The translations under genes and the position numbers were made by a program. The notes under the pieces were generated by a model. The model made no database searches. It saw nothing but the letters and a program-made list of their open reading frames with translations, and was not told the DNA's origin. Positions 1 to 64,000 of a DNA stretch of 64,000 nucleotides are shown one piece after another (the first letter of the stretch is position 1; each line of letters starts with the position of its first letter). Source of the stretch: Escherichia phage MIZ4; the sequence record OR167180, one strand, 5' to 3'.

Positions 1-2820
<2,820 letters not shown>

Positions 2821-2851
2821 CGATAATGCATAAAAAGATGAGGAAATTCTA

Positions 2852-4849
2852 ATGACTCTATTATCACCGGGTTTCGAAACGAAAGAAACTACTCTCTCCA
2901 CTACCATTGTGCAATCTGCGACTGGTCGCGCGGCACTGGTGGGTAAATTCCAATGGGGTCCAGCTTTCCAGATTGTTCAAGTAACTAATGAAGTTGAATT
3001 AGTTAATAAATTTGGTCAGCCGGATAATAACACCGCAGACTATTTCATGAGCGGGGCTAACTTCCTCCAGTATGGCAATGACCTGCGTGTTGTTCGTGTA
3101 CTCAATAAAGAAAAAGCAAAAAACGCAACTGTCCTAGCTGGTAACGTAGAGTTTGAAATCACAAACGAAGGTTCTAACTACAAAGTAGGCGATTCAATTA
3201 AAGTAAAATACAATCGTCAGGATGTTGAAACCGCTGGCAAAGTAACCAAAGTAGATACCGAAGGTAAAATTAAAGGTATTTTCATCCCAACCGGGAAAAT
3301 CATTTCTCTGGCTAAATCCATTGGTGTTTACCCTAATCTGGATGGGTTTACCGTAGAAATCACTTCCGGCACTGGTAACTCAACTGCGGCAATTACCATT
3401 TCCAAAATTGTAACAGATTCCGGTCTTCTCTTAACGGATCTGGAAACTTCCCGTGCCAATATCACAAATCAAACTTTCTTGACTAAACTCAAGAAATATG
3501 ATATGCCAGCGGTAAGTGCAATCTATGCGGGTGAGATCGGGGACTCTCTGGAAGTCGAGATCCTAGCACGTAGTGCGTTTAAGAACACCGCACCGGATCT
3601 GACAATGTATCCTTACGGCGGTACTCGCACCGCAGCACGCAACCTGATTCCATATGCACCGCAGAATGATAATCAATATGCGTTTATTGTTCGTCGTGAT
3701 GGTGTTGTGGTAGAATCCTATGTACTGTCTACTCTGAAAGGGGATAAAGACGTATACGGCAATTCTATCTATATGGACGACTTCTTTGCTCGTGGTTCTA
3801 GCCAGTACATCTATGCAACCGCTCAGGGCTGGGTAGATGGTTTCAGTGGTATTATCTCTCTTGCTGGTGGTGTGTCTGCTAACGAAGCAACGATCGGTGG
3901 AGTTGGTGCTGATCCGTTCATCGGTGCGATGATGCAAGGTTGGGATCTGTTTGCTGAACGAGAATCTATTCACGTAAACCTGTTGATTGCTGGTGCATGT
4001 GCTGGCGAAGGCGATGCGTTCTCTACCGTACAGAAACATGCTGTTTCCATCGGTGATGAGCGTCAGGATTGCTTAGTAATGGTTTCTCCGCCGCGTAGCA
4101 CTGTTGTTAATATTCCGGTGACTACTGCAATTGATAACCTGATTGCATGGCGCGAAGGTTCAGGAAACTATAATGAAAACAACATGAACATTAATACCAC
4201 TTACGCGGTTATTGATGGTAACTACAAATATCAGTATGACAAATACAACGACGTAAACCGTTGGGTTCCGTTGGCTGCTGATATTGCTGGTTTGTGCGCT
4301 CGTACTGATGCTGTATCCCAGCCGTGGATGAGTCCGGCAGGTTATAACCGTGGTCAGATCATGAACGTGGTTAAACTGGCAATTGAGCCTCGTAAGGCGC
4401 ACCGCGATCGTCTGTATCAGGCCGCAATTAACCCGGTAATCGGTGCTGGCGGTGAAGGGTTTATCCTAATGGGTGATAAAACCGCTACGACTGTTCCTAG
4501 CCCGTTTGACCGCATTAACGTTCGTCGTCTGTTTAACATGCTGAAAAAGAATATCGGCGATTCAAGCAAATACAAACTGTTTGAAAACAACGATAACTTT
4601 ACTCGCGCTTCCTTCCGTATGGAGGTTTCGCAATATCTCAGCACGATTCGCTCTCTGGGTGGCATTTATGACTTCCGAGTACAATGCGACACCACGAATA
4701 ACACGCCGGATGTAATTGATCGTAACGAATTTGTTGCTAGTATGTTCATCAAACCAGCAAAATCGATCAACTATATCATGCTCAATTTCACTGCTGTTGC
4801 AACTGGTTCTGATTTTGACGAAATTATCGGTCCAGCTAACCAGGCATAA
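2852..4849 (+). CDS. 18: Tail sheath protein (gp18)
   Basis: 665 aa, position and length as T4 gp18 (659 aa); gene order 17-18-19. Confidence 0.93.
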   Translation: MTLLSPGFETKETTLSTTIVQSATGRAALVGKFQWGPAFQIVQVTNEVELVNKFGQPDNNTADYFMSGANFLQYGNDLRVVRVLNKEKAKNATVLAGNVEFEITNEGSNYKVGDSIKVKYNRQDVETAGKVTKVDTEGKIKGIFIPTGKIISLAKSIGVYPNLDGFTVEITSGTGNSTAAITISKIVTDSGLLLTDLETSRANITNQTFLTKLKKYDMPAVSAIYAGEIGDSLEVEILARSAFKNTAPDLTMYPYGGTRTAARNLIPYAPQNDNQYAFIVRRDGVVVESYVLSTLKGDKDVYGNSIYMDDFFARGSSQYIYATAQGWVDGFSGIISLAGGVSANEATIGGVGADPFIGAMMQGWDLFAERESIHVNLLIAGACAGEGDAFSTVQKHAVSIGDERQDCLVMVSPPRSTVVNIPVTTAIDNLIAWREGSGNYNENNMNINTTYAVIDGNYKYQYDKYNDVNRWVPLAADIAGLCARTDAVSQPWMSPAGYNRGQIMNVVKLAIEPRKAHRDRLYQAAINPVIGAGGEGFILMGDKTATTVPSPFDRINVRRLFNMLKKNIGDSSKYKLFENNDNFTRASFRMEVSQYLSTIRSLGGIYDFRVQCDTTNNTPDVIDRNEFVASMFIKPAKSINYIMLNFTAVATGSDFDEIIGPANQA

Positions 4850-4882
4850 TCAGTAAATTAGCATAGATTAAAAGTTAAATCA

Positions 4883-4903
4883 AGCGGGGAGAAAATCCCC
4901 GCT
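4883..4903. repeat. GC-rich palindromic hairpin AGCGGGGA-GAAAA-TCCCCGCT between genes 18 and 19
   Basis: Perfect 7-8 bp inverted repeat seen directly; no strong T-run after it. Confidence 0.5.
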
Positions 4904-4922
4904 CTATTAAGGAATATCAATT

Positions 4923-5417
4923 ATGGCACTCGATTTGAATGATATTACACGCGGTTTCGAGTCTGGCGATTTTGCTCGTCCTAACCTGTTTGAAGTTGAG
5001 ATCCCGTATCTGGGGCAAAACTTTAAGCTGATGTGTAAGGCTGCGACTGTCCCGGCTGCTACCGTAGAAAAAATTGCTGTAGGCTATCAAAACCGTAAAA
5101 TTAACATCGCTGGCGACCGTGTATACGACGACTGGACCATCACTGTATTCAACGATGACGCACACAAGATCCGTGATGCTATCGTTGCATGGAGCGATCA
5201 GACACACGGCACTGGTTCGGCGATCACTGGTGCAACTCCTGCACAATATAAGAAACAAGCTATTGTTCGTCAACTTAACCGTAACACCGAATCAACTAGC
5301 GAAAAAACATTGTACGGTATTTTCCCAACCAACGTTGGTGAAGTAACCCTCGATTGGGAACAAAACAACGAAGTTGAAACGTTTGAAGTTACTTTTGCTA
5401 TCGATTGGGTAGAATAA
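4923..5417 (+). CDS. 19: Tail tube protein (gp19)
   Basis: 164 aa; matches T4 gp19 (FESGDFARPNLF, NRKINIAGDR, ETFEVT). Confidence 0.93.
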   Translation: MALDLNDITRGFESGDFARPNLFEVEIPYLGQNFKLMCKAATVPAATVEKIAVGYQNRKINIAGDRVYDDWTITVFNDDAHKIRDAIVAWSDQTHGTGSAITGATPAQYKKQAIVRQLNRNTESTSEKTLYGIFPTNVGEVTLDWEQNNEVETFEVTFAIDWVE

Positions 5418-5429
5418 ATATATTATCAT

Positions 5430-5448
5430 GCGGGGAGAAGTTCCCCGC
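5430..5448. repeat. GC-rich palindromic hairpin GCGGGGA-GAAGT-TCCCCGC between genes 19 and 20
   Basis: Near-identical copy of the hairpin at 4883; seen directly. Confidence 0.5.
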
Positions 5449-5475
5449 CTAATTTCTCCCAATTCGAGGTGAATA

Positions 5476-7041
5476 ATGTTTAGTAGATTAAAAATGCTTG
5501 CGCGTTGGGCTGATTTTGACAACGACAAATACGAAGAACAAATTAAAGATAAAGCAGAGTCTATCGCCGCACCTAAAAACAATGATGGTGCTACGGAAGT
5601 AGAAATTAATGATAATTCACCTGCTAGCTCGTGGAACTCTCTTACCCAGCAATTTTACAGCACCGACCAGAAAATCAGCACAACTAAGCAATTAGTTAAC
5701 ACATATCGCGGTTTGATGAATAACCATGAAGTCGAAAACGCTGTACAAAATATCGTTAACGATGCGATTGTATTTGAAGAAGGTCATGAAGTTGTTTCAT
5801 TAAATCTTGAGGCGACTGGCTTTAGTGAATCTGTAAAAGAGCGCATTCATGAAGAATTTAAAGATCTTTTAAACACTATCCAGTTTGATAGTCGCGGTCA
5901 GGATATGTTCCGTCGCTGGTATGTCGATTCTCGTATTTTCTTCCATAAAATCATCGGCAAAAATCCAAAAGATGGTATCATAGAATTACGCCAGCTCGAC
6001 CCACGTAATCTTGAATACGTTCGAGAGATCATTACAGAAGACACACCGGAAGGTAAAATTTATAAAGCAACGAAAGAATATTTCATTTACACTGTAGGCA
6101 ATAGCTCTTATTGCGCAGGTGGTCAAGTATTCTCTCCTAATAGTCGCGTTAAAATCCCGCGTAGTGCTATTACATACGCTCACAGCGGCTTGATGGATTG
6201 TGATGATAAATATATCATTGGTTATTTGCATCGGGCTGTTAAGCCAGCAAACCAGCTTAAATTGTTGGAAGACGCAATGGTCGTTTATCGTATCACGCGT
6301 GCACCGGAACGCCGAGTGTTCTTTATTGATACCGGAAACATGAACAACCGCAAGGCTGCACAGCACATGAACTCAGTGGCACAGTCTTTTAAAAACCGCG
6401 TTGTTTATGATGCATCGACTGGTAAACTTAAAAACCAGCAAGCAAACCTATCAATGACAGAGGACTACTGGTTACAGCGTCGAGATGGTAAAGCAATCAC
6501 CGACGTTACTACTTTACCGGGTGCATCCGGTATGAGTGATATCGATGATATTCGCTACTTTAACCGTAAATTGTATGAAGCGTTACGAGTTCCACTGTCG
6601 CGTAGTAATCTATCCGATGCAAATATGGTGATCGGTGGTGATGGTTCAGAAATTACTCGCGATGAGTTGGAATTTTCGAAATTCATTAGAACTCTGCAAT
6701 CACAGTTTTCGGAAGTATTGCGCGATCCTCTGAAATATAATCTGATTCTCAAAAATGTAATTACGGAAGATGATTGGGATCGTGAAATAAATAATATCAA
6801 GGTGGTTTTCCATCGGGACTCTTACTATACAGAAGTTAAAGACGCGGAAATTTTAGAACGTCGAATCGGTCTAATCGAACGTATTACACCTTACATTGGT
6901 AAGTATTTCTCTAACCAAACAGTGATGCGTGACATTCTGAAATATACCGATGACCAGATGGACACCGAGAAGAAACAGATCGAAGAAGAAGCGAACGATC
7001 CGCGCTTTAAACAAACTCCCGATGAAATAGAGGATTTTTAA
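5476..7041 (+). CDS. 20: Portal vertex protein (gp20)
   Basis: 521 aa, size and position as T4 gp20 (524 aa). Confidence 0.92.
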   Translation: MFSRLKMLARWADFDNDKYEEQIKDKAESIAAPKNNDGATEVEINDNSPASSWNSLTQQFYSTDQKISTTKQLVNTYRGLMNNHEVENAVQNIVNDAIVFEEGHEVVSLNLEATGFSESVKERIHEEFKDLLNTIQFDSRGQDMFRRWYVDSRIFFHKIIGKNPKDGIIELRQLDPRNLEYVREIITEDTPEGKIYKATKEYFIYTVGNSSYCAGGQVFSPNSRVKIPRSAITYAHSGLMDCDDKYIIGYLHRAVKPANQLKLLEDAMVVYRITRAPERRVFFIDTGNMNNRKAAQHMNSVAQSFKNRVVYDASTGKLKNQQANLSMTEDYWLQRRDGKAITDVTTLPGASGMSDIDDIRYFNRKLYEALRVPLSRSNLSDANMVIGGDGSEITRDELEFSKFIRTLQSQFSEVLRDPLKYNLILKNVITEDDWDREINNIKVVFHRDSYYTEVKDAEILERRIGLIERITPYIGKYFSNQTVMRDILKYTDDQMDTEKKQIEEEANDPRFKQTPDEIEDF

Positions 7042-7287
7042 ATGAAACAATTTATCGAAGCAATTAAAACTCGCGATCTAACGCTGATCGAAAAAGAATT
7101 TGATAAGATCATGGAGGCTAAAAAAGCCCAGATCGTCGAATCCCAGCGTGTCGAAATCGCATCCAGTATCATGATCGAAGGTGAAGAAGAAAAAGACCGC
7201 GATGATGAAGATATGGAAGATGAGGACGACGAAGACGAAGACGAAGATCGCAAAGACGATAAAAAAGACAAAGAAGACGACGAATAA
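7042..7287 (+). CDS. 67: Prohead core protein (gp67-like), highly acidic C-terminus
   Basis: 81 aa, poly D/E tail, located between 20 and 68 as in T4. Confidence 0.8.
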   Translation: MKQFIEAIKTRDLTLIEKEFDKIMEAKKAQIVESQRVEIASSIMIEGEEEKDRDDEDMEDEDDEDEDEDRKDDKKDKEDDE

Positions 7288-7299
7288 TAGGAAGCCAAC

Positions 7300-7707
7300 A
7301 TGATTAAAGATTTTACTCCTAAAGCTGACTTAGAAACTTTTCTGCCGGAAGCACAGGAAAAATTGGACATGTTGGCTATGTTTGAGTCAGAAGAACTATT
7401 GAAAATCGTTGAAGGTATCTCCGAGGATGAGCCGGAACTGGCGGTAGCAATGCTGTCTATCATCGACGGAATTACTGTAAATGAAGCAATGGTTAAACAT
7501 GTAAACGCACGCGGGGAAGTTGCACGTAAGAAAGATCGCAAAACCCGTGAGCGTAATGCTTACATGACTACTGGCCTAAGCAAAGCTAAACGCCGTCAAA
7601 TTGCCCGTCGTGCTGCAAAAACCAAACGTGCAAATCCATCTATCGAACGTCATGCGGAACGTAAGCGCAAAAAAGCAATGCGTAAACGTAAGGCGTTAGG
7701 ATTATAA
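7300..7707 (+). CDS. 68: Prohead core protein (gp68-like), basic C-terminus
   Basis: 135 aa, position between 67 and 21. Confidence 0.75.
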   Translation: MIKDFTPKADLETFLPEAQEKLDMLAMFESEELLKIVEGISEDEPELAVAMLSIIDGITVNEAMVKHVNARGEVARKKDRKTRERNAYMTTGLSKAKRRQIARRAAKTKRANPSIERHAERKRKKAMRKRKALGL

Positions 7708-7718
7708 CAGGAAACAAC

Positions 7719-8414
7719 ATGGAAAAGAACGAATTACTGATCGAACAATGGGGCGTTCCTTGTGCTCGCGGTAGTTCGTCATTGCTTGAATCATTTGATG
7801 ATAAGGCTACAGGAAATCTCTATATTCAAGGGATTTTCCTGCAAGCCGAAACAGTAAACCGTAATAAACGCTGGTATCCTCGCAGTGTTCTAGAAAATGC
7901 GGTTACTAAATACATACATGAACAAGTTGAGACACATCAAGCTCTAGGCGAACTTAATCACCCAGCAAGAGCAATGCCAGATCCATCTAATGCTTGCATC
8001 ATAATTGAAAAATTATGGTGGGAAGGTAATAACGTGATGGGTAAAGCCCGTGTTATTGAAGGGGATAAAGGCGCAGGTGATAAACTTGCTGCACTGATTC
8101 GCGCTGGCTGGATTCCTGGCGTTTCATCCCGTGGATTGGGTCGTTTGAAAGACTCCGGTCGCGGATACAATATTGTACAGGAAGGTTTTGTGTTGACGGT
8201 TGGTGTTGATGTTGTATGGGGTCCGAGCGCACCGGATGCGTGGGTAACTCCTGTGGTTGAGTCAACGGATAGCGATTCTATCGCGTCAGACGCACCAGAA
8301 AGCGATAAAACCGAAAAAGTGACTAACCCTACAGCCTCACAACAAAACATCGTAGAATTGAATAATAGCGCGTTTATGGCGCTCGCAGAAGCGTTATCTA
8401 AACGCTATAAATAA
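7719..8414 (+). CDS. 21: Prohead core protease (gp21)
   Basis: Matches T4 gp21 (VNRNKRWYP, ALGELNHP, GWIPGVSSRGLG, VWGPSAPDAWVTP). Confidence 0.92.
   Translation: MEKNELLIEQWGVPCARGSSSLLESFDDKATGNLYIQGIFLQAETVNRNKRWYPRSVLENAVTKYIHEQVETHQALGELNHPARAMPDPSNACIIIEKLWWEGNNVMGKARVIEGDKGAGDKLAALIRAGWIPGVSSRGLGRLKDSGRGYNIVQEGFVLTVGVDVVWGPSAPDAWVTPVVESTDSDSIASDAPESDKTEKVTNPTASQQNIVELNNSAFMALAEALSKRYK
8406..8413 (+). promoter_or_regulatory. Late promoter motif TATAAATA upstream of gene 22
   Basis: Exact TATAAATA overlapping the end of gene 21, about 33 nt before the gene 22 ATG. Confidence 0.45.
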
Positions 8415-8445
8415 TAACGTCGTTATCAACAAGAAGGTTATAACC

Positions 8446-9240
8446 ATGCTTAAAGAAATGCTGCTCGAAGAAGCAAAACAGATCACCGTAGACCTTGCTC
8501 TCGATGACCTGTTTGAATCCGTCGAACTGTCGCCGGAAGTAAAAGAAAATTTTGGTACTATCTACGCTCAGGCGGTAAAAGCTAATGCTGTTGCTCTGGC
8601 AGAAAGCCACATTGAAAAAATCGCCGCTAAAGCCGATGAACTGGTAGAATCAAAGGTCGAAGAAGCACGCACCGAGATTGAAACCAAACTGTACGAAGAT
8701 GCAGATAAATTCCTGAATCACTTAGGAGCTAAATGGCTGGCAGAAAATAAAGAAGCCGTTACCCGTAATATTAAAGCGGATCTGTGCGAATCCCTGATTG
8801 GTTCTCTGAAAGATGTTTTCGTTACTCACAATGTTGTAGTACCGGAAGAATCTGTAGACGTTGTTGCTGAACTTGACGAAGCACTCAAAGAAGAAAAAGA
8901 AAAAACCTCTGAACTCTTTGATGCCAAACTGCAACTTGAAAGCGAAATTCGTGGCATGAAGCGCGAACAAGCGATCAATGAAAGCACTCGTGATCTTTCC
9001 GATACTCAGAAAGAAAAAGTAACCGCGCTGATTGAAGGTCTGGAATATAGCGAAACTTTCGATAAGAAATTAACTGCAATTGTCGAAATGGTTGCTAAGA
9101 AAGAAGACAAACAAGCGAAGATTGAAGAATCACTAAATACTGATGCCGACAAGCTGAATGTTATTGCAGAAAATGTCGAAAAATCAGATAAAAAGGCAAC
9201 TGTAGATTCCGGCGTATCCCGCTACCTGAATTTCATCTAA
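8446..9240 (+). CDS. 22: Prohead core scaffold protein (gp22)
   Basis: 264 aa, acidic and helical, position between 21 and 23 (T4 gp22 269 aa). Confidence 0.85.
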   Translation: MLKEMLLEEAKQITVDLALDDLFESVELSPEVKENFGTIYAQAVKANAVALAESHIEKIAAKADELVESKVEEARTEIETKLYEDADKFLNHLGAKWLAENKEAVTRNIKADLCESLIGSLKDVFVTHNVVVPEESVDVVAELDEALKEEKEKTSELFDAKLQLESEIRGMKREQAINESTRDLSDTQKEKVTALIEGLEYSETFDKKLTAIVEMVAKKEDKQAKIEESLNTDADKLNVIAENVEKSDKKATVDSGVSRYLNFI

Positions 9241-9258
9241 TGTAATTCAAATCTACTT

Positions 9259-9266
9259 TATAAATA
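9259..9266 (+). promoter_or_regulatory. Late promoter motif TATAAATA upstream of gene 23
   Basis: Exact TATAAATA about 34 nt upstream of the ATG. Confidence 0.55.
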
Positions 9267-9299
9267 CTTTAGGTTAACAACAAACAAGGTTTAAAGAAC

Positions 9300-10886
9300 A
9301 TGAAAACTACCAAAGAACTGATGGAAAAATGGTCCCCGCTGCTGGAGAACGAAAAACTGCCGGAAATCGCAACTGCGTCTAAGCAGAAACTGGTTGCTAA
9401 AATTCTGGAATCTCAGGAAGCGGATTTTGCTGTAGACCCGATCTATAAGGATGAAAAAGTTGTTGAAGCATTCGGTGGCTTTATCGCAGAAGCCGAAGTT
9501 GCTGGCGACCACGGTTATGATGCATCTCACATCGCGGCTGGTCAGACTACTGGCGCAATCACTAACGTAGGTCCGGCTGTTATCGGTATGGTTCGCCGTG
9601 CTATCCCTAACCTGATCGCATTTGATATTTGTGGCGTTCAGCCGATGAGCACCCCGACTAGCCAGATCTTTGCAATCCGTTCTGTATATGGTGCTGATCC
9701 GCTGAAATCCGGTGCTCGCGAAGCATTCCATCCGATGTATGCACCTGATGCGTTCCATAGCTCTCTTGCTGCTAAAGGTGCAACGACTGTTTCTCCTACT
9801 GGTACTGCATTCGCTAAACTAACTCTCAGTACTCCGATTGAAGCAGGTGACATTGTACACCACACCTTCGCAGAAACTGGTATTGCTTATCTGCAAAACG
9901 TTACCGCAGGACAAGTAACCCCGGCCAAAGCTGGCAGCGAGTCAGATGATGAAGTTGTCATGAAGCTGATGGAAGAAGGTAAACTGGCTGAAATCGCTTT
10001 CGGTATGGCTACTTCCATTGCCGAAATTCAGGAAGGCTTTAACGGTTCTCAGAATAACCCGTGGGCTGAAATGTCAATGCGTATTGACAAACAGGTTGTT
10101 GAAGCGAAATCTCGCCAACTGAAAGCTCGTTACTCTATCGAAGTTGCGCAGGATCTGCGTGCTGTTCACGGTATGGACGCTGACGCTGAACTGAATGCTA
10201 TTCTGGCTAACGAAGTTCTGCTGGAAATCAACCGTGAAATCGTTGATGTGATCAACTTTACCGCTCAGGTTGGTAAGACTGGTATGACTCAGACCGTTGG
10301 TTCTAAAGCTGGTGTATTTGACCTGCAAGACCCGATTGATACTCGCGGTGCTCGTTGGGCTGGTGAATCCTTCAAGTCTCTGATCTACCAGATCGACAAA
10401 GAAGCTGCGGAAATCGCTCGTCAGACTGGTCGCGGTGCTGGTAACTTTGTTATCGCTTCCCGTAACGTTGTAAACATTCTGGCTTCTGCTGATCAGGGTA
10501 TCAGTCTTGCTATGCAGGGTGCTGCAAAAGGTCTGAATACCGACACCACTAAAGCTGTTTTCGCTGGTGTTCTGGCTGGTAAGTACAAAGTGTTCATCGA
10601 CCAGTATGCTCGTCAAGACTACTTCACCGTAGGTTATAAAGGCGACAACGAAATGGATGCTGGTATCTACTATGCTCCGTATGTTGCTCTGACTCCGCTG
10701 CGTGCAACTGACCCGCAGTCTTTCCACCCGGTTCTGGGCTTCAAGACTCGCTATGGCATCGGCATTAACCCGTTTGCAGACAGCAAATCCCAGGCACCGT
10801 CCGCTCGCATCACCTCCGGTATGTTGAGCAAAGACAGCGTAGGTAAAAACGCATACTTCCGTCGTGTATGGGTTAAAGGTTGCTAA
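9300..10886 (+). CDS. 23: Major capsid protein (gp23)
   Basis: 528 aa; long blocks identical to T4 gp23 (GPAVIGMVRRAIPNLIAFDICGVQPM, AKSRQLKA, DLRAVHGMDADAEL, DAGIYYAPYVALTPLR). Confidence 0.97.
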   Translation: MKTTKELMEKWSPLLENEKLPEIATASKQKLVAKILESQEADFAVDPIYKDEKVVEAFGGFIAEAEVAGDHGYDASHIAAGQTTGAITNVGPAVIGMVRRAIPNLIAFDICGVQPMSTPTSQIFAIRSVYGADPLKSGAREAFHPMYAPDAFHSSLAAKGATTVSPTGTAFAKLTLSTPIEAGDIVHHTFAETGIAYLQNVTAGQVTPAKAGSESDDEVVMKLMEEGKLAEIAFGMATSIAEIQEGFNGSQNNPWAEMSMRIDKQVVEAKSRQLKARYSIEVAQDLRAVHGMDADAELNAILANEVLLEINREIVDVINFTAQVGKTGMTQTVGSKAGVFDLQDPIDTRGARWAGESFKSLIYQIDKEAAEIARQTGRGAGNFVIASRNVVNILASADQGISLAMQGAAKGLNTDTTKAVFAGVLAGKYKVFIDQYARQDYFTVGYKGDNEMDAGIYYAPYVALTPLRATDPQSFHPVLGFKTRYGIGINPFADSKSQAPSARITSGMLSKDSVGKNAYFRRVWVKGC

Positions 10887-10970
10887 TATAAGCCATTCCT
10901 GAAAACTCCTGTCGGGTGCAATGCCCGACTTATCATAAACCTTATGACAGTGTAAAGTGTTAATTCCAAA

Positions 10971-10999
10971 GGGAAGACTCGAAAGAGTCTTCCCTTTTT
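10971..10999 (+). terminator. Rho-independent terminator after gene 23
   Basis: GGGAAGACTC-GAAA-GAGTCTTCCC stem-loop followed by TTTTT. Confidence 0.7.
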
Positions 11000-11116
11000 G
11001 CGTATTATAACCCGTCATAAATAAGGTTGCAAGCCTATATTCTATTGGGAGCTAAAATAGATATACACAACAAACAATTCCACCAATTTTCGTAGTAACT
11101 GCATGGCAAAGGACCA

Positions 11117-11275
11117 ATGAATGAAATGAGCGTTCATGTTGATATTAGGTCGGATAGATTTGGTAGATATACAGATCTGGTGTATGCCGACCTTGTTATG
11201 ACATTTCAGCGTGACGCTAGCGGTAATTTTGGTTTTGGTACGCTGTTCCCTGAATTAACCACAAATTCTCCATAA
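11117..11275 (+). CDS. Hypothetical small protein (52 aa)
   Basis: ATG-initiated ORF below the track size cutoff, translated by eye (MNEMSVHVDIRSDRF...); sits where T4 carries segC. Confidence 0.35.
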   Translation: MNEMSVHVDIRSDRFGRYTDLVYADLVMTFQRDASGNFGFGTLFPELTTNSP

Positions 11276-11286
11276 GGAGGAAATGC

Positions 11287-11439
11287 ATGAGTAAGAAAGA
11301 AAACAGCTATGTTATGACTCGTAAGGAATACAACGAATTGATGTTAGCATTAGCTTATGCAATTATTCGTTCTGATCATGCAATTAATCTGGTAAACAAA
11401 GTTAACCGTAGCGTTGATAATGTTTCTAGGAAGAAGTAA
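11287..11439 (+). CDS. Hypothetical small protein (50 aa)
   Basis: Strong RBS AAGGAGG a few nt upstream of the ATG; MSKKENSYVMTRKEYNELMLALAYAII...; terminator follows. Confidence 0.45.
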   Translation: MSKKENSYVMTRKEYNELMLALAYAIIRSDHAINLVNKVNRSVDNVSRKK

Positions 11440-11448
11440 GTTTATTTT

Positions 11449-11473
11449 GGAATCCTTCGGATTCCTTTTTCTT
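11449..11473 (+). terminator. Rho-independent terminator
   Basis: GGAATCC-TTCG-GGATTCC stem-loop followed by TTTTT. Confidence 0.6.
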
Positions 11474-11477
11474 TTTG

Positions 11478-11485
11478 TATAAATA
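11478..11485 (+). promoter_or_regulatory. Late promoter motif TATAAATA upstream of gene 24
   Basis: Exact TATAAATA about 38 nt upstream of ATG 11523. Confidence 0.55.
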
Positions 11486-11522
11486 TGATATATCCATTAA
11501 GGCAAATACAGGATTCATAAAC

Positions 11523-12764
11523 ATGACTCATATTTTTACTGAACTGTTGCGGGAATCTACTTCCTCAGTAGCTAACCAGACAGCGCGACCGCAACTATTA
11601 TCATTAACTCGCGCGGTAAACAACCTGATTTTCTCTGACCTGGTAGCAATCCAGCCAACGGATCAACCAGTATCTACATTGTACGGCCTACGTTATCTTA
11701 ATCGTGATGGTCAGATGACTTTCCGAACTGCTACAACCTACGGTGGCGCGGCTGGTGATCGCACAGAGATTGAAGAGTTTTCAAAAGAAAAATCTTATGA
11801 CGAAGGCGCACTATTCAAATCAGACGATGTTGTATACGAAGTTGTGACCGCTGGTATAGTCGGTGAAGATGCCGAAACTCCAGAAGCTGCAATCTTTAAA
11901 GGCGTAATGACAAACAAAATTCGTTTCTATAGCGATTGTGCATCGGTAGAATACTTTGAAGATAAAAACACCGAAATTTCGTCTACCTCTATGCAGTTTG
12001 ATAAATGGCAGGTTAATGTAGGTTCCCGTAAACTGAAAACCTCGTTCACCACTGAATTAATGCAGGATCTTGAGGCAAGCCAAATCAACTCTGAAAACTC
12101 TGTAATTGATCTTCTGGCTACTGTTGCTTCCGAAGAGATCAACAAAGATATTATTCAGAAGTTGATCACTGTATCATCTCGCTATAAAATTAAAGGGATC
12201 ACCCCTGATGGCGTACTTTCTCTCGTTAGAGTTCAGGATGCACCAACACAAGCGCGTGAACTTTACCGCTATGCTTGCGAGATGAGCAATCAAATGTTGC
12301 GGACTTCCTCCTTTTCTGGTACATACGTTTTGGCGTCTTCTCGCGTGGTTGGCCTCCTGCAATCTACCGGATGGATGGAAGAAACCGACAATGCTCTAAG
12401 CGAAGGTCGTCTACGTTGCGGTCTGGAAGTGTACGCAGACACGACAACACCTTTCGATTATATGCTCGTTGGTTGTAAGCACATGATCGGTGATATGGAG
12501 AGTGTAGGTTCTCTGTTCTACTCCCCATATACAGAAGCCGACGGCGCTGGCGCGTATAAGAGTGTAATTGACCCTAATAGCTTCCAGCATCATGTAGCTA
12601 TTATGAATCGTTATTCACTCTCTGTCAACCCATATACATCAAAAGTTGATCAGGAAGAACACCAGGTCATCAAGGGTGACGATTGGGGTAAAATGGCTGG
12701 ACGTTCAGAAATGTCCTACATTTTAGGAATCGAACTGCCACCGCTTGAGATTGACAACGCTTAA
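11523..12764 (+). CDS. 24: Head vertex protein (gp24)
   Basis: Paralog-like similarity to gp23 and colinear with T4 gp24; start set at first ATG with RBS (the track ORF begins at an upstream TTG inside the promoter). Confidence 0.9.
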   Translation: MTHIFTELLRESTSSVANQTARPQLLSLTRAVNNLIFSDLVAIQPTDQPVSTLYGLRYLNRDGQMTFRTATTYGGAAGDRTEIEEFSKEKSYDEGALFKSDDVVYEVVTAGIVGEDAETPEAAIFKGVMTNKIRFYSDCASVEYFEDKNTEISSTSMQFDKWQVNVGSRKLKTSFTTELMQDLEASQINSENSVIDLLATVASEEINKDIIQKLITVSSRYKIKGITPDGVLSLVRVQDAPTQARELYRYACEMSNQMLRTSSFSGTYVLASSRVVGLLQSTGWMEETDNALSEGRLRCGLEVYADTTTPFDYMLVGCKHMIGDMESVGSLFYSPYTEADGAGAYKSVIDPNSFQHHVAIMNRYSLSVNPYTSKVDQEEHQVIKGDDWGKMAGRSEMSYILGIELPPLEIDNA

Positions 12765-13352
12765 CTAAATATCTAACCAAGACAAGTCAGATCCGCCCAA
12801 GATTTTTTCGACGGCGGATCTATTTTCTTGATGATATAAGTTAAAACATGGTATCCCATGTCTACGGGCAACATAAACAGCAATTCTAGTTCCTCCCGAA
12901 ACGATTCCATTAACTTCTTTCGCCCAAAATATCACACAATCTACCGGATCATCAAGTGTCTCACCTAAGACTTGAGCAACATTTCTAGAAAACAGATTTT
13001 GCATGTATAACGGTATAGAACGAGGATTATCATAAACATGTTCTAATTCATCCATCGCCAGATTTTTTTGTTCTAAGGTTTGCCATGCAATCACATCATG
13101 ACCGTTATGCTTGTGGTCATAAAACTTCCAATTTGGAATGAAAATTTTTCTATAATCTGGATCGTAATACTTCATGAAAGCATTGTCCATACCGTAAGCC
13201 CCTCCAGAATGCGATACAACGCGATTTTCTGACAATACCCTCCCAATGGTACTAGCCATTATCAAAATGTCGCTAGGCGCTTTTCTAGAGCCTATTAAAG
13301 CACATCTACGAAGTGGTTTTACTCCAAATAGATCTTGTAACTGGTCAAACAT
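12765..13352 (-). CDS. SLOG-superfamily (DprA/Smf-like) Rossmann-fold protein, function unknown
   Basis: 195 aa; LIGSRKAP...VVSHSGGAYGMD resembles the DprA core (GSR ... VSGxAxGxD); call is tentative. Confidence 0.5.
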   Translation of the reverse strand: MFDQLQDLFGVKPLRRCALIGSRKAPSDILIMASTIGRVLSENRVVSHSGGAYGMDNAFMKYYDPDYRKIFIPNWKFYDHKHNGHDVIAWQTLEQKNLAMDELEHVYDNPRSIPLYMQNLFSRNVAQVLGETLDDPVDCVIFWAKEVNGIVSGGTRIAVYVARRHGIPCFNLYHQENRSAVEKILGGSDLSWLDI

Positions 13353-13765
13353 AATATTTCCTCCATAGAAAGCAATATCATACTACAAGTTAATAACAAA
13401 TACAAGTATCCGCGTAGCGGAAGCGAGCACAGCGAGCAATAAAACACTTCCAGTAATTGATTAATAAATGTTCGAAACAAATTTTTATTATTCTATAAGA
13501 TAAGTCTTCGTTTTGATCATAATTTAATCACACATGTAAAAACTACACAAAAGGATATCGCTTCGCGAACTCCTACGGAGTATAACATTTGTGTTACAAT
13601 ATGTAGTGATTAATAATTAACCAAAGATACATTTTCTATGTTCTAAAGATCTTTCTTCGTTTTGATCATAATTTAATCAAACAGTATTAATATTGTGCAC
13701 ATGTAAACTAAAATTATGTTAATAACAGATACAAAAAAGCCGCCCCGAAGGACGGCTAATGTTAA
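13353..13765. repeat. AT-rich non-coding region with about 27-bp direct repeats
   Basis: No ORF over 20 codons with RBS; CTTCGTTTTGATCATAATTTAATCA occurs twice (near 13506 and 13656), ACATGTAAA also twice. Confidence 0.5.
13731..13757 (-). terminator. Rho-independent terminator (minus strand)
   Basis: Minus-strand AGCCGTCC-TTCG-GGGCGGC followed by TTTTTT, downstream of the 13766..14203 gene. Confidence 0.6.
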
Positions 13766-14203
13766 TTATTTGTTGATAACGATCTGATTTCGGCGAATGG
13801 TAACATTACTCTTAGAGATGATCAGATCATCCGGCACTACGTTAGTTTTGTATGGCTGGAAGCGAACAAGCATCTGATTGCGTTTAGACCCTTCCTTAAT
13901 CTTGATTTCCATCTGGATATTGTTGCCTACGTGAGCAACCGCAATTTCACCTTTATTCTCATAGACCCACTTGCTGGTAACGTCTCCAGCAAAAGCCTTA
14001 ATAACTTGCAATGCTTCGTCGTATGCGGTAGAGCTGTGAACTTTCAGAAGGCCAGCCGTAGCAAGACGGGAGCAAGTGATCGCCGGAGATTGCCAAACAT
14101 CAACATTAATTTGCTCAATCAGAGTAACACCGCCCTGATCAACTGCTTTGAATGCTTCGAACATTGCCTTTTTCATTGCTACGTGGTTTTTACGGAATTT
14201 CAT
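13766..14203 (-). CDS. Hypothetical protein (145 aa)
   Basis: ATG with RBS AGAGGTGA; no motif recognised. Confidence 0.65.
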   Translation of the reverse strand: MKFRKNHVAMKKAMFEAFKAVDQGGVTLIEQINVDVWQSPAITCSRLATAGLLKVHSSTAYDEALQVIKAFAGDVTSKWVYENKGEIAVAHVGNNIQMEIKIKEGSKRNQMLVRFQPYKTNVVPDDLIISKSNVTIRRNQIVINK

Positions 14204-14249
14204 AATTATTCACCTCTATTGATTAGTTATTCAGAATATTAATTACAAA

Positions 14250-14525
14250 TCAGGACATTGCCCGTTTGAATGCGTCCATTATAACAGTGTTATTTGGCTT
14301 GTCAACACGTTTTTGAACTTTATTTTTAAATTTTTTGTTGATGTGGTGTTTACGATAAACAACCTTTTCACGGTTGGCGTAAGCCTCTCGTGCATCTTTT
14401 ACCATCAACCATGCCTTAGCCGCATCTTGTCCGCTGATCCCGCCAATCTTCTTAGCAATATCAACAAAATTAAGACCGTGGTCTTCGCGTAGCATGTAAA
14501 CCATTAACGCTGTTTTCTTGTCCAT
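14250..14525 (-). CDS. Hypothetical protein (91 aa), possible helix-turn-helix
   Basis: Start taken at MDKKTAL, where the ATG overlaps the stop of the upstream gene; track ORF extends further in an overlapping frame. Confidence 0.5.
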   Translation of the reverse strand: MDKKTALMVYMLREDHGLNFVDIAKKIGGISGQDAAKAWLMVKDAREAYANREKVVYRKHHINKKFKNKVQKRVDKPNNTVIMDAFKRAMS

Positions 14526-14722
14526 CACTTCGCCCCATTGACGATTAACAGGATAGTGATCAGTACCGGAAACTGGATCATGACAGTACCAATAAACCGG
14601 ATAAACGCATTTTCTGACTTCCACACATGACATGCGACTAGCTGATAGACCATTGTTGCAACCAAAGCCAGAAAATACATCTCGATTGGTGCTTCTTTGA
14701 TCAATCGTACAATCTCATTCAT
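14525..14722 (-). CDS. Small hydrophobic (membrane) protein, 65 aa
   Basis: ATG with GAGGTGAAG RBS; two hydrophobic segments. Confidence 0.55.
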   Translation of the reverse strand: MNEIVRLIKEAPIEMYFLALVATMVYQLVACHVWKSENAFIRFIGTVMIQFPVLITILLIVNGAK

Positions 14723-14883
14723 ACTTCACCTCATACATTCATAAACACAACAACGAATAGGACAGTAACAGTTATTAAAGCCATTTTCAACCCCATATTC
14801 ATAATATTTTCTTCGCCTCACTATGACAGTAGCATGTCGATGCGTGCCATTATAGGCATCTAAATCGCTCTGTCAAGCACTAA

Positions 14884-14913
14884 AAACAAAAAAGCCACCC
14901 CGAAGGATGGCTG
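14884..14913 (-). terminator. Rho-independent terminator after hoc (minus strand)
   Basis: Minus-strand AGCCATCC-TTCG-GGGTGGC followed by a T-run. Confidence 0.6.
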
Positions 14914-14923
14914 ATAGATTTCA

Positions 14924-16138
14924 TTAAGCAGGATGCGTTTCACGAATACGTAGAACTCGCTCTAACGTATCTCGGTCCAGTTTATGTAACTCTTTGGAAT
15001 GATACATGAAACCATTGCGAGATTCCATGCAAGTGCAATCACTATATTTTTCTTCCGCTGCCGCGATTGTCTCCAGATCTTTGGCGTACTTGCTGGTAGA
15101 ATAAACTTCTCGGTCACGCCACTCTAACCCAGCCTCATTGAATTTAACAATCTCGTCAAATACCCACCATCCAATGTAGATAAATGAAGTTTTGCGCCAC
15201 GGGATCGGGTGTACGTAACGAAACATTTTAACAACTTCAATGGAACATTTTCTGCTTGTACTTGCTGCAACTTCTACTGTTTCCTCTTCGATCTGTTGAT
15301 ATAGTTTAGCAACACACCAGAATTTGGCTGTGTCATCGTAAGTAGCACTCTCTTTGAACAGATGACCGTCTGGAGTGATAGAAAATCCTTCCAGTGCTTC
15401 GCCAACCTCACTACCGATCAGAGTCGGTGACATTTGCCCTTCGCGCTGCAAATACCAGTTATGTTTGATCGTCAATTCAGGCATACCGCTAGAATCGCCT
15501 ACAATGTCCTCTGACACAACATAATTAAGTAAGATCTCATTACCTATTGCCACGGTCTTTGATTCCACCACATCCTGTTCTACGTTCATTGTTGCCAGCA
15601 TGATTTTAGTCGATGCGCTATCGGCTGAATTTTCCGACTCACCCCACACTTTTACAGTATACACGCCGTTTTTATCTGCTGTAAATTTTTTGATTGTAAT
15701 ATTCTGTTTTGTGTCTATAACTTCTTCGCCCTTACTCCAACTATAATGTAGTTCATAGTCGTCTGCTGGAGTCTTCCCACCAGAAAAATTTACTGTTGCA
15801 TGTAATTCTACGTCTTTTTGTGATGATACGTAGAAATGCTGCGGTTCGGTGATATTTACGATTAATTCAGCTTCTTCCATGAGGAAAACTTCAGATTCTA
15901 CTGATTCCGTCGTATCGGTATCCTGTACCGTTACTTTATAGCTACCAGCATTTTCACTTGTTGCACCTACTACAGATAGCGTAGCTGTGCTATTTTCATG
16001 CGGTTGGTCGTCTTTTGTCCATGTATATGTCAAATTGCTGGGTAATGGTTCGTCACCAGCTACAGTCGCCGTTAAGGTGAAACCATCTCCAGCAAGAAAA
16101 CATCTTTTGTTAGATTGTATTGATACTGTGAAAGCCAT
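14924..16138 (-). CDS. hoc: Hoc, outer capsid protein with Ig-like domains
   Basis: 404 aa; C-terminal capsid-binding region matches T4 Hoc (YVHPIPWRKTSFIYIGWWVFDEI, ESRNGFMYH); N-terminal Ig-like repeats. Confidence 0.9.
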   Translation of the reverse strand: MAFTVSIQSNKRCFLAGDGFTLTATVAGDEPLPSNLTYTWTKDDQPHENSTATLSVVGATSENAGSYKVTVQDTDTTESVESEVFLMEEAELIVNITEPQHFYVSSQKDVELHATVNFSGGKTPADDYELHYSWSKGEEVIDTKQNITIKKFTADKNGVYTVKVWGESENSADSASTKIMLATMNVEQDVVESKTVAIGNEILLNYVVSEDIVGDSSGMPELTIKHNWYLQREGQMSPTLIGSEVGEALEGFSITPDGHLFKESATYDDTAKFWCVAKLYQQIEEETVEVAASTSRKCSIEVVKMFRYVHPIPWRKTSFIYIGWWVFDEIVKFNEAGLEWRDREVYSTSKYAKDLETIAAAEEKYSDCTCMESRNGFMYHSKELHKLDRDTLERVLRIRETHPA

Positions 16139-16233
16139 ATAAAGCCACTCCCATCGAAAATCCGAATTTAATTAATTGAAATAGTTGATTGTCATCAACC
16201 AGATAACCATTGCGAGATTCCAATACATGAGTA

Positions 16234-16398
16234 TTAGAATAGTGATGCAACGAGGCCGAAATAGTATCGATCTCGTCTGGGTATTTGTTCTGCTATAAAG
16301 TCTGCTGTACTAACAACAATCTTTAACAGAAGTGGATGACCAACGGAGCCATAAACCGGATCTTCTGTTTGATGTAATACATTGATTTTGTTAGACAT
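16234..16398 (-). CDS. Hypothetical small protein (54 aa)
   Basis: ATG with AGAGGA RBS; lies between inh and hoc. Confidence 0.4.
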   Translation of the reverse strand: MSNKINVLHQTEDPVYGSVGHPLLLKIVVSTADFIAEQIPRRDRYYFGLVASLF

Positions 16399-16478
16399 GT
16401 AGTATCCTCTTTTTAATTGCATAACGGAACTACAATTAAAATTATAACAAATATTTCACAACTTTTATCACCCAAAAA

Positions 16479-17204
16479 TTACTTGAGTGTGTGGAATTGG
16501 CTGTGTTTAGTCTCTCGCACCTTGACAGACCCATCGCGTTTGATATAATAGATCAGCGACTTGAGGGTGTCGTGTACATACGCGTGCGGGAAACGTTCTG
16601 GATACTTCTTCCAATCTGGAGTATTAACGATCCAGTCGAAAATCCACCACGGACAGGAGTAGTAACCACGACCGCCACCGATCAAGCAAATGGTCGGACG
16701 GAAGCCGGTAAGATCGCAAAATGAATCAGTGTCATGTGCTGGGGAACGATGCTCTGCTTCGTCAGATAAAATGTTGGCTACCGGAGATTCCACTTTAACT
16801 TCCGGTGCTTCTTCAACATCTGACTTAACTTCTTCGACCACTGGTTCAACTGCCGGAGATTCTTCTTTTGTTTCTTCAATGACGATCTCAGGTTCTTTCA
16901 TTGCTTCAACCAGAGACGGATCAACTTCGTCGAATACTACTTTATCATCTGCGGTGTCTGCTGCCAGAATAAGATCGTTAATACTGGTTCCTTCTGCCGG
17001 AGTTTCTTCTTCCATTTCGGAAGCCAGTTTAGTTAATTCGGTTTCTACGAACTCGATCATGTTATCTAGTGATAAAGTCTTTTTGACCTTAATATCAAAT
17101 TGTTTTGCGTAGTCCGCTAATTCTGTTTTAGCGGCTTTCTGTGATTCTTTGTCGTCGGACGCCGCAATAGCGCGGAGTTCTTCGAAATATTCTTTATCAA
17201 ACAT
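16479..17204 (-). CDS. inh: Inh, inhibitor of prohead protease
   Basis: 241 aa; position between hoc and uvsW as in T4; acidic middle, Cys/Trp-rich C-terminus (CPWWIFDW). Confidence 0.8.
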   Translation of the reverse strand: MFDKEYFEELRAIAASDDKESQKAAKTELADYAKQFDIKVKKTLSLDNMIEFVETELTKLASEMEEETPAEGTSINDLILAADTADDKVVFDEVDPSLVEAMKEPEIVIEETKEESPAVEPVVEEVKSDVEEAPEVKVESPVANILSDEAEHRSPAHDTDSFCDLTGFRPTICLIGGGRGYYSCPWWIFDWIVNTPDWKKYPERFPHAYVHDTLKSLIYYIKRDGSVKVRETKHSQFHTLK

Positions 17205-17230
17205 GTTATTCTCCTGATTGGGGGTGTTTG

Positions 17231-17238
17231 TATAAATA
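17231..17238 (+). promoter_or_regulatory. Late promoter motif TATAAATA upstream of uvsW
   Basis: Exact TATAAATA about 37 nt upstream of ATG 17275; consistent with late expression of uvsW in T4. Confidence 0.5.
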
Positions 17239-17274
17239 TTTGTATACTGTATTTATTGAGTGAGGCTATTCGCT

Positions 17275-18777
17275 ATGCAAGATATTAAAATTCACTTTCT
17301 GAACTACTCCCATGTTCAAATTGAATGTAGCGATTCAATTTTATTAGAAATGCGAGATTATTTTAGTTTTGAAGTCGAGGGAGCGCGGTTTCAAAAAAGA
17401 TTTAAGTATGGTGGATGGGATGGGCGTATTCGTCTTTTAGATTACAACGGAAAGCTGCCAATCGGCCTAACTAAAACCGTGGGAATCTTCGCTAAAAATA
17501 TGGGCTATAGCGTATGGGTAGATCCTCGCTTATTCGAAAAAGAACAAGTTACAGAAGAAGAAATTACAAAATGGTGTAATGACTTAGAATTATATTCCGG
17601 TGCTAACAGGATCACCCCGCATTGGTATCAATCAAAGGCCGTCTTTGAAGGTATTCATCATAAACGCCGTATGTTAGTTTTGCCTACGTCCGCTGGTAAA
17701 TCTGCGATTGCTTGTATGTTATCTCGTTGGTACTTAGAGAACTACGAAGGGAAAGTGTTGATCATCGTTCCTACCACGTCGCTAGTGCTGCAAATGCGTG
17801 ATGACTTTGTTGATTATCGCCAGTTTCCTTATGAAGCAATTCATACTATCATGAGCGGTACTAGTAAACACGTAGGTGATCGCCTGATCGTTGTTAGTAC
17901 GTGGCAATCTGCATGTAAACAACCTAGTGAGTGGTTCCAGCAATTTGGGATGGTAATTGTTGATGAATGTCACAAGGCCACTGCTAAAAACCTGCTAAAC
18001 ATCGTTACTGATATGGATCATTGCCAATTTAAGATCGGCATGACTGGTTCCCCTCGTGACGGGAAAGCTAACATGATGCAGTATGTCGGGCTTTTCGGTG
18101 ATATTTCTAAGATCGTTAGCATTGACCGCCTGATGGAAGAAGGGCAGGTGACAAAACTGAAAATTAACTGTCTTTTCCTTCGTTATACCGATGAGGAATG
18201 TAGCGCGGTTAAGGGGCGAGAATATGCGGAAGAGATCAAGTATATTACGTCTAACCCACGACGAAATAAGTTTGCTTGTAATTTGGCGCTAAAACTCGCT
18301 AAGAAGGGAGAAAACGTATTCCTTATGTTCCGCAATACTAAGCACGGAAAACTTATGTATGACGCGTTACAGAAGGTACACGACAAGGTTTATTATATTG
18401 ACGGTGGAGTTAAGACAGAAGAACGTGATGAATTTAAGAAAATGGCGGAGGGTGACACCGGGATCATTTGTGTTGCGTCTTATGGTGTATTCTCTACTGG
18501 TGTTTCAATTAAGAATTTGCATCATGTTATTTTCGGTCATCCAGTGAAGGAATCAACTATCGTTCGTCAGAGTATCGGTCGTGCATTGCGTAAACATGGT
18601 TCGAAAGACATTGCAACGGTCTGGGATCTTATAGATCATCTGGCGGTGAAGACAAAGAGCAAGAATGCTAAGAAACAGTTTAGTCACCTTAATTATGCTC
18701 TTAAACATGCCCTTGAAAGAATAAAAATTTACAACACCGACCGATTCGAATATGTCACGAAAACCATCGAGATTTAA
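17275..18777 (+). CDS. uvsW: UvsW ATP-dependent DNA helicase
   Basis: Colinear with T4 UvsW (NYEGKVLIIVPTT, GKANMMQYVG, VASYGVFSTG, IATVWDLID); start moved to first ATG. Confidence 0.93.
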   Translation: MQDIKIHFLNYSHVQIECSDSILLEMRDYFSFEVEGARFQKRFKYGGWDGRIRLLDYNGKLPIGLTKTVGIFAKNMGYSVWVDPRLFEKEQVTEEEITKWCNDLELYSGANRITPHWYQSKAVFEGIHHKRRMLVLPTSAGKSAIACMLSRWYLENYEGKVLIIVPTTSLVLQMRDDFVDYRQFPYEAIHTIMSGTSKHVGDRLIVVSTWQSACKQPSEWFQQFGMVIVDECHKATAKNLLNIVTDMDHCQFKIGMTGSPRDGKANMMQYVGLFGDISKIVSIDRLMEEGQVTKLKINCLFLRYTDEECSAVKGREYAEEIKYITSNPRRNKFACNLALKLAKKGENVFLMFRNTKHGKLMYDALQKVHDKVYYIDGGVKTEERDEFKKMAEGDTGIICVASYGVFSTGVSIKNLHHVIFGHPVKESTIVRQSIGRALRKHGSKDIATVWDLIDHLAVKTKSKNAKKQFSHLNYALKHALERIKIYNTDRFEYVTKTIEI

Positions 18778-18784
18778 TAAATAG

Positions 18785-18808
18785 GGGCTTTAATGCCCCT
18801 TTATTCTA
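18785..18808 (+). terminator. Hairpin/terminator after uvsW
   Basis: GGGGCTTTAATGCCCC stem-loop followed by TTTATT. Confidence 0.45.
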
Positions 18809-18820
18809 CGGAGATTAAAA

Positions 18821-19057
18821 ATGATTAGCTTTAAACGTTTTTTGGTTGAGGCCGCTATTGACGGTTTCATGAGTAAGATTTATTCTTGTAATACTATCGA
18901 GGGATTAAATGAACTTGAGGCATATTATGAGAAGCGCAAGAAAGAAACAGAATTGAAACCTGCTGATGATATTTCGATCCGTGATGCCATCGCTGGACGC
19001 CGTAAGCAACTGGAAGCGGACAACGAGCCAGAAGAGGAGCCGGAAGAGGATTTTTAA
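18821..19057 (+). CDS. uvsW.1: UvsW.1-like small protein
   Basis: 78 aa immediately downstream of uvsW, as T4 UvsW.1. Confidence 0.7.
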   Translation: MISFKRFLVEAAIDGFMSKIYSCNTIEGLNELEAYYEKRKKETELKPADDISIRDAIAGRRKQLEADNEPEEEPEEDF

Positions 19058-19069
19058 GATATAAAAAAG

Positions 19070-19095
19070 CCCCATCAATGATGGGGCAAAATAAA
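19070..19095. terminator. Bidirectional hairpin terminator between convergent genes
   Basis: GCCCCATC...GATGGGGC inverted repeat flanked by A-run and T-rich sequence. Confidence 0.5.
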
Positions 19096-19120
19096 CCAAT
19101 TAAAATCGGTTATCAACAAA

Positions 19121-19297
19121 TTACATTAACAGCATTGTTTGCTCTACGAGTTGTTCTTGTTCTTCGCCGTTCGCATCTTCACTAATCGAACGTTCTGTTA
19201 CTAGCTGTAAGCAGTAGCCAGTGTGAACAACGCCGTTTTCTGTCTGGACTGCTAACGCATCCTCGACAGGTTGTTTACAACAAATACAGATTTTCAT
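19121..19297 (-). CDS. UvsY.-2-like Cys-rich small protein (58 aa)
   Basis: Translated by eye: MKICICCKQPVEDALAVQTENGVVHTGYC...; downstream of uvsY as in T4. Confidence 0.45.
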   Translation of the reverse strand: MKICICCKQPVEDALAVQTENGVVHTGYCLQLVTERSISEDANGEEQEQLVEQTMLLM

Positions 19298-19318
19298 AAA
19301 AATTCCTCCTGCATGTAT

Positions 19319-19726
19319 TTAGCGACCAGATTCCAGCATACGCAATTCTATAGCATTCTTGATCGCAAATCCACGAGATTTAACGATATCAAGTGCGCGA
19401 CCAGCAAAATCCATTACCATCTGGTAATATGCAATTTTCGTATCAAGCGGTAAGATCTCGTCGTCTGCTGCCATGACAACTTTCAATTCTGATTTCTCAT
19501 ATTCAGCACGACACCAGTCATCACTACGGTTAGTGTAAAAGTCAAGACGATTTTTCATAGCCTTTTTCTTTTTAGCCTCAAGTGCAATCGTCTCTCTTTT
19601 CGCCTCGCTGTAAATCCTTAACCACTTTGAGTATACTACCGGATTATTCAGCGCCTCCCATTGCAACTTAGTCGCATCGATCTTCATGTCAGCTTCTAAT
19701 TGTTCTTTCAAATCGTTTAGGTCCAT
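19319..19726 (-). CDS. uvsY: UvsY recombination mediator
   Basis: 135 aa; matches T4 UvsY (KSRGFAIK, YSKWL). Confidence 0.9.
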   Translation of the reverse strand: MDLNDLKEQLEADMKIDATKLQWEALNNPVVYSKWLRIYSEAKRETIALEAKKKKAMKNRLDFYTNRSDDWCRAEYEKSELKVVMAADDEILPLDTKIAYYQMVMDFAGRALDIVKSRGFAIKNAIELRMLESGR

Positions 19727-19773
19727 AATATCCCCTTATTCACACTAAGACCTATATCATATCACACACAAAA

Positions 19774-20160
19774 TCACTTTGCAAGTCTTATGCGTAGTTG
19801 TTCAAGATCATCTGGGTTATCTATTACTGAAAAGTAGATTGATACTATGATTGAGTTATCGTCGTACTGCGGAGTTACTTCTACTGTCAGGTTTCGGACC
19901 CGTGGTTCATAGTTTCGGATCGCCTCATTGATGTTTTTTGATAAGGTATCCACTGTCAGTGGGTTCATGTTCTCAAACAGTGATTTATTGAGATCGCATC
20001 CAAACAGTGGATCAAATGGACGAGATCCCTTGCGAGTAGTCACGATCAGTAGAATAGAATCCTTAACCGCTTTAATCCCTATGTTCTTTTTAACGTCGTT
20101 ATTCCACGATCTGGATATATTGAGATCCAAATCAGTATACATCTGATTAATAGTTGCCAT
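19774..20160 (-). CDS. 25: Baseplate wedge protein gp25
   Basis: Matches T4 gp25 (TTRKGSRPFDPLFGCDL, RNYEPR, FSVIDNPDD); start at ATG 20160 with GAGG RBS. Confidence 0.9.
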   Translation of the reverse strand: MATINQMYTDLDLNISRSWNNDVKKNIGIKAVKDSILLIVTTRKGSRPFDPLFGCDLNKSLFENMNPLTVDTLSKNINEAIRNYEPRVRNLTVEVTPQYDDNSIIVSIYFSVIDNPDDLEQLRIRLAK

Positions 20161-20168
20161 GTTATACC

Positions 20169-20798
20169 TCAAAGAATTTTAAGGAAACTGGATAGACCTG
20201 ATAATGAATATACACCAGATTCCCCGCATTCGCACTTGATCGGTACTGCCAGCGTGATTTGATTTCTTGTTAGCTCGTCGATCACTTCTTCCACTTTATC
20301 CGTGGTAAGCATATCCAGCACGCGGTCAAAGTCCTGTGCGTTCAGGTCGTCTATATTGAATTGCTGATCGCCGATCACGATATATTCGATACATGCAATT
20401 ACCATCTGCATAATATCAACATCTTCTGTAAACTTAGGTTGACGAAACTTGATTTTTACTTGTCCTAAGTCTAGAATATACGGTTCAACTTCTGGTATCT
20501 GTGTGCGTGAAACATCAAGAGAATATACTTTCTCTTTATTGCATACACCACATACCCAAGTAGCATCAATTTTCATCTTATTGAGGCTGTGACACCATAA
20601 GAGAAGAAAAATATATTCTGCTTCGCATTTCTCTAGCTCTAATGCATTGATCCCCGTACATTCATGTATGATCTCTATAACAACCTCTGACAGCTTGCCA
20701 GTCTCTTTTGCTGCTACCAGTTTTTGAAATTCGCCGAAGGTGAAAGCACGGGCGTGTATCAACTTTTCGCCTAATTGGATCTTGAAAAAGTATTGCAT
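20169..20798 (-). CDS. 26: Baseplate hub protein gp26
   Basis: 209 aa, position between 25 and 51 (T4 gp26 208 aa). Confidence 0.8.
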   Translation of the reverse strand: MQYFFKIQLGEKLIHARAFTFGEFQKLVAAKETGKLSEVVIEIIHECTGINALELEKCEAEYIFLLLWCHSLNKMKIDATWVCGVCNKEKVYSLDVSRTQIPEVEPYILDLGQVKIKFRQPKFTEDVDIMQMVIACIEYIVIGDQQFNIDDLNAQDFDRVLDMLTTDKVEEVIDELTRNQITLAVPIKCECGESGVYSLSGLSSFLKIL

Positions 20799-20840
20799 AA
20801 TAAAACACCCTTTATAAACACATAGAATTATTTAGTATTT

Positions 20841-20848
20841 TATAAATA
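20841..20848 (+). promoter_or_regulatory. Late promoter motif TATAAATA upstream of gene 51
   Basis: Exact TATAAATA about 21 nt upstream of ATG 20869. Confidence 0.45.
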
Positions 20849-20868
20849 CCCGAAAGGGGGATTATACC

Positions 20869-21639
20869 ATGAATATTATCCGAATAAAACTACCGGAAGG
20901 TGTGCAGAGATTTAAACCATTCACGGTAAAAGATTATAGAGATTTCCTTCTGGTGTCAACTGAAATTAAGATGAATCCAGAAGAAGAACAAACGATTCTT
21001 GATGAGCTATTAGAAGAAATATATCCAGACGTAGATCCGGCATTTCGTGAATATATTTTCCTGAATGTCTTTACTAGTTCAATTGGTAAAACTAAGATAC
21101 CGCTTTGTTTTACTTGCCCGACTTGCAACAAAGAAAGAAAAATGTTGCTTAACTTACAGATTGAAGCACTAAAACCAATCGTTCTAGAGGCCGCAGGGCT
21201 TAAAATAACTTTCCGGTATGTTAAACCATCAACCGACTATGCAAAAACGTTTCTGGATGCGATAGAGCGTGTATCTGATGGTATTAATGATTATCTATGG
21301 ACTGAATTACCGGAAGAAGTTAGAGAACAGGTTATTGATTCAATCTCATTTGCTGAATTTGAAGAAGTTGTTAAGCAGATGCACACAATCAAGATCGAAC
21401 AAAAGATATCTTGTTGTGAAAGTCATGACCTGAAATACATAGGTCTTCTTCCATTATTCAAATTGTTGTTGAATCCAGATGAGTTATTCATCTTTTATCG
21501 AATAAACCATCTATTGGCAAAATCAAATTATTCTATCAGTGATCTTATGGATATGTTACCAGTCGAGAGAAACATTGCACTGACATTGGTTGAGAAAGAC
21601 GTAAAAGAGGCAAATAATGCAAAGAACGGGGTTTCCTAA
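20869..21639 (+). CDS. 51: Baseplate hub assembly protein gp51
   Basis: 256 aa, position between 26 and 27. Confidence 0.75.
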   Translation: MNIIRIKLPEGVQRFKPFTVKDYRDFLLVSTEIKMNPEEEQTILDELLEEIYPDVDPAFREYIFLNVFTSSIGKTKIPLCFTCPTCNKERKMLLNLQIEALKPIVLEAAGLKITFRYVKPSTDYAKTFLDAIERVSDGINDYLWTELPEEVREQVIDSISFAEFEEVVKQMHTIKIEQKISCCESHDLKYIGLLPLFKLLLNPDELFIFYRINHLLAKSNYSISDLMDMLPVERNIALTLVEKDVKEANNAKNGVS

Positions 21640-22726
21640 TGTCTCAATAAAACTTTATCAGGATTATGAGGCATTTCTAAATCATCGCTTTATAGAATTG
21701 GGTGCTACCTTTGTTACAATGACTCTGCGTGATTCGATTCGTGGGGTGAACGAAGGATTGTTGCAATTCTATGATAATAAGGCGATGCATACAAAATTAA
21801 ACGGGAGAGAGATCATTCAGATTTCGCTATCCACTGCTAATACAGATGAAGTGTTTAACCGAATCTATGGGATCTCTCATAGTAATGTAACAATTGACCA
21901 AAAATCCGACAACATTTTAACATTCCAGTTAAAGAGCTATCACGAAACACTAAACCTTAAATTTTCTCGCTCATTAACAAATAACGCTGTTAATAACGTA
22001 ACTAGCATGATTGATGCCATCTATAAGGAAGTTCCTTTATGGAAACCTACTATAAAGGGTGATAACGTTGTTATTCCTCGTTGTCCGTGGGTTAGTACCA
22101 TAAATGACTATATGGATTTTGTTCGGGCATACGGGCAAAGCGTAGAAACAGAGTCTTTCGTTTATTGCTGGGAAGATTTTGATGGTATAACGATCGCTGG
22201 ACACGATACAATATTAAAAAATGATCCAATACCAGCCATAATCTGTGAGCCTAGACTCATGGGGCAATTTATTGATATGTCGCCTAATCTGATGGTTTTT
22301 AATTTCGAATGGCAGACTAAGAGCAATGCTAAAGTTAAAAATTCATTTAGCAATGTGACATACACAACTATTGATTTTGTTACTAAGCAGTATAATAAAA
22401 TTATTGTTGGTAATGGGGATAATATTGCACACTTTGCTCATGGTGGAGCTTATGGCGATTTAACTTATAAGAATGCGTTTTTGGAAGGTTCTAAACTTGC
22501 CACAATAGAACAATATGATTCATATGCTACCGCCGTGTGTCACGGTAATTTTTCGTTGCGCCCAGGTATGGTTATTCGATTCTTTGATGAGAAGCAACAA
22601 GCACGCAATGATTTTATTGTTGACGAAGTGGTGCATGAAATTAGCCGAGAGCAATCATTAACTCACCTGTATATGATCGGTAACAGCGAAGAATTACAGG
22701 AAGTCAAATTTGAAGGTAAGATATAA
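21617..22726 (+). CDS. 27: Baseplate hub protein gp27
   Basis: Matches T4 gp27 (GFPNVSIKL, LQFYDNK, EIIQIS, THLYM). Confidence 0.9.
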   Translation: MQRTGFPNVSIKLYQDYEAFLNHRFIELGATFVTMTLRDSIRGVNEGLLQFYDNKAMHTKLNGREIIQISLSTANTDEVFNRIYGISHSNVTIDQKSDNILTFQLKSYHETLNLKFSRSLTNNAVNNVTSMIDAIYKEVPLWKPTIKGDNVVIPRCPWVSTINDYMDFVRAYGQSVETESFVYCWEDFDGITIAGHDTILKNDPIPAIICEPRLMGQFIDMSPNLMVFNFEWQTKSNAKVKNSFSNVTYTTIDFVTKQYNKIIVGNGDNIAHFAHGGAYGDLTYKNAFLEGSKLATIEQYDSYATAVCHGNFSLRPGMVIRFFDEKQQARNDFIVDEVVHEISREQSLTHLYMIGNSEELQEVKFEGKI

Positions 22727-23244
22727 TGACAGAAACTAAACCTATGCTAAAATTTGTTGTTCCTGTAAAAAAATTAGAGATAAACGGGAAACATATCAAG
22801 ATCCCAAAAATGGGGATTAAGCAACATCGATTATTAAAAGATGTTCGTAGCTGTGATGAAACATTAAAGATTCTTCTTGATTCAATCTGTCCTGGGTTAA
22901 ACGCTGCCGAGTCTGAATTGGTTATGCTTAACCTTTGTGCGTTTAATGGTAAGTGTCTGGAAGAAAAAGATGGTCTTAAGCTGTCTGATGTGTATATTTG
23001 TACAGAGACTGAATTTACTTTAAATGGTAAAGTCTTTAAATTTAAAAATCCAATGTATACTTCTGACCCCATTATCGATGACGCTGATTTCTTGAGTCAT
23101 CATTATCACGATCCTAGCGTAGACTTCCATGATTTCCCAGCTTTTATTATGGATTGGGCTACAGGATTAAGAAAAACTATTGCACTGGATACACCGGAAG
23201 GTACTATCTATGGTGGAATTAACATATTGGATCGCCTATCATGA
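22726..23244 (+). CDS. 28: Baseplate hub distal subunit gp28
   Basis: 172 aa, position between 27 and 29. Confidence 0.75.
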   Translation: MTETKPMLKFVVPVKKLEINGKHIKIPKMGIKQHRLLKDVRSCDETLKILLDSICPGLNAAESELVMLNLCAFNGKCLEEKDGLKLSDVYICTETEFTLNGKVFKFKNPMYTSDPIIDDADFLSHHYHDPSVDFHDFPAFIMDWATGLRKTIALDTPEGTIYGGINILDRLS

Positions 23245-24974
23245 ATGACGCATTAACATCATTTCGCGGGATGCGCAAGGAAGCGGAAGAAAACCCGATT
23301 GATAAACTTAACAAATTAGATAAACTTGATTCTATTGATAATTTGCAAGCCGCTACCGAATTGGTGGCGGAGACAGTAGAACAAAAATCTAATGAAGTTG
23401 TTGGTGCGGTCGAGGATAACACCGCAGCCAATGAATTGACGGCAGAAAATACACAATCTACCGCTGGCAATACCAAAAAAACTTATGAAGAATTGCAAAA
23501 ACTCAATAATTTCTCTTCTCAGATGAATGAGAAATTACGTGGTTTTGGTGTTATGATGGAACGTAGATTTGGTGTTGTCAGTAAAATGGCTAGCGGTATT
23601 GGTGCGATTGAAGAAGCACTGAAAAAACCGGAACAACCGCAAACAATGCCATCACCTCAGCCAGTTTTGCCTACTGTACCGGAACAGCCTAATAATGACA
23701 ACTATCAAGGTCTTCCAAAGAAAAAACCGGATGTTGATGACCGAAAGAAAAAGAACGCCACAGATAAGCGTAATGCGGATTCTATGGAAAATCTTCTTAA
23801 AGTTGTTCGTGGAGGATTTAAAGAAACCATAAGTATCTCTAATAAGGTCTTAGGGATGTTATTTAAGATCACTTTGACCGCTATGGCAGAAGCCGCAAAA
23901 TGGGGTGCTATTTTGATGGGTATTGTTTTTGTCATTGATACCCTGATGGTTCATTTCAGATATTGGAGCGATTTATTCGAGACAAAATTCAGTGAATTTA
24001 TGGATAAAGCCGGAGAATGGGCTGGACCAATTAGTGATATTCTAACAACTATTCGTCAAGTTCGAGATTATTGGTCTAAAGGCGAATATGGAGAGTTAAT
24101 TAAATCTCTTGTTATGGGTATTGGTGATGCATTCTATAAAACCTTTATCCAACTTGATCGAATTATCACTACTGGTATTGCTAAAATTCTTCGCATGATC
24201 CCTGGTATGGGTGATTATGCCGATAAGTTAGAATATGGTGCTTTAAAATCTGCTGTCGCTCAAGGCTATACGCCAAATGAAAGAGAACTCGAATTAATGG
24301 ATAAGGTCGAGTCTGAACATGAAGAAGACAAATATGGAGAGCGTACTGGTTGGACCGGAAAAGCCCGTGATATTGGCGAAGCTATTGGGGATTCTATTAA
24401 GGATAAAGTTAACGAAGGTCTTGTTAGTCTGGGCTGGAGAGATCAAAAGGATGTTGACGCAGAGAAACGACAAGAAGAATTAAAACGCGGGGAATACAAG
24501 TCTGTTTCTGCTGAACAACGATCTGCTAGTCGTAAACTTAGAATTAAAAGCGAGGGCGCGATCAATAATATTAATGAAGTTATGGAGAATTTGAGCGGTG
24601 ACTATGACAAAGAAAGAATGGTAGAGTTGAAAAAGGATATTGATGTTTACCGTGAGCAAGTTCAAGATCCTACATTAGTTGAAAGTGATCGTTCTCAGTT
24701 AGAGCGTCTTATTGAAAAATTTGATGAGATGTATGCTGATAAAACTAAGGGTGCGGTTCCAACTAATCCTGTTCCTGCAACTGAAACGGAAACAGCAAAA
24801 CAAGCGGAACGTACTGAACAAATGCAGAAACAAGCTGCAATCCAGCAACAAACGACAAATCAGACCTCAAACGTAAATAATACACAAATTGTAACAAACA
24901 ATAGAACTATTAAACAGGGTGCACCAACAACTAGAATTGATGCCCCCGGTACAATTAATATGGGGAACTTTTAA
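23241..24974 (+). CDS. 29: Baseplate hub / tail length determinator gp29
   Basis: 577 aa, position and size as T4 gp29 (590 aa). Confidence 0.8.
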   Translation: MNDALTSFRGMRKEAEENPIDKLNKLDKLDSIDNLQAATELVAETVEQKSNEVVGAVEDNTAANELTAENTQSTAGNTKKTYEELQKLNNFSSQMNEKLRGFGVMMERRFGVVSKMASGIGAIEEALKKPEQPQTMPSPQPVLPTVPEQPNNDNYQGLPKKKPDVDDRKKKNATDKRNADSMENLLKVVRGGFKETISISNKVLGMLFKITLTAMAEAAKWGAILMGIVFVIDTLMVHFRYWSDLFETKFSEFMDKAGEWAGPISDILTTIRQVRDYWSKGEYGELIKSLVMGIGDAFYKTFIQLDRIITTGIAKILRMIPGMGDYADKLEYGALKSAVAQGYTPNERELELMDKVESEHEEDKYGERTGWTGKARDIGEAIGDSIKDKVNEGLVSLGWRDQKDVDAEKRQEELKRGEYKSVSAEQRSASRKLRIKSEGAINNINEVMENLSGDYDKERMVELKKDIDVYREQVQDPTLVESDRSQLERLIEKFDEMYADKTKGAVPTNPVPATETETAKQAERTEQMQKQAAIQQQTTNQTSNVNNTQIVTNNRTIKQGAPTTRIDAPGTINMGNF

Positions 24975-26032
24975 TGAAAATTAGTGTTATCAATGATGCC
25001 GTTGATAGCTTTAAAGCGGGGGTTAAAACCTCCGCTGGTTTTACCTCAAAAAATAAAGGGAAAACATTAACCGCTCAATTCCCCGCTGAACGTGCTAGCG
25101 GTAATGATGCTAGCGGTTATTATATCAACGACTTATATAATAATGGTCTGCTATTCACTGCATACGATTACACATCTCGTACTACTGGATCGTTGCGTGA
25201 TTTCAGGAAAAAGAAAAATGTTGCTAGCGGTTTTGGCGGTAGCGTTAATATCGCTGGTTTTGATTTAAATTTGGGTGGGAGAAATGCTGCATTTGACCGC
25301 GAGGCAATTGCTAATATTCTTCTTCCTCGTAGTCAATCTGACGTTGACGCTGCTAGCCATAAGTTTAATGATGTTGGTGAATCTGTTATTTCTCGCGGCG
25401 GTGGTACTTTAGGCGGTGCTCTTTCTAATATGGCATCTACTGCCGTTTTTGGTGGTATCGAAAGTATTACTGGTGGATACCTTGCCGATCACGGTGAACA
25501 GATTTATAATACTGCGCGAAGCATGTATGCTGGTGCTGACGCACGAACTAAAAACTACGTATGGCATCTAACCCCACGCAGTATTGAAGACCTTCGCAAT
25601 ATTCTGATCATATACGAAACGTTTTTAGAATTGTCTTATGGATCTAGTGGTATTTCCAGCACCGCAAAAGAATTAAAAGCGGAAGTTGATGCGTGGTATA
25701 AAAATACACTATTGAGAAAATCCACCCCAGAGGAAGCGAAGAGAAATGATACGCTGTTTGAAGGGATCACCGATTTTCTATCCAACGTAATTACTGTATC
25801 TAACCCGACAATATGGATGATCTCTAACTTCGGTAAGCGTACATCGTTTGAAGGGCGTAGCGATGCATTTGGTCCCGCTCAGATCTCAAGTGTACGTCTG
25901 GACAAGTCGCCTGATGGTAAGTTTAATGGCCTTGCTATTTCTCCTAACTTGCCTAGTACATTTGTTCTTGAAGTATCATTTAGAGAGATCTTGACACTTT
26001 CCCGTGGTACTATATTTGGGAGTGTGGTATAA
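24974..26032 (+). CDS. 48: Baseplate tail tube cap gp48
   Basis: 352 aa, position between 29 and 54. Confidence 0.8.
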   Translation: MKISVINDAVDSFKAGVKTSAGFTSKNKGKTLTAQFPAERASGNDASGYYINDLYNNGLLFTAYDYTSRTTGSLRDFRKKKNVASGFGGSVNIAGFDLNLGGRNAAFDREAIANILLPRSQSDVDAASHKFNDVGESVISRGGGTLGGALSNMASTAVFGGIESITGGYLADHGEQIYNTARSMYAGADARTKNYVWHLTPRSIEDLRNILIIYETFLELSYGSSGISSTAKELKAEVDAWYKNTLLRKSTPEEAKRNDTLFEGITDFLSNVITVSNPTIWMISNFGKRTSFEGRSDAFGPAQISSVRLDKSPDGKFNGLAISPNLPSTFVLEVSFREILTLSRGTIFGSVV

Positions 26033-26964
26033 TGTTTGATTTAAATGATTTTAACGAACAAGCCGCTAACCTTGACTTTCAGCGATCCAACTTATTCAGC
26101 GTGGCATTTGCCACCACTCCAAGTAATAAGACACAAGCGATCCTAGAAAGTATGGGCGGTGCGGTATATGATATTATACCAAATGCATTAAATGACTATT
26201 TCGGGATTACTCGTGGTGATTATACTGACGCATTAACAAATCTTGCTGTACAGGGTGTTAGGCGTGCTGTTGATTCATCCGGTGTCAAAAAGTATCTTTT
26301 AGGTGCAATGTCATCCCGCGTAGTTCAATCTCTTCTGGGGCAATTTGATGTTGGTACATATGCGCTTGATTGGTTCAATATGGCATATAAGACAAGCGGT
26401 CTTCTGGTGTATGCTGTTAAGGTTCCAGAAAACAGATTGAATTATGAAATGGACCATAACCACAATGCGCCAAACATTCGAATTACCGGACGTGATTTTG
26501 ATCCGCTTGTGTTGAGCTTTAGAATGGACTCTAGCGCATCAAACTATAGAGCAATGCAGGATTGGGTTAACTCAGTAGAAGACCCCGTCACAGGGCTTCG
26601 TGCGCTTCCTGTTGACGTTGAAGCTGATATTCAGGTCAACTTACATAACCGAATGGGAGTCCCTCACACGATCATGATGTTTAATGGTTGTGTTCCTGTT
26701 GGTGTGAGTGCACCGGAGTTAACCTATGAGAACAACAACGAAATTACAACATTCGATGTTACTTTCGCATATCGTTCTATGCAAACTGGTGCTGTAGGAG
26801 AGCAAGCCGCGCGAGAATGGATTGAGGATAAGGCAATAAACGCAATAACAAACACTTTCGGCAATAATTTACTTGATAGTGGGTTATCTGCTGCTGGTAA
26901 TGCTTTATCGCGTCTAAATGGCGTTGGTGGGCGTGTGGTGAATACTGTCACTAACTGGTTCTAA
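26032..26964 (+). CDS. 54: Baseplate tail tube initiator gp54
   Basis: 310 aa; C-terminal similarity to gp19 (EITTFDVTFAY). Confidence 0.8.
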   Translation: MFDLNDFNEQAANLDFQRSNLFSVAFATTPSNKTQAILESMGGAVYDIIPNALNDYFGITRGDYTDALTNLAVQGVRRAVDSSGVKKYLLGAMSSRVVQSLLGQFDVGTYALDWFNMAYKTSGLLVYAVKVPENRLNYEMDHNHNAPNIRITGRDFDPLVLSFRMDSSASNYRAMQDWVNSVEDPVTGLRALPVDVEADIQVNLHNRMGVPHTIMMFNGCVPVGVSAPELTYENNNEITTFDVTFAYRSMQTGAVGEQAAREWIEDKAINAITNTFGNNLLDSGLSAAGNALSRLNGVGGRVVNTVTNWF

Positions 26965-26974
26965 TAAGCGAAAG

Positions 26975-26999
26975 GCGGGGATTATCCCCGCCTTTTTAT
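26975..26999. terminator. Bidirectional rho-independent terminator
   Basis: AAAGGCGGGGA-TTAT-CCCCGCCTTTTT between convergent gene 54 and the lipoprotein gene. Confidence 0.7.
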
Positions 27000-27481
27000 T
27001 TTGCTAAATCATTGCAATATTTTAGTGCCTTAGTTTGAAATTCTGCGCTGTTAAGTTCTTCATAACGGTCATAATCACCGTTTAATGCTGCCTTTCTTGC
27101 TTCTTGCTCTATCTGCATGTCAGACATGATAATACAGCGATCCCGTGCTTTCATCTTCTCAAGTTGTATAGACTCTTCTTTCTGCTTGCGCAATTCTTCT
27201 TGACGCTTCTTTTCTTCTTGTGCTTTCTCTTCCCGCGCTTCTTTGATTGCATCCTTGAACATCTGCGTTTGTGGTGCTAAACCAACTTTAACGCGATCCA
27301 CGTCTCGACGTTCCATTTTAGAAATAAAGCATGATTCGATCTGATCATCACTTGCATATGCTGCTTTACATTCACGAAGTAAGAAAACCGGATCTGATTT
27401 AGCATTCATCATAGCTTCCATGTTGGCACAACCAGTAAGCATGAATGCAGCCGCAAGACCAATCAGTTTAATCATTTTCAT
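26996..27481 (-). CDS. Predicted lipoprotein (161 aa) with charged coiled-coil region
   Basis: N-terminal signal peptide ending in lipobox LTGC; Lys/Glu-rich helical middle. Confidence 0.65.
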   Translation of the reverse strand: MKMIKLIGLAAAFMLTGCANMEAMMNAKSDPVFLLRECKAAYASDDQIESCFISKMERRDVDRVKVGLAPQTQMFKDAIKEAREEKAQEEKKRQEELRKQKEESIQLEKMKARDRCIIMSDMQIEQEARKAALNGDYDRYEELNSAEFQTKALKYCNDLAK

Positions 27482-28302
27482 TTAGTCACCTCACCGAAAA
27501 TTGTAAATTGTCTACGATTCTCATCGCCGAAAGATTCTACTACGTCGTTTACCTTGACGCAAGTCCCGCGCGGTAAAATTACTTCACATTCGCAAGGGTT
27601 CCATGCAATTGACCCAACAACAAAACCTTTATGATCTTTTACGTCAATTACCCATGATACATTACAAGAATGTTGCATCTTTCCGGTCATTGATTCATAT
27701 CGATTCTCACAATAAAGGCTAGTGCTGTTTGATAGCCATCCTCCAAAGATGATTGGTGTCATGCTGGTTGACACAAAGTTTTTAAAGGTAAATTCCTTAT
27801 CTTCAATAATACGCTCTATTGTCTGAATGTCAAGATGTTGACCGCGATAAAGAGTACCGTTTAACTTTTCGGTTTTATCCATGACACAATCCATCAAATC
27901 AACAATCTCTGATATCTCATCGGTCATGTCTTCTTCCCCTAAGAGAGCACCATTTACCCATTCGTATTGTTCAGACACATAATCACAGATTGCATTATAT
28001 TCTGCTGGGGGTATGTTGTTATGTTTGTAATGTTTGAATACATTATCTCCAAAGTCTTCGGAGTGTACTTCATACATCACATTAATGATTTTCTTGACAA
28101 ATCCATAATCTTGTGTCTCGCGCTCAAGGAAGCGGATAACCTTCACATAATCATCAAAGTTAATCTGATCGCTGATCATCTCAGTGATCATGTAACCATT
28201 AATCCCCTCAATGTCATATGTTTCAATATAATTGTCCATACGTTCCATCATTGATTCGCGTGATTCTTCCGAAAGACGAAAATCCTGTAATTTCTTGAAC
28301 AT
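27478..28302 (-). CDS. ADP-ribosyltransferase, short Alt paralog (274 aa)
   Basis: R-S-E triad motifs LYRG, FVSTS, CECEVILPRG; alignable to the C-terminal domain of the adjacent Alt. Confidence 0.75.
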   Translation of the reverse strand: MFKKLQDFRLSEESRESMMERMDNYIETYDIEGINGYMITEMISDQINFDDYVKVIRFLERETQDYGFVKKIINVMYEVHSEDFGDNVFKHYKHNNIPPAEYNAICDYVSEQYEWVNGALLGEEDMTDEISEIVDLMDCVMDKTEKLNGTLYRGQHLDIQTIERIIEDKEFTFKNFVSTSMTPIIFGGWLSNSTSLYCENRYESMTGKMQHSCNVSWVIDVKDHKGFVVGSIAWNPCECEVILPRGTCVKVNDVVESFGDENRRQFTIFGEVTK

Positions 28303-28380
28303 TTTAAACCTCCCATATAACAGAAAACGGGGCTAGTATAAAACTAGTCCCCGTTTGAGTCAACCATTATTTCTTAAAAA

Positions 28381-30432
28381 TTACATTTTAAATTTATCTG
28401 GCATTGCGTCTACAGATACCAGATCAGCGATAAGCTGACGTAGAGTTGCCTTATCTGCTTTCTTACGTTCGGTTTTAGCTTCGCTAATGAAGCTGGAGAA
28501 AGACAGGTCAGAAGCAGGTTTAACAACACCCTCACGGATGAATGCATCACCGTCCGCGATCATTTCGCCAGATTCTTGTAATGCTGCCAGTTCATTTTTG
28601 TTCATAATATGTGCCTCAATGTAATAAGTTTCTTGTGAATCTGTCGATGCCGTAGCACGAGTTACCGTATCAAAGGATAACACAACACCGCGAGGAAGTA
28701 AAATCTCGCATTCTTTGTAAGCAAATGCTTTGTTACCTACTGGCAAGACAGGGATGTTTTCCGCGCCAGCAATGGAGAAAGCAACATTAGCGCCACCTTC
28801 ACCGCGAGAGCCAGCCATAGAATCAACACCAGCAACGGCACTAGCCACGTTTGCATTCCAGCCGCCAAAAATGTTAGGTGCAAGGGAAGTGCTCACATAG
28901 TTTTTAAAGTAAAACGCTTTTTGCTTACGTGCAGTTTCCCACATTTGCGACCGGAAGTCCATACCACGATACAGAATAGTACCCGGATCAAGTTTAACGC
29001 CATAGTTGGAGAAGGCATTATCCAGTGCATCGCACATCTTGACCAATTCTTCTGGATCTGAGATTCCTTCAAACTCTTCCAGCTTACGGTCGGTTAGGAA
29101 GTTGTTCATATTGATGTATGCTGCATCGGCATATTCGCTCAACACAAAACCTTCCGCGCCTGGCAGATCAAGATCAATATCTGCCATCATTTCACCCATG
29201 TTGCTAGCAATTGCTTCAAACATACCGGACGCAACATTACGAAGGGCATCGGTTTTAATCTGGGTGATATGACTACGCAGCATTTCAGCTTTTACATCTG
29301 CTGGCATAGACTGGTCTACTCGATCCATTGCCAGGGCGGTGATCTTGTTTTCGAATACTTCCTCGCTCATGATTTCTTTTAAGCGTTTGATTGATGCTGC
29401 GATAACTTCCGCAGACAACGGATCATATTGATCCTGAACTTTTACCAGTTCGCTTACTGCGTATTTTGCATCTGCTTCGCTTTCAAAAATAGTACGCATG
29501 AAACCATAGCGAGTGATAATATCACTTGTCCAGTCATTCAGAGAACGGGCGGTTGAACGTTCTAAGGCTTGACGGTCAATCAGAGTATTAAACTGTTTCT
29601 TAGGTTCGGCTTCGGTGATATCTTCTTCCGGTTTAAGATTAATTTTTTCTGGATGATTCACGTAGTCGCTGTTATAGGTCGCTTGAGTTTTCAGCATTTC
29701 TTCTTTAGTCAAACGAGATTTAGCCGCTACGCGTTGTTCTGCTTCCGCGTTTCGTTCTTCTTCTGACACAAGACTAGCCGCATATGCCTCATCTTTAGTC
29801 AGAGATTCACCCGTAGCCTTAGATACCCAGCGATCACCTAAATCACTTTCTACTTTGGTGAACAAGGATTCATCAAGTTTAATCCCTTTAATCTTATCAA
29901 TCGCCATCCCGCGACGTTTGACAACAACTAAAGCGATCTTTTTGCTGGTCATTACTTCCTGCTGGAATACTTCAAACTTCGGTGTACGACGCACCAAACG
30001 CTCTATAACGCGCTTAACCAGTTCGGTCTTACCTTTCATGCGGGATACGTTAAAACGGAACATAACAGCGTCTAATTGCGCTTTACGGGCTGTTTCCATA
30101 ACCACATCAAACGCACTTGCCATAACTGCAATCGGGTTATCGCCTAGACCATTTTTAAGTTGTACAATACGACCGCTTTTGTTCATTTCGCACAGTACAA
30201 CATGTGCGGTTTTGTCACCCATACGAATGATTTTAGGTGTTTTGTTGGTGAAGTTACAAAGACGGACAATCACATCTTTATCGCGTGTCTGTACTGCAAA
30301 AAGCTGTTTAGGATTCTGCTTAGGCTTTAAGCACTGTACCGGAGCAATACTGCCAAAGTTTTCTTCCTCTTCCGTCAACAGCCATTTCTCGAAAGATTCA
30401 ATCATTAGATCGTCGATTTCTAAGTTAAACAT
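28381..30432 (-). CDS. alt: Alt ADP-ribosyltransferase (683 aa)
   Basis: Size and position as T4 Alt (682 aa); motifs ILYRG, YVSTS, ECEILLPRG. Confidence 0.9.
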   Translation of the reverse strand: MFNLEIDDLMIESFEKWLLTEEEENFGSIAPVQCLKPKQNPKQLFAVQTRDKDVIVRLCNFTNKTPKIIRMGDKTAHVVLCEMNKSGRIVQLKNGLGDNPIAVMASAFDVVMETARKAQLDAVMFRFNVSRMKGKTELVKRVIERLVRRTPKFEVFQQEVMTSKKIALVVVKRRGMAIDKIKGIKLDESLFTKVESDLGDRWVSKATGESLTKDEAYAASLVSEEERNAEAEQRVAAKSRLTKEEMLKTQATYNSDYVNHPEKINLKPEEDITEAEPKKQFNTLIDRQALERSTARSLNDWTSDIITRYGFMRTIFESEADAKYAVSELVKVQDQYDPLSAEVIAASIKRLKEIMSEEVFENKITALAMDRVDQSMPADVKAEMLRSHITQIKTDALRNVASGMFEAIASNMGEMMADIDLDLPGAEGFVLSEYADAAYINMNNFLTDRKLEEFEGISDPEELVKMCDALDNAFSNYGVKLDPGTILYRGMDFRSQMWETARKQKAFYFKNYVSTSLAPNIFGGWNANVASAVAGVDSMAGSRGEGGANVAFSIAGAENIPVLPVGNKAFAYKECEILLPRGVVLSFDTVTRATASTDSQETYYIEAHIMNKNELAALQESGEMIADGDAFIREGVVKPASDLSFSSFISEAKTERKKADKATLRQLIADLVSVDAMPDKFKM

Positions 30433-30473
30433 TTTATATCCTCTAGTTGATAACCTATAAACCTATATTTATG

Positions 30474-30499
30474 AAAAAGGGGCTTAACGCCCCCTTTTA
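30474..30499. terminator. Hairpin terminator between the small-gene array and alt
   Basis: AAAAAGGGG-CTTAACG-CCCCTTTT. Confidence 0.5.
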
Positions 30500-30712
30500 T
30501 TATAATGCACCATCGAGCAATTGCTCTAAGGTGTATCCTGAATAGTCTTTTTCAATCAGGATATATTTTCCTACTCGTTTAATACAACCGCGCATTTCAA
30601 CGTATTCTGCGTAGTTGATGGTACGAGTTGTTCCATCTTCCAGTAATGCAGTACCGATTTCGTTAATGCGGTCATAAGTTACGTCGGTAATGATGATTTC
30701 GATGTTAGCCAT
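30500..30712 (-). CDS. Hypothetical small protein (70 aa)
   Basis: Start at MANIEII with AAGGAG RBS; track N-terminal extension is translated promoter. Confidence 0.6.
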   Translation of the reverse strand: MANIEIIITDVTYDRINEIGTALLEDGTTRTINYAEYVEMRGCIKRVGKYILIEKDYSGYTLEQLLDGAL

Positions 30713-30748
30713 TTGATACTCCTTAGTAGTTCGTTTCGGTATGTGTGC

Positions 30749-30777
30749 ATTATAGGGGATCACCGATCCCCTGTCAA
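30749..30777 (-). promoter_or_regulatory. Sigma70-type early promoter cassette
   Basis: Minus strand TTGACA-17 nt-TATAAT; spacer is the palindrome GGGGATC-GGT-GATCCCC; approx coordinates. Confidence 0.65.
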
Positions 30778-30791
30778 CAACTTTTTTAAAA

Positions 30792-31073
30792 TTATTCGTG
30801 ATTAGTTTCGATGTTGTGCATTTTGCACCAGTTCAGCCAATCGCCCAGATCCTGATAGTTAATGCTTTTATCTGCTGCCATCGTTTTTGTCTTGATACCC
30901 ATATGTGCGTTATGAGTAAGCATTTTTACAGTGAACTCGATTTTATCGCCTTTAGCTTTAACATCAACCAGTTTGGTCCACTGGCTACCAGCGCCGCGAA
31001 TGTTCATACCAACGATGTTTCCGATGTACGCTTCTTTGTTTTTCAGGATTTCGGTTGCTTTGATGAATTTCAT
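30792..31073 (-). CDS. Hypothetical small protein (93 aa)
   Basis: ATG preceded by the conserved leader GGAGAATCAAAA. Confidence 0.65.
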   Translation of the reverse strand: MKFIKATEILKNKEAYIGNIVGMNIRGAGSQWTKLVDVKAKGDKIEFTVKMLTHNAHMGIKTKTMAADKSINYQDLGDWLNWCKMHNIETNHE

Positions 31074-31106
31074 TTTTGATTCTCCAGTTCGTTTCGGTAT
31101 GTGTGT

Positions 31107-31135
31107 ATTATGCTATGTTCTTACTTTGGTGTCAA
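31107..31135 (-). promoter_or_regulatory. Sigma70-type early promoter cassette
   Basis: Minus strand TTGACA-17-CATAAT followed by the conserved ACACACATACCGAAACGA leader. Confidence 0.6.
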
Positions 31136-31143
31136 CAACTTTT

Positions 31144-31413
31144 TTAGATATTTTCAGAAATAAATTTTAAAACTTGACGTAAATGTTTCTCATCTTTGAT
31201 AGTCGCCGGAAGTTCTTCTTTTACTTCCTGTGCAAGATAGATATTTCCGTTCCAAGTGAAAGATCCGTCTTCGTTTACGCGATAGCTGAACATCCACTCG
31301 CAATCATTTTCGATTTCATATACACACAGAATGGTGTAATCTTCAAAGCTATTGATTTCAAGGTCGAAGCCGTGACGTTTTGCAAAGTTGGTAGTGGTTT
31401 TAGTCAGTGCCAT
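31144..31413 (-). CDS. Hypothetical small protein (89 aa)
   Basis: ATG start with RBS; own upstream promoter cassette. Confidence 0.65.
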   Translation of the reverse strand: MALTKTTTNFAKRHGFDLEINSFEDYTILCVYEIENDCEWMFSYRVNEDGSFTWNGNIYLAQEVKEELPATIKDEKHLRQVLKFISENI

Positions 31414-31453
31414 TGTTTGATTCTCCTAAGTGGTATCTCGTTTCGATGGGTGT

Positions 31454-31482
31454 ATTATGCTATACACAGGATCTGGTGTCAA
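31454..31482 (-). promoter_or_regulatory. Sigma70-type early promoter cassette
   Basis: TTGACA-17-CATAAT, conserved leader. Confidence 0.6.
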
Positions 31483-31534
31483 CAACTTTTTTAAAAAATA
31501 GGCAATAAAAAGCCGACACTATGGTCGGCACATT

Positions 31535-31789
31535 TTAAAAATTCTTGCTATATATGCAAGCCTCATAATCTAGAGGATGACCGCCAATCCTACCAGGCTT
31601 AATATTCCAACCGCATCGATATTTGCTGACCATGCTAACCGTTTCGGTTCTTAGAGCATTTCTTTGCAAATCATACCCCCTAAATTCTTGTCTATAAGGA
31701 CAGTCCGCTTTGCAAGTTGGCGGTTCTACGTCATTTAGCGGGTCAGAAGCAGTTGGCTTTATTATCAATTCTTTGTTTGCAATAATCAT
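31535..31789 (-). CDS. Hypothetical Cys-rich small protein (about 84 aa)
   Basis: Start uncertain (ATG at 31789 or 31819); overlaps the upstream gene in a different frame. Confidence 0.4.
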   Translation of the reverse strand: MIIANKELIIKPTASDPLNDVEPPTCKADCPYRQEFRGYDLQRNALRTETVSMVSKYRCGWNIKPGRIGGHPLDYEACIYSKNF

Positions 31790-31922
31790 AAGCACATCCC
31801 ATTGAAGGCAATTTAACATCTTCGCAATAAGTGTTGAATCCGTCAAATACAATCACTTCGTATTTGACTCCATCGGCGATAGCTTTTACTTTATACCATC
31901 CATGCTTGTATAAAATCTTCAT
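31743..31922 (-). CDS. Hypothetical Cys-rich small protein (59 aa)
   Basis: Start at MKILYK with GAGGGAAATAAAG RBS. Confidence 0.55.
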   Translation of the reverse strand: MKILYKHGWYKVKAIADGVKYEVIVFDGFNTYCEDVKLPSMGCAYDYCKQRIDNKANCF

Positions 31923-31955
31923 CTTTATTTCCCTCAATCTCGTTTCGATGGGTGT

Positions 31956-31984
31956 ATTATGCTATAGGCGTGATCTGGTGTCAA
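31956..31984 (-). promoter_or_regulatory. Sigma70-type early promoter cassette
   Basis: TTGACA-17-CATAAT, conserved leader. Confidence 0.6.
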
Positions 31985-32042
31985 TGCCTTTTTTTAAAAT
32001 TTTATGCAATAAAAAAGCCGACACTAAGGTCGGCTAATAAAA

Positions 32043-32351
32043 TCATTTAGACAAATAATCATTCTGTGCAATCCGGTCGGCGTATGCTGGTGTTATGTCA
32101 ATCGCCAGCACTTTAACGCGTGCTTTCTTGCGACCTGGGTTTTCTCGTAACCAGTGCTCATGACCGTGAACATTTTTATACTTTGATGCTGTTTCGAAAG
32201 TACGGATCGGACCTGGGTAATCAGCGTAAAGGATCTCTAGATCTTCGGTGATGTAAAAATATACATCGTAATTGCTGTTCTCTAGCTTAAGCAGAGACTT
32301 TCGGAACATTGGGAGATTTTCGCGGGTAAATTCAAAGATATTATCTTTCAT
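32043..32351 (-). CDS. HxHW-family small protein, member 1 (102 aa)
   Basis: Shares YFYITEDLEILYADY ... HGHEHW ... KVLAIDI with five paralogs. Confidence 0.7.
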   Translation of the reverse strand: MKDNIFEFTRENLPMFRKSLLKLENSNYDVYFYITEDLEILYADYPGPIRTFETASKYKNVHGHEHWLRENPGRKKARVKVLAIDITPAYADRIAQNDYLSK

Positions 32352-32380
32352 AGTATTATCCTCAATAGTTGGATGAAAAG

Positions 32381-32397
32381 GGGCGTTAACGCCCCCA
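32381..32397 (-). terminator. Hairpin (possible leaky terminator)
   Basis: GGGGCGTTAACGCCCC followed on the minus strand by TTTTC. Confidence 0.4.
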
Positions 32398-32401
32398 TAT
32401 A

Positions 32402-32689
32402 TTAAAACAGTCCTTCCTGTACACCGTAGTAGAGTTCGTCGCTGATAATTTCATTAATGCGACGGTGTGTATATTCCTGATTTGCGAAGTTGTCAGCAAG
32501 TTCTACTTTAGTTTCGCCGTCATGAGTCCATTTAGTGATAACTTTACCATCTGCAAATTTGAAGTTGAACTCTTTAGCTACTGCATCGCGTACCAGACGT
32601 GCAAACTTATTGTTGCGGATTGCATTGTCGGTTTCGTGTGCAGCGTGAGCAAATTTGTTAACTTTCAGAGTGATAGTGATGTATGCCAT
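32402..32689 (-). CDS. KEFN-family small protein, member A (95 aa)
   Basis: Paralog of 35712..36023 (LVRDAVAKEFNFK vs IREVRKALAKEFNTK). Confidence 0.65.
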   Translation of the reverse strand: MAYITITLKVNKFAHAAHETDNAIRNNKFARLVRDAVAKEFNFKFADGKVITKWTHDGETKVELADNFANQEYTHRRINEIISDELYYGVQEGLF

Positions 32690-32734
32690 AATTTGATTCT
32701 CCTAGTTAGAAAGTGTATCTCGTTTCGATGGGTG

Positions 32735-32763
32735 TATTATGCTATACACCCGATCCGTTGTCA
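32735..32763 (-). promoter_or_regulatory. Sigma70-type early promoter cassette
   Basis: TTGACA-17-CATAAT, conserved leader ACACCCATCGAAACGAGATACAC. Confidence 0.6.
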
Positions 32764-32770
32764 ACACTTT

Positions 32771-33049
32771 TTATAAAATAATTTTTTGATATTTTTCTAT
32801 GATGTTTGTGTAGGTCACATCAACCGCTAGCACCGTTGCTTCGAATCCACCGTTTAGCCAATGGCTATGATCATGATCGTGAAAGAAACCTAGACCAGTA
32901 CGAAGACCTTCTTTATATTCGGCGCGTACATTCAGTTTGTCGTCGATAAACAGATAAAACCATGAATTTTTACTAGGATTGATGATACAACCTTTCAGAT
33001 TAGGGAGAATATCACGACTAAGAATAAACTTATCACCTACTTTGAACAT
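32771..33049 (-). CDS. HxHW-family small protein, member 2 (92 aa)
   Basis: WFYLFIDDKLNV ... HDHDHSHW ... TVLAVDV; start at ATG 33049. Confidence 0.7.
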   Translation of the reverse strand: MFKVGDKFILSRDILPNLKGCIINPSKNSWFYLFIDDKLNVRAEYKEGLRTGLGFFHDHDHSHWLNGGFEATVLAVDVTYTNIIEKYQKIIL

Positions 33050-33053
33050 AATA

Positions 33054-33374
33054 TTAGTCCTCACTTATAAGGTCAAACCAATTGTTTTTAGCATAATGCT
33101 TAATGCGTGCTTGATCTGCTTCCGCTGGTGATAGATTCCATGCAACCACTACAACTTCTGACGCATCGTCATCAGTTTCTGATACCCAATGATTGTGATT
33201 CATACAGTTATTTGCTATCGAGTGAGCAAATGATTTCATCACTGGAGACGTATAATCATAGTAACGGATTTTCAGATTTTCATCAACATACAAGTAGATC
33301 GTATACGGCTTATATTCAGTAACCAGTAACAGACAGTTACGCAATTCTGGGAAAATCTTTTTAGTTAATTTCAT
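33054..33374 (-). CDS. HxHW-family small protein, member 3 (106 aa)
   Basis: YTIYLYVDENLKIRYYDY ... NHNHW ... VVVVAW; GGAGAA RBS. Confidence 0.65.
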   Translation of the reverse strand: MKLTKKIFPELRNCLLLVTEYKPYTIYLYVDENLKIRYYDYTSPVMKSFAHSIANNCMNHNHWVSETDDDASEVVVVAWNLSPAEADQARIKHYAKNNWFDLISED

Positions 33375-33576
33375 ATTCTAGTTCTCCGTAATACACGGTA
33401 ATCCATTTTTCTTCATACTTTGTATCTTTCCAACACACAATCCCGTTTACTGTGCAATCTTTGGAATTGACGAATGATTCATATTGTTCCGCATCTTCCA
33501 TCATTTCATGAGCGGTCTTTTCATCGAATATATCGCAGATCGCTTTATATGCTCGATAATCTTTAAATTTGCTCAT
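33361..33576 (-). CDS. MSKFKDY-family small protein, copy 2 (71 aa)
   Basis: Tandem paralog of 33579..33788 (MSKFKDYRAYKAI vs MSKFKDYKAYQQI). Confidence 0.6.
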   Translation of the reverse strand: MSKFKDYRAYKAICDIFDEKTAHEMMEDAEQYESFVNSKDCTVNGIVCWKDTKYEEKWITVYYGELEYEIN

Positions 33577-33578
33577 AA

Positions 33579-33788
33579 TTAACACCACTCAAGAGTTTTT
33601 GAAAACACATCTATCCATTGTTGAGTATATGCGGTTTCTTTCCATGATACAATACCAGTCGAATAATGGTTTTTGTTTCCAGAAAAGGACGGGCATTTTG
33701 ATGCATCTTCCATCATCTTTTCGGCGAACTCTGGTTCGTATACTCGCAAGATCTGTTGATATGCTTTGTAGTCTTTAAATTTGCTCAT
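33579..33788 (-). CDS. MSKFKDY-family small protein, copy 1 (69 aa)
   Basis: Tandem paralog of 33361..33576. Confidence 0.6.
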   Translation of the reverse strand: MSKFKDYKAYQQILRVYEPEFAEKMMEDASKCPSFSGNKNHYSTGIVSWKETAYTQQWIDVFSKTLEWC

Positions 33789-34053
33789 AATCGTTAACTA
33801 CCTTATCAGCTTCTTTTATTGTTTTTACATCAACTGCGATAATACGTAAAGGTTCGTCGAATGTCCACCAATGATCGTGAATATCAGCTTGTGATTTATC
33901 ACCAAAGGAATCACGAATATCATTTTTACATTTATAGCTAATGTGACCGTTATAGTCAACATAAAGGTAATTATCGAAAATCGGCGTTTTTAAGATCATA
34001 CCGAAAAATCTTTCTTTGTGTGTCTTATCCAGCGTTGCAGTAATTCGCATCAT
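33775..34053 (-). CDS. HxHW-family small protein, member 4 (92 aa)
   Basis: YLYVDYNGHISY ... IHDHWW ... RIIAVDV; AAGAGGA RBS. Confidence 0.7.
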   Translation of the reverse strand: MMRITATLDKTHKERFFGMILKTPIFDNYLYVDYNGHISYKCKNDIRDSFGDKSQADIHDHWWTFDEPLRIIAVDVKTIKEADKVVNDYEQI

Positions 34054-34065
34054 AATATATTCCTC

Positions 34066-34245
34066 TTAGAAAGGGATGGTCATTTCTTGAGCTTGTACAT
34101 TCTCGTTAGGATTAAACTTCATCCAACCGATATTGTCTACCAGCATATGCACATTTTTATCATATCCTACGTGAGTAGTCAACACTAAATGTGCTTTGCC
34201 TTCAACGATGATTTCCATGTACTTCTGAACTTCGATAGATTTCAT
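34066..34245 (-). CDS. Hypothetical small protein (59 aa)
   Basis: ATG preceded by the GGAGAATCAAAA leader; translated by eye (MKSIEVQKYMEIIVEGKAHL...). Confidence 0.5.
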   Translation of the reverse strand: MKSIEVQKYMEIIVEGKAHLVLTTHVGYDKNVHMLVDNIGWMKFNPNENVQAQEMTIPF

Positions 34246-34277
34246 TTTGATTCTCCGTTTGTTGTCTTGGTGGGAGT

Positions 34278-34306
34278 ATCTTACTACTCCCTTTAATCAT
34301 TGTCAA
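34278..34306 (-). promoter_or_regulatory. Early promoter cassette with hairpin over the -10
   Basis: TTGACA-17-TAAGAT; hairpin GGGAGTA-GTAAGA-TACTCCC encloses the -10 hexamer. Confidence 0.55.
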
Positions 34307-34309
34307 CGA

Positions 34310-34477
34310 TTATTTGTTAATTTCTGGTGCGTTGCTAGGATAGTAACCTTCTTTAACACCCAGATATTTTGCAACCATTCCGGTGATCTTCTGTGCTACT
34401 ACGATATCGAATTTCAGGTAGTCTTCACCGTGGTTTGCTACAATGTATGCTTCGCATTCTGCTTTAGTCTGGAACAT
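34310..34477 (-). CDS. Hypothetical small protein (55 aa)
   Basis: Start at MFQTKAECEAYIV; the track N-terminus MLTGDHRSPILHTY is the translated promoter. Confidence 0.55.
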   Translation of the reverse strand: MFQTKAECEAYIVANHGEDYLKFDIVVAQKITGMVAKYLGVKEGYYPSNAPEINK

Positions 34478-34511
34478 TTTTGATTCTCCTATATCTCGTT
34501 GGTATGTGTGT

Positions 34512-34540
34512 AGTATAGGGGATCGGTGATCCCCTGTCAA
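34512..34540 (-). promoter_or_regulatory. Sigma70-type early promoter cassette
   Basis: TTGACA-GGGGATCACCGATCCCC-TATACT. Confidence 0.6.
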
Positions 34541-34548
34541 CAACTTTT

Positions 34549-34857
34549 TTATTCTTCATCTTCATTTTTATCTTTATATGCGTACTTCATAAATTTGTCT
34601 GCTACTTTGTCCGCGTTTTCAGGTTCTACGTCTGACGCTAGGACAACAGCTAGTTCGGTTTTGTCGTTTCCATCATACCAATGATTATGAGTGTCGTTTT
34701 CTTCGATATAAAACGAATCATTTGGAGTTGTGCGACAATATACGTCTAAATTCCCATCGATATAAAAGATCCAATCCGAATACAAAATGATTGCTTTAGC
34801 CAGATTTTTATTGTCTCTTACAAAAGGTTCCGCGACAAATAGCTTAGTTTGTTCCAT
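34549..34857 (-). CDS. HxHW-family small protein, member 5 (102 aa)
   Basis: WIFYIDGNLDVY ... THNHW ... LAVVLASDV; GAGGA RBS. Confidence 0.7.
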   Translation of the reverse strand: MEQTKLFVAEPFVRDNKNLAKAIILYSDWIFYIDGNLDVYCRTTPNDSFYIEENDTHNHWYDGNDKTELAVVLASDVEPENADKVADKFMKYAYKDKNEDEE

Positions 34858-34873
34858 AATATTTTCCTCAAAA

Positions 34874-35065
34874 TTATACAGCTTCGTAAACTTCCCAATG
34901 TTCAGCGCCAACACGCTTAACGAAAAGGTTTTCTTTGATGTTATTCATAAACGCCTGGATGGATTTAATGCGGTTGGAAGGTTTCCAGTCTTCGTTGGCA
35001 TTGCGGCGATACATAATAACATTACCAGTTCGCTTATATTCAGCAACCATTTTAAGACCACACAT
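34874..35065 (-). CDS. Hypothetical small protein (63 aa)
   Basis: ATG with GAGGATAA RBS. Confidence 0.5.
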   Translation of the reverse strand: MCGLKMVAEYKRTGNVIMYRRNANEDWKPSNRIKSIQAFMNNIKENLFVKRVGAEHWEVYEAV

Positions 35066-35122
35066 AATATTATCCTCAATTTGTGGGAGAGTATTACCCC
35101 TCCCAATGAATGTTATGTTATA

Positions 35123-35443
35123 TCACACAAAATGGCGTGTCAATGCTTCTTTTGCGGTTCCGCTAAGACTTTCGATCTCGCCTGGCATAACATCAACCGC
35201 CAGAACTTCTACAACATCCTCGGACCCTAACCAGTGAGTATGACCTTTGTAGAACTTGATAACCAGACTACCTTCCTCGTCCCATTTAACGCTATCGCTA
35301 GCCCACCACACATCACCGTCGATAAAGTTGATGTAAAGCACACTACGCCACATTGAATTAATTACTTTCAATACTGCGCCTTTCATCTCTTCCACGGTAT
35401 GGTCTTCCATTTTGAAGACCTCACCTACCCGAACTTTTGCCAT
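35123..35443 (-). CDS. HxHW-family small protein, member 6 (106 aa)
   Basis: VLYINFIDGDVWW ... GHTHW ... VLAVDV; GAGAGGTGA RBS. Confidence 0.7.
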   Translation of the reverse strand: MAKVRVGEVFKMEDHTVEEMKGAVLKVINSMWRSVLYINFIDGDVWWASDSVKWDEEGSLVIKFYKGHTHWLGSEDVVEVLAVDVMPGEIESLSGTAKEALTRHFV

Positions 35444-35460
35444 TTAGTCACCTCTCTTTA

Positions 35461-35640
35461 TTACATAACAATCACGCCAGCCGTTGAAAGTTGATGTTTC
35501 AACTGAGCATTTTCTGCTACCGTCAAATCAATGATTTCTTGTGACGCTGCAATCATATATCCATTGGTGATATTGTTTTGCATCAGTTCAATGGTTTCTT
35601 CGTTGTAGCGGATTTTAGCGATGATTTCGTTGAAGTTCAT
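35461..35640 (-). CDS. Hypothetical small protein (59 aa)
   Basis: Start at MNFNEIIAK; track N-terminus is the translated promoter. Confidence 0.55.
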   Translation of the reverse strand: MNFNEIIAKIRYNEETIELMQNNITNGYMIAASQEIIDLTVAENAQLKHQLSTAGVIVM

Positions 35641-35674
35641 GATTGATTCTCCTAGTTCGTTTCGGTATGTGTGT

Positions 35675-35703
35675 AGTATAGGGGATCGGTGATCCCCTGT
35701 CAA
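35675..35703 (-). promoter_or_regulatory. Sigma70-type early promoter cassette
   Basis: Identical to the cassette at 34512 (TTGACA-GGGGATCACCGATCCCC-TATACT). Confidence 0.6.
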
Positions 35704-35711
35704 CAACTTTT

Positions 35712-36023
35712 TTAAAGTTTTTCCATGATAACGGTCATAATTACATCTTCTGCGCGAGCGGTCAGATTATCAGCGTCAGGATGTGGGCGGTTGGTTGTTA
35801 CAGAGATAACACCGTTGCGCACTGGTTTGATATTGATATCAAGATGATCCGCGAAACGTTCGCCATTTACAGAATGAATTTTGGTGTTAAATTCTTTTGC
35901 CAGTGCCTTGCGAACTTCACGAATCAGGGTAGCGTTTTTCAGTTGGTTCTCCGCGCTCATGGTCTTCTGGGTGTTCATGGTTCCGTCGAAGTCAATCATT
36001 GGCAGCGTTACGATGTATTTCAT
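35712..36023 (-). CDS. KEFN-family small protein, member B (103 aa)
   Basis: Paralog of 32402..32689; conserved GGAGAATCAAAA leader. Confidence 0.65.
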   Translation of the reverse strand: MKYIVTLPMIDFDGTMNTQKTMSAENQLKNATLIREVRKALAKEFNTKIHSVNGERFADHLDINIKPVRNGVISVTTNRPHPDADNLTARAEDVIMTVIMEKL

Positions 36024-36068
36024 TTTTGATTCTCCGTTTAAGAAAGTGTGTTTCGTTTTGATGTGTGT

Positions 36069-36098
36069 ATTATAAGGGGATCACCGATCCCCTGTCAA
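36069..36098 (-). promoter_or_regulatory. Sigma70-type early promoter cassette
   Basis: TTGACA-GGGGATCGGTGATCCCC-T-TATAAT (18-nt spacer). Confidence 0.6.
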
Positions 36099-36110
36099 CA
36101 ACTTTTTGGA

Positions 36111-36587
36111 TTATTTTTCTTGATGCTCGCGCTCATACTTTTCGAAATAAAATTCTACTGGCTGATCGTGGATTGAAAGCAAGCCAAAGCGTTTAGCCGC
36201 TCGCAATCCCATATTGCGCTGAATGTACTTCTGGAAGTTCTCTCGTATACACTTACGCCAGTATTCTAAGCCCATACAGCTTTTATAAAGATTGCATTGT
36301 ACACACGCCGGATTCATGTTATCAAGTATATCATGTTCCGGTTTATGCATTCCTACAACCTTATACTTCCACGATCCATCATCATTACGGGCAATTCGTC
36401 CATTTTCATCATAGACTACCTTTGAGCGTCGCAATACTGGTTTGATGTGGTCTGCGTGCCAGCGATCCCCTAGTTCCTCGCCACAATAGGCACAACGTCC
36501 ACCGTATTTCATTTTCAGGATCTGGCGTTGCTCTTTCTTTGACAATTTTTTAGGTTTAGGGGCTTTCGCCCCTTCATTATCACACAT
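36111..36587 (-). CDS. HNH endonuclease (158 aa)
   Basis: CAYCG ... WHADHIKP ... NMNPACVQCN; overlaps the 3' end of the ligase gene by 8 nt. Confidence 0.75.
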   Translation of the reverse strand: MCDNEGAKAPKPKKLSKKEQRQILKMKYGGRCAYCGEELGDRWHADHIKPVLRRSKVVYDENGRIARNDDGSWKYKVVGMHKPEHDILDNMNPACVQCNLYKSCMGLEYWRKCIRENFQKYIQRNMGLRAAKRFGLLSIHDQPVEFYFEKYEREHQEK

Positions 36588-38076
36588 CGAATACCTCTTT
36601 TACTGTATTTGCTGTGGTCTTGTCGTAGCGAATACGTTTGATGATTGGGAGAAATAAAGAGAACTCCGGTTCATCTTCTTTACGTGATTTGCTGCGAATG
36701 TACCCGTTGCATGTCATCTCAATGACTTTTCCAATCAGGTTATGACGGTCAGCCCATAACATTTCTCGGTCGAGTTCATTTCGACGATCGAACGGAATTA
36801 CACGTTCGATACCATCATCACCTTTTTCGGTTGTGGTGTCGGTTAATCCCGATCCGGTATTAGTCATCATTCGTCCGCACGCACTACGGACAGTAAAACC
36901 GCCTACCTTATTAGGATCTTTACTATGCGGATATACATCAACAATTTCCGCGTCGAAGTCAATAACTTCTTTAAATTTAACCTGATCTTTACTACGGCGA
37001 TCTTCAAATACACCATGTAAATTTTTAAGGATAATACCTTCTAAGCCCATGTTGACATAACGATGATATACTTCGCGAGCTTCATCGATATTGTTAACTA
37101 CGGTATTTTCGATTATCTGAACACGAGGATCGTTAAGTTCTTCAACAATCTGTTTTAGTTCTTCGAATCGATCTTTATATTGCTTCGTTGCTTTCTCGTT
37201 TCCGTAATACACATCACGGTCGATAACATCCCAGACAGTGTAAACAATACATTGGGCTTCTTCTTTTGGAATAGTTCCTTTCAGTGATTTGTTGAGGATA
37301 CCATTTCCGGTCTGACGATCTGCAACAACGGATTCTTTCACCGCTTCCGCTACTGGCGTTAATGGCATTTCCTCTTCTTCAAATATCCATGACAGAGTAC
37401 CATCATAAACGCTCTCAACGAAGTTCTGCGCTGGTGTTTGCGAAAGGGTAGGCATATATACCAATTCGCCATCTAGAACAATTCCACGGCCTCGTAGACG
37501 CTCTAAAACCGCAAACAAATCATCAAGCCCTTGATAGGTATTACCTGAACGGGTATAGATTGATAATGTTTCCCCGTCAATATCAGCCATACCACGAGCG
37601 CCATCGCTTTTAAGTTGTGCATACGCCGGATACTTGATATTAGCAATAGTCTTATCAGAACATGACGATGCCAGGTGGCACGGTTGCTGGGGGATCAGTT
37701 TCTTCCATACCTTGTTTGCAGTGGTAGCGGAACAACCGCATTCCAGGTCACGATTCAGGACCATCATTGCAACTTTAGCATCATCCTCTGACAAGCAAGT
37801 CAGAGTATCGGTAACTAGCTGTAATGCTGCGTTGCCAGTTACTTGACGCGTGGCAAGTTTATTTTTAAAGACCTGTAATGCACCGGATAAAGACAATACA
37901 GACGAATAACGCGATGGTTTATCGTATTTCTTTACGCCAAACGTAACCTGTTTGCAATATGCCAGATAAAAGCATTCTTTCAGCGTTTCATTGCTCGCGG
38001 ATTCTTTCAGAATCTTTTCTTTCAGCGATGTTTTGTCTGTTGCTGCAAGCTGATTAATGATATTAAGAATTGACAT
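36580..38076 (-). CDS. 30: ATP-dependent DNA ligase (gp30)
   Basis: Matches T4 DNA ligase (active-site KSDGAR in YAQLKSDGARG, LDGELVY, GLEGIILK, RDLECG); start moved to ATG 38076. Confidence 0.93.
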   Translation of the reverse strand: MSILNIINQLAATDKTSLKEKILKESASNETLKECFYLAYCKQVTFGVKKYDKPSRYSSVLSLSGALQVFKNKLATRQVTGNAALQLVTDTLTCLSEDDAKVAMMVLNRDLECGCSATTANKVWKKLIPQQPCHLASSCSDKTIANIKYPAYAQLKSDGARGMADIDGETLSIYTRSGNTYQGLDDLFAVLERLRGRGIVLDGELVYMPTLSQTPAQNFVESVYDGTLSWIFEEEEMPLTPVAEAVKESVVADRQTGNGILNKSLKGTIPKEEAQCIVYTVWDVIDRDVYYGNEKATKQYKDRFEELKQIVEELNDPRVQIIENTVVNNIDEAREVYHRYVNMGLEGIILKNLHGVFEDRRSKDQVKFKEVIDFDAEIVDVYPHSKDPNKVGGFTVRSACGRMMTNTGSGLTDTTTEKGDDGIERVIPFDRRNELDREMLWADRHNLIGKVIEMTCNGYIRSKSRKEDEPEFSLFLPIIKRIRYDKTTANTVKEVFDV

Positions 38077-38542
38077 TTTCACCTCGTTTTGTTAAACGTT
38101 CACGAATATCATTGAGGATACTACAAAATTCCGATTCAGTCAATATAGTCTTTAACGGATCAGTTCCACCTATACTATGACGCAATTTCTTATTTCCGGT
38201 AGCGAGTAATGCTTTACAAAATTCTGGGTTATTCCGTGCCATCGTAACAAATGCCAGATGTACCAGTCTGTAATAATGCTCACTCATTCGATGAATCGGG
38301 CGACCCTGAAAATATAACATGTGATTCTCTATCTTTTCGGTCCTTCCGGTTCTTTTTGCTTTGCCACCGTGCATCAAAAAGATTTCTCTTTGCTTTTCTG
38401 GATTCTTGAATCTTAATCCCTGTAAAAATCCTTCTGTGCTGTTAATATCGCAACCAAATAGACGGAATGGTCTTTTATTGAAATTGCTCAATTCACCCGA
38501 TGGATAAGGTCCACCCGCATAGATATCAATTTCAGAAGTCAT
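38063..38542 (-). CDS. NADAR/YbiA-like (DUF1768) protein
   Basis: 159 aa; GELSNF...PF, KALLATGNKKLRH resemble E. coli YbiA (GDFSNF, ALLLATAPAKLVEH). Confidence 0.55.
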   Translation of the reverse strand: MTSEIDIYAGGPYPSGELSNFNKRPFRLFGCDINSTEGFLQGLRFKNPEKQREIFLMHGGKAKRTGRTEKIENHMLYFQGRPIHRMSEHYYRLVHLAFVTMARNNPEFCKALLATGNKKLRHSIGGTDPLKTILTESEFCSILNDIRERLTKRGENVNS

Positions 38543-38696
38543 TGAAACTAATCTCGCTAATCAGAGAGAACGGATCATAATCGTCACTAGGAATATCGAT
38601 AGTAATCGAGTGAGGGTTTACCCATACACCAAACTGGTCTTCTTCGGTGAATACTTCTGTATGGATTTCGTGGATGTTTACATTCATAGTTTTCAT
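38532..38696 (-). CDS. Hypothetical small protein (54 aa)
   Basis: Translated by eye (MKTMNVNIHEIHTEVFTEED...); overlaps the NADAR start by 11 nt. Confidence 0.4.
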   Translation of the reverse strand: MKTMNVNIHEIHTEVFTEEDQFGVWVNPHSITIDIPSDDYDPFSLISEISFNDF

Positions 38697-38745
38697 AATA
38701 AAATTCCTTAATAATCAATAACTTACAAAATCATATAGCCAAAAT

Positions 38746-38770
38746 ATAGGCGGGATTATTACCCGCCGTT
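38746..38770 (-). terminator. Hairpin terminator after gene 31 (minus strand)
   Basis: GGCGGGTAATAATCCCGCC followed by T-rich sequence. Confidence 0.45.
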
Positions 38771-38779
38771 TAAAAATCA

Positions 38780-39103
38780 TTAACCGTAAACTACCACAAT
38801 ATTCTGTTTGTGCGTTACAGTCCATTTCAGGTCGATCTCTTCTTCCTTCTTAACGCCGTTAATAACGTCTGGATGAGGAACTTTATTCATCTTTCCATGT
38901 GGCAGTAAAACAGTTTTACCCAGCAATTCTTTATCTACCGTCTCGCCAATATCAATAATCTTACCTACCAGCGGAATCTCACCCATAGTGCGCTTTTGCT
39001 CAATAATGATCCCCATAGAGCTTTTTACTTCGGTCCCTGCGCTTTCTGCTTTAGCTTCGATAATTACATAATCACCAAGTGCTTTAGGAGTTTTAACGGT
39101 CAT
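38780..39103 (-). CDS. 31: Co-chaperonin GroES homolog gp31
   Basis: 107 aa; GDYVIIEA...SGLIIG...GEIP pattern as T4 gp31/GroES. Confidence 0.8.
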   Translation of the reverse strand: MTVKTPKALGDYVIIEAKAESAGTEVKSSMGIIIEQKRTMGEIPLVGKIIDIGETVDKELLGKTVLLPHGKMNKVPHPDVINGVKKEEEIDLKWTVTHKQNIVVVYG

Positions 39104-39144
39104 AATTTTATTACCTCTTCAAATCAATACAGTTTAATGATGAA

Positions 39145-39459
39145 TTATTTATAAATTTCGACGATCTGCGCTGGAGTCAGCCCGTCTACATTAATCAGAC
39201 TATCAAGCCCAAAACTACGGAAACCTTCAACTGCAATTTCATATACTGGCAAAGATGTTTCTGATTCTTTACGCGGTTTTTCAACATTAGGAACTAACCA
39301 CTTTTCGTATGTTTCGAAAGGCATCAGTGCCGGATCTCGCGTGGCGATCATCTCGCGGACAGTACCATCTTTCTTAGTAAACTGCAAAGAGTAAGTACCG
39401 ACCGAAAACATTTTCTTTAGTGCTTCACGAAGTGCGATATTATCAATTTGTTCGGTCAT
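39145..39459 (-). CDS. Hypothetical protein (104 aa)
   Basis: ATG 39459; overlaps the cd stop. Confidence 0.55.
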   Translation of the reverse strand: MTEQIDNIALREALKKMFSVGTYSLQFTKKDGTVREMIATRDPALMPFETYEKWLVPNVEKPRKESETSLPVYEIAVEGFRSFGLDSLINVDGLTPAQIVEIYK

Positions 39460-39958
39460 TATCAATACCCTTCAAATCAGTCAATAATGCTTTTGGAATA
39501 CGCGTAACCGTAATGTCGGCTTTATCCAAAATATCAGCCCAATCACGCCCACCATTTCGATCATATGTGTCGCAGTAATATATGTGTTTAATACCACTGT
39601 TTGCAATTGCTTTAGCGCAATCTGGACACGGTGAAGCAGTACACCACATACTAGCGCCTTCAATCGATACACCGCTACGGGCAGCAAACAAAATAGCATT
39701 TAATTCAGCGTGGATCTCGTTTTTCTGTGACCATGCACTATGCTCTGGTCGTTTTTCTGGGATCATTTTGCCGTCATCATCCAGCCAACCGCTTTTATGT
39801 GCATGACAGCTACAGTTTTCTTGCCCTGCTGGAGTGCCGTTAAATCCAGTAGAAATGATTCGCCCGTCTTTTTCGATCAGTGCGCCTACCTTCCACGAAA
39901 CACATTTAGAGTTCTTTGCTATTAGATAGGCGATCTGCATGTAAGTTTGTGACAACAT
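39443..39958 (-). CDS. cd: dCMP deaminase
   Basis: Zinc-binding motifs CHAE-like HAELNAI and PCPDCAKAI; 171 aa. Confidence 0.9.
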   Translation of the reverse strand: MLSQTYMQIAYLIAKNSKCVSWKVGALIEKDGRIISTGFNGTPAGQENCSCHAHKSGWLDDDGKMIPEKRPEHSAWSQKNEIHAELNAILFAARSGVSIEGASMWCTASPCPDCAKAIANSGIKHIYYCDTYDRNGGRDWADILDKADITVTRIPKALLTDLKGIDNDRTN

Positions 39959-39979
39959 AATATAATCCTCACATATTAA

Positions 39980-40183
39980 TTAACCGTATACGCGAAAGTA
40001 TTCTACTGATCCGTCGCTATACTGTTTTACATTGAATGTATTCACACCATGATTATTTCTCATGATGACATATACACTGCGACGTTCATCGCTAAACGGC
40101 ATAACTGGCGCGGGTTCAATGTCAACACTAAAACCACGTTTAGCAAGTGCTTCTCCTAATTGCTTGAGTTTATCGGTAAACAT
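39980..40183 (-). CDS. Hypothetical small protein (67 aa)
   Basis: ORF with ATG between pseT and cd. Confidence 0.5.
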   Translation of the reverse strand: MFTDKLKQLGEALAKRGFSVDIEPAPVMPFSDERRSVYVIMRNNHGVNTFNVKQYSDGSVEYFRVYG

Positions 40184-41061
40184 TAAAAGTCTCCGTAGTT
40201 AACCTGAAAACATTCTACACCAATTGAGCGGTACATGTCAACCACTTGATCACGGTCATCTACCGCCAAAACAACATGATAACGCGGTGCAATTTCAGAG
40301 AAGAAAATCTCTTTCTTCACTTCATGATCAGGACGACGATCATTAGTTTCACGTTGAAAGTGATCACTAGGTTCAATACCCTGTTCACGCAGCCATTGCA
40401 GAGTATCTTCTTCGCAAACATCCTCACGCCCTGAGCATGTAATGATACGATAACCATTATCACGATACAGTTTAAGCATTTCGATCACTTGCGGACGCGG
40501 TTTATCTTCTTTGACCTTTGTCCAGTCAAACGGATGACGACCGCCCTTATCCGCTAATGTCCCATCAATATCAAAGATCACTGCCTTTGGCAGCATGGTA
40601 TTCGGTTTGTATACTTCTTGACCCATATATTCCTGCATCAGATAAAATTGGTTACGCAAATGAGAAAGTGGAATTGCTTTCTCGCCGCGATAGAAATTAC
40701 GTTTCTTTAGTGTCTCAAACGGTTCATTGAACACTTGTTCAGTATACACCGCGTTAAATTCTTTTGCAAGTTCTTTATAGAATACACGATGTTTTTCTTT
40801 CAGGTTAGTATCAGAGATAATGATACTTAATCCGCGTGATAGAGTCTCACGAGCAATCATTCTCTGAATAGACTCTACCAGCTTTTCTTTTTCCTTAGTA
40901 TACTTGTATTTCAAATGTGAGTCAACACCAAACAACATAAGACGAAGGTCATCACGATTCACATTACGATAATTACTAAACCGTTTACATGTCTCCATAG
41001 CCCATGTAGTTTTACCGGACCCAGAACAACCAACGGTTAAAATCACTTCACATTTCGGCAT
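40183..41061 (-). CDS. pseT: Polynucleotide kinase / 3'-phosphatase
   Basis: Walker A VGCSGSGKTTW, HAD phosphatase motif VIFDIDGTLA, C-terminal IGVECFQV; start at MPKCEVIL aligned to the T4 Pnk N-terminus. Confidence 0.9.
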   Translation of the reverse strand: MPKCEVILTVGCSGSGKTTWAMETCKRFSNYRNVNRDDLRLMLFGVDSHLKYKYTKEKEKLVESIQRMIARETLSRGLSIIISDTNLKEKHRVFYKELAKEFNAVYTEQVFNEPFETLKKRNFYRGEKAIPLSHLRNQFYLMQEYMGQEVYKPNTMLPKAVIFDIDGTLADKGGRHPFDWTKVKEDKPRPQVIEMLKLYRDNGYRIITCSGREDVCEEDTLQWLREQGIEPSDHFQRETNDRRPDHEVKKEIFFSEIAPRYHVVLAVDDRDQVVDMYRSIGVECFQVNYGDF

Positions 41062-41513
41062 TATTTCTCCTTCGGTTTGCACCGTTCCTCATTAAGTTCT
41101 TTTCGATAATAACACATGATCAACTTACTTTCAAGTGTATATCTCTTAATATCCGCAAGCCAGACTCTGAATTTTTGGGAGTCCTCCCACGACATAGAAA
41201 CTCTAGGTTTACCGTCTATTGTATCCACTTTCAGGTCAATGTCAACTTTTTCTATTGGTGCTGGTAGTGGAGGATGTAATTTCGGTTCCTGTGAATAATG
41301 GTCCATTGTACACGAAGAAAGCGCAAATACAATAGGCACAGCGAAGACATGGATTATGGCGGTCTGAAAATTCTTATGTGCTTTCTTAAACATCCAGTGT
41401 ATCACGAAAATTGAAAACACCATCAGGATAATAATGCTTGCACCTATCCACAGATAATCAACCAGATTAAAATGGCTTATCTGCTCTTGTGTAGGCAATA
41501 TTTCTATGCTCAT
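41061..41513 (-). CDS. Predicted membrane protein (150 aa)
   Basis: Two hydrophobic helices near the N-terminus. Confidence 0.55.
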   Translation of the reverse strand: MSIEILPTQEQISHFNLVDYLWIGASIIILMVFSIFVIHWMFKKAHKNFQTAIIHVFAVPIVFALSSCTMDHYSQEPKLHPPLPAPIEKVDIDLKVDTIDGKPRVSMSWEDSQKFRVWLADIKRYTLESKLIMCYYRKELNEERCKPKEK

Positions 41514-41833
41514 TTAGTAGCCTCCTTTAATTCTTCGGTAAACTCCTTAAATGAATCATTAAGCTGTTTCTCTACCAACTTGGGTTTTTGTGCTACTACG
41601 TAGCCTCGTGTAGCGTCTTTCATTGCTTTGTTTTGTTCTTCTGTAAACTTAGTTCTTATTCCGTACATCTCCTTTTGTAGTGAGTCTACGACCTTCATCT
41701 TTTCATCGGTCTTTTTCTTATACTCTGTAAATTCCTGATTCAGTCGATCTACCTCCTTTTTATTTTCCCACCACATATTGCCACCTACCCCCAGCAACGC
41801 AGATATGATAACAATGTATATCAGCTTTGACAT
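41510..41833 (-). CDS. Predicted single-pass membrane protein (107 aa)
   Basis: Start at MSKLIYIVIISALLGV; coiled-coil tail. Confidence 0.5.
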   Translation of the reverse strand: MSKLIYIVIISALLGVGGNMWWENKKEVDRLNQEFTEYKKKTDEKMKVVDSLQKEMYGIRTKFTEEQNKAMKDATRGYVVAQKPKLVEKQLNDSFKEFTEELKEATK

Positions 41834-41877
41834 ATTACCCCCAACGACAAAAGGCGGGGAACTAGCCCCGCTTATTA

Positions 41878-43047
41878 TTACCAATCAATCTTATCAGCCG
41901 GAATCAGTTTCTTATAATTCCGTAGATAGTAAGTTTTCATTGAATCCAGAATACGGTCATAATCAAGACCATCAAATGCAATCATCAGACACATGAAAAT
42001 ATATGCTTGTGCATCACCATGTTTACGCGATTCGATAGTCGCATTGGACGCATATGTCTTTCTGTCTTCTCCCGCGTGTGCGTTATAAAATTCTGTTGCT
42101 GTCGTAAAGGCATTGCGAAGAATAGACCTGAATGCTTCCTCGAATAGCTCGATTCGTTCCAGTGCTTCCGGTTCTCCTTCATATGCAGCACGCAAATCAT
42201 CGGTTTCGCTTTCTACGACATAGTAGATCAGGTTATTAGGAAACATCGATGTGTTTTTAATGTTATGCACACCAATATACCATTCACTCTTCACTTTGAA
42301 CAGTTGACCGTCTTTAGTGCGTGCAACAATTCCTTCGATACCTTCTGCGGTCCGAACTTCATCAAGAATATTGCTAAAACGCGCTGAATCAACCTGTAAC
42401 GCATTTACCAGATGAGGACGTAGGATTGAATCGGCGAATAGCATTTGATGCGGTACATACTCTCCTGTGACGTTATGGCGTACATTCAGAAGTGTTAGCG
42501 ACGGTTCAGAATATTCTACAACAATTCGGTTGCTGGGTGCTGTATATTCAAAGTTGAAAGTATAATCAGACCCAATATCAGCAATCTTAGCGCGTAGATC
42601 CGCATACTTCTCGGAATACAGAAGACCGTTTGCTCTCTCTGCCTGGCTTGAGTACAAGGCCGCTTTAGACTTCAACTGAACATAGCCGTTATCAATGTAT
42701 GTGCTTACTAGACTACCGTCCATTTTGTCCATGACCATTTCCACATCTTCCGGCTTAAAGCGAGCGCGATCATTCTCACCCAAATTAAAAAACTTCTCCA
42801 TAGGACGAGATGCAATGCGGACAGGTCGGTCTTTATCATCGATTTCAAACATGATCCCGCGACACTCTAACGCATCCGGTTTATTCCATATTTCCGGTTT
42901 GCTCAAGTACAGATAACTAAAAATGCGCATACGGGTTTGCATCGCCGTAATTTCATCTTTGTAATAGAACGTATCAGATCCGTCACATAGTGCCATCAGA
43001 TTTTTGAACAATGCTAAAACTTTTTTGTTGTTTTCTTTTGTTGACAT
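41878..43047 (-). CDS. rnlA: RNA ligase 1
   Basis: Matches T4 Rnl1 (ALECRGIMFE, PVRIASRPMEKFFNL, KMDGSLVSTY, FEYTAPSNRIV). Confidence 0.9.
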   Translation of the reverse strand: MSTKENNKKVLALFKNLMALCDGSDTFYYKDEITAMQTRMRIFSYLYLSKPEIWNKPDALECRGIMFEIDDKDRPVRIASRPMEKFFNLGENDRARFKPEDVEMVMDKMDGSLVSTYIDNGYVQLKSKAALYSSQAERANGLLYSEKYADLRAKIADIGSDYTFNFEYTAPSNRIVVEYSEPSLTLLNVRHNVTGEYVPHQMLFADSILRPHLVNALQVDSARFSNILDEVRTAEGIEGIVARTKDGQLFKVKSEWYIGVHNIKNTSMFPNNLIYYVVESETDDLRAAYEGEPEALERIELFEEAFRSILRNAFTTATEFYNAHAGEDRKTYASNATIESRKHGDAQAYIFMCLMIAFDGLDYDRILDSMKTYYLRNYKKLIPADKIDW

Positions 43048-43444
43048 AATTTGTGTTCCATTCTGGTTTAAATTTGGTGATCAAAACAGGTTCTTCGATA
43101 TCGGCAGTGCTTATAATATCCTTACCCGTTGGATTCTCAATATATAACTCAAAACACTGGCGGTAATAGAATGTTACTGTCTTACCTTCCTCTAGCGCAT
43201 TATGAATATTCTTACTCTTGCGAGTATCCGCTGTTGGTGTTTGTCTGTTAATGCTAGTCCGGTAATAATTGATCCGCTTTCTGAGATTGACAGTCTGACC
43301 AATGTATACCAGTTCATCATCAACCGCAATAGCGTAAAGAACATTTAAACGGTTTTTCTGAGGCGGTAGAATCACGTCACCATCTTTACACTCTAAACAT
43401 GAATATTTAACGAATCCATAGTTTTCTATTAGCTCATTAATCAT
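42983..43444 (-). CDS. denA: Endonuclease II (GIY-YIG family)
   Basis: Matches T4 EndoII (YAIAVDDELVYIGQTVNLRKRINYYRTSINR); 3' end overlaps the rnlA start by about 65 nt. Confidence 0.85.
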   Translation of the reverse strand: MINELIENYGFVKYSCLECKDGDVILPPQKNRLNVLYAIAVDDELVYIGQTVNLRKRINYYRTSINRQTPTADTRKSKNIHNALEEGKTVTFYYRQCFELYIENPTGKDIISTADIEEPVLITKFKPEWNTNYVNKRKQQKSFSIVQKSDGTM

Positions 43445-43494
43445 TATCCTTTCCTCACGTCACAACAAAGGCGGGATTTCTCCCGCCCACCTTA

Positions 43495-43893
43495 TTAACT
43501 TTCCAGAATATCGCGAGCTTCGTTACGCTCCTTGATGATTTTCAGGACAAATTCCAGTTTTTCTTTGTTTAGTGTTCCGTTTTCCATTGCTTCTTTGACG
43601 GTAAACACTCCGCCACCTTGCCCGTATACAGTGACAGTGATTTCACCTAACATCGTGGTATGAAAACCGCCAATTTTCGGTGATTCGAAAGAAACAATTA
43701 CCTCGCGGACAGTATTACCGTCGTTGATTTCTGAGAGGGTAATGTCGTTTTTGTAGGCGGTTGCTTTAACCATACGGATCAGCATAGTCTGATCTGGGGA
43801 GATGGTCATTTTGTCCATTGCATGTTGCAATGCAGCGTAACCGAAAACTTTAACGAAGTCCAGAACGTCTTTGCGAGTTTGAAATTTAATCAT
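43495..43893 (-). CDS. Hypothetical protein (132 aa)
   Basis: ATG start with upstream promoter cassette. Confidence 0.6.
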   Translation of the reverse strand: MIKFQTRKDVLDFVKVFGYAALQHAMDKMTISPDQTMLIRMVKATAYKNDITLSEINDGNTVREVIVSFESPKIGGFHTTMLGEITVTVYGQGGGVFTVKEAMENGTLNKEKLEFVLKIIKERNEARDILES

Positions 43894-43920
43894 CTTGATA
43901 CTCCTTAGTTGTTTTGGTAT

Positions 43921-43949
43921 GGGAGTATCTTACTACTCCCGTGATATGC
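43921..43949 (-). promoter_or_regulatory. Early promoter cassette with hairpin over the -10
   Basis: TTGACA-17-TAAGAT; GGGAGTAGTAAGATACTCCC hairpin. Confidence 0.55.
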
Positions 43950-43963
43950 TGTCAACTGCTTTT

Positions 43964-44113
43964 TTATGCAACCGCAAACATCAACATTTGAACATTCTTG
44001 GCTGTCTGGCTTTCAAAGTTCTGACATTCTTTGATAATGTCCTCTACTTTCTCGCCGGAGATCTCCGCGTAAGTTTCGATTGCCATTTTCAGTACCGCGT
44101 CAAAGTTGCTCAT
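43964..44113 (-). CDS. Hypothetical small protein (49 aa)
   Basis: Translated by eye (MSNFDAVLKMAIETYAEISGEKVEDIIKECQNF...). Confidence 0.4.
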   Translation of the reverse strand: MSNFDAVLKMAIETYAEISGEKVEDIIKECQNFESQTAKNVQMLMFAVA

Positions 44114-44151
44114 TTGATTCTCCTTAAAGTGTATTTCGTTTCGATGGGGGT

Positions 44152-44180
44152 ATATTACTACCCCCGTTTCATGCTGTCAA
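44152..44180 (-). promoter_or_regulatory. Early promoter cassette with hairpin over the -10
   Basis: TTGACA-17-TAATAT; GGGGGTAGTAATATACCCCC hairpin. Confidence 0.55.
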
Positions 44181-44399
44181 CTACTTTTTAATGACAAGTT
44201 CGAATTTTGCTACCTTGCGTCCGCGTTTATTGAAAGCAACCCACGGACGGTTTTCAATGTAGAACAATTCTTCACCAATAATGAATACTGGCTGATTGTA
44301 AAGGCGACCCATCAGGTCACGCTGGCGAATGGTAGTAGATTCGTATACTTCGCCCACTACAAAGTGTTTGTTGATAGAGTCGGTGCAAGTAAATTTCAT
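44181..44399 (-). CDS. Hypothetical small protein (72 aa)
   Basis: ATG start after the conserved leader. Confidence 0.55.
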   Translation of the reverse strand: MKFTCTDSINKHFVVGEVYESTTIRQRDLMGRLYNQPVFIIGEELFYIENRPWVAFNKRGRKVAKFELVIKK

Positions 44400-44432
44400 T
44401 TTGATTCTCCTTTGTTTCGTTTAGATGGGAGT

Positions 44433-44461
44433 ATCTTACTACCCCCGCTATTCAGTGTCAA
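44433..44461 (-). promoter_or_regulatory. Early promoter cassette with hairpin over the -10
   Basis: TTGACA-17-TAAGAT; GGGGGTAGTAAGATACTCCC hairpin. Confidence 0.55.
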
Positions 44462-44468
44462 CTACTTT

Positions 44469-44687
44469 TTACTTGTTGTATTCATTCCACCATTGAGTGA
44501 GCTTATCAATTATTTTTGTGTTTCTATCCAACTTATCCCACCGTTTTCGAGGGTTTATCAACCGGAATAGGTAAGGTGTACTTGTTAAGTGAACTCGGTC
44601 AATGTAGTGATTGATGTACTGCTTTTCAATTCTAATTTTCATCTTTTTACGATGAAAATATGCAATGACTTGTTCTTCTGTTTCCAT
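44469..44687 (-). CDS. Hypothetical small protein (72 aa)
   Basis: ATG start with GGAGGAA RBS. Confidence 0.55.
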   Translation of the reverse strand: METEEQVIAYFHRKKMKIRIEKQYINHYIDRVHLTSTPYLFRLINPRKRWDKLDRNTKIIDKLTQWWNEYNK

Positions 44688-44711
44688 ATGTTCCTCCGTT
44701 TCGATGTGCGT

Positions 44712-44740
44712 ATTATGCTATGGTAAGATCCTATTGTCAA
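44712..44740 (-). promoter_or_regulatory. Sigma70-type early promoter cassette
   Basis: TTGACA-17-CATAAT. Confidence 0.55.
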
Positions 44741-44787
44741 CACCCAATAACAAAAAAGTCGCCACTATGGGCGACTTTGAACAAACA

Positions 44788-45264
44788 TTAATCATGACCG
44801 TGATTTGCAATATCCGCTCGCGTCTTGTCTTTGTGATTTCCTACGTCAAAGACACGATAACCATTTTCACGAAGAACTTTAATCACTTCTGGGTTATCCT
44901 CAAAGACTCCGACAACTTCATCTTTATCAAAGGATTTAATTACCTCTAATTTGATGTGATAGTCTTTACGGGAATCGGTACGGCCTCTCATAAAGATTTT
45001 ATCAAAACACACCCCGTTAGAAATTAACCAATCAATTGTTTCCATGTAAGCATGTGAACTTCGTCCGGTTAGGATGTAAATCAAATGCCCGTTGTCGGAA
45101 AGAGCATTAATAACACGAATTACATCGTAAATGGGGGAATCTCCCCCACATGCCTTGTTATATTCGATCCATGACTCGACTTTATCAAGATTTTCGGTTG
45201 GCATCTTTGCTAGTCGATGCGTTGGATCTGTGATCGTAAAATCTAAATCGACAAAATATATCAT
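44788..45264 (-). CDS. HAD-superfamily phosphatase-like protein (158 aa)
   Basis: Motif I DLDFT at the N-terminus, later ILTGRS and FEDNPE; lies in the nucleotide-metabolism cluster. Confidence 0.55.
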   Translation of the reverse strand: MIYFVDLDFTITDPTHRLAKMPTENLDKVESWIEYNKACGGDSPIYDVIRVINALSDNGHLIYILTGRSSHAYMETIDWLISNGVCFDKIFMRGRTDSRKDYHIKLEVIKSFDKDEVVGVFEDNPEVIKVLRENGYRVFDVGNHKDKTRADIANHGHD

Positions 45265-46421
45265 AGATATTTCCCGAATCGGTTGTAGTCGTCGTCTGTT
45301 AAATCGGTATTAACCTGAGATACCAGATACATAATCTCTACTTCCTGCGCTGCATTCTGTACTTCGTCAGAGTTCAACCATTTACGCATCCACGGTAACG
45401 GATGACGACGAACACTAAACGGGCTTTTCAGTCCGGCAGCACGCATACGGGAATCTGCCAGGTATTCTACATAGGTTTTCAGAATTTCCGGTGACAGGTT
45501 AGGAATTGCCCCCATTGCGAATAGGTGGTCTACCCATTCTTTTTCTTGCTCGACAACATCCAGAAAGATTTTCGTTGCTTCGCCTTCAAGTTCTTCCGCA
45601 ATCTGTTTCCACTCATCACCATCAACCCCCGTTTGCCATTGACGAATAATGTATTGTGTTCCTTTTAAGTGAAGTTGTTCATCACGCGCAATAAATTTCA
45701 TGATCTTCGCGTTACCTTCCAGTAAACCACGTTCGGCAAAGCTGAAAGTACATGCAAAGGACACATAAAAACGGATTGCTTCCAGTGCATTTACGCAGTG
45801 TGCACACAGATAAATCGAAGCCATCAGATCTCGTTTTGTATCTTCAAAAAATCTTCTTGCATCATCTAATGCTGTCTGGTCGTCTCGTTCTTCCCAATAG
45901 CGGAGATCTTCTTTTGCATTCTCATACTTACGAATCCAATAAAGAACATCATCATAATATTTCCCGATAGATTCCGCTCGCTTCATGATAGCAGGGTTAT
46001 CGATGATCTGGTCGAACTCACTAGCCGGATCAATGAAACAGTTACGCATAATGTGTGTATAGCTTCGGCTATGAATCGTTTCGCTGAATGTCCATGTTTG
46101 CAACCATGTATCGAGAGTTGGATCAGATACAATTGGACCAAATGCTGCGGACGGTGCGCGACCTTGAATAGAATCAAGTAATGTCTGATACTTCAAGTTT
46201 TCAGTAAAGAAACGCTTTTCAACGTCACCCATATTAAGATATTGAATGCGGTCGGTTGCAAGTGAAATTTCTTCTGGACGCCAGAAAAATGACAATTGCT
46301 TTTCGATCAGTTCTTCAAATACTTGATGACGCTGAATATCATAGCGAGCGATACCCAACCCACTACCCAGAAACATCGGTTCGTTCATAATATCAACATG
46401 TTCGCGGTTAAATACGCTCAT
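45261..46421 (-). CDS. nrdB: Ribonucleotide reductase small (beta) subunit
   Basis: Matches T4 NrdB N-terminus and di-iron ligand regions; continuous 386-aa ORF. Confidence 0.92.
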   Translation of the reverse strand: MSVFNREHVDIMNEPMFLGSGLGIARYDIQRHQVFEELIEKQLSFFWRPEEISLATDRIQYLNMGDVEKRFFTENLKYQTLLDSIQGRAPSAAFGPIVSDPTLDTWLQTWTFSETIHSRSYTHIMRNCFIDPASEFDQIIDNPAIMKRAESIGKYYDDVLYWIRKYENAKEDLRYWEERDDQTALDDARRFFEDTKRDLMASIYLCAHCVNALEAIRFYVSFACTFSFAERGLLEGNAKIMKFIARDEQLHLKGTQYIIRQWQTGVDGDEWKQIAEELEGEATKIFLDVVEQEKEWVDHLFAMGAIPNLSPEILKTYVEYLADSRMRAAGLKSPFSVRRHPLPWMRKWLNSDEVQNAAQEVEIMYLVSQVNTDLTDDDYNRFGKYL

Positions 46422-46436
46422 TAATTCACCTCACTA

Positions 46437-46604
46437 TCACTTTTTAACACAAAAGAACTTAGTATTTCTGTTTACTTCGCTATCCTGCTGCAATTCCTGC
46501 ACAGCTTCAAAACAATTTTGATGTGATGAAAACTCTACGCTGGTAACAGTTCCTTTATTATATACGCCTACGCTAACGGAAAGTAATAACCATAATGTAG
46601 TCAT
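46437..46604 (-). CDS. Small signal-peptide-like protein, tandem paralog 2 (55 aa)
   Basis: MTTLWLLLSVSVGVYNKGTVTSVEFSSHQNCFEAV...; paralog of 46604..46777. Confidence 0.45.
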   Translation of the reverse strand: MTTLWLLLSVSVGVYNKGTVTSVEFSSHQNCFEAVQELQQDSEVNRNTKFFCVKK

Positions 46605-46777
46605 TAGTTCACCTTTTGTTTTTCAACGCAATATAGATTCATAAAGCGTTTATTGTCTTCGCTGATAATCTCGCGAGCTTTAACGCAATCCTGCTTTGTT
46701 GCAAACTCAATGCTTGACATATTTCCGTAATTATACATTGAATTGCTTATTGCAATCAATAACCATACAGTAGCCAT
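46604..46777 (-). CDS. Small signal-peptide-like protein, tandem paralog 1 (57 aa)
   Basis: MATVWLLIAISNSMYNYGNMSSIEFATKQDCVKAR...; ATG overlaps the upstream stop. Confidence 0.45.
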   Translation of the reverse strand: MATVWLLIAISNSMYNYGNMSSIEFATKQDCVKAREIISEDNKRFMNLYCVEKQKVN

Positions 46778-46944
46778 TATCCGACAACCTCAAAACATTT
46801 ATCATCAGGAAGAATCGCCCATTCTACACCGTATTCATCCTCGACGTAGTAGCAAGTCCCATCATGTCGAGCATCATATTCATCACCAACAACAAAGCTA
46901 TCAGCTAGTTCAAAATCTACAGCAACACATTTTAATTTGGTCAT
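46777..46944 (-). CDS. Hypothetical small acidic protein (55 aa)
   Basis: Start at MTKLKCVAV with GTGAGGA RBS; preceded by a promoter cassette. Confidence 0.5.
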   Translation of the reverse strand: MTKLKCVAVDFELADSFVVGDEYDARHDGTCYYVEDEYGVEWAILPDDKCFEVVG

Positions 46945-46975
46945 AATAAAATCCTCACTTGTTTTTGATGGTTGT

Positions 46976-47004
46976 ATTATAGCGGGGATTTCTCCCCGCG
47001 TCAA
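46976..47004 (-). promoter_or_regulatory. Sigma70-type promoter with hairpin spacer
   Basis: TTGACG-CGGGGAGAAATCCCCGC-TATAAT; spacer hairpin is the same motif as at 4883 and 5430. Confidence 0.6.
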
Positions 47005-47012
47005 CACTTATT

Positions 47013-49256
47013 TTACAGCTTGCAAGATGAGCACTCGCTAGCGTCTTCCGTACCATCAGCACCATCACGCACGTTAGCGTAATACAGGGTTTTCAGACCG
47101 TAATGTTGAGCGAACAACATATCATCTAACACATCAGCAATATCGACCTTACCAGTCTTATAAGTGCTTGGATCATAGGATGTATTGGAACTAATCGCCT
47201 GATCTACAAACTTCTGCATGATCGCTGCCAGTGTCAGATAGGGCTTGTTACCTTTCTTGATCAGTGTCCAAAGCAGGTCAATAACATCAGCATTATTCTC
47301 TACGTTCGGAATAACCTGATTAAATTGTCCTTCTTTCGATCCTTTAACCGATACAATCCCGCGAGGCGGTTCAATACCGTTTGTGCTGTTAGACACCTGA
47401 GAAGATGACTCACAGGGCATCAGCGCCGAAAGCGTACTGTTACGAATGCCATATTTTTTCAGGTCTTCGCGCAGTTCTTCCCAATCCATCTCATACACCG
47501 GATCAACCAGTTCATCTACTGTCTTTTTGTACCAGTCGATAGGAAGTTCACCGCGACCATAGCGTGTTTCGTGCATCAGTTCGCAAGCACCCTTCTCTTT
47601 AGCCAGTCGCACACTAGCCTTAATCAGAGCATATTGCAAGCGTTCAAACGTTTTATGCGTAAACTCGTTAGCGTCTTCATATGTGAAGAAATTATCTGCT
47701 AGATATGATGCAAAGTTAGTAACACCAACACCCAGAGAGCGACGTTTTTTGGCTGTCAGAGCTTGTTCTACAGGATAATCCTGATAATCTAACAGGTTGT
47801 CAAGTGCACGCACCATAACCATAGCAATGCGTTCTACTTCTTCCATATTTTCGATATCGAAATTACCTAAAACATATGCTGCCAAAGTACATAGGCTAAT
47901 TTCTGAATCATCACGACCCATCGGTTTAGTAGGCAGTGCAATTTCACAACACAGGTTAGATTGTTTAATCGGTGCTACATTACGAATAAACGCCCCGTGA
48001 TTGTTCATGTTGTCTGTGAACGTTGGGTAGATTCGACCAGTGTTAAAACGTTCAATTGCCACCGCTAAAAACAGGTCTTCGGCTTTAACACGAGTTTTAC
48101 GAACACTCGGATCTTTTTCCAGTTTTTCGTAAAGCTGGCGGAAACCTTCCTCATCTCGGAAGTACAGATCCCACAACAAGCCACCCGCAACATCTGGACT
48201 AAACAGAGTAATGTAATCCCGTTTAAGGAATCGCTCTACCATCAGGTTATTAATCTGTACGCCGTAGTCAAGATGACGAATGCGGTTATCTTCCACGCCC
48301 TTATTGTTCTTTAACACAATCAGACTTTCAAACTCTAAATGCCACATTGGGTAATAGAGTGTCGCTGCCCCGCCACGAATACCGCCTTGTGAGCATGACT
48401 TAACGGCAGTCTGAAAATGTTTCCAGAATGGGATAACGCCAGTATGACGAACTTCACCATGCCCGATCTTAGATCCTTCCGCGCGAATCATACCAGCATT
48501 GATACCGATACCAGCACGCTTGCTAATATACTTGATGATTGCATTTGCTGTTTCGTTGATGCCCTGCAATGAGTCATCACTTTCAATCACCACACACGAA
48601 CTAAATTGGCGTGTTGGGGTACGCACACCTGCCATAATCGGAGTAGGCAGAGAGATTTGCTTATTCGCAACAGCATTATAAAAATCAATCACATGTTCAA
48701 GTCGATTTTCTGTCTCTTCTTGATGCAAGCACATACCGATCAGCATATACGCAAATTGCGGTGTTTCGATGATTTTCTTAGTGCTGCGATCCTGAACAAG
48801 ATATTTCTCTTTTAACTGCATCGCACCAGCATAGGTCATTTTAAAATCAAGTTTATGGTCGATGAATTTCTCCAGATATTCCACTTCTTCACGGGAATAC
48901 TTTTGCAGAATTTCACGATCATATTTTCCGGTTGCAATATTACGCTCAATATGGCTGTAAAAATCAATCGGTTGGAATTGACCGTATACTGATTTGCGAA
49001 GCGCGAACATTGCAAGGTTACTTGCTACATATTGATAATCGGGTGTTTCTACAGTAATGTTATCTGCTGCGACCTTAATCAATACTTTCTGGATATCATT
49101 GGTAGACATACCTTCTGTCAGAAGTGGTTCAACCATATCAAACAATTCATATGGATCAACGTTATGACCTTCGGCTGCCGCTTCCAGAATTTTCATTACT
49201 TTTTCTTTTTCAAACGGAACAGTCAGGCCGGAAGACTTAACAACATTTTTAATCAT
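47013..49256 (-). CDS. nrdA: Ribonucleotide reductase large (alpha) subunit
   Basis: 747 aa, ATP-cone N-terminus, C-terminal CSSC redox motif; T4 NrdA is about 754 aa. Confidence 0.92.
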   Translation of the reverse strand: MIKNVVKSSGLTVPFEKEKVMKILEAAAEGHNVDPYELFDMVEPLLTEGMSTNDIQKVLIKVAADNITVETPDYQYVASNLAMFALRKSVYGQFQPIDFYSHIERNIATGKYDREILQKYSREEVEYLEKFIDHKLDFKMTYAGAMQLKEKYLVQDRSTKKIIETPQFAYMLIGMCLHQEETENRLEHVIDFYNAVANKQISLPTPIMAGVRTPTRQFSSCVVIESDDSLQGINETANAIIKYISKRAGIGINAGMIRAEGSKIGHGEVRHTGVIPFWKHFQTAVKSCSQGGIRGGAATLYYPMWHLEFESLIVLKNNKGVEDNRIRHLDYGVQINNLMVERFLKRDYITLFSPDVAGGLLWDLYFRDEEGFRQLYEKLEKDPSVRKTRVKAEDLFLAVAIERFNTGRIYPTFTDNMNNHGAFIRNVAPIKQSNLCCEIALPTKPMGRDDSEISLCTLAAYVLGNFDIENMEEVERIAMVMVRALDNLLDYQDYPVEQALTAKKRRSLGVGVTNFASYLADNFFTYEDANEFTHKTFERLQYALIKASVRLAKEKGACELMHETRYGRGELPIDWYKKTVDELVDPVYEMDWEELREDLKKYGIRNSTLSALMPCESSSQVSNSTNGIEPPRGIVSVKGSKEGQFNQVIPNVENNADVIDLLWTLIKKGNKPYLTLAAIMQKFVDQAISSNTSYDPSTYKTGKVDIADVLDDMLFAQHYGLKTLYYANVRDGADGTEDASECSSCKL

Positions 49257-49324
49257 ATTACCTCACTTCATATTTTAGCAGGAACAAGTTTATCCTCCAT
49301 ATTGGGGGCTTTCGCCCCCTTTGT

Positions 49325-50557
49325 TTATACTGCCATTTGAGCTGTGATTGCTGGATGGCTTTGATAGTTGTGAATTTTAAAGTCTTTCGGAGTCTTTGTC
49401 AATACCTCATCTAAAGATTTAAATTCCGGCAACTCAATTGTTGGTTTATCAAACGGAACACGGCTTAACTGTTCCATAACTTGATCAAAATGGTTTTTGT
49501 AAATGTGAGTATCTCCACCAGAGAAAATCAGTTCTCCTACCTCAAGATCACACATTTTCGCTATGATGTGAGTTAACAGCGCATAGCTGGCAACATTAAA
49601 GGGCAAGCCCAAAAAGCTGTCTACGCTTCGCTGAAACCACATACAAGACAATTTACCTTCATTGACATAGAATTGCACGAAAGGATGACATACACCTAAT
49701 ACAGCATTATGTGTTCCTTGTACGTTCCATGAGTCAATAATGATCCGGCGATCCGTTGGATTGTTTTTAATTTGTTCAATCACGTTTTGTAACTGGTCTT
49801 CCCAAATCTTCGGGCGATAGACATATTCTTCATCGTCTTTAGTGCTCGATGTGTCTACGTCCATACTAGCAAAGATCGTGGTATCTGGTGCTAAAATATC
49901 CCCACCCAGATAATCACTATCAAGTAGATAACCGAAATAACCATCATCTACCCATTCCTGGAATCCCCACAAGCAATATGCATCATTAACAAAATTAGAT
50001 TGAGTCTTCCAGTGATCTGCTACTAAGAATTGATTATATTCAGAATCAAACTCTTCATAACGCATACCACGCCAGATAGCACATAAACGGTCTTCTGTTT
50101 CATTGGTTGGAGTAAAGTCTTCTACCCACGGGTGCTTAAATGTATGTGTATATTTGCTCTTAACGCGCTTAATTTTGATTTCACCGTGTGGATGAATCGG
50201 TTTGCGTCGCCACGCCATACCATACATATTGCCGACATTATAACCATTGAATCGCAAAGGATTCTTTTCTTTCATATCAAGACAGTTACCGCGCCAAATG
50301 TCGAAGGCTTCTTCGTCAAACTGTCCGCGTGTAATTTCCTGTAAGCGACGGCGGTCAAGTGATCCCTCCATAAACCATAGCAATTCGCCAATTACAGAGG
50401 CTGTAGCCATCTTTTTAGTTGTCAGTAATGGAAAACCCTTGCTTAAGTCAATTCGCATCTCTGCGCCGAATTTAGAGAGCGTACCTACCCCCGTGCGGTC
50501 TTCACGAGGCCAGCCATTATCAAGAACATCACGCAATAGTTTCAAATATTCTTTCAT
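49325..50557 (-). CDS. td: Thymidylate synthase with an in-frame insertion of about 130 aa
   Basis: Conserved TS blocks (DRTGVGT, RRIIIDSWN, FLGLPFNVASYALLTH, C-terminal HPAITAQMAV); 410 aa against 286 aa recalled for T4 Td. Confidence 0.85.
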   Translation of the reverse strand: MKEYLKLLRDVLDNGWPREDRTGVGTLSKFGAEMRIDLSKGFPLLTTKKMATASVIGELLWFMEGSLDRRRLQEITRGQFDEEAFDIWRGNCLDMKEKNPLRFNGYNVGNMYGMAWRRKPIHPHGEIKIKRVKSKYTHTFKHPWVEDFTPTNETEDRLCAIWRGMRYEEFDSEYNQFLVADHWKTQSNFVNDAYCLWGFQEWVDDGYFGYLLDSDYLGGDILAPDTTIFASMDVDTSSTKDDEEYVYRPKIWEDQLQNVIEQIKNNPTDRRIIIDSWNVQGTHNAVLGVCHPFVQFYVNEGKLSCMWFQRSVDSFLGLPFNVASYALLTHIIAKMCDLEVGELIFSGGDTHIYKNHFDQVMEQLSRVPFDKPTIELPEFKSLDEVLTKTPKDFKIHNYQSHPAITAQMAV

Positions 50558-50798
50558 CCCACATCACCTTTTTCTTATTGATTGCTTTCTTACGCAGTTT
50601 TGCTACTGTCTCGTCAATATCGATAAAGACAACGCCACGGTCGAATATAGTAGCAGGTCTTGAGATATCGCTATTTTCTTGCACAGGAAGCCATGATGCG
50701 CTCGCTTCATCATAGAGATATTGTAAACCGTAATAATCTACGGCTACTGCGTAGTTTTCACTGGTAGCCGTCCATAATTGAATAATACCGACTTTCAT
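50529..50798 (-). CDS. Hypothetical protein (89 aa)
   Basis: Start at MKVGIIQ (ATG); overlaps the td start region. Confidence 0.5.
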   Translation of the reverse strand: MKVGIIQLWTATSENYAVAVDYYGLQYLYDEASASWLPVQENSDISRPATIFDRGVVFIDIDETVAKLRKKAINKKKVMWDERIFETIA

Positions 50799-50890
50799 TA
50801 TTGTTCCCGTCCGCAATGTAAGCACCGACTACCAGCAAACATCAAAGATTCACCACAATGTTTGCACTCATAATCTGTAAGAATTTTCAT
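50798..50890 (-). CDS. Possible zinc-ribbon mini-protein (30 aa)
   Basis: Translated by eye: MKILTDYECKHCGESLMFAGSRCLHCGREQ, two CxxC pairs; stop overlaps the next ATG. Confidence 0.3.
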   Translation of the reverse strand: MKILTDYECKHCGESLMFAGSRCLHCGREQ

Positions 50891-50891
50891 G

Positions 50892-51473
50892 TTACGCCTT
50901 CTTACGTTCTAAAATTTGTTCGCTGATCAGGTAATTATCAAGGAAGTAATTATGTTCTTCTTTGGTTACAAAGTCAAAATACAATTCCTGAATCATTTCC
51001 TTAGAGATACCAACATCATATTCAAATGGATCGTTGATCCCTGAACGTTGAACATACGTTAACACAATACGGTCCGCAAAGTCAACCGCTTTTTCAATCA
51101 GGGAAGGTCCGCCAATAACGCTTACCAAACCTTGCAATTTCTCTATGACTTCTAATAATTCCTTCAATCCACCATCATTAGTAATCGCGGTATACACATC
51201 TGGTTGGTCGCCGTTTTTTGCTTTCGGTGCTGGCTTACTGGTATCGGTGCTAACAACCACATTCACACGACCTTCCAGTGCTTTAGGGAGACTTTCAAAG
51301 GTATTACGTCCCATTACAACCGCCGCAAGTTCAACATCTCCCATAGTGCGCATTTTAAAGTTTTCCATGTCCTTTTTAATTGGACGCCCCCAGGGTAAAC
51401 CGCCTTTAAAACCAAAAGCCCAATTTTCATCTGACATTTTAGTGTCACCAATAGCAAATACACATTGAATCAT
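50892..51473 (-). CDS. frd: Dihydrofolate reductase
   Basis: 193 aa as T4 Frd; GLPWG and VIGG motifs. Confidence 0.88.
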   Translation of the reverse strand: MIQCVFAIGDTKMSDENWAFGFKGGLPWGRPIKKDMENFKMRTMGDVELAAVVMGRNTFESLPKALEGRVNVVVSTDTSKPAPKAKNGDQPDVYTAITNDGGLKELLEVIEKLQGLVSVIGGPSLIEKAVDFADRIVLTYVQRSGINDPFEYDVGISKEMIQELYFDFVTKEEHNYFLDNYLISEQILERKKA

Positions 51474-51488
51474 AATATAAATCTCCCA

Positions 51489-51818
51489 TCAAATCAGTTT
51501 GAAATAGTTTTCGTTTACATTTTCTTCTGTGATTGCTGTCTTAAATTCTTGACCGTTATCCGGTGTGATGAAATAACGGTCAGAATAATCACGAAAACGT
51601 TTTAAGTGAGATACCCCAACATTAACACCATTTTCCCAAAAACGAAAGGTAATCATTTTTGGTTCATATCGATAGTCGCTGGTTAACACAGTACCATCCC
51701 CGCGACGGGCTTCATAAACCGTAATACATTCACGGTTAGCGGCTTTAAGGCATTCTTCAATAGTTCCGCACGAGATAATACTTACTTTTTCATCTACGAT
51801 TTGTTCTACAGTCCACAT
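51489..51818 (-). CDS. Hypothetical protein (109 aa)
   Basis: Start at MWTVEQ with GAGAGGA RBS; the track extension is translated promoter and leader. Confidence 0.55.
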   Translation of the reverse strand: MWTVEQIVDEKVSIISCGTIEECLKAANRECITVYEARRGDGTVLTSDYRYEPKMITFRFWENGVNVGVSHLKRFRDYSDRYFITPDNGQEFKTAITEENVNENYFKLI

Positions 51819-51849
51819 AATATAATCCTCTCTTTGTTTCGATATGTGC

Positions 51850-51877
51850 ATTATACACTATTGCGTTACGCTGTCAA
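51850..51877 (-). promoter_or_regulatory. Sigma70-type early promoter cassette
   Basis: TTGACA-16-TATAAT followed by the CACATATCGAAACAAAGAGAGGA leader. Confidence 0.6.
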
Positions 51878-52423
51878 CTCTTTTTCAAAAGATTTTACGA
51901 TATACATTAAATTTCTAATTTCGGACGGTGGGATTGTCTCTGTCCACCCGTCCGGCATAACTTTTTGCGATACGTGGTGTGTTTTATTACTAAGTTTTTG
52001 TCGAACAATACCCTCTAATTTTAGGGGTATGTTTCCATCTTTAGTTGTTAGCGTATGGAATATAAAGTGACGAACGGAAGACACGCTGGATTGCTGTTTC
52101 ATCCTTTCCTCGGCTTTTTTGTTGGTGATTCCGAACTTATACCCGACAATACAGCCCCAATTATCAACCAGTTTTTGTATATAAAAGGTTCCTGGTTTTC
52201 TTTTATCATAACCTCCTTTTTGAGTGGGACATTTCGGACACTGCATATCATCTAAAGATGCGACATATTTGCCATGAACGCAGCAATCCATACTTAGATT
52301 CTTTTCTCTTGCATTAATATACCCATTAATAAATCCATTGGATTTTACTTTTTCATTATGAGAACAAAATTCATCAATTCGTATATTTGCTGATATAACA
52401 TTTTTTCTTCTCATTCGTTCCAT
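51866..52423 (-). CDS. T5orf172-like (GIY-YIG-related) domain protein with N-terminal Cys cluster
   Basis: 185 aa; CCVHG...CPKCP; GTFYIQKLVDNWGCIVGYKFGITNK resembles the T5orf172 core; domain call tentative. Confidence 0.45.
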   Translation of the reverse strand: MERMRRKNVISANIRIDEFCSHNEKVKSNGFINGYINAREKNLSMDCCVHGKYVASLDDMQCPKCPTQKGGYDKRKPGTFYIQKLVDNWGCIVGYKFGITNKKAEERMKQQSSVSSVRHFIFHTLTTKDGNIPLKLEGIVRQKLSNKTHHVSQKVMPDGWTETIPPSEIRNLMYIVKSFEKELTA

Positions 52424-52702
52424 CCAACATTCTTGGCAACCACCTCCCCCATTTTTAAGTATATCGATCGTGGTTAATTTTTTGCTTGTGATTTGGATTT
52501 AATCCACAAGCAATTTTAATTTTAGATCGTACACCGGACCACTCATAGAATCCCAAATATATCATATCTCCGCTTTTTATTTTTGGTGAATTTAATGCTT
52601 CATTTCAATCTCAATTGGAGATTTTGAATTATAGTAATGGATATATTCTATATCTTTAGCAAATCTGGTGTTCATTTTGTCCTCCGTTGTTTCGATGTGT
52701 GT

Positions 52703-52730
52703 ATTATACATTACCACATCAGCACGTCAA
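52703..52730 (-). promoter_or_regulatory. Sigma70-type early promoter cassette
   Basis: TTGACG-16-TATAAT and conserved leader; the downstream ATG opens only a 27-codon ORF. Confidence 0.5.
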
Positions 52731-52792
52731 CACCTTTTTCATAAAATTTTAGGCAATAAAAAAGCCTCCCCGAAGGGAGGCTATAAAATTCA

Positions 52793-53767
52793 TTACATCG
52801 CTAACAGAGAGTCCAGGTCATCCAGATCAGAAGCGGAGGAAGTACCGCCACCCAGGTCCAGAGATGCCATCAGGTCATCAGCGGAAGAATCTAACGCAGT
52901 GCTAGCTGCGTTAATACCAACTACAGTGCTAGCTGCGGTAGTACCAGCGTCGAATGCATTCATCTGTGCGTCAAAATCATCAAGCTGGCTGTTAATCGCT
53001 GCCGCAGCACTGGAAGCCGCAGCACCAGCTACCATAGAAACGCCCATAGTTTTCTTAAATTTGGTTTCCAGTTCATCGAACGGTTTAAACTGGCTAGGCG
53101 CTACAATCTCACTCAGATCAACCATGTTTTCCATCAGATATTTCTGATATGCTTCGTCTTCAATCTTCGGAAGCTGTGATTGCTGCATGAAACGAGAATC
53201 ATCATAGTTCTGGTGTTTATCAACCTTCTTAGCTTTCAGGAGGAAGTTAGCACCGGAGAACACACAAGTTACATCTACCGGAACTTCGCCCATGTCGGTA
53301 TTCACGTTCACCATTGCAACGATCTTATCATAAATTTTCTGACCGAAGCGGAATTTGAATACTTTACCTTCATTTTCTGGTGCTTGAGGATCTTTCAGTA
53401 CCAGAATGTTTGCGTAGTAAGACGCTTTACGCTTAATCAGTTGCCATTCGGTTTTATCGGTATTGTATAGGTCTTTTTCGTTAATATATTTGCACACAGG
53501 GCAAGAATCAAAATCACCGTGGGTGCTTGAGCAGTTTTCCCAATACCATTTGCCATTAACTTTGAAGGAATGGTTTACCAGTTTCACAATCGGCAGACCG
53601 TCTTCTGTCTTAGACGGCAGGAAGCGAATCAGGGCTTCACCGTTACCTGCTGCATCAGTCTTAATCTTCCACTCTTTCGGATCTTCTTTGGAGAAACCGT
53701 TGCCACCTTTCAGTGCGGCCAGTTGAGCTTGCAGTTTGGAGCTATCTTGACGACGAAACATGTTCAT
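52793..53767 (-). CDS. 32: Single-stranded DNA-binding protein gp32
   Basis: Matches T4 gp32 (IRFLPSK, CSSTHGD, DSCPVC, NEGKVFK, acidic C-terminal tail). Confidence 0.93.
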
Positions 53768-53827
53768 AATTATACCTCTTTATACATTAACTATTGATTA
53801 ATTTACGTTTTATACTATATCAGATAC

Positions 53828-54424
53828 TTAATTGCTTGTCAATACTTTATCAATTATATCTAACAGTTTTGGCTTTCTATTTTCAAATTCTAACATCTCT
53901 TCGGGAGAAATGTCAACTACTTCTGTTTTGTTGAAAAAGTTTGGGTCTATAGCATCAGCAACAAAGTTTCTCGCAAGTGCTGCCGCTTTCTCATGAACAT
54001 ATATTCCCAAATATATCAACTTCTTTCTTTCGACCTGAATATTGGCAACATATTTACCATCTCGTTTATAAAGACTAACACCGATATATTCAGACGATCG
54101 ACCTTTCTGTTTACCCATATTTCTTGAGTTTTGTTGCTCGTTCGCATCTCTCAAGTTTTCAATCCGATTATCTGTTATAATTCGGTTAACATGGTCAACG
54201 TATTTTGGCATGTATCCATGATGCATAAAGAAAATTATTCTATGCTCTTTATGATGTTTACCATCGATACACACCAATCTGTATCCATGACTAGGATTAA
54301 CTCCACCCGCTCTAGATCCGACTTTATGCTTTCTGTTTGTCGATATCTTGCGAATCAGCTTACCGTTATCATATTTAAAGAGTTCATGACAACGAGCATA
54401 CAATTCAGGATCATATGTTTTCAC
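53828..54424 (-). CDS. HNH homing endonuclease with AP2-like DNA-binding domain
   Basis: HGYRLVCIDGKHHKEHRIIF...VDHVNRIITDNRIENLR (HNH) plus YIGVSLYKRDGKYVANI (AP2-like); GTG start inferred; T4 has segG at this locus. Confidence 0.65.
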   Translation of the reverse strand: MKTYDPELYARCHELFKYDNGKLIRKISTNRKHKVGSRAGGVNPSHGYRLVCIDGKHHKEHRIIFFMHHGYMPKYVDHVNRIITDNRIENLRDANEQQNSRNMGKQKGRSSEYIGVSLYKRDGKYVANIQVERKKLIYLGIYVHEKAAALARNFVADAIDPNFFNKTEVVDISPEEMLEFENRKPKLLDIIDKVLTSN

Positions 54425-55088
54425 CTTTTAACCTCGATATTTCTTTACACTCTTTAACTACTTTAACAAATAATGCTCTTGCTTTTGCGGCGTCAATAAC
54501 AAGTAGTTTCTTGTACGCCTTCATTTTAACACTATAAGTTTGCCAAATCAAGTCTTTGGCTACCTTGTCGTGTTCGTCGATTATATTTAGAAAGCTATCT
54601 AACAACATAAACGACTCAAACGATATAATCCGATTTTGCAGTAGTTTAAAGATACCGCTAGTTTCGGTTGCAGGATTATATGTAATTAGCTCTTTAAGAG
54701 TAACCCCGCGTTTCTCGGAGAAGTATACCAGACTTTTAATGTCATCGTCAAATCTTGTTGCTGCATCGGTTATCTTTCCTATGTATTCCATATAAAAGCC
54801 GTATGCGTCAACATCAGTGATTTCCCCTACCCATGCATCGGTATTAGCTGCCAGATTGCTTAGGAATAGGAAGTATAGTTCTCTTAGATTGTACTTTTCC
54901 GCTAATTTTGCGAAATAATACTTATCTCTGCGTTTATTGAATGCGGCATCAGACAACCGCATCCTCCAATTGTATTTTACGCAATCATAACGCCCGTTCA
55001 TATGAGCTTTCATCATGCAATATAACATATACACAGATTTAGCATTAATTCGCATATCTGGATCTGGAGGAAGACGGTTTCTGATCAT
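54411..55088 (-). CDS. 59: Helicase loader gp59
   Basis: Matches T4 gp59 (KSVYMLYCMMKAHMNGRYD, KYNW, SDAAF, RRDKY, FESFMLLDSFLNIID). Confidence 0.92.
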   Translation of the reverse strand: MIRNRLPPDPDMRINAKSVYMLYCMMKAHMNGRYDCVKYNWRMRLSDAAFNKRRDKYYFAKLAEKYNLRELYFLFLSNLAANTDAWVGEITDVDAYGFYMEYIGKITDAATRFDDDIKSLVYFSEKRGVTLKELITYNPATETSGIFKLLQNRIISFESFMLLDSFLNIIDEHDKVAKDLIWQTYSVKMKAYKKLLVIDAAKARALFVKVVKECKEISRLKGENI

Positions 55089-55097
55089 ACATACCCC

Positions 55098-55367
55098 TTA
55101 AATATCGAGAGTGTTGGTCGGTTCGTCGATCACTCCCTTCCTGAGCGTTCTATTTACTATACATTCTTGTGTGATCTTGTCAATAATGGACACCGGAATA
55201 TACTTCTGATAGTGACCATATTCTATAGAGTTTTCCTCTACAAACTGAGTTGTCGCTTCAAGATAAGTCAATCCCTCTTCAACAACCAGTTTTTCGATTG
55301 CAAGACCGTTTGCTGTTTTGTTCGCGGCTTTTACCGCATGTTCATTAAGCATTGAACACCCGATCAT
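55098..55367 (-). CDS. 33: Late transcription accessory protein gp33
   Basis: Matches T4 gp33 core (EKLVVEEGLTYLEATTQFVEENSI); 89 aa. Confidence 0.8.
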   Translation of the reverse strand: MIGCSMLNEHAVKAANKTANGLAIEKLVVEEGLTYLEATTQFVEENSIEYGHYQKYIPVSIIDKITQECIVNRTLRKGVIDEPTNTLDI

Positions 55368-55620
55368 AGAGTTCTACCGCTTCATCGCGTTCTGCTTCGA
55401 AGGTTTCGCGCTGTTGCTGGTGATACAGTTTAAACAGAATGCCCCACATTTTACCATCTACGCCTAATTCTTCTTTAGCACGCTGCTTGATCTCTTTGAT
55501 CTTATCGCCATATGCTTCTTGAATGGTTTTCTGATCGCTGGCTTCTTTAATCAGTTGTGCCAGGGTATTTCCGTGCACTGCTTCGTCAAATACTACTTTT
55601 TCTTTTTTCTGTTCAGTCAT
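55345..55620 (-). CDS. dsbA: DsbA-like dsDNA-binding protein
   Basis: 91 aa, position between 33 and rnh as T4 dsbA. Confidence 0.7.
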   Translation of the reverse strand: MTEQKKEKVVFDEAVHGNTLAQLIKEASDQKTIQEAYGDKIKEIKQRAKEELGVDGKMWGILFKLYHQQQRETFEAERDEAVELYDRVFNA

Positions 55621-55624
55621 AATA

Positions 55625-56221
55625 TTAACCCTCTTTCGTCATTAATTGAAAACCACGTTCAGCTTTTGAGATTTCGCTAGGACGTAAATCGTCACCCACA
55701 TATTCTAGCATCATTTCTCGTATAATGTCAAGTGCTTTTTCATCACCTGATTTTAACTCGAACTCAAGTTCATAGTGAGCATCTCCCATGACTTCGCCGA
55801 CTTTGCAATAATAGAAAGTGTCTTTGCACATTTCCACTATAGCACCCTCAAGGTCAAGTGTCAATGACTTGCGGTATGTCATTACTTGCAATAAAGGAAC
55901 GATAAGGTCGGAGTTTACGCCTAGACTATCAACATAGTGATAGAAATCATCCATTGTTGAAAAGGTAATTTCTTCTCGGTTGAATAGTCCAGATTCACTA
56001 TCACCTATTTTGACCATGATCAATGATCTATTAACGTCAAGTCGAGCATAAATTCCTTTTCGACGCAGTGCATGATCTTCGGTATCATAATAAAATTCGT
56101 GTTTTATAATGTTATCACGGTCTACGATATTATAACCGTCATACATTGCCACCCACAAATCACAGATGGTTTCGACGCCAATTTGTGAGTGTGCATAGTA
56201 TTTTAATTCAAGTTCTTTCAT
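55625..56221 (-). CDS. CYTH-like (triphosphate tunnel metalloenzyme) domain protein
   Basis: 198 aa; N-terminal ELELKY (ExExK), YYDTEDHALRRKGIYARLD, C-terminal ELEFELK; T4 has no gene here as far as I recall. Confidence 0.5.
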   Translation of the reverse strand: MKELELKYYAHSQIGVETICDLWVAMYDGYNIVDRDNIIKHEFYYDTEDHALRRKGIYARLDVNRSLIMVKIGDSESGLFNREEITFSTMDDFYHYVDSLGVNSDLIVPLLQVMTYRKSLTLDLEGAIVEMCKDTFYYCKVGEVMGDAHYELEFELKSGDEKALDIIREMMLEYVGDDLRPSEISKAERGFQLMTKEG

Positions 56222-56231
56222 GTGTCAACCC

Positions 56232-57179
56232 TTAGAACTCACCAATTTTCTGCAACATTTTAACTAACGCATTTGTTACAAAATAGTTATAAATTTTACC
56301 GCGTGGTGCTGGTTTAGATTTTTCCCATGACTCCAGAATCTGATTCTGAATATCATCTGGGATGTAATCGAAATCAATAAGTTCGCGGTTTTCGTCAAAT
56401 CGTCGTGCTTCTTCCTCTGTCATCAAAGACTTTGGGTCTTCGGCATCGAAAATTTGCTCTAACCATTTGGTTGCAACTGGTTTAGCTCGTTCCCCTTCCA
56501 GTCGAGAGATAATGAAATCACTACGACACTTGACAGAAGCCACACCGTCTTTTGCGTCACCCTTAACACATTTTACCATAAGGTCTTTGTAAGGGCTACC
56601 ATATTTGCATTTCTTCCATGCTTTCTGTACTGGCGCCCACTGTTTCACGTTTTTGTATTTGTGCAACTGTGTGTAGTCACCATCACCTGAGTTGATCAGC
56701 ACCTGGCGACCTTCGACAGAAAACTTTTTAGTTAATACAGCGATTATATCATCTGCTTCAACTTTGTCAACCTTAATAACGTGATAAGGCATGTTCTCTT
56801 TAAACTCTTCGGTGATCTTATTGATCGCAGCAAAGATCATCTCCCAATCACGAGGATCTGCGTCTCGCTTTTCCTTACGGTTGCGTTTATAGTAAGGGGC
56901 GATATCACGTCGCCAGTAACCTTTGCTTGAATCAAAAGCAAGTACCGTAATAGGGTATTGCTCTTTGAATTTTGTCATATTATAACGCATGGTGTCAAGG
57001 ATAAGATGACGGATCATGCCTTCATTAATAGGATCTTCCGGTTTAAAGGTATGCGAGATAGTAGCAATCATAAGCTGCGACATATCAATCAAATGCACAC
57101 CTTCCGGCAGTTTATCTTCTGGATCATCGAAGAAATCATTAAGTGTAGCGGTAGTTTTTGTAAACGGGTTATACGTCAT
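56232..57179 (-). CDS. rnh: RNase H / 5'-3' flap exonuclease
   Basis: 315 aa as T4 Rnh (305 aa); acidic active-site clusters, position before gene 34. Confidence 0.88.
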   Translation of the reverse strand: MTYNPFTKTTATLNDFFDDPEDKLPEGVHLIDMSQLMIATISHTFKPEDPINEGMIRHLILDTMRYNMTKFKEQYPITVLAFDSSKGYWRRDIAPYYKRNRKEKRDADPRDWEMIFAAINKITEEFKENMPYHVIKVDKVEADDIIAVLTKKFSVEGRQVLINSGDGDYTQLHKYKNVKQWAPVQKAWKKCKYGSPYKDLMVKCVKGDAKDGVASVKCRSDFIISRLEGERAKPVATKWLEQIFDAEDPKSLMTEEEARRFDENRELIDFDYIPDDIQNQILESWEKSKPAPRGKIYNYFVTNALVKMLQKIGEF

Positions 57180-57181
57180 AA

Positions 57182-57367
57182 TTAAGTTCTCTCCACTCTC
57201 ACAACAACATATTCGCCAAACGAGTTAGATACTTCACGATCATACCCGTATTTCTCCATAACTCGCAGAATTGCATTGTTTAATTCGGCGCGGAAATAAT
57301 TGTAATCCTTATCAGGGATTCTGTCAACTACCCATTTTGCACCGTCTGACAAATCAACTTTAACCAT
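57182..57367 (-). CDS. Hypothetical small protein (61 aa)
   Basis: ORF immediately upstream of rnh. Confidence 0.5.
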   Translation of the reverse strand: MVKVDLSDGAKWVVDRIPDKDYNYFRAELNNAILRVMEKYGYDREVSNSFGEYVVVRVERT

Positions 57368-57405
57368 AATATATCATCCTCTTTTGTTTCTATCAAGCCT
57401 TATTT

Positions 57406-57413
57406 TATAAATA
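57406..57413 (+). promoter_or_regulatory. Late promoter motif TATAAATA upstream of gene 34
   Basis: Exact TATAAATA about 29 nt upstream of the ATG; AAGGAG RBS. Confidence 0.55.
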
Positions 57414-57441
57414 TGAACATACTATAAAAGGAGACCCAATA

Positions 57442-60400
57442 ATGGCAGATTTTTCTCAACATTTCAAGGCCACATTTGGCTTTGACGCTGGTAATGAAAA
57501 GGTCGTCAATGTAGCATACGCAGATAAAAACACATCAACGGATGCGGTCAACGTTGAATTTTTCAATTACCATAATGGTATTACTCAGTATGACACAACT
57601 CGCGGTTATGATCAATACGGCACTACAATCTATCAAAACCGTCCGTATTATGCAAAAGAAGATATCGCAAAACCAGCAGGTGACTTTGACCCGACTAAAT
57701 GGCAAGCACTGCGCACGGACCCACGTTGGGATTATGTTGCAGCAACTTCCGGCGATACTCCTTTAAAGTCCGGTGATTATATCGCAGCGGACTGTCAGTT
57801 TGCAAACTTGACATTCTCAATGCCTACTAATCCTGTAGAGGGCGACACTATAACAGTAAAAGATATCGGTGGCAAGTGCGGTGTTAATGAGTTATCGTTC
57901 CTTTCGGTTGGTCATGAGTTCTATCATAATGGTGTGGTAAACAACCGCAAATGGTACTGTACTACCCCTTATGCAATGAACTACTTCATTTTTGTTCGCA
58001 ATCGCTGGCACGTTTACCAGACGGGAACGGAGCCACGCGGGGTATATGCACAACCATCTATCGACCCGATCCAGATGCAAAACGGTGATCAGGTATTCCG
58101 CCGTAGTTCTTTGGGTAACATTGTTTTGATGCTTCCTAAGTTTGCTAATAACGGTGATATGATCCAGACTACCGATCTTGACGGATTGACTGCAACCAAC
58201 CATGTTACGGTAAAAGTGCATGAAGGTGCGCAAGAACAATCGATCGGTACTTTCGGGGTAAAAGAAATTGTTGGTAAGCGTAGCGGTCATGGTGTATTCA
58301 TATTTGACAAACCGGAAAACTTATGGCGTTTGTGGGATGGTGATCAGTCTGTTCGCTTGAATCCTATCATTAGTGATACTCAATTATCCCCTAATAGCTA
58401 TGTTGCAGTATTTGGTGATCGTGATGTTACCTTGACTTTACCGACCAATGTCGAGCCGGGTGATCGCATTCAAGTTTCTATGCAGTATATGCACGGAAAC
58501 CAGACTTGCCGAATCATTACCTCAGAAGAGGATACAAAAATCCTTATGCAGAAAAACATGGTTCAGTTTCCTAAGCGTAGCGAGTACCCATTCAATGGGA
58601 CCGATACATGGATGGGAGTGTCTGAATTGTCTTTCAACGCTGCAAATGATTATGTACCTTATCTGGAGTTCTCTTATTCAGAAGGTGATGATGGTAAGAA
58701 ATACTGGTTGGTGGCACATGCTTACCCGATTGTAGAACGAGTAGATCCGACTCGTAAAGATCGTGTTGGTGTAATTGCACTGGCTACCCAGGATGAAACA
58801 AACAAAAACCATGAAGATAATCCTAGCGACGAAGTTGCGGTGACTCCAAAGGTTCTGGCTAATAAAACAGCCAACGAAACTCGACGCGGTATTGCTCGCA
58901 TTGCAACTCAAGCGGAAACGCATCAAGATACTGGTTCCAACTTCCTGGATGATGTTATCGTTACGCCTAAAAAGTTAAATGACTGTGTTGCTACCGAAGC
59001 CCGTCGTGGTGTGATGGAAATTGCAACCCAGCGCGAAACCAATGAAGGTTTAGACGATACCCGCGCTATTACTCCTAAGAAATTAGAAGAACGTCGCGCT
59101 TCCGAAGACCTCGCTGGTATTGCTGAAATTGTTCAGGTCGGCGGTAGTGCTGCCGCTCGACGTGGCGAAGCTGGTACAGGGATCTATAACATCAATGACC
59201 ATGCTAAAATTGTTACGCCAAAAAACATCAACGAAGTCAAGGCGACCGAAACTTCCCGTGGTGTTGGCTATCTGGCAACTGACGCGGAAGTGCAAGGGGC
59301 TACAGAATCAACCCCGCAAGATGCTTTACTAATCACGACTCGCACGCTAACGAAACGTACTGCTACCGAATCGCGCACTGGTATCGCTGAAATTGCAACT
59401 CAGGAAGAAACAAACTTAGGTCAAAGTGATAACCATATCATCACGCCCAAAAAGCTGCATACTCGCCGCGCAACGGAAACTTTACACGGTTTAGCAGAAA
59501 TTGCAACTCAGCCGGAATTTGACTCAGGTCTTGACGATGCTCGCATTTCTACCCCATTGAAGATTAAAACCTTCTTTGAGAATGCACAGCGTTTGAAAGT
59601 AGATCCGACTCAGGGGCTTAACCTTACTGGTGATTTGTGGCAAGGTATCATGATCCGCGGTCTGGACGCAACCGAAGACACAAAAGGTGTCGCTAAAGTT
59701 GCTACTACTCAGCTTACTGACGCTGGTCAAGATGATACTACAATCATCACGCCTAAAAAGCTGCAAGGCAAAAAGGCAACCGAAGGTAAAGAAGGTATTA
59801 TCCGAGTTGGTACTCAAGCCGAAACCGTGGCTGGTGCACTGGCTAATGTAGCAATTTCTCCGAAGAACTTCAAATATGTTGTTCAGACAGAGGATACATG
59901 GAAAGCAACCGAAGCGCGTCGTGGATTCTTGAAAGTTGCTACTCAGGAAAACTGTTTTGTTGGTGATAATCTGCAAGGTTCTACTCAAGAACTAGGAAAC
60001 TACCAGCATGACGGAATTGCTGTTACCCCGAAAGGATTAAACTATGCACTTGCTAATTTCTTACCTAAGATGGCAACCGCTCAGAATAGTTTGAAATTGG
60101 GTAACGTAGAGGCCGCTAAATGGGCGCGTAGAGACATTGACCAGACCATAGAGAGCAATTACACGTTTAATAAAAACGTTAACGTGAAGGGCGATTTGGG
60201 GTGCTTAAAATCTGGTTCCTTTGAAACTCTGTTTGTGACTAAGAACTCTACTGATGTTCCGAGTAATGGTCATTTGGTGTTGGGTGAGCGTGGAGTTGAC
60301 GGTCACACCGGAATTACTCTACATGGCACAACCGCATCGGAAGGCATGAAAAACTCGTGGTCTATTATCGTTGGTGGTACTGGAACAGCGCAAGTTGTTG

Positions 60401-61182
60401 ATAGTGATGCTATCGCTTTCGGTCAAATCAATGATGGTGGAGTCGTCGAGCATTACGCCTTTGCTATGGAACACAATGGCGACGCGACAGCATATAGAGA
60501 CTTTATTGCAGGTCGTAACCTGTATGCGAAACAAGGCGGTTTATACATTGTTGACCAGTCTAATCCGGCAATGACTCGTTCCCCAGATGGTATGCTGAAT
60601 ATCGGTCACGGTGGAAGTGTTAACATCAAGGCAGGTAATCAAACGTTAACTACAGAGATCGCCGGACAGAAATATCAGATCGTACACGCAGGAAACGCTG
60701 ACGAAGTTCTTAACCGTCAGTTTGTTAAGAATGCTGGCGATACAATGGTCGGTAAGCTGACTATGGATAATGCGCCTATTGTTTCTGTTAAGCATGAAGC
60801 TAGCGCGGCAACCGCTCCGGCAATCGGTAACATCGGTTTCTGGAATATGCGAGTTACTACCCAGAACATCAAAGAAACTTATCCAGAGAAGAAAAACGGT
60901 ACTCTGATGCAATGGGGTACTGACGCGGACGGGCTTACCCAGCTTTGGTCCCCTGATGGTACTCATAAACATTATATCCGTTCCGGTACTGGTGGTCAAT
61001 GGACCGCATGGGGTGAAATTTACACCAAACAGAATAAGCCTACCGCTCAGGAAATCGGGGCAGTAGTTGCAGAAGGTGGTTTAATGAACTCTATGACGGT
61101 TCGTGATTGGATCAAAGTTGGTAATGTTAAAATCATCGCCAATAATCTGACTCGTACCGTAGACTTTATCTGGGAAGACTAA
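57442..61182 (+). CDS. 34: Long tail fibre proximal subunit gp34
   Basis: 1246 aa; matches T4 gp34 (KPAGDFDPTKWQALRTD, FPKRSEYP, ETRRGIARIAT repeats, C-terminal WIKVGNVKI). Confidence 0.93.
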   Translation: MADFSQHFKATFGFDAGNEKVVNVAYADKNTSTDAVNVEFFNYHNGITQYDTTRGYDQYGTTIYQNRPYYAKEDIAKPAGDFDPTKWQALRTDPRWDYVAATSGDTPLKSGDYIAADCQFANLTFSMPTNPVEGDTITVKDIGGKCGVNELSFLSVGHEFYHNGVVNNRKWYCTTPYAMNYFIFVRNRWHVYQTGTEPRGVYAQPSIDPIQMQNGDQVFRRSSLGNIVLMLPKFANNGDMIQTTDLDGLTATNHVTVKVHEGAQEQSIGTFGVKEIVGKRSGHGVFIFDKPENLWRLWDGDQSVRLNPIISDTQLSPNSYVAVFGDRDVTLTLPTNVEPGDRIQVSMQYMHGNQTCRIITSEEDTKILMQKNMVQFPKRSEYPFNGTDTWMGVSELSFNAANDYVPYLEFSYSEGDDGKKYWLVAHAYPIVERVDPTRKDRVGVIALATQDETNKNHEDNPSDEVAVTPKVLANKTANETRRGIARIATQAETHQDTGSNFLDDVIVTPKKLNDCVATEARRGVMEIATQRETNEGLDDTRAITPKKLEERRASEDLAGIAEIVQVGGSAAARRGEAGTGIYNINDHAKIVTPKNINEVKATETSRGVGYLATDAEVQGATESTPQDALLITTRTLTKRTATESRTGIAEIATQEETNLGQSDNHIITPKKLHTRRATETLHGLAEIATQPEFDSGLDDARISTPLKIKTFFENAQRLKVDPTQGLNLTGDLWQGIMIRGLDATEDTKGVAKVATTQLTDAGQDDTTIITPKKLQGKKATEGKEGIIRVGTQAETVAGALANVAISPKNFKYVVQTEDTWKATEARRGFLKVATQENCFVGDNLQGSTQELGNYQHDGIAVTPKGLNYALANFLPKMATAQNSLKLGNVEAAKWARRDIDQTIESNYTFNKNVNVKGDLGCLKSGSFETLFVTKNSTDVPSNGHLVLGERGVDGHTGITLHGTTASEGMKNSWSIIVGGTGTAQVVDSDAIAFGQINDGGVVEHYAFAMEHNGDATAYRDFIAGRNLYAKQGGLYIVDQSNPAMTRSPDGMLNIGHGGSVNIKAGNQTLTTEIAGQKYQIVHAGNADEVLNRQFVKNAGDTMVGKLTMDNAPIVSVKHEASAATAPAIGNIGFWNMRVTTQNIKETYPEKKNGTLMQWGTDADGLTQLWSPDGTHKHYIRSGTGGQWTAWGEIYTKQNKPTAQEIGAVVAEGGLMNSMTVRDWIKVGNVKIIANNLTRTVDFIWED

Positions 61183-61216
61183 TTAAAGGGGGGCGAAAGC
61201 CCCCTATGGGGTTATT

Positions 61217-62356
61217 ATGACACAAGAGATAGAATTACGCAACACTGGAATTAGGTTTGCGCATTTCGACGAAGACTCTGCGACATTTACCAGCATTTCA
61301 GAAAACAACTCTGTGATGTATAAGCTGGAAGTGCGCGGATCTAATGCGGATTCTTCCAAACCAGCAAGGATTAGATTTAATGGAGTGGAGATCGTCGGGA
61401 CTGGCTATGAGACTGGTCTAAACTTTAAAGTTTTTACTCCAACTGGACAATTGCACGAAGAAAAGGTATTCTATGGTCGTGGTGCTGTTTTGGCAATGCG
61501 TGATTATCTTTCTTTATTGAATGGTGATTATATCATTGCGATAGCAACGCATGGAGAATTGTTTGCAGACCCGGTAAGTGATGATATATTTTCTAAGCTG
61601 GGATCTGTATCATTCCCGAATCACATTTTGTTACAGCAAATGCCTCGTGTGTCCTATGCTGCAATTTATTCTACTAAAATGGGTAAAATTGTGTGCGAAG
61701 GGATGCAAGCAACGCACGGGGAAGGACAAGATTCGTCTATACAAATTGAGAAAGTTTATGATACTATAGACGATCTTGCAATAACAGGAACACCACAACG
61801 ATTTTTAGATTATCCGGTTGAATATGTTAGCGAAGATGCCGAACATTTCGAGCTAATACAATGGCCTCATGATGAGATCAGCGCACCACTTGAATATTTT
61901 AACATAAAGGCAGGTGACAAACTATCAATATCCTTTGAATTGTTCCGTGATAGTGCCGCAGCCGAAGCCAACGTAACAGCGCGTTTCTATCACAACTACT
62001 TCACTGATGGACAATATCAAACTGGCGTTCGTTATAATGCCAGCCAGAAAGATCAATGGGAAAAGTTTGAAGCCGTCTATACCGTACCGGAAGGAGTTGA
62101 TAGTGTTACCACTGGTTGTATCAGATATCCAACCAACTCCAATGAAGGTGTTGTTAAGGTTAGAAACATACTAATAACGCCGATCAGTGGAGTCGTCAAA
62201 ACTACTGGTCCTACTTCCTTTGGTGTTAACGGTGTTAGAACAACTCACATTCAGGATAACGGTGATTTTACTAACCCTGTAATGAGTCTTCTTAAATTAC
62301 CTAGAGACAATAAACATATCACATCCAACAACTTTAAAGAGTTCGATGTTGATTAA
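61217..62356 (+). CDS. 35: Long tail fibre hinge gp35
   Basis: 379 aa, position after 34 (T4 gp35 372 aa). Confidence 0.8.
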   Translation: MTQEIELRNTGIRFAHFDEDSATFTSISENNSVMYKLEVRGSNADSSKPARIRFNGVEIVGTGYETGLNFKVFTPTGQLHEEKVFYGRGAVLAMRDYLSLLNGDYIIAIATHGELFADPVSDDIFSKLGSVSFPNHILLQQMPRVSYAAIYSTKMGKIVCEGMQATHGEGQDSSIQIEKVYDTIDDLAITGTPQRFLDYPVEYVSEDAEHFELIQWPHDEISAPLEYFNIKAGDKLSISFELFRDSAAAEANVTARFYHNYFTDGQYQTGVRYNASQKDQWEKFEAVYTVPEGVDSVTTGCIRYPTNSNEGVVKVRNILITPISGVVKTTGPTSFGVNGVRTTHIQDNGDFTNPVMSLLKLPRDNKHITSNNFKEFDVD

Positions 62357-62377
62357 CATTTTTAACAAGCCGATCCT

Positions 62378-62410
62378 CGTGGTCGGCTTTATTTTTATAC
62401 AGTTGGTTAA
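62378..62410 (+). terminator. Rho-independent terminator after gene 35
   Basis: AGCCGATCC-TCGT-GGTCGGCT stem followed by TTATTTTTAT. Confidence 0.55.
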
Positions 62411-62517
62411 AACATAACCAAAACGAAGAAAGATCTTTAGAATAATAGAAAATTTGTTTCGGTTAAAAAGTAGTCAGTGCCTACGGCACGTCGCAAAGCG
62501 ATATTTTGTTAACATTC

Positions 62518-62525
62518 TATAAATA
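62518..62525 (+). promoter_or_regulatory. Late promoter motif TATAAATA upstream of the distal tail fibre gene
   Basis: Exact TATAAATA about 33 nt upstream of ATG 62559. Confidence 0.5.
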
Positions 62526-62558
62526 CTCGGAACTATAACTAATTTTTGAGGTTACTTT

Positions 62559-64000
62559 ATGGCAGATTTGAAACATGGATCTACTGTAGGCGGATCTCCC
62601 ATTTGGACGCAAGGAAACTTGACGATCCAGCCAGCGGGTGATCAGCTTTTCTACAAAGGTCATAAAATCTATACCGCTTTTGATAAACCTTCGGCTGCCG
62701 ATTTTGATGCTGTTAGTGCATCCGAAGGCGGGACATTTCAGAAACTGGTCCATTTTGAAGAAGGTTTAAGCGTAGGTAGCGCATCCGGTGGAGAAACCAA
62801 AAAGAACGGGATCTTTAAAGGAAATAGTGATGCGGCTAACTTTGATGGTGTAAGTTGGGGTTTGCATTCGTGGAAATCTATTGGTTTTGTTAATGCTCGT
62901 GATGATGTTATCATGGCTTATATTGACACTACCACAGGTGATTTTAAAACTAAAGGGACCATCGAAGGGACAACCATTAAAGACACTGGTCAACGCGTCT
63001 ATAGCCCTGTTAATAAGCCGACAAACAATGATTTGGATTTGGTTTCCAGACAAGGCGATACAATCACCGGAACTTATAATTTAAACACGGTTAATTTTAA
63101 ATTGTCGGTTGATTCTAAGCTGGTTGCGAGGGATCGGGATTTTATTACTTTCGATGCTGAAAACATTTATTATGGAAACGTTCTTGATACTTTAGTATTT
63201 CGTAGCAAGAACGAGCCTAAAATTTTTGTTAACGGTAGTGAAGGTAATTTTTATCATACCAACAACAAGCCTACTAAAGCCGACGTAGGATTGGGTAATG
63301 TCACCAATGACGCGCAAGTTAAGCGTGCTGGTGACATTATGGAAGGTAATTTGCAAGCGCCCAAAATGCTTGTGACAACCGATCCATCTGGACCTAATGA
63401 TCTGGTTAGATTGAGCTACTTTGAGAAAAAAGCAATGGTAGCTAGTCCAACTATCATTGGAAATGTTGATTGGAATACCCTTATTAATCGCGGTATGTTC
63501 AGTGTGGAGAATGCCGAAGCCGGACAAAATAAACCATCTGATAGCTATTATAACGGTGTTTTGATGGTATATCGACCGGAAGATGCGGTTGGTACTGTTC
63601 GAGTTGTTCAGGTCTATTACCCTGAATCAATTAATCATCCTGTTTGCTGGCGTTCTTGTTCCGGTAACTCGTGGACCGCATGGAACTATGTAGATCACCG
63701 TAAATTGGCTGATGCTCGCTATGTTAATGTGACTGGCGATACCATGACTGGGGCGTTGACGGTTCCTGCTGCGAACGGCGTTCATACCACAGAAGCTAAC
63801 TATAATGGTGATAATTGCTACGCTGGACTTAATAGCTTAAATGGTACAGCAATGATTCATCGTGTTAGTGATATTAAAGCGCACGAGAAACTAGGAATCA
63901 CACATGATTCTAAAATTATTTTCGTTAAATCCCGTGACAATACTCAAGATACAGACACTTTCGAAATATACCACGAAGGACATAAACCAACTCCTGATGA
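62559..64000 (+). CDS. 36: Long tail fibre distal subunit, gp36-like N-terminus continuing as a long gp37-like ORF (partial, runs off the window)
   Basis: N-terminus matches T4 gp36 (MADLKHGSTVGGSPIWTQGN); my manual translation finds no stop through nt 64000 (over 480 codons); not in the ORF track because it has no stop in the window. Confidence 0.7.
   Translation, partial: MADLKHGSTVGGSPIWTQGNLTIQPAGDQLFYKGHKIYTAFDKPSAADFDAVSASEGGTFQKLVHFEEGLSVGSASGGETKKNGIFKGNSDAANFDGVSWGLHSWKSIGFVNARDDVIMAYIDTTTGDFKTKGTIEGTTIKDTGQRVYSPVNKPTNNDLDLVSRQGDTITGTYNLNTVNFKLSVDSKLVARDRDFITFDAENIYYGNVLDTLVFRSKNEPKIFVNGSEGNFYHTNNKPTKADVGLGNVTNDAQVKRAGDIMEGNLQAPKMLVTTDPSGPNDLVRLSYFEKKAMVASPTIIGNVDWNTLINRGMFSVENAEAGQNKPSDSYYNGVLMVYRPEDAVGTVRVVQVYYPESINHPVCWRSCSGNSWTAWNYVDHRKLADARYVNVTGDTMTGALTVPAANGVHTTEANYNGDNCYAGLNSLNGTAMIHRVSDIKAHEKLGITHDSKIIFVKSRDNTQDTDTFEIYHEGHKPTPD

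Follow-up and report, generated by a model that had tools for sequence, protein, structure and literature searches.

A CYTH-family triphosphate tunnel enzyme, probably a hydrolase, with a clade-specific active-site strand between rnh and dsbA of Krischvirus phages

The rnh–dsbA interval of Escherichia phage MIZ4 (sequence record OR167180, of which a stretch of 64,000 nucleotides, the window, was analysed here) encodes a CYTH-family protein that is, in our judgement, likely to be a catalytically competent hydrolase rather than a cyclase, housed within the phage replication block and possibly acting on a substrate beyond simple triphosphate. The gene is real and conserved, and its family assignment is correct, though already in public records; any proposal for what it acts on, or for what the phage gains from it, is a guess. 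What goes beyond the public record is a Y-x-R-x-D signature in the active site, a divergence island within the gene, a resolved active-site register and grounds for excluding the cyclase reading.

A phage CYTH gene at a position where T4 has none

A preliminary description, made from the DNA letters alone, had placed a CYTH-like gene between dsbA and rnh. The open reading frame is present at that position with every motif quoted for it, and Pfam identifies both neighbours.

55625..56221, minus strand: CYTH / triphosphate tunnel metalloenzyme gene, ATG start, 198 aa, ortholog of RB49ORF244c
56229..56233, minus strand: AAGGG Shine–Dalgarno sequence, 7 nt 5' of the CYTH ATG and at the rnh stop codon, kept in eight genomes

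The dsbA gene starts 4 nt past the CYTH stop codon. In T4 this slot is empty, in line with the preliminary description, with rnh and dsbA 8 nt apart and no gene between them. The neighbours recognized by Pfam are rnh, dsbA, gene 33, gene 59 and an HNH/AP2 endonuclease, with gene 32 further on; the strand opposite the CYTH gene carries only short open reading frames (at most 79 aa), none of them supported. The surrounding 2.4 kb region recurs without a single difference, and with unchanged coordinates, in Escherichia phage MIZ5 (OR167181.1); a total of 58 records match it, among them RB49, JSE, GEC-3S, Phi1 and further Krischvirus phages at 95–98.5% identity.

The same block holds a second Krischvirus-specific gene, a conserved 61-aa open reading frame (57182–57367, minus strand; ortholog of RB49ORF246c) that lies directly upstream of rnh and for which Pfam offers no credible family; the T4 interval from rnh to gene 34 is without a gene. 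Between gene 59 and gene 32 is an HNH + AP2-domain homing endonuclease of 198 aa (53828–54424, minus strand), whose reading frame shares 14 nt with the end of gene 59. This endonuclease is present in MIZ5 and Skers and absent from RB49, Phi1, ECD7, MIZ6, Brandy and JK32, and its slot in T4 is occupied by the unrelated GIY-YIG endonuclease SegG.

The CYTH identification itself is not new: the enzyme family is a known one, of which this protein is a phage member yet to be characterised. RB49ORF244c, 97% identical to the MIZ4 protein, is entered in the RB49 GenBank record as 'similar to P45267, P30871, HI1598, ygiF', and was listed with a Pfam CYTH hit at E 0.0026 (Nolan et al., 2006; PMC1524935). 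A few later genomes label the ortholog 'inorganic triphosphatase' or 'adenylate cyclase'. A literature search on phage CYTH function found no relevant paper for any member in the library covered.

Relationship to cellular triphosphate tunnel enzymes

The protein matched the Pfam CYTH profile (PF01928) over residues 27–190 with 30.3 bits (E 4.5e-7), above the gathering threshold of 23.2, so that the profile search proposed in the preliminary description came out in favour of its reading. In PHROGs the protein is phrog_14893, function unknown; no NCBIfam profile matched it, nor did any PADLOC defence or counter-defence model at E up to 1. The only credible match among PDB sequences, with the single sequence and with the family profile, was Escherichia coli YgiF, across the whole tunnel domain (E ~0.004), and hhalign aligned the phage family with 24 cellular CYTH proteins at a probability of 99.5% (E 1.8e-22). 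An AlphaFold2 model built from a 35-sequence alignment (pLDDT 94.2, pTM 0.87) has the eight-stranded antiparallel β-barrel tunnel that the preliminary description had anticipated. Because the Pfam match, the YgiF match, hhalign and the model agree, we take the predicted fold to be a triphosphate tunnel, the closest solved relative of which is a triphosphatase; together with the invariant acidic residues described below, profile and predicted fold support the claim of a CYTH-like triphosphate-tunnel enzyme.

YgiF (PDB 5a60/5a61), a protein of 433 aa with an N-terminal TTM domain, is an inorganic triphosphatase. The phage protein shares 23–24% identity with it, is 198 aa long and ends after the plug helix, with no CHAD domain (no PF05235 match). 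The simplest reading of this likeness, a sub-case of the hydrolase model, is a plain inorganic triphosphatase or short-chain polyphosphatase serving as a metabolic accessory, its PPPi supplied, for example, by dGTP/dNTP triphosphohydrolases or by polyphosphate breakdown. YgiF is the best match by structure as well as by sequence and is a specific PPPase, an activity from which the CYTH family has been proposed to descend (PMC3440374), and some GenBank records already say 'inorganic triphosphatase'. We nevertheless regard this reading as possible but doubtful: the CHAD domain missing from the phage protein is the polyphosphate-binding part of YgiF, the host pyrophosphatase already gives abundant PPPase activity (PMC3440374), and the active site differs from that of YgiF at the two positions considered below.

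Stand-alone bacterial CYTH proteins of ~200 aa (e.g. from Caulobacter and Burkholderia) have the same size and single domain as the phage protein, are 25–36% identical to it, and share with it the ELKSGD and SKAERG blocks and all catalytic columns. The block that had been likened to the CYTH substrate-binding region was found in the open reading frame. Unlike the phage protein, these bacterial relatives carry the canonical small-x-R-x-R strand and are cellular, encoded outside any phage replication block; they are themselves uncharacterised. The tunnel fold is also detectable in BFVD in proteins of Aeromonas phages 65.2 and D3, of uncultured Caudovirales and in giant-virus capping enzymes, at TM 0.36–0.57 and 8–16% identity to the Krischvirus protein; rather than orthologs, they seem to represent lineages distinct from that of the Krischvirus gene. 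Aeh1ORF004c was listed with a weak CYTH hit in 2006 (PMC1524935).

In a further reading, of the kind raised in the preliminary description, the protein would be an RNA 5'-triphosphatase that converts ppp-RNA to pp-RNA and modulates mRNA or primer decay. We think this very unlikely. The Cet1 Pfam profile (PF02940, mRNA_triPase) gave no match at E up to 1, the likeness to YgiF and thiamine triphosphatase is much stronger than that to Cet1, and the tunnel end is predicted to be shut by a conserved plug helix, as in small-molecule enzymes (PMC4641920); the adjacent rnh is in itself no sign of 5'-ppp chemistry.

An old resident of one T4-like lineage

The CYTH gene was found in 58 of 58 Krischvirus-like records. 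A tblastn search of 50,697 records with the window protein and two distant clade members returned no cultured phage beyond those same 58, and an IMG/VR pattern scan gave three Krischvirus-like loci and nothing wider. Of the clusters matched in a set of 1.84 billion representative proteins, just four (E 1.6e-15 or better) are members of the clade itself, the other matches being distant cellular CYTH or CYTH–CHAD proteins. Metagenomic homologs with 58%, 45% and 30% identity all lie directly upstream of dsbA–33; rnh is just upstream of the first two, and the contig of the third is too short to reach it. Because these distant homologs keep the same slot, the gene has long resided in the rnh–dsbA interval of one T4-like lineage and is no newly acquired insert. 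That the host ygiF was captured recently was considered and rejected on the low identity to YgiF. The GC content of the gene is 0.36–0.38 against 0.40–0.43 in the flanks, a slight drop that is uninformative on recent transfer.

In Escherichia phage vB_EcoM_G2494 (MK327935.1, locus L013, 601–1196) the ortholog is annotated as two open reading frames, 601–801 and 804–1196. The split implies a frameshift near codon 67, the sole such case in the 58 records; it could reflect a true pseudogene or else an error of sequencing. Since this isolate has the gene split, the gene may be dispensable in the laboratory, unless the frameshift is an error.

Conserved catalytic residues and the register of the active site

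The residues expected to line the tunnel fall in the following segments of the gene.

56201..56215, minus strand: ExExK motif of strand β1, codons 3–7 (E-L-E-L-K), metal-2 ligands and phosphate-binding Lys by homology, invariant in homologs
56036..56050, minus strand: variant of the x-R-x-R strand, codons 58–62 (Y-A-R-L-D), placed by hhalign and by hairpin positions in two AlphaFold2 models
56009..56011, minus strand: Lys codon 71, equivalent of YgiF Lys-69, substrate binding (PMC4641920)
55970..55978, minus strand: codons 82–84 (R-E-E), R-x-E of strand β5, R82 and E84 invariant
55871..55873, minus strand: Arg codon 117, tunnel arginine, equivalent of YgiF Arg-126, conserved
55751..55771, minus strand: acidic strand β8, codons 151–157 (E-L-E-F-E-L-K), invariant, roles from PMC4641920
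55652..55669, minus strand: segment aligned with YgiF SKAARG, helix 186–195 in the AlphaFold2 model

In 14 non-redundant clade members (at least 30% identity), E3, E5, K7, D46, R60, K71, R82, E84, R117, E151, E153, E155, K186 and R189 are invariant, and they match near-invariant columns of 174 cellular relatives. The acidic motif residues singled out in the preliminary description are thus conserved in homologs down to 30% identity, and its readings of the ELELKY start as the ExExK signature and of ELEFELK as the C-terminal acidic strand are both borne out by this invariance. E3-L-E5-L-K7 occurs in all clade members and aligns with Glu-4/Glu-6/Lys-8 of YgiF; the ExExK motif is seen in 165–166 of the 174 cellular relatives, the remainder being gaps. 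The K and R of the SKAARG-like segment are kept in 173/174 and 155/174 of these relatives respectively. Structures and mutants of YgiF and AtTTM3 assign Glu-4, Glu-6 and Glu-162 to metal 2 and Glu-160 to metal 1, with Arg-56 as the catalytically essential arginine and Lys-69 in contact with the substrate (PMC4641920). By alignment, E153 would be the metal-1 ligand (YgiF Glu-160) and E155 a metal-2 ligand (YgiF Glu-162).

The position of the catalytic arginine depends on the alignment. In a HMMER pairwise alignment Tyr58 stands opposite YgiF Arg-56, and such a loss of the catalytic Arg would mean a dead or unusual enzyme; hhalign and the hairpin registers led us to reject this. In hhalign, R60 is the first Arg of the strand and a two-residue deletion falls in the hairpin that follows; an ungapped alignment anchored at the YYDT motif also puts R60 at the catalytic position. 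The hairpin loops of the AlphaFold2 models span residues 63–66 in the phage protein and 60–63 in a canonical homolog (P0067), and each model pairs the conserved Lys with the residue that precedes the first Arg by two positions. Because hhalign, the YYDT-anchored alignment and the two hairpin registers concur, we accept R60 as the predicted catalytic first Arg, followed by a hairpin that is two residues shorter. The orientation of the Y58, R60 and D62 side-chains is deduced from alignment and strand register, the structure being a predicted one.

One tunnel Arg is lost in the phage clade, as described in the next section, and phages are known to use sponges that soak up signalling nucleotides, so the protein might instead be a non-catalytic binder of a phosphorylated ligand. 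All the metal ligands and the catalytic Arg are invariant clade-wide, and simple binding would not need them; we find the sponge hardly credible.

A Y-x-R-x-D strand specific to the phage clade

Two positions of the active-site strand separate the phage clade from its cellular relatives, 172 of which were counted here. The residue two before the catalytic Arg is Tyr in 42/44 phage clade members and A, G, S or T in 158/172 cellular relatives; the residue two after it is Asp in all 44 clade members and Arg in 166/172 cellular relatives. The phage strand therefore reads Y-A-R-L-D in place of the canonical small-x-R-x-R, with Asp for the second Arg and Tyr for the small residue of YgiF. In the two most distant members of the clade, Tyr58 is Val or Ile.

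What marks the thiamine triphosphatase subfamily is an aromatic residue two positions ahead of the catalytic Arg (PMC8233210); there it stacks on the thiazolium ring, close to the plug helix (PMC4641920; PMC8233210). Y58 occupies the W/Y position of that motif and D62 stands for the second Arg: the subfamily motif is W/Y-x-R-x-R, and compared with the mammalian 25-kDa thiamine triphosphatase (PDB 3bhd, 5a64) the phage protein has Y-x-R-x-D without the second Arg. Overall, the phage protein is much closer to YgiF than to thiamine triphosphatase, and it is the thiamine triphosphatase-like Tyr that the two most distant members have lost. The second Arg usually touches the β/γ phosphates, although mutating that of AtTTM3 had little effect (PMC4641920). 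Asp in place of a phosphate-binding Arg could weaken triphosphate binding.

Read together, Asp for the second phosphate-binding Arg and Tyr at a usually small position point to an altered specificity, which counts against the plain inorganic triphosphatase. The Y-x-R-x-D strand suggests a substrate other than bare PPPi, possibly one with an organic moiety stacked on Tyr58, and does so weakly because the most distant pair of clade members has Val or Ile instead of this Tyr.

Evidence for a hydrolase rather than a cyclase

The reading that we prefer is a stand-alone, catalytically competent CYTH-family triphosphate tunnel metalloenzyme. By homology to YgiF, AtTTM3 and thiamine triphosphatase, the triphosphate chain would be bound within the tunnel by R60, K71, R82, R117, K186 and R189, and two Mg2+/Mn2+ ions would be held by E3, E5, E153 and E155; the terminal phosphate of a triphosphate-bearing substrate would then be hydrolysed off by a two-metal mechanism. 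We infer this mechanism from the homologous enzymes.

The preliminary description had left the choice between a class IV adenylate cyclase and a triphosphatase, and several GenBank records use the former label. Three signatures mark class IV cyclases: HF four residues before ExExK (HFxxxxExExK), a small residue for the first Arg, and Ala for the second Glu of the β8 ExE (Vogt et al., 2021; PMC8233210). The phage protein has none of them. The HF motif is absent, and indeed impossible, because only M1 and K2 precede E3; R60 is retained rather than swapped for a small residue; and E155, the second ExE Glu, is present and invariant. Thus, where CyaB / YpAC-IV (PDB 2fjt, 3n10) replaces the gate-keeper Arg and the metal-2 Glu, the phage protein keeps both and lacks HF. 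Because all three signatures fail, a class IV adenylate or nucleotidyl cyclase is highly improbable; the triphosphatase half of the earlier suggestion is the more probable, and the half in which the enzyme makes a messenger is disfavoured.

Several GenBank records are thus very probably mistaken in naming the protein 'adenylate cyclase', a label that is likely a legacy mis-annotation. YgiF was once annotated in the same way and is without cyclase activity, a known legacy mislabel of bacterial CYTH proteins (PMC3440374). YgiF, the nearest relative to have been characterised, has no established physiological role and contributes a marginal share of cellular triphosphatase activity (PMC3440374).

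Old alleles in a homogenised backbone

Comparison of eight Krischvirus genomes, otherwise close to identical, revealed a region of divergence.

55789..56238, minus strand: divergence island in the 5' ~450 nt of the CYTH gene, by identity across the eight genomes

Mean pairwise DNA identity is 76–86% in the island and 97–99% in the flanks, rnh, dsbA, 33 and 59 all being 97–99% identical among the eight genomes. Identity to Skers falls to 48–71% in 90-nt bins (43–73% in 60-nt bins), and the last ~130 nt of the CYTH gene return to ~95%. The alleles fall into RB49-like, Phi1-like and Skers-like classes. They differ mostly in loops and in the pair of outer helices; the strands of the tunnel do not vary.

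dS is 0.35–0.65 in the variable part (saturated against Skers) and 0.04–0.2 in the flanks, a 3–10 fold rise. dN/dS is 0.19–0.38 in the variable part and 0–0.15 in the flanks (0.13–0.38 is given for the CYTH gene). The gene is under purifying selection, and therefore functional. Positive selection on the island was entertained and is unsupported at these values, with dS raised too. Several old alleles sit in a homogenised backbone, a pattern that fits diversifying pressure on a host-interacting surface and equally fits recombinational import of old alleles.

The island bears on the possibility that the enzyme is a counter-defence or host-takeover hydrolase, whose target might be an alarmone (pppGpp, for instance), an oligonucleotide messenger with a 5'-triphosphate or a non-canonical (d)NTP; the organic part of such a substrate would lie against Tyr58 near the plug helix. 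Divergence islands of this kind are common among host-interaction genes, and here there are at least three allele classes within near-identical flanks, varying on surface helices and loops around a fixed tunnel. The clade-specific Y-x-R-x-D change and its aromatic residue, which in thiamine triphosphatase stacks an organic ring (PMC8233210; PMC4641920), would suit such a substrate. We still consider this reading unlikely, given that PADLOC models and the literature provide no link, that Tyr58 is replaced in the two most distant clade members, and that old-allele import explains the island equally well. The fuller version, in which a re-specialised tunnel hydrolase destroys a triphosphate-bearing nucleotide that the infected host makes as a signal or toxin and the allele diversity records an arms race, is distinctly unlikely; with dN/dS under 1 and dS elevated too, an arms race is not favoured over allele import.

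A smaller mosaic patch was observed inside rnh (56329–56418, minus strand). It is 77–82% identical to Skers, ECD7, MIZ6, Brandy and JK32, 96% to Phi1 and 100% to RB49; outside the patch, rnh is 94–100% identical.

Candidate promoters within the replication block

The minus strand of the interval 55000–57500 contains 18 sigma-70-like sites, compared with 8.0 ± 3.3 in shuffled sequences, and the excess matches carry exact TTGACA −35 boxes inside coding sequence.

56743–56770, 57299–57327, 56200–56228, 55836–55864, 55702–55731 and 55156–55183, minus strand: best sigma-70-like sites, by consensus matches
56743..56770, minus strand: perfect sigma-70 consensus inside rnh (TTGACA, 16-nt spacer, TATAAT, with TG), 12/12 matches, identical in eight genomes
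55702..55731, minus strand: sigma-70-like site (TTGACA, 18-nt spacer, TAGAAT, with TG) in the conserved CYTH 3' end, 11/12 matches, ~85 nt upstream of dsbA

The site at 56743..56770 may serve as an early promoter for the CYTH gene. That at 55702..55731 is kept in seven of the eight genomes, with one change in Skers. Conservation of these sites is no proof of function, because they overlap conserved codons. The phage is presumably without T4-type middle promoters, with which the excess of sigma-70-like sites may fit. Early co-expression of the CYTH gene with replication genes is plausible from these matches, and in the hydrolase model the gene, lying in the rnh–dsbA–33–59–32 replication and late-transcription block, would probably be co-transcribed from sigma-70-like early promoters.

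On the plus strand, a T4-type late promoter box, TATAAATA, is found at 57406–57413, 29 nt upstream of the start at 57442 of gene 34, which encodes the proximal subunit of the long tail fibre.

Implications

The gene is universal in a well-studied genus of E. coli phages, where it sits amid replication and late-transcription genes, and its clade-specific active-site change offers a tractable handle on the in vivo role of tunnel triphosphatases. The practical outcome is a correction of the 'adenylate cyclase' entry in several GenBank records. If the substrate proved to be plain triphosphate, the enzyme would be a minor metabolic accessory; if it were a signalling or non-canonical nucleotide, the Krischvirus protein would represent a new enzyme type for phage counter-defence.
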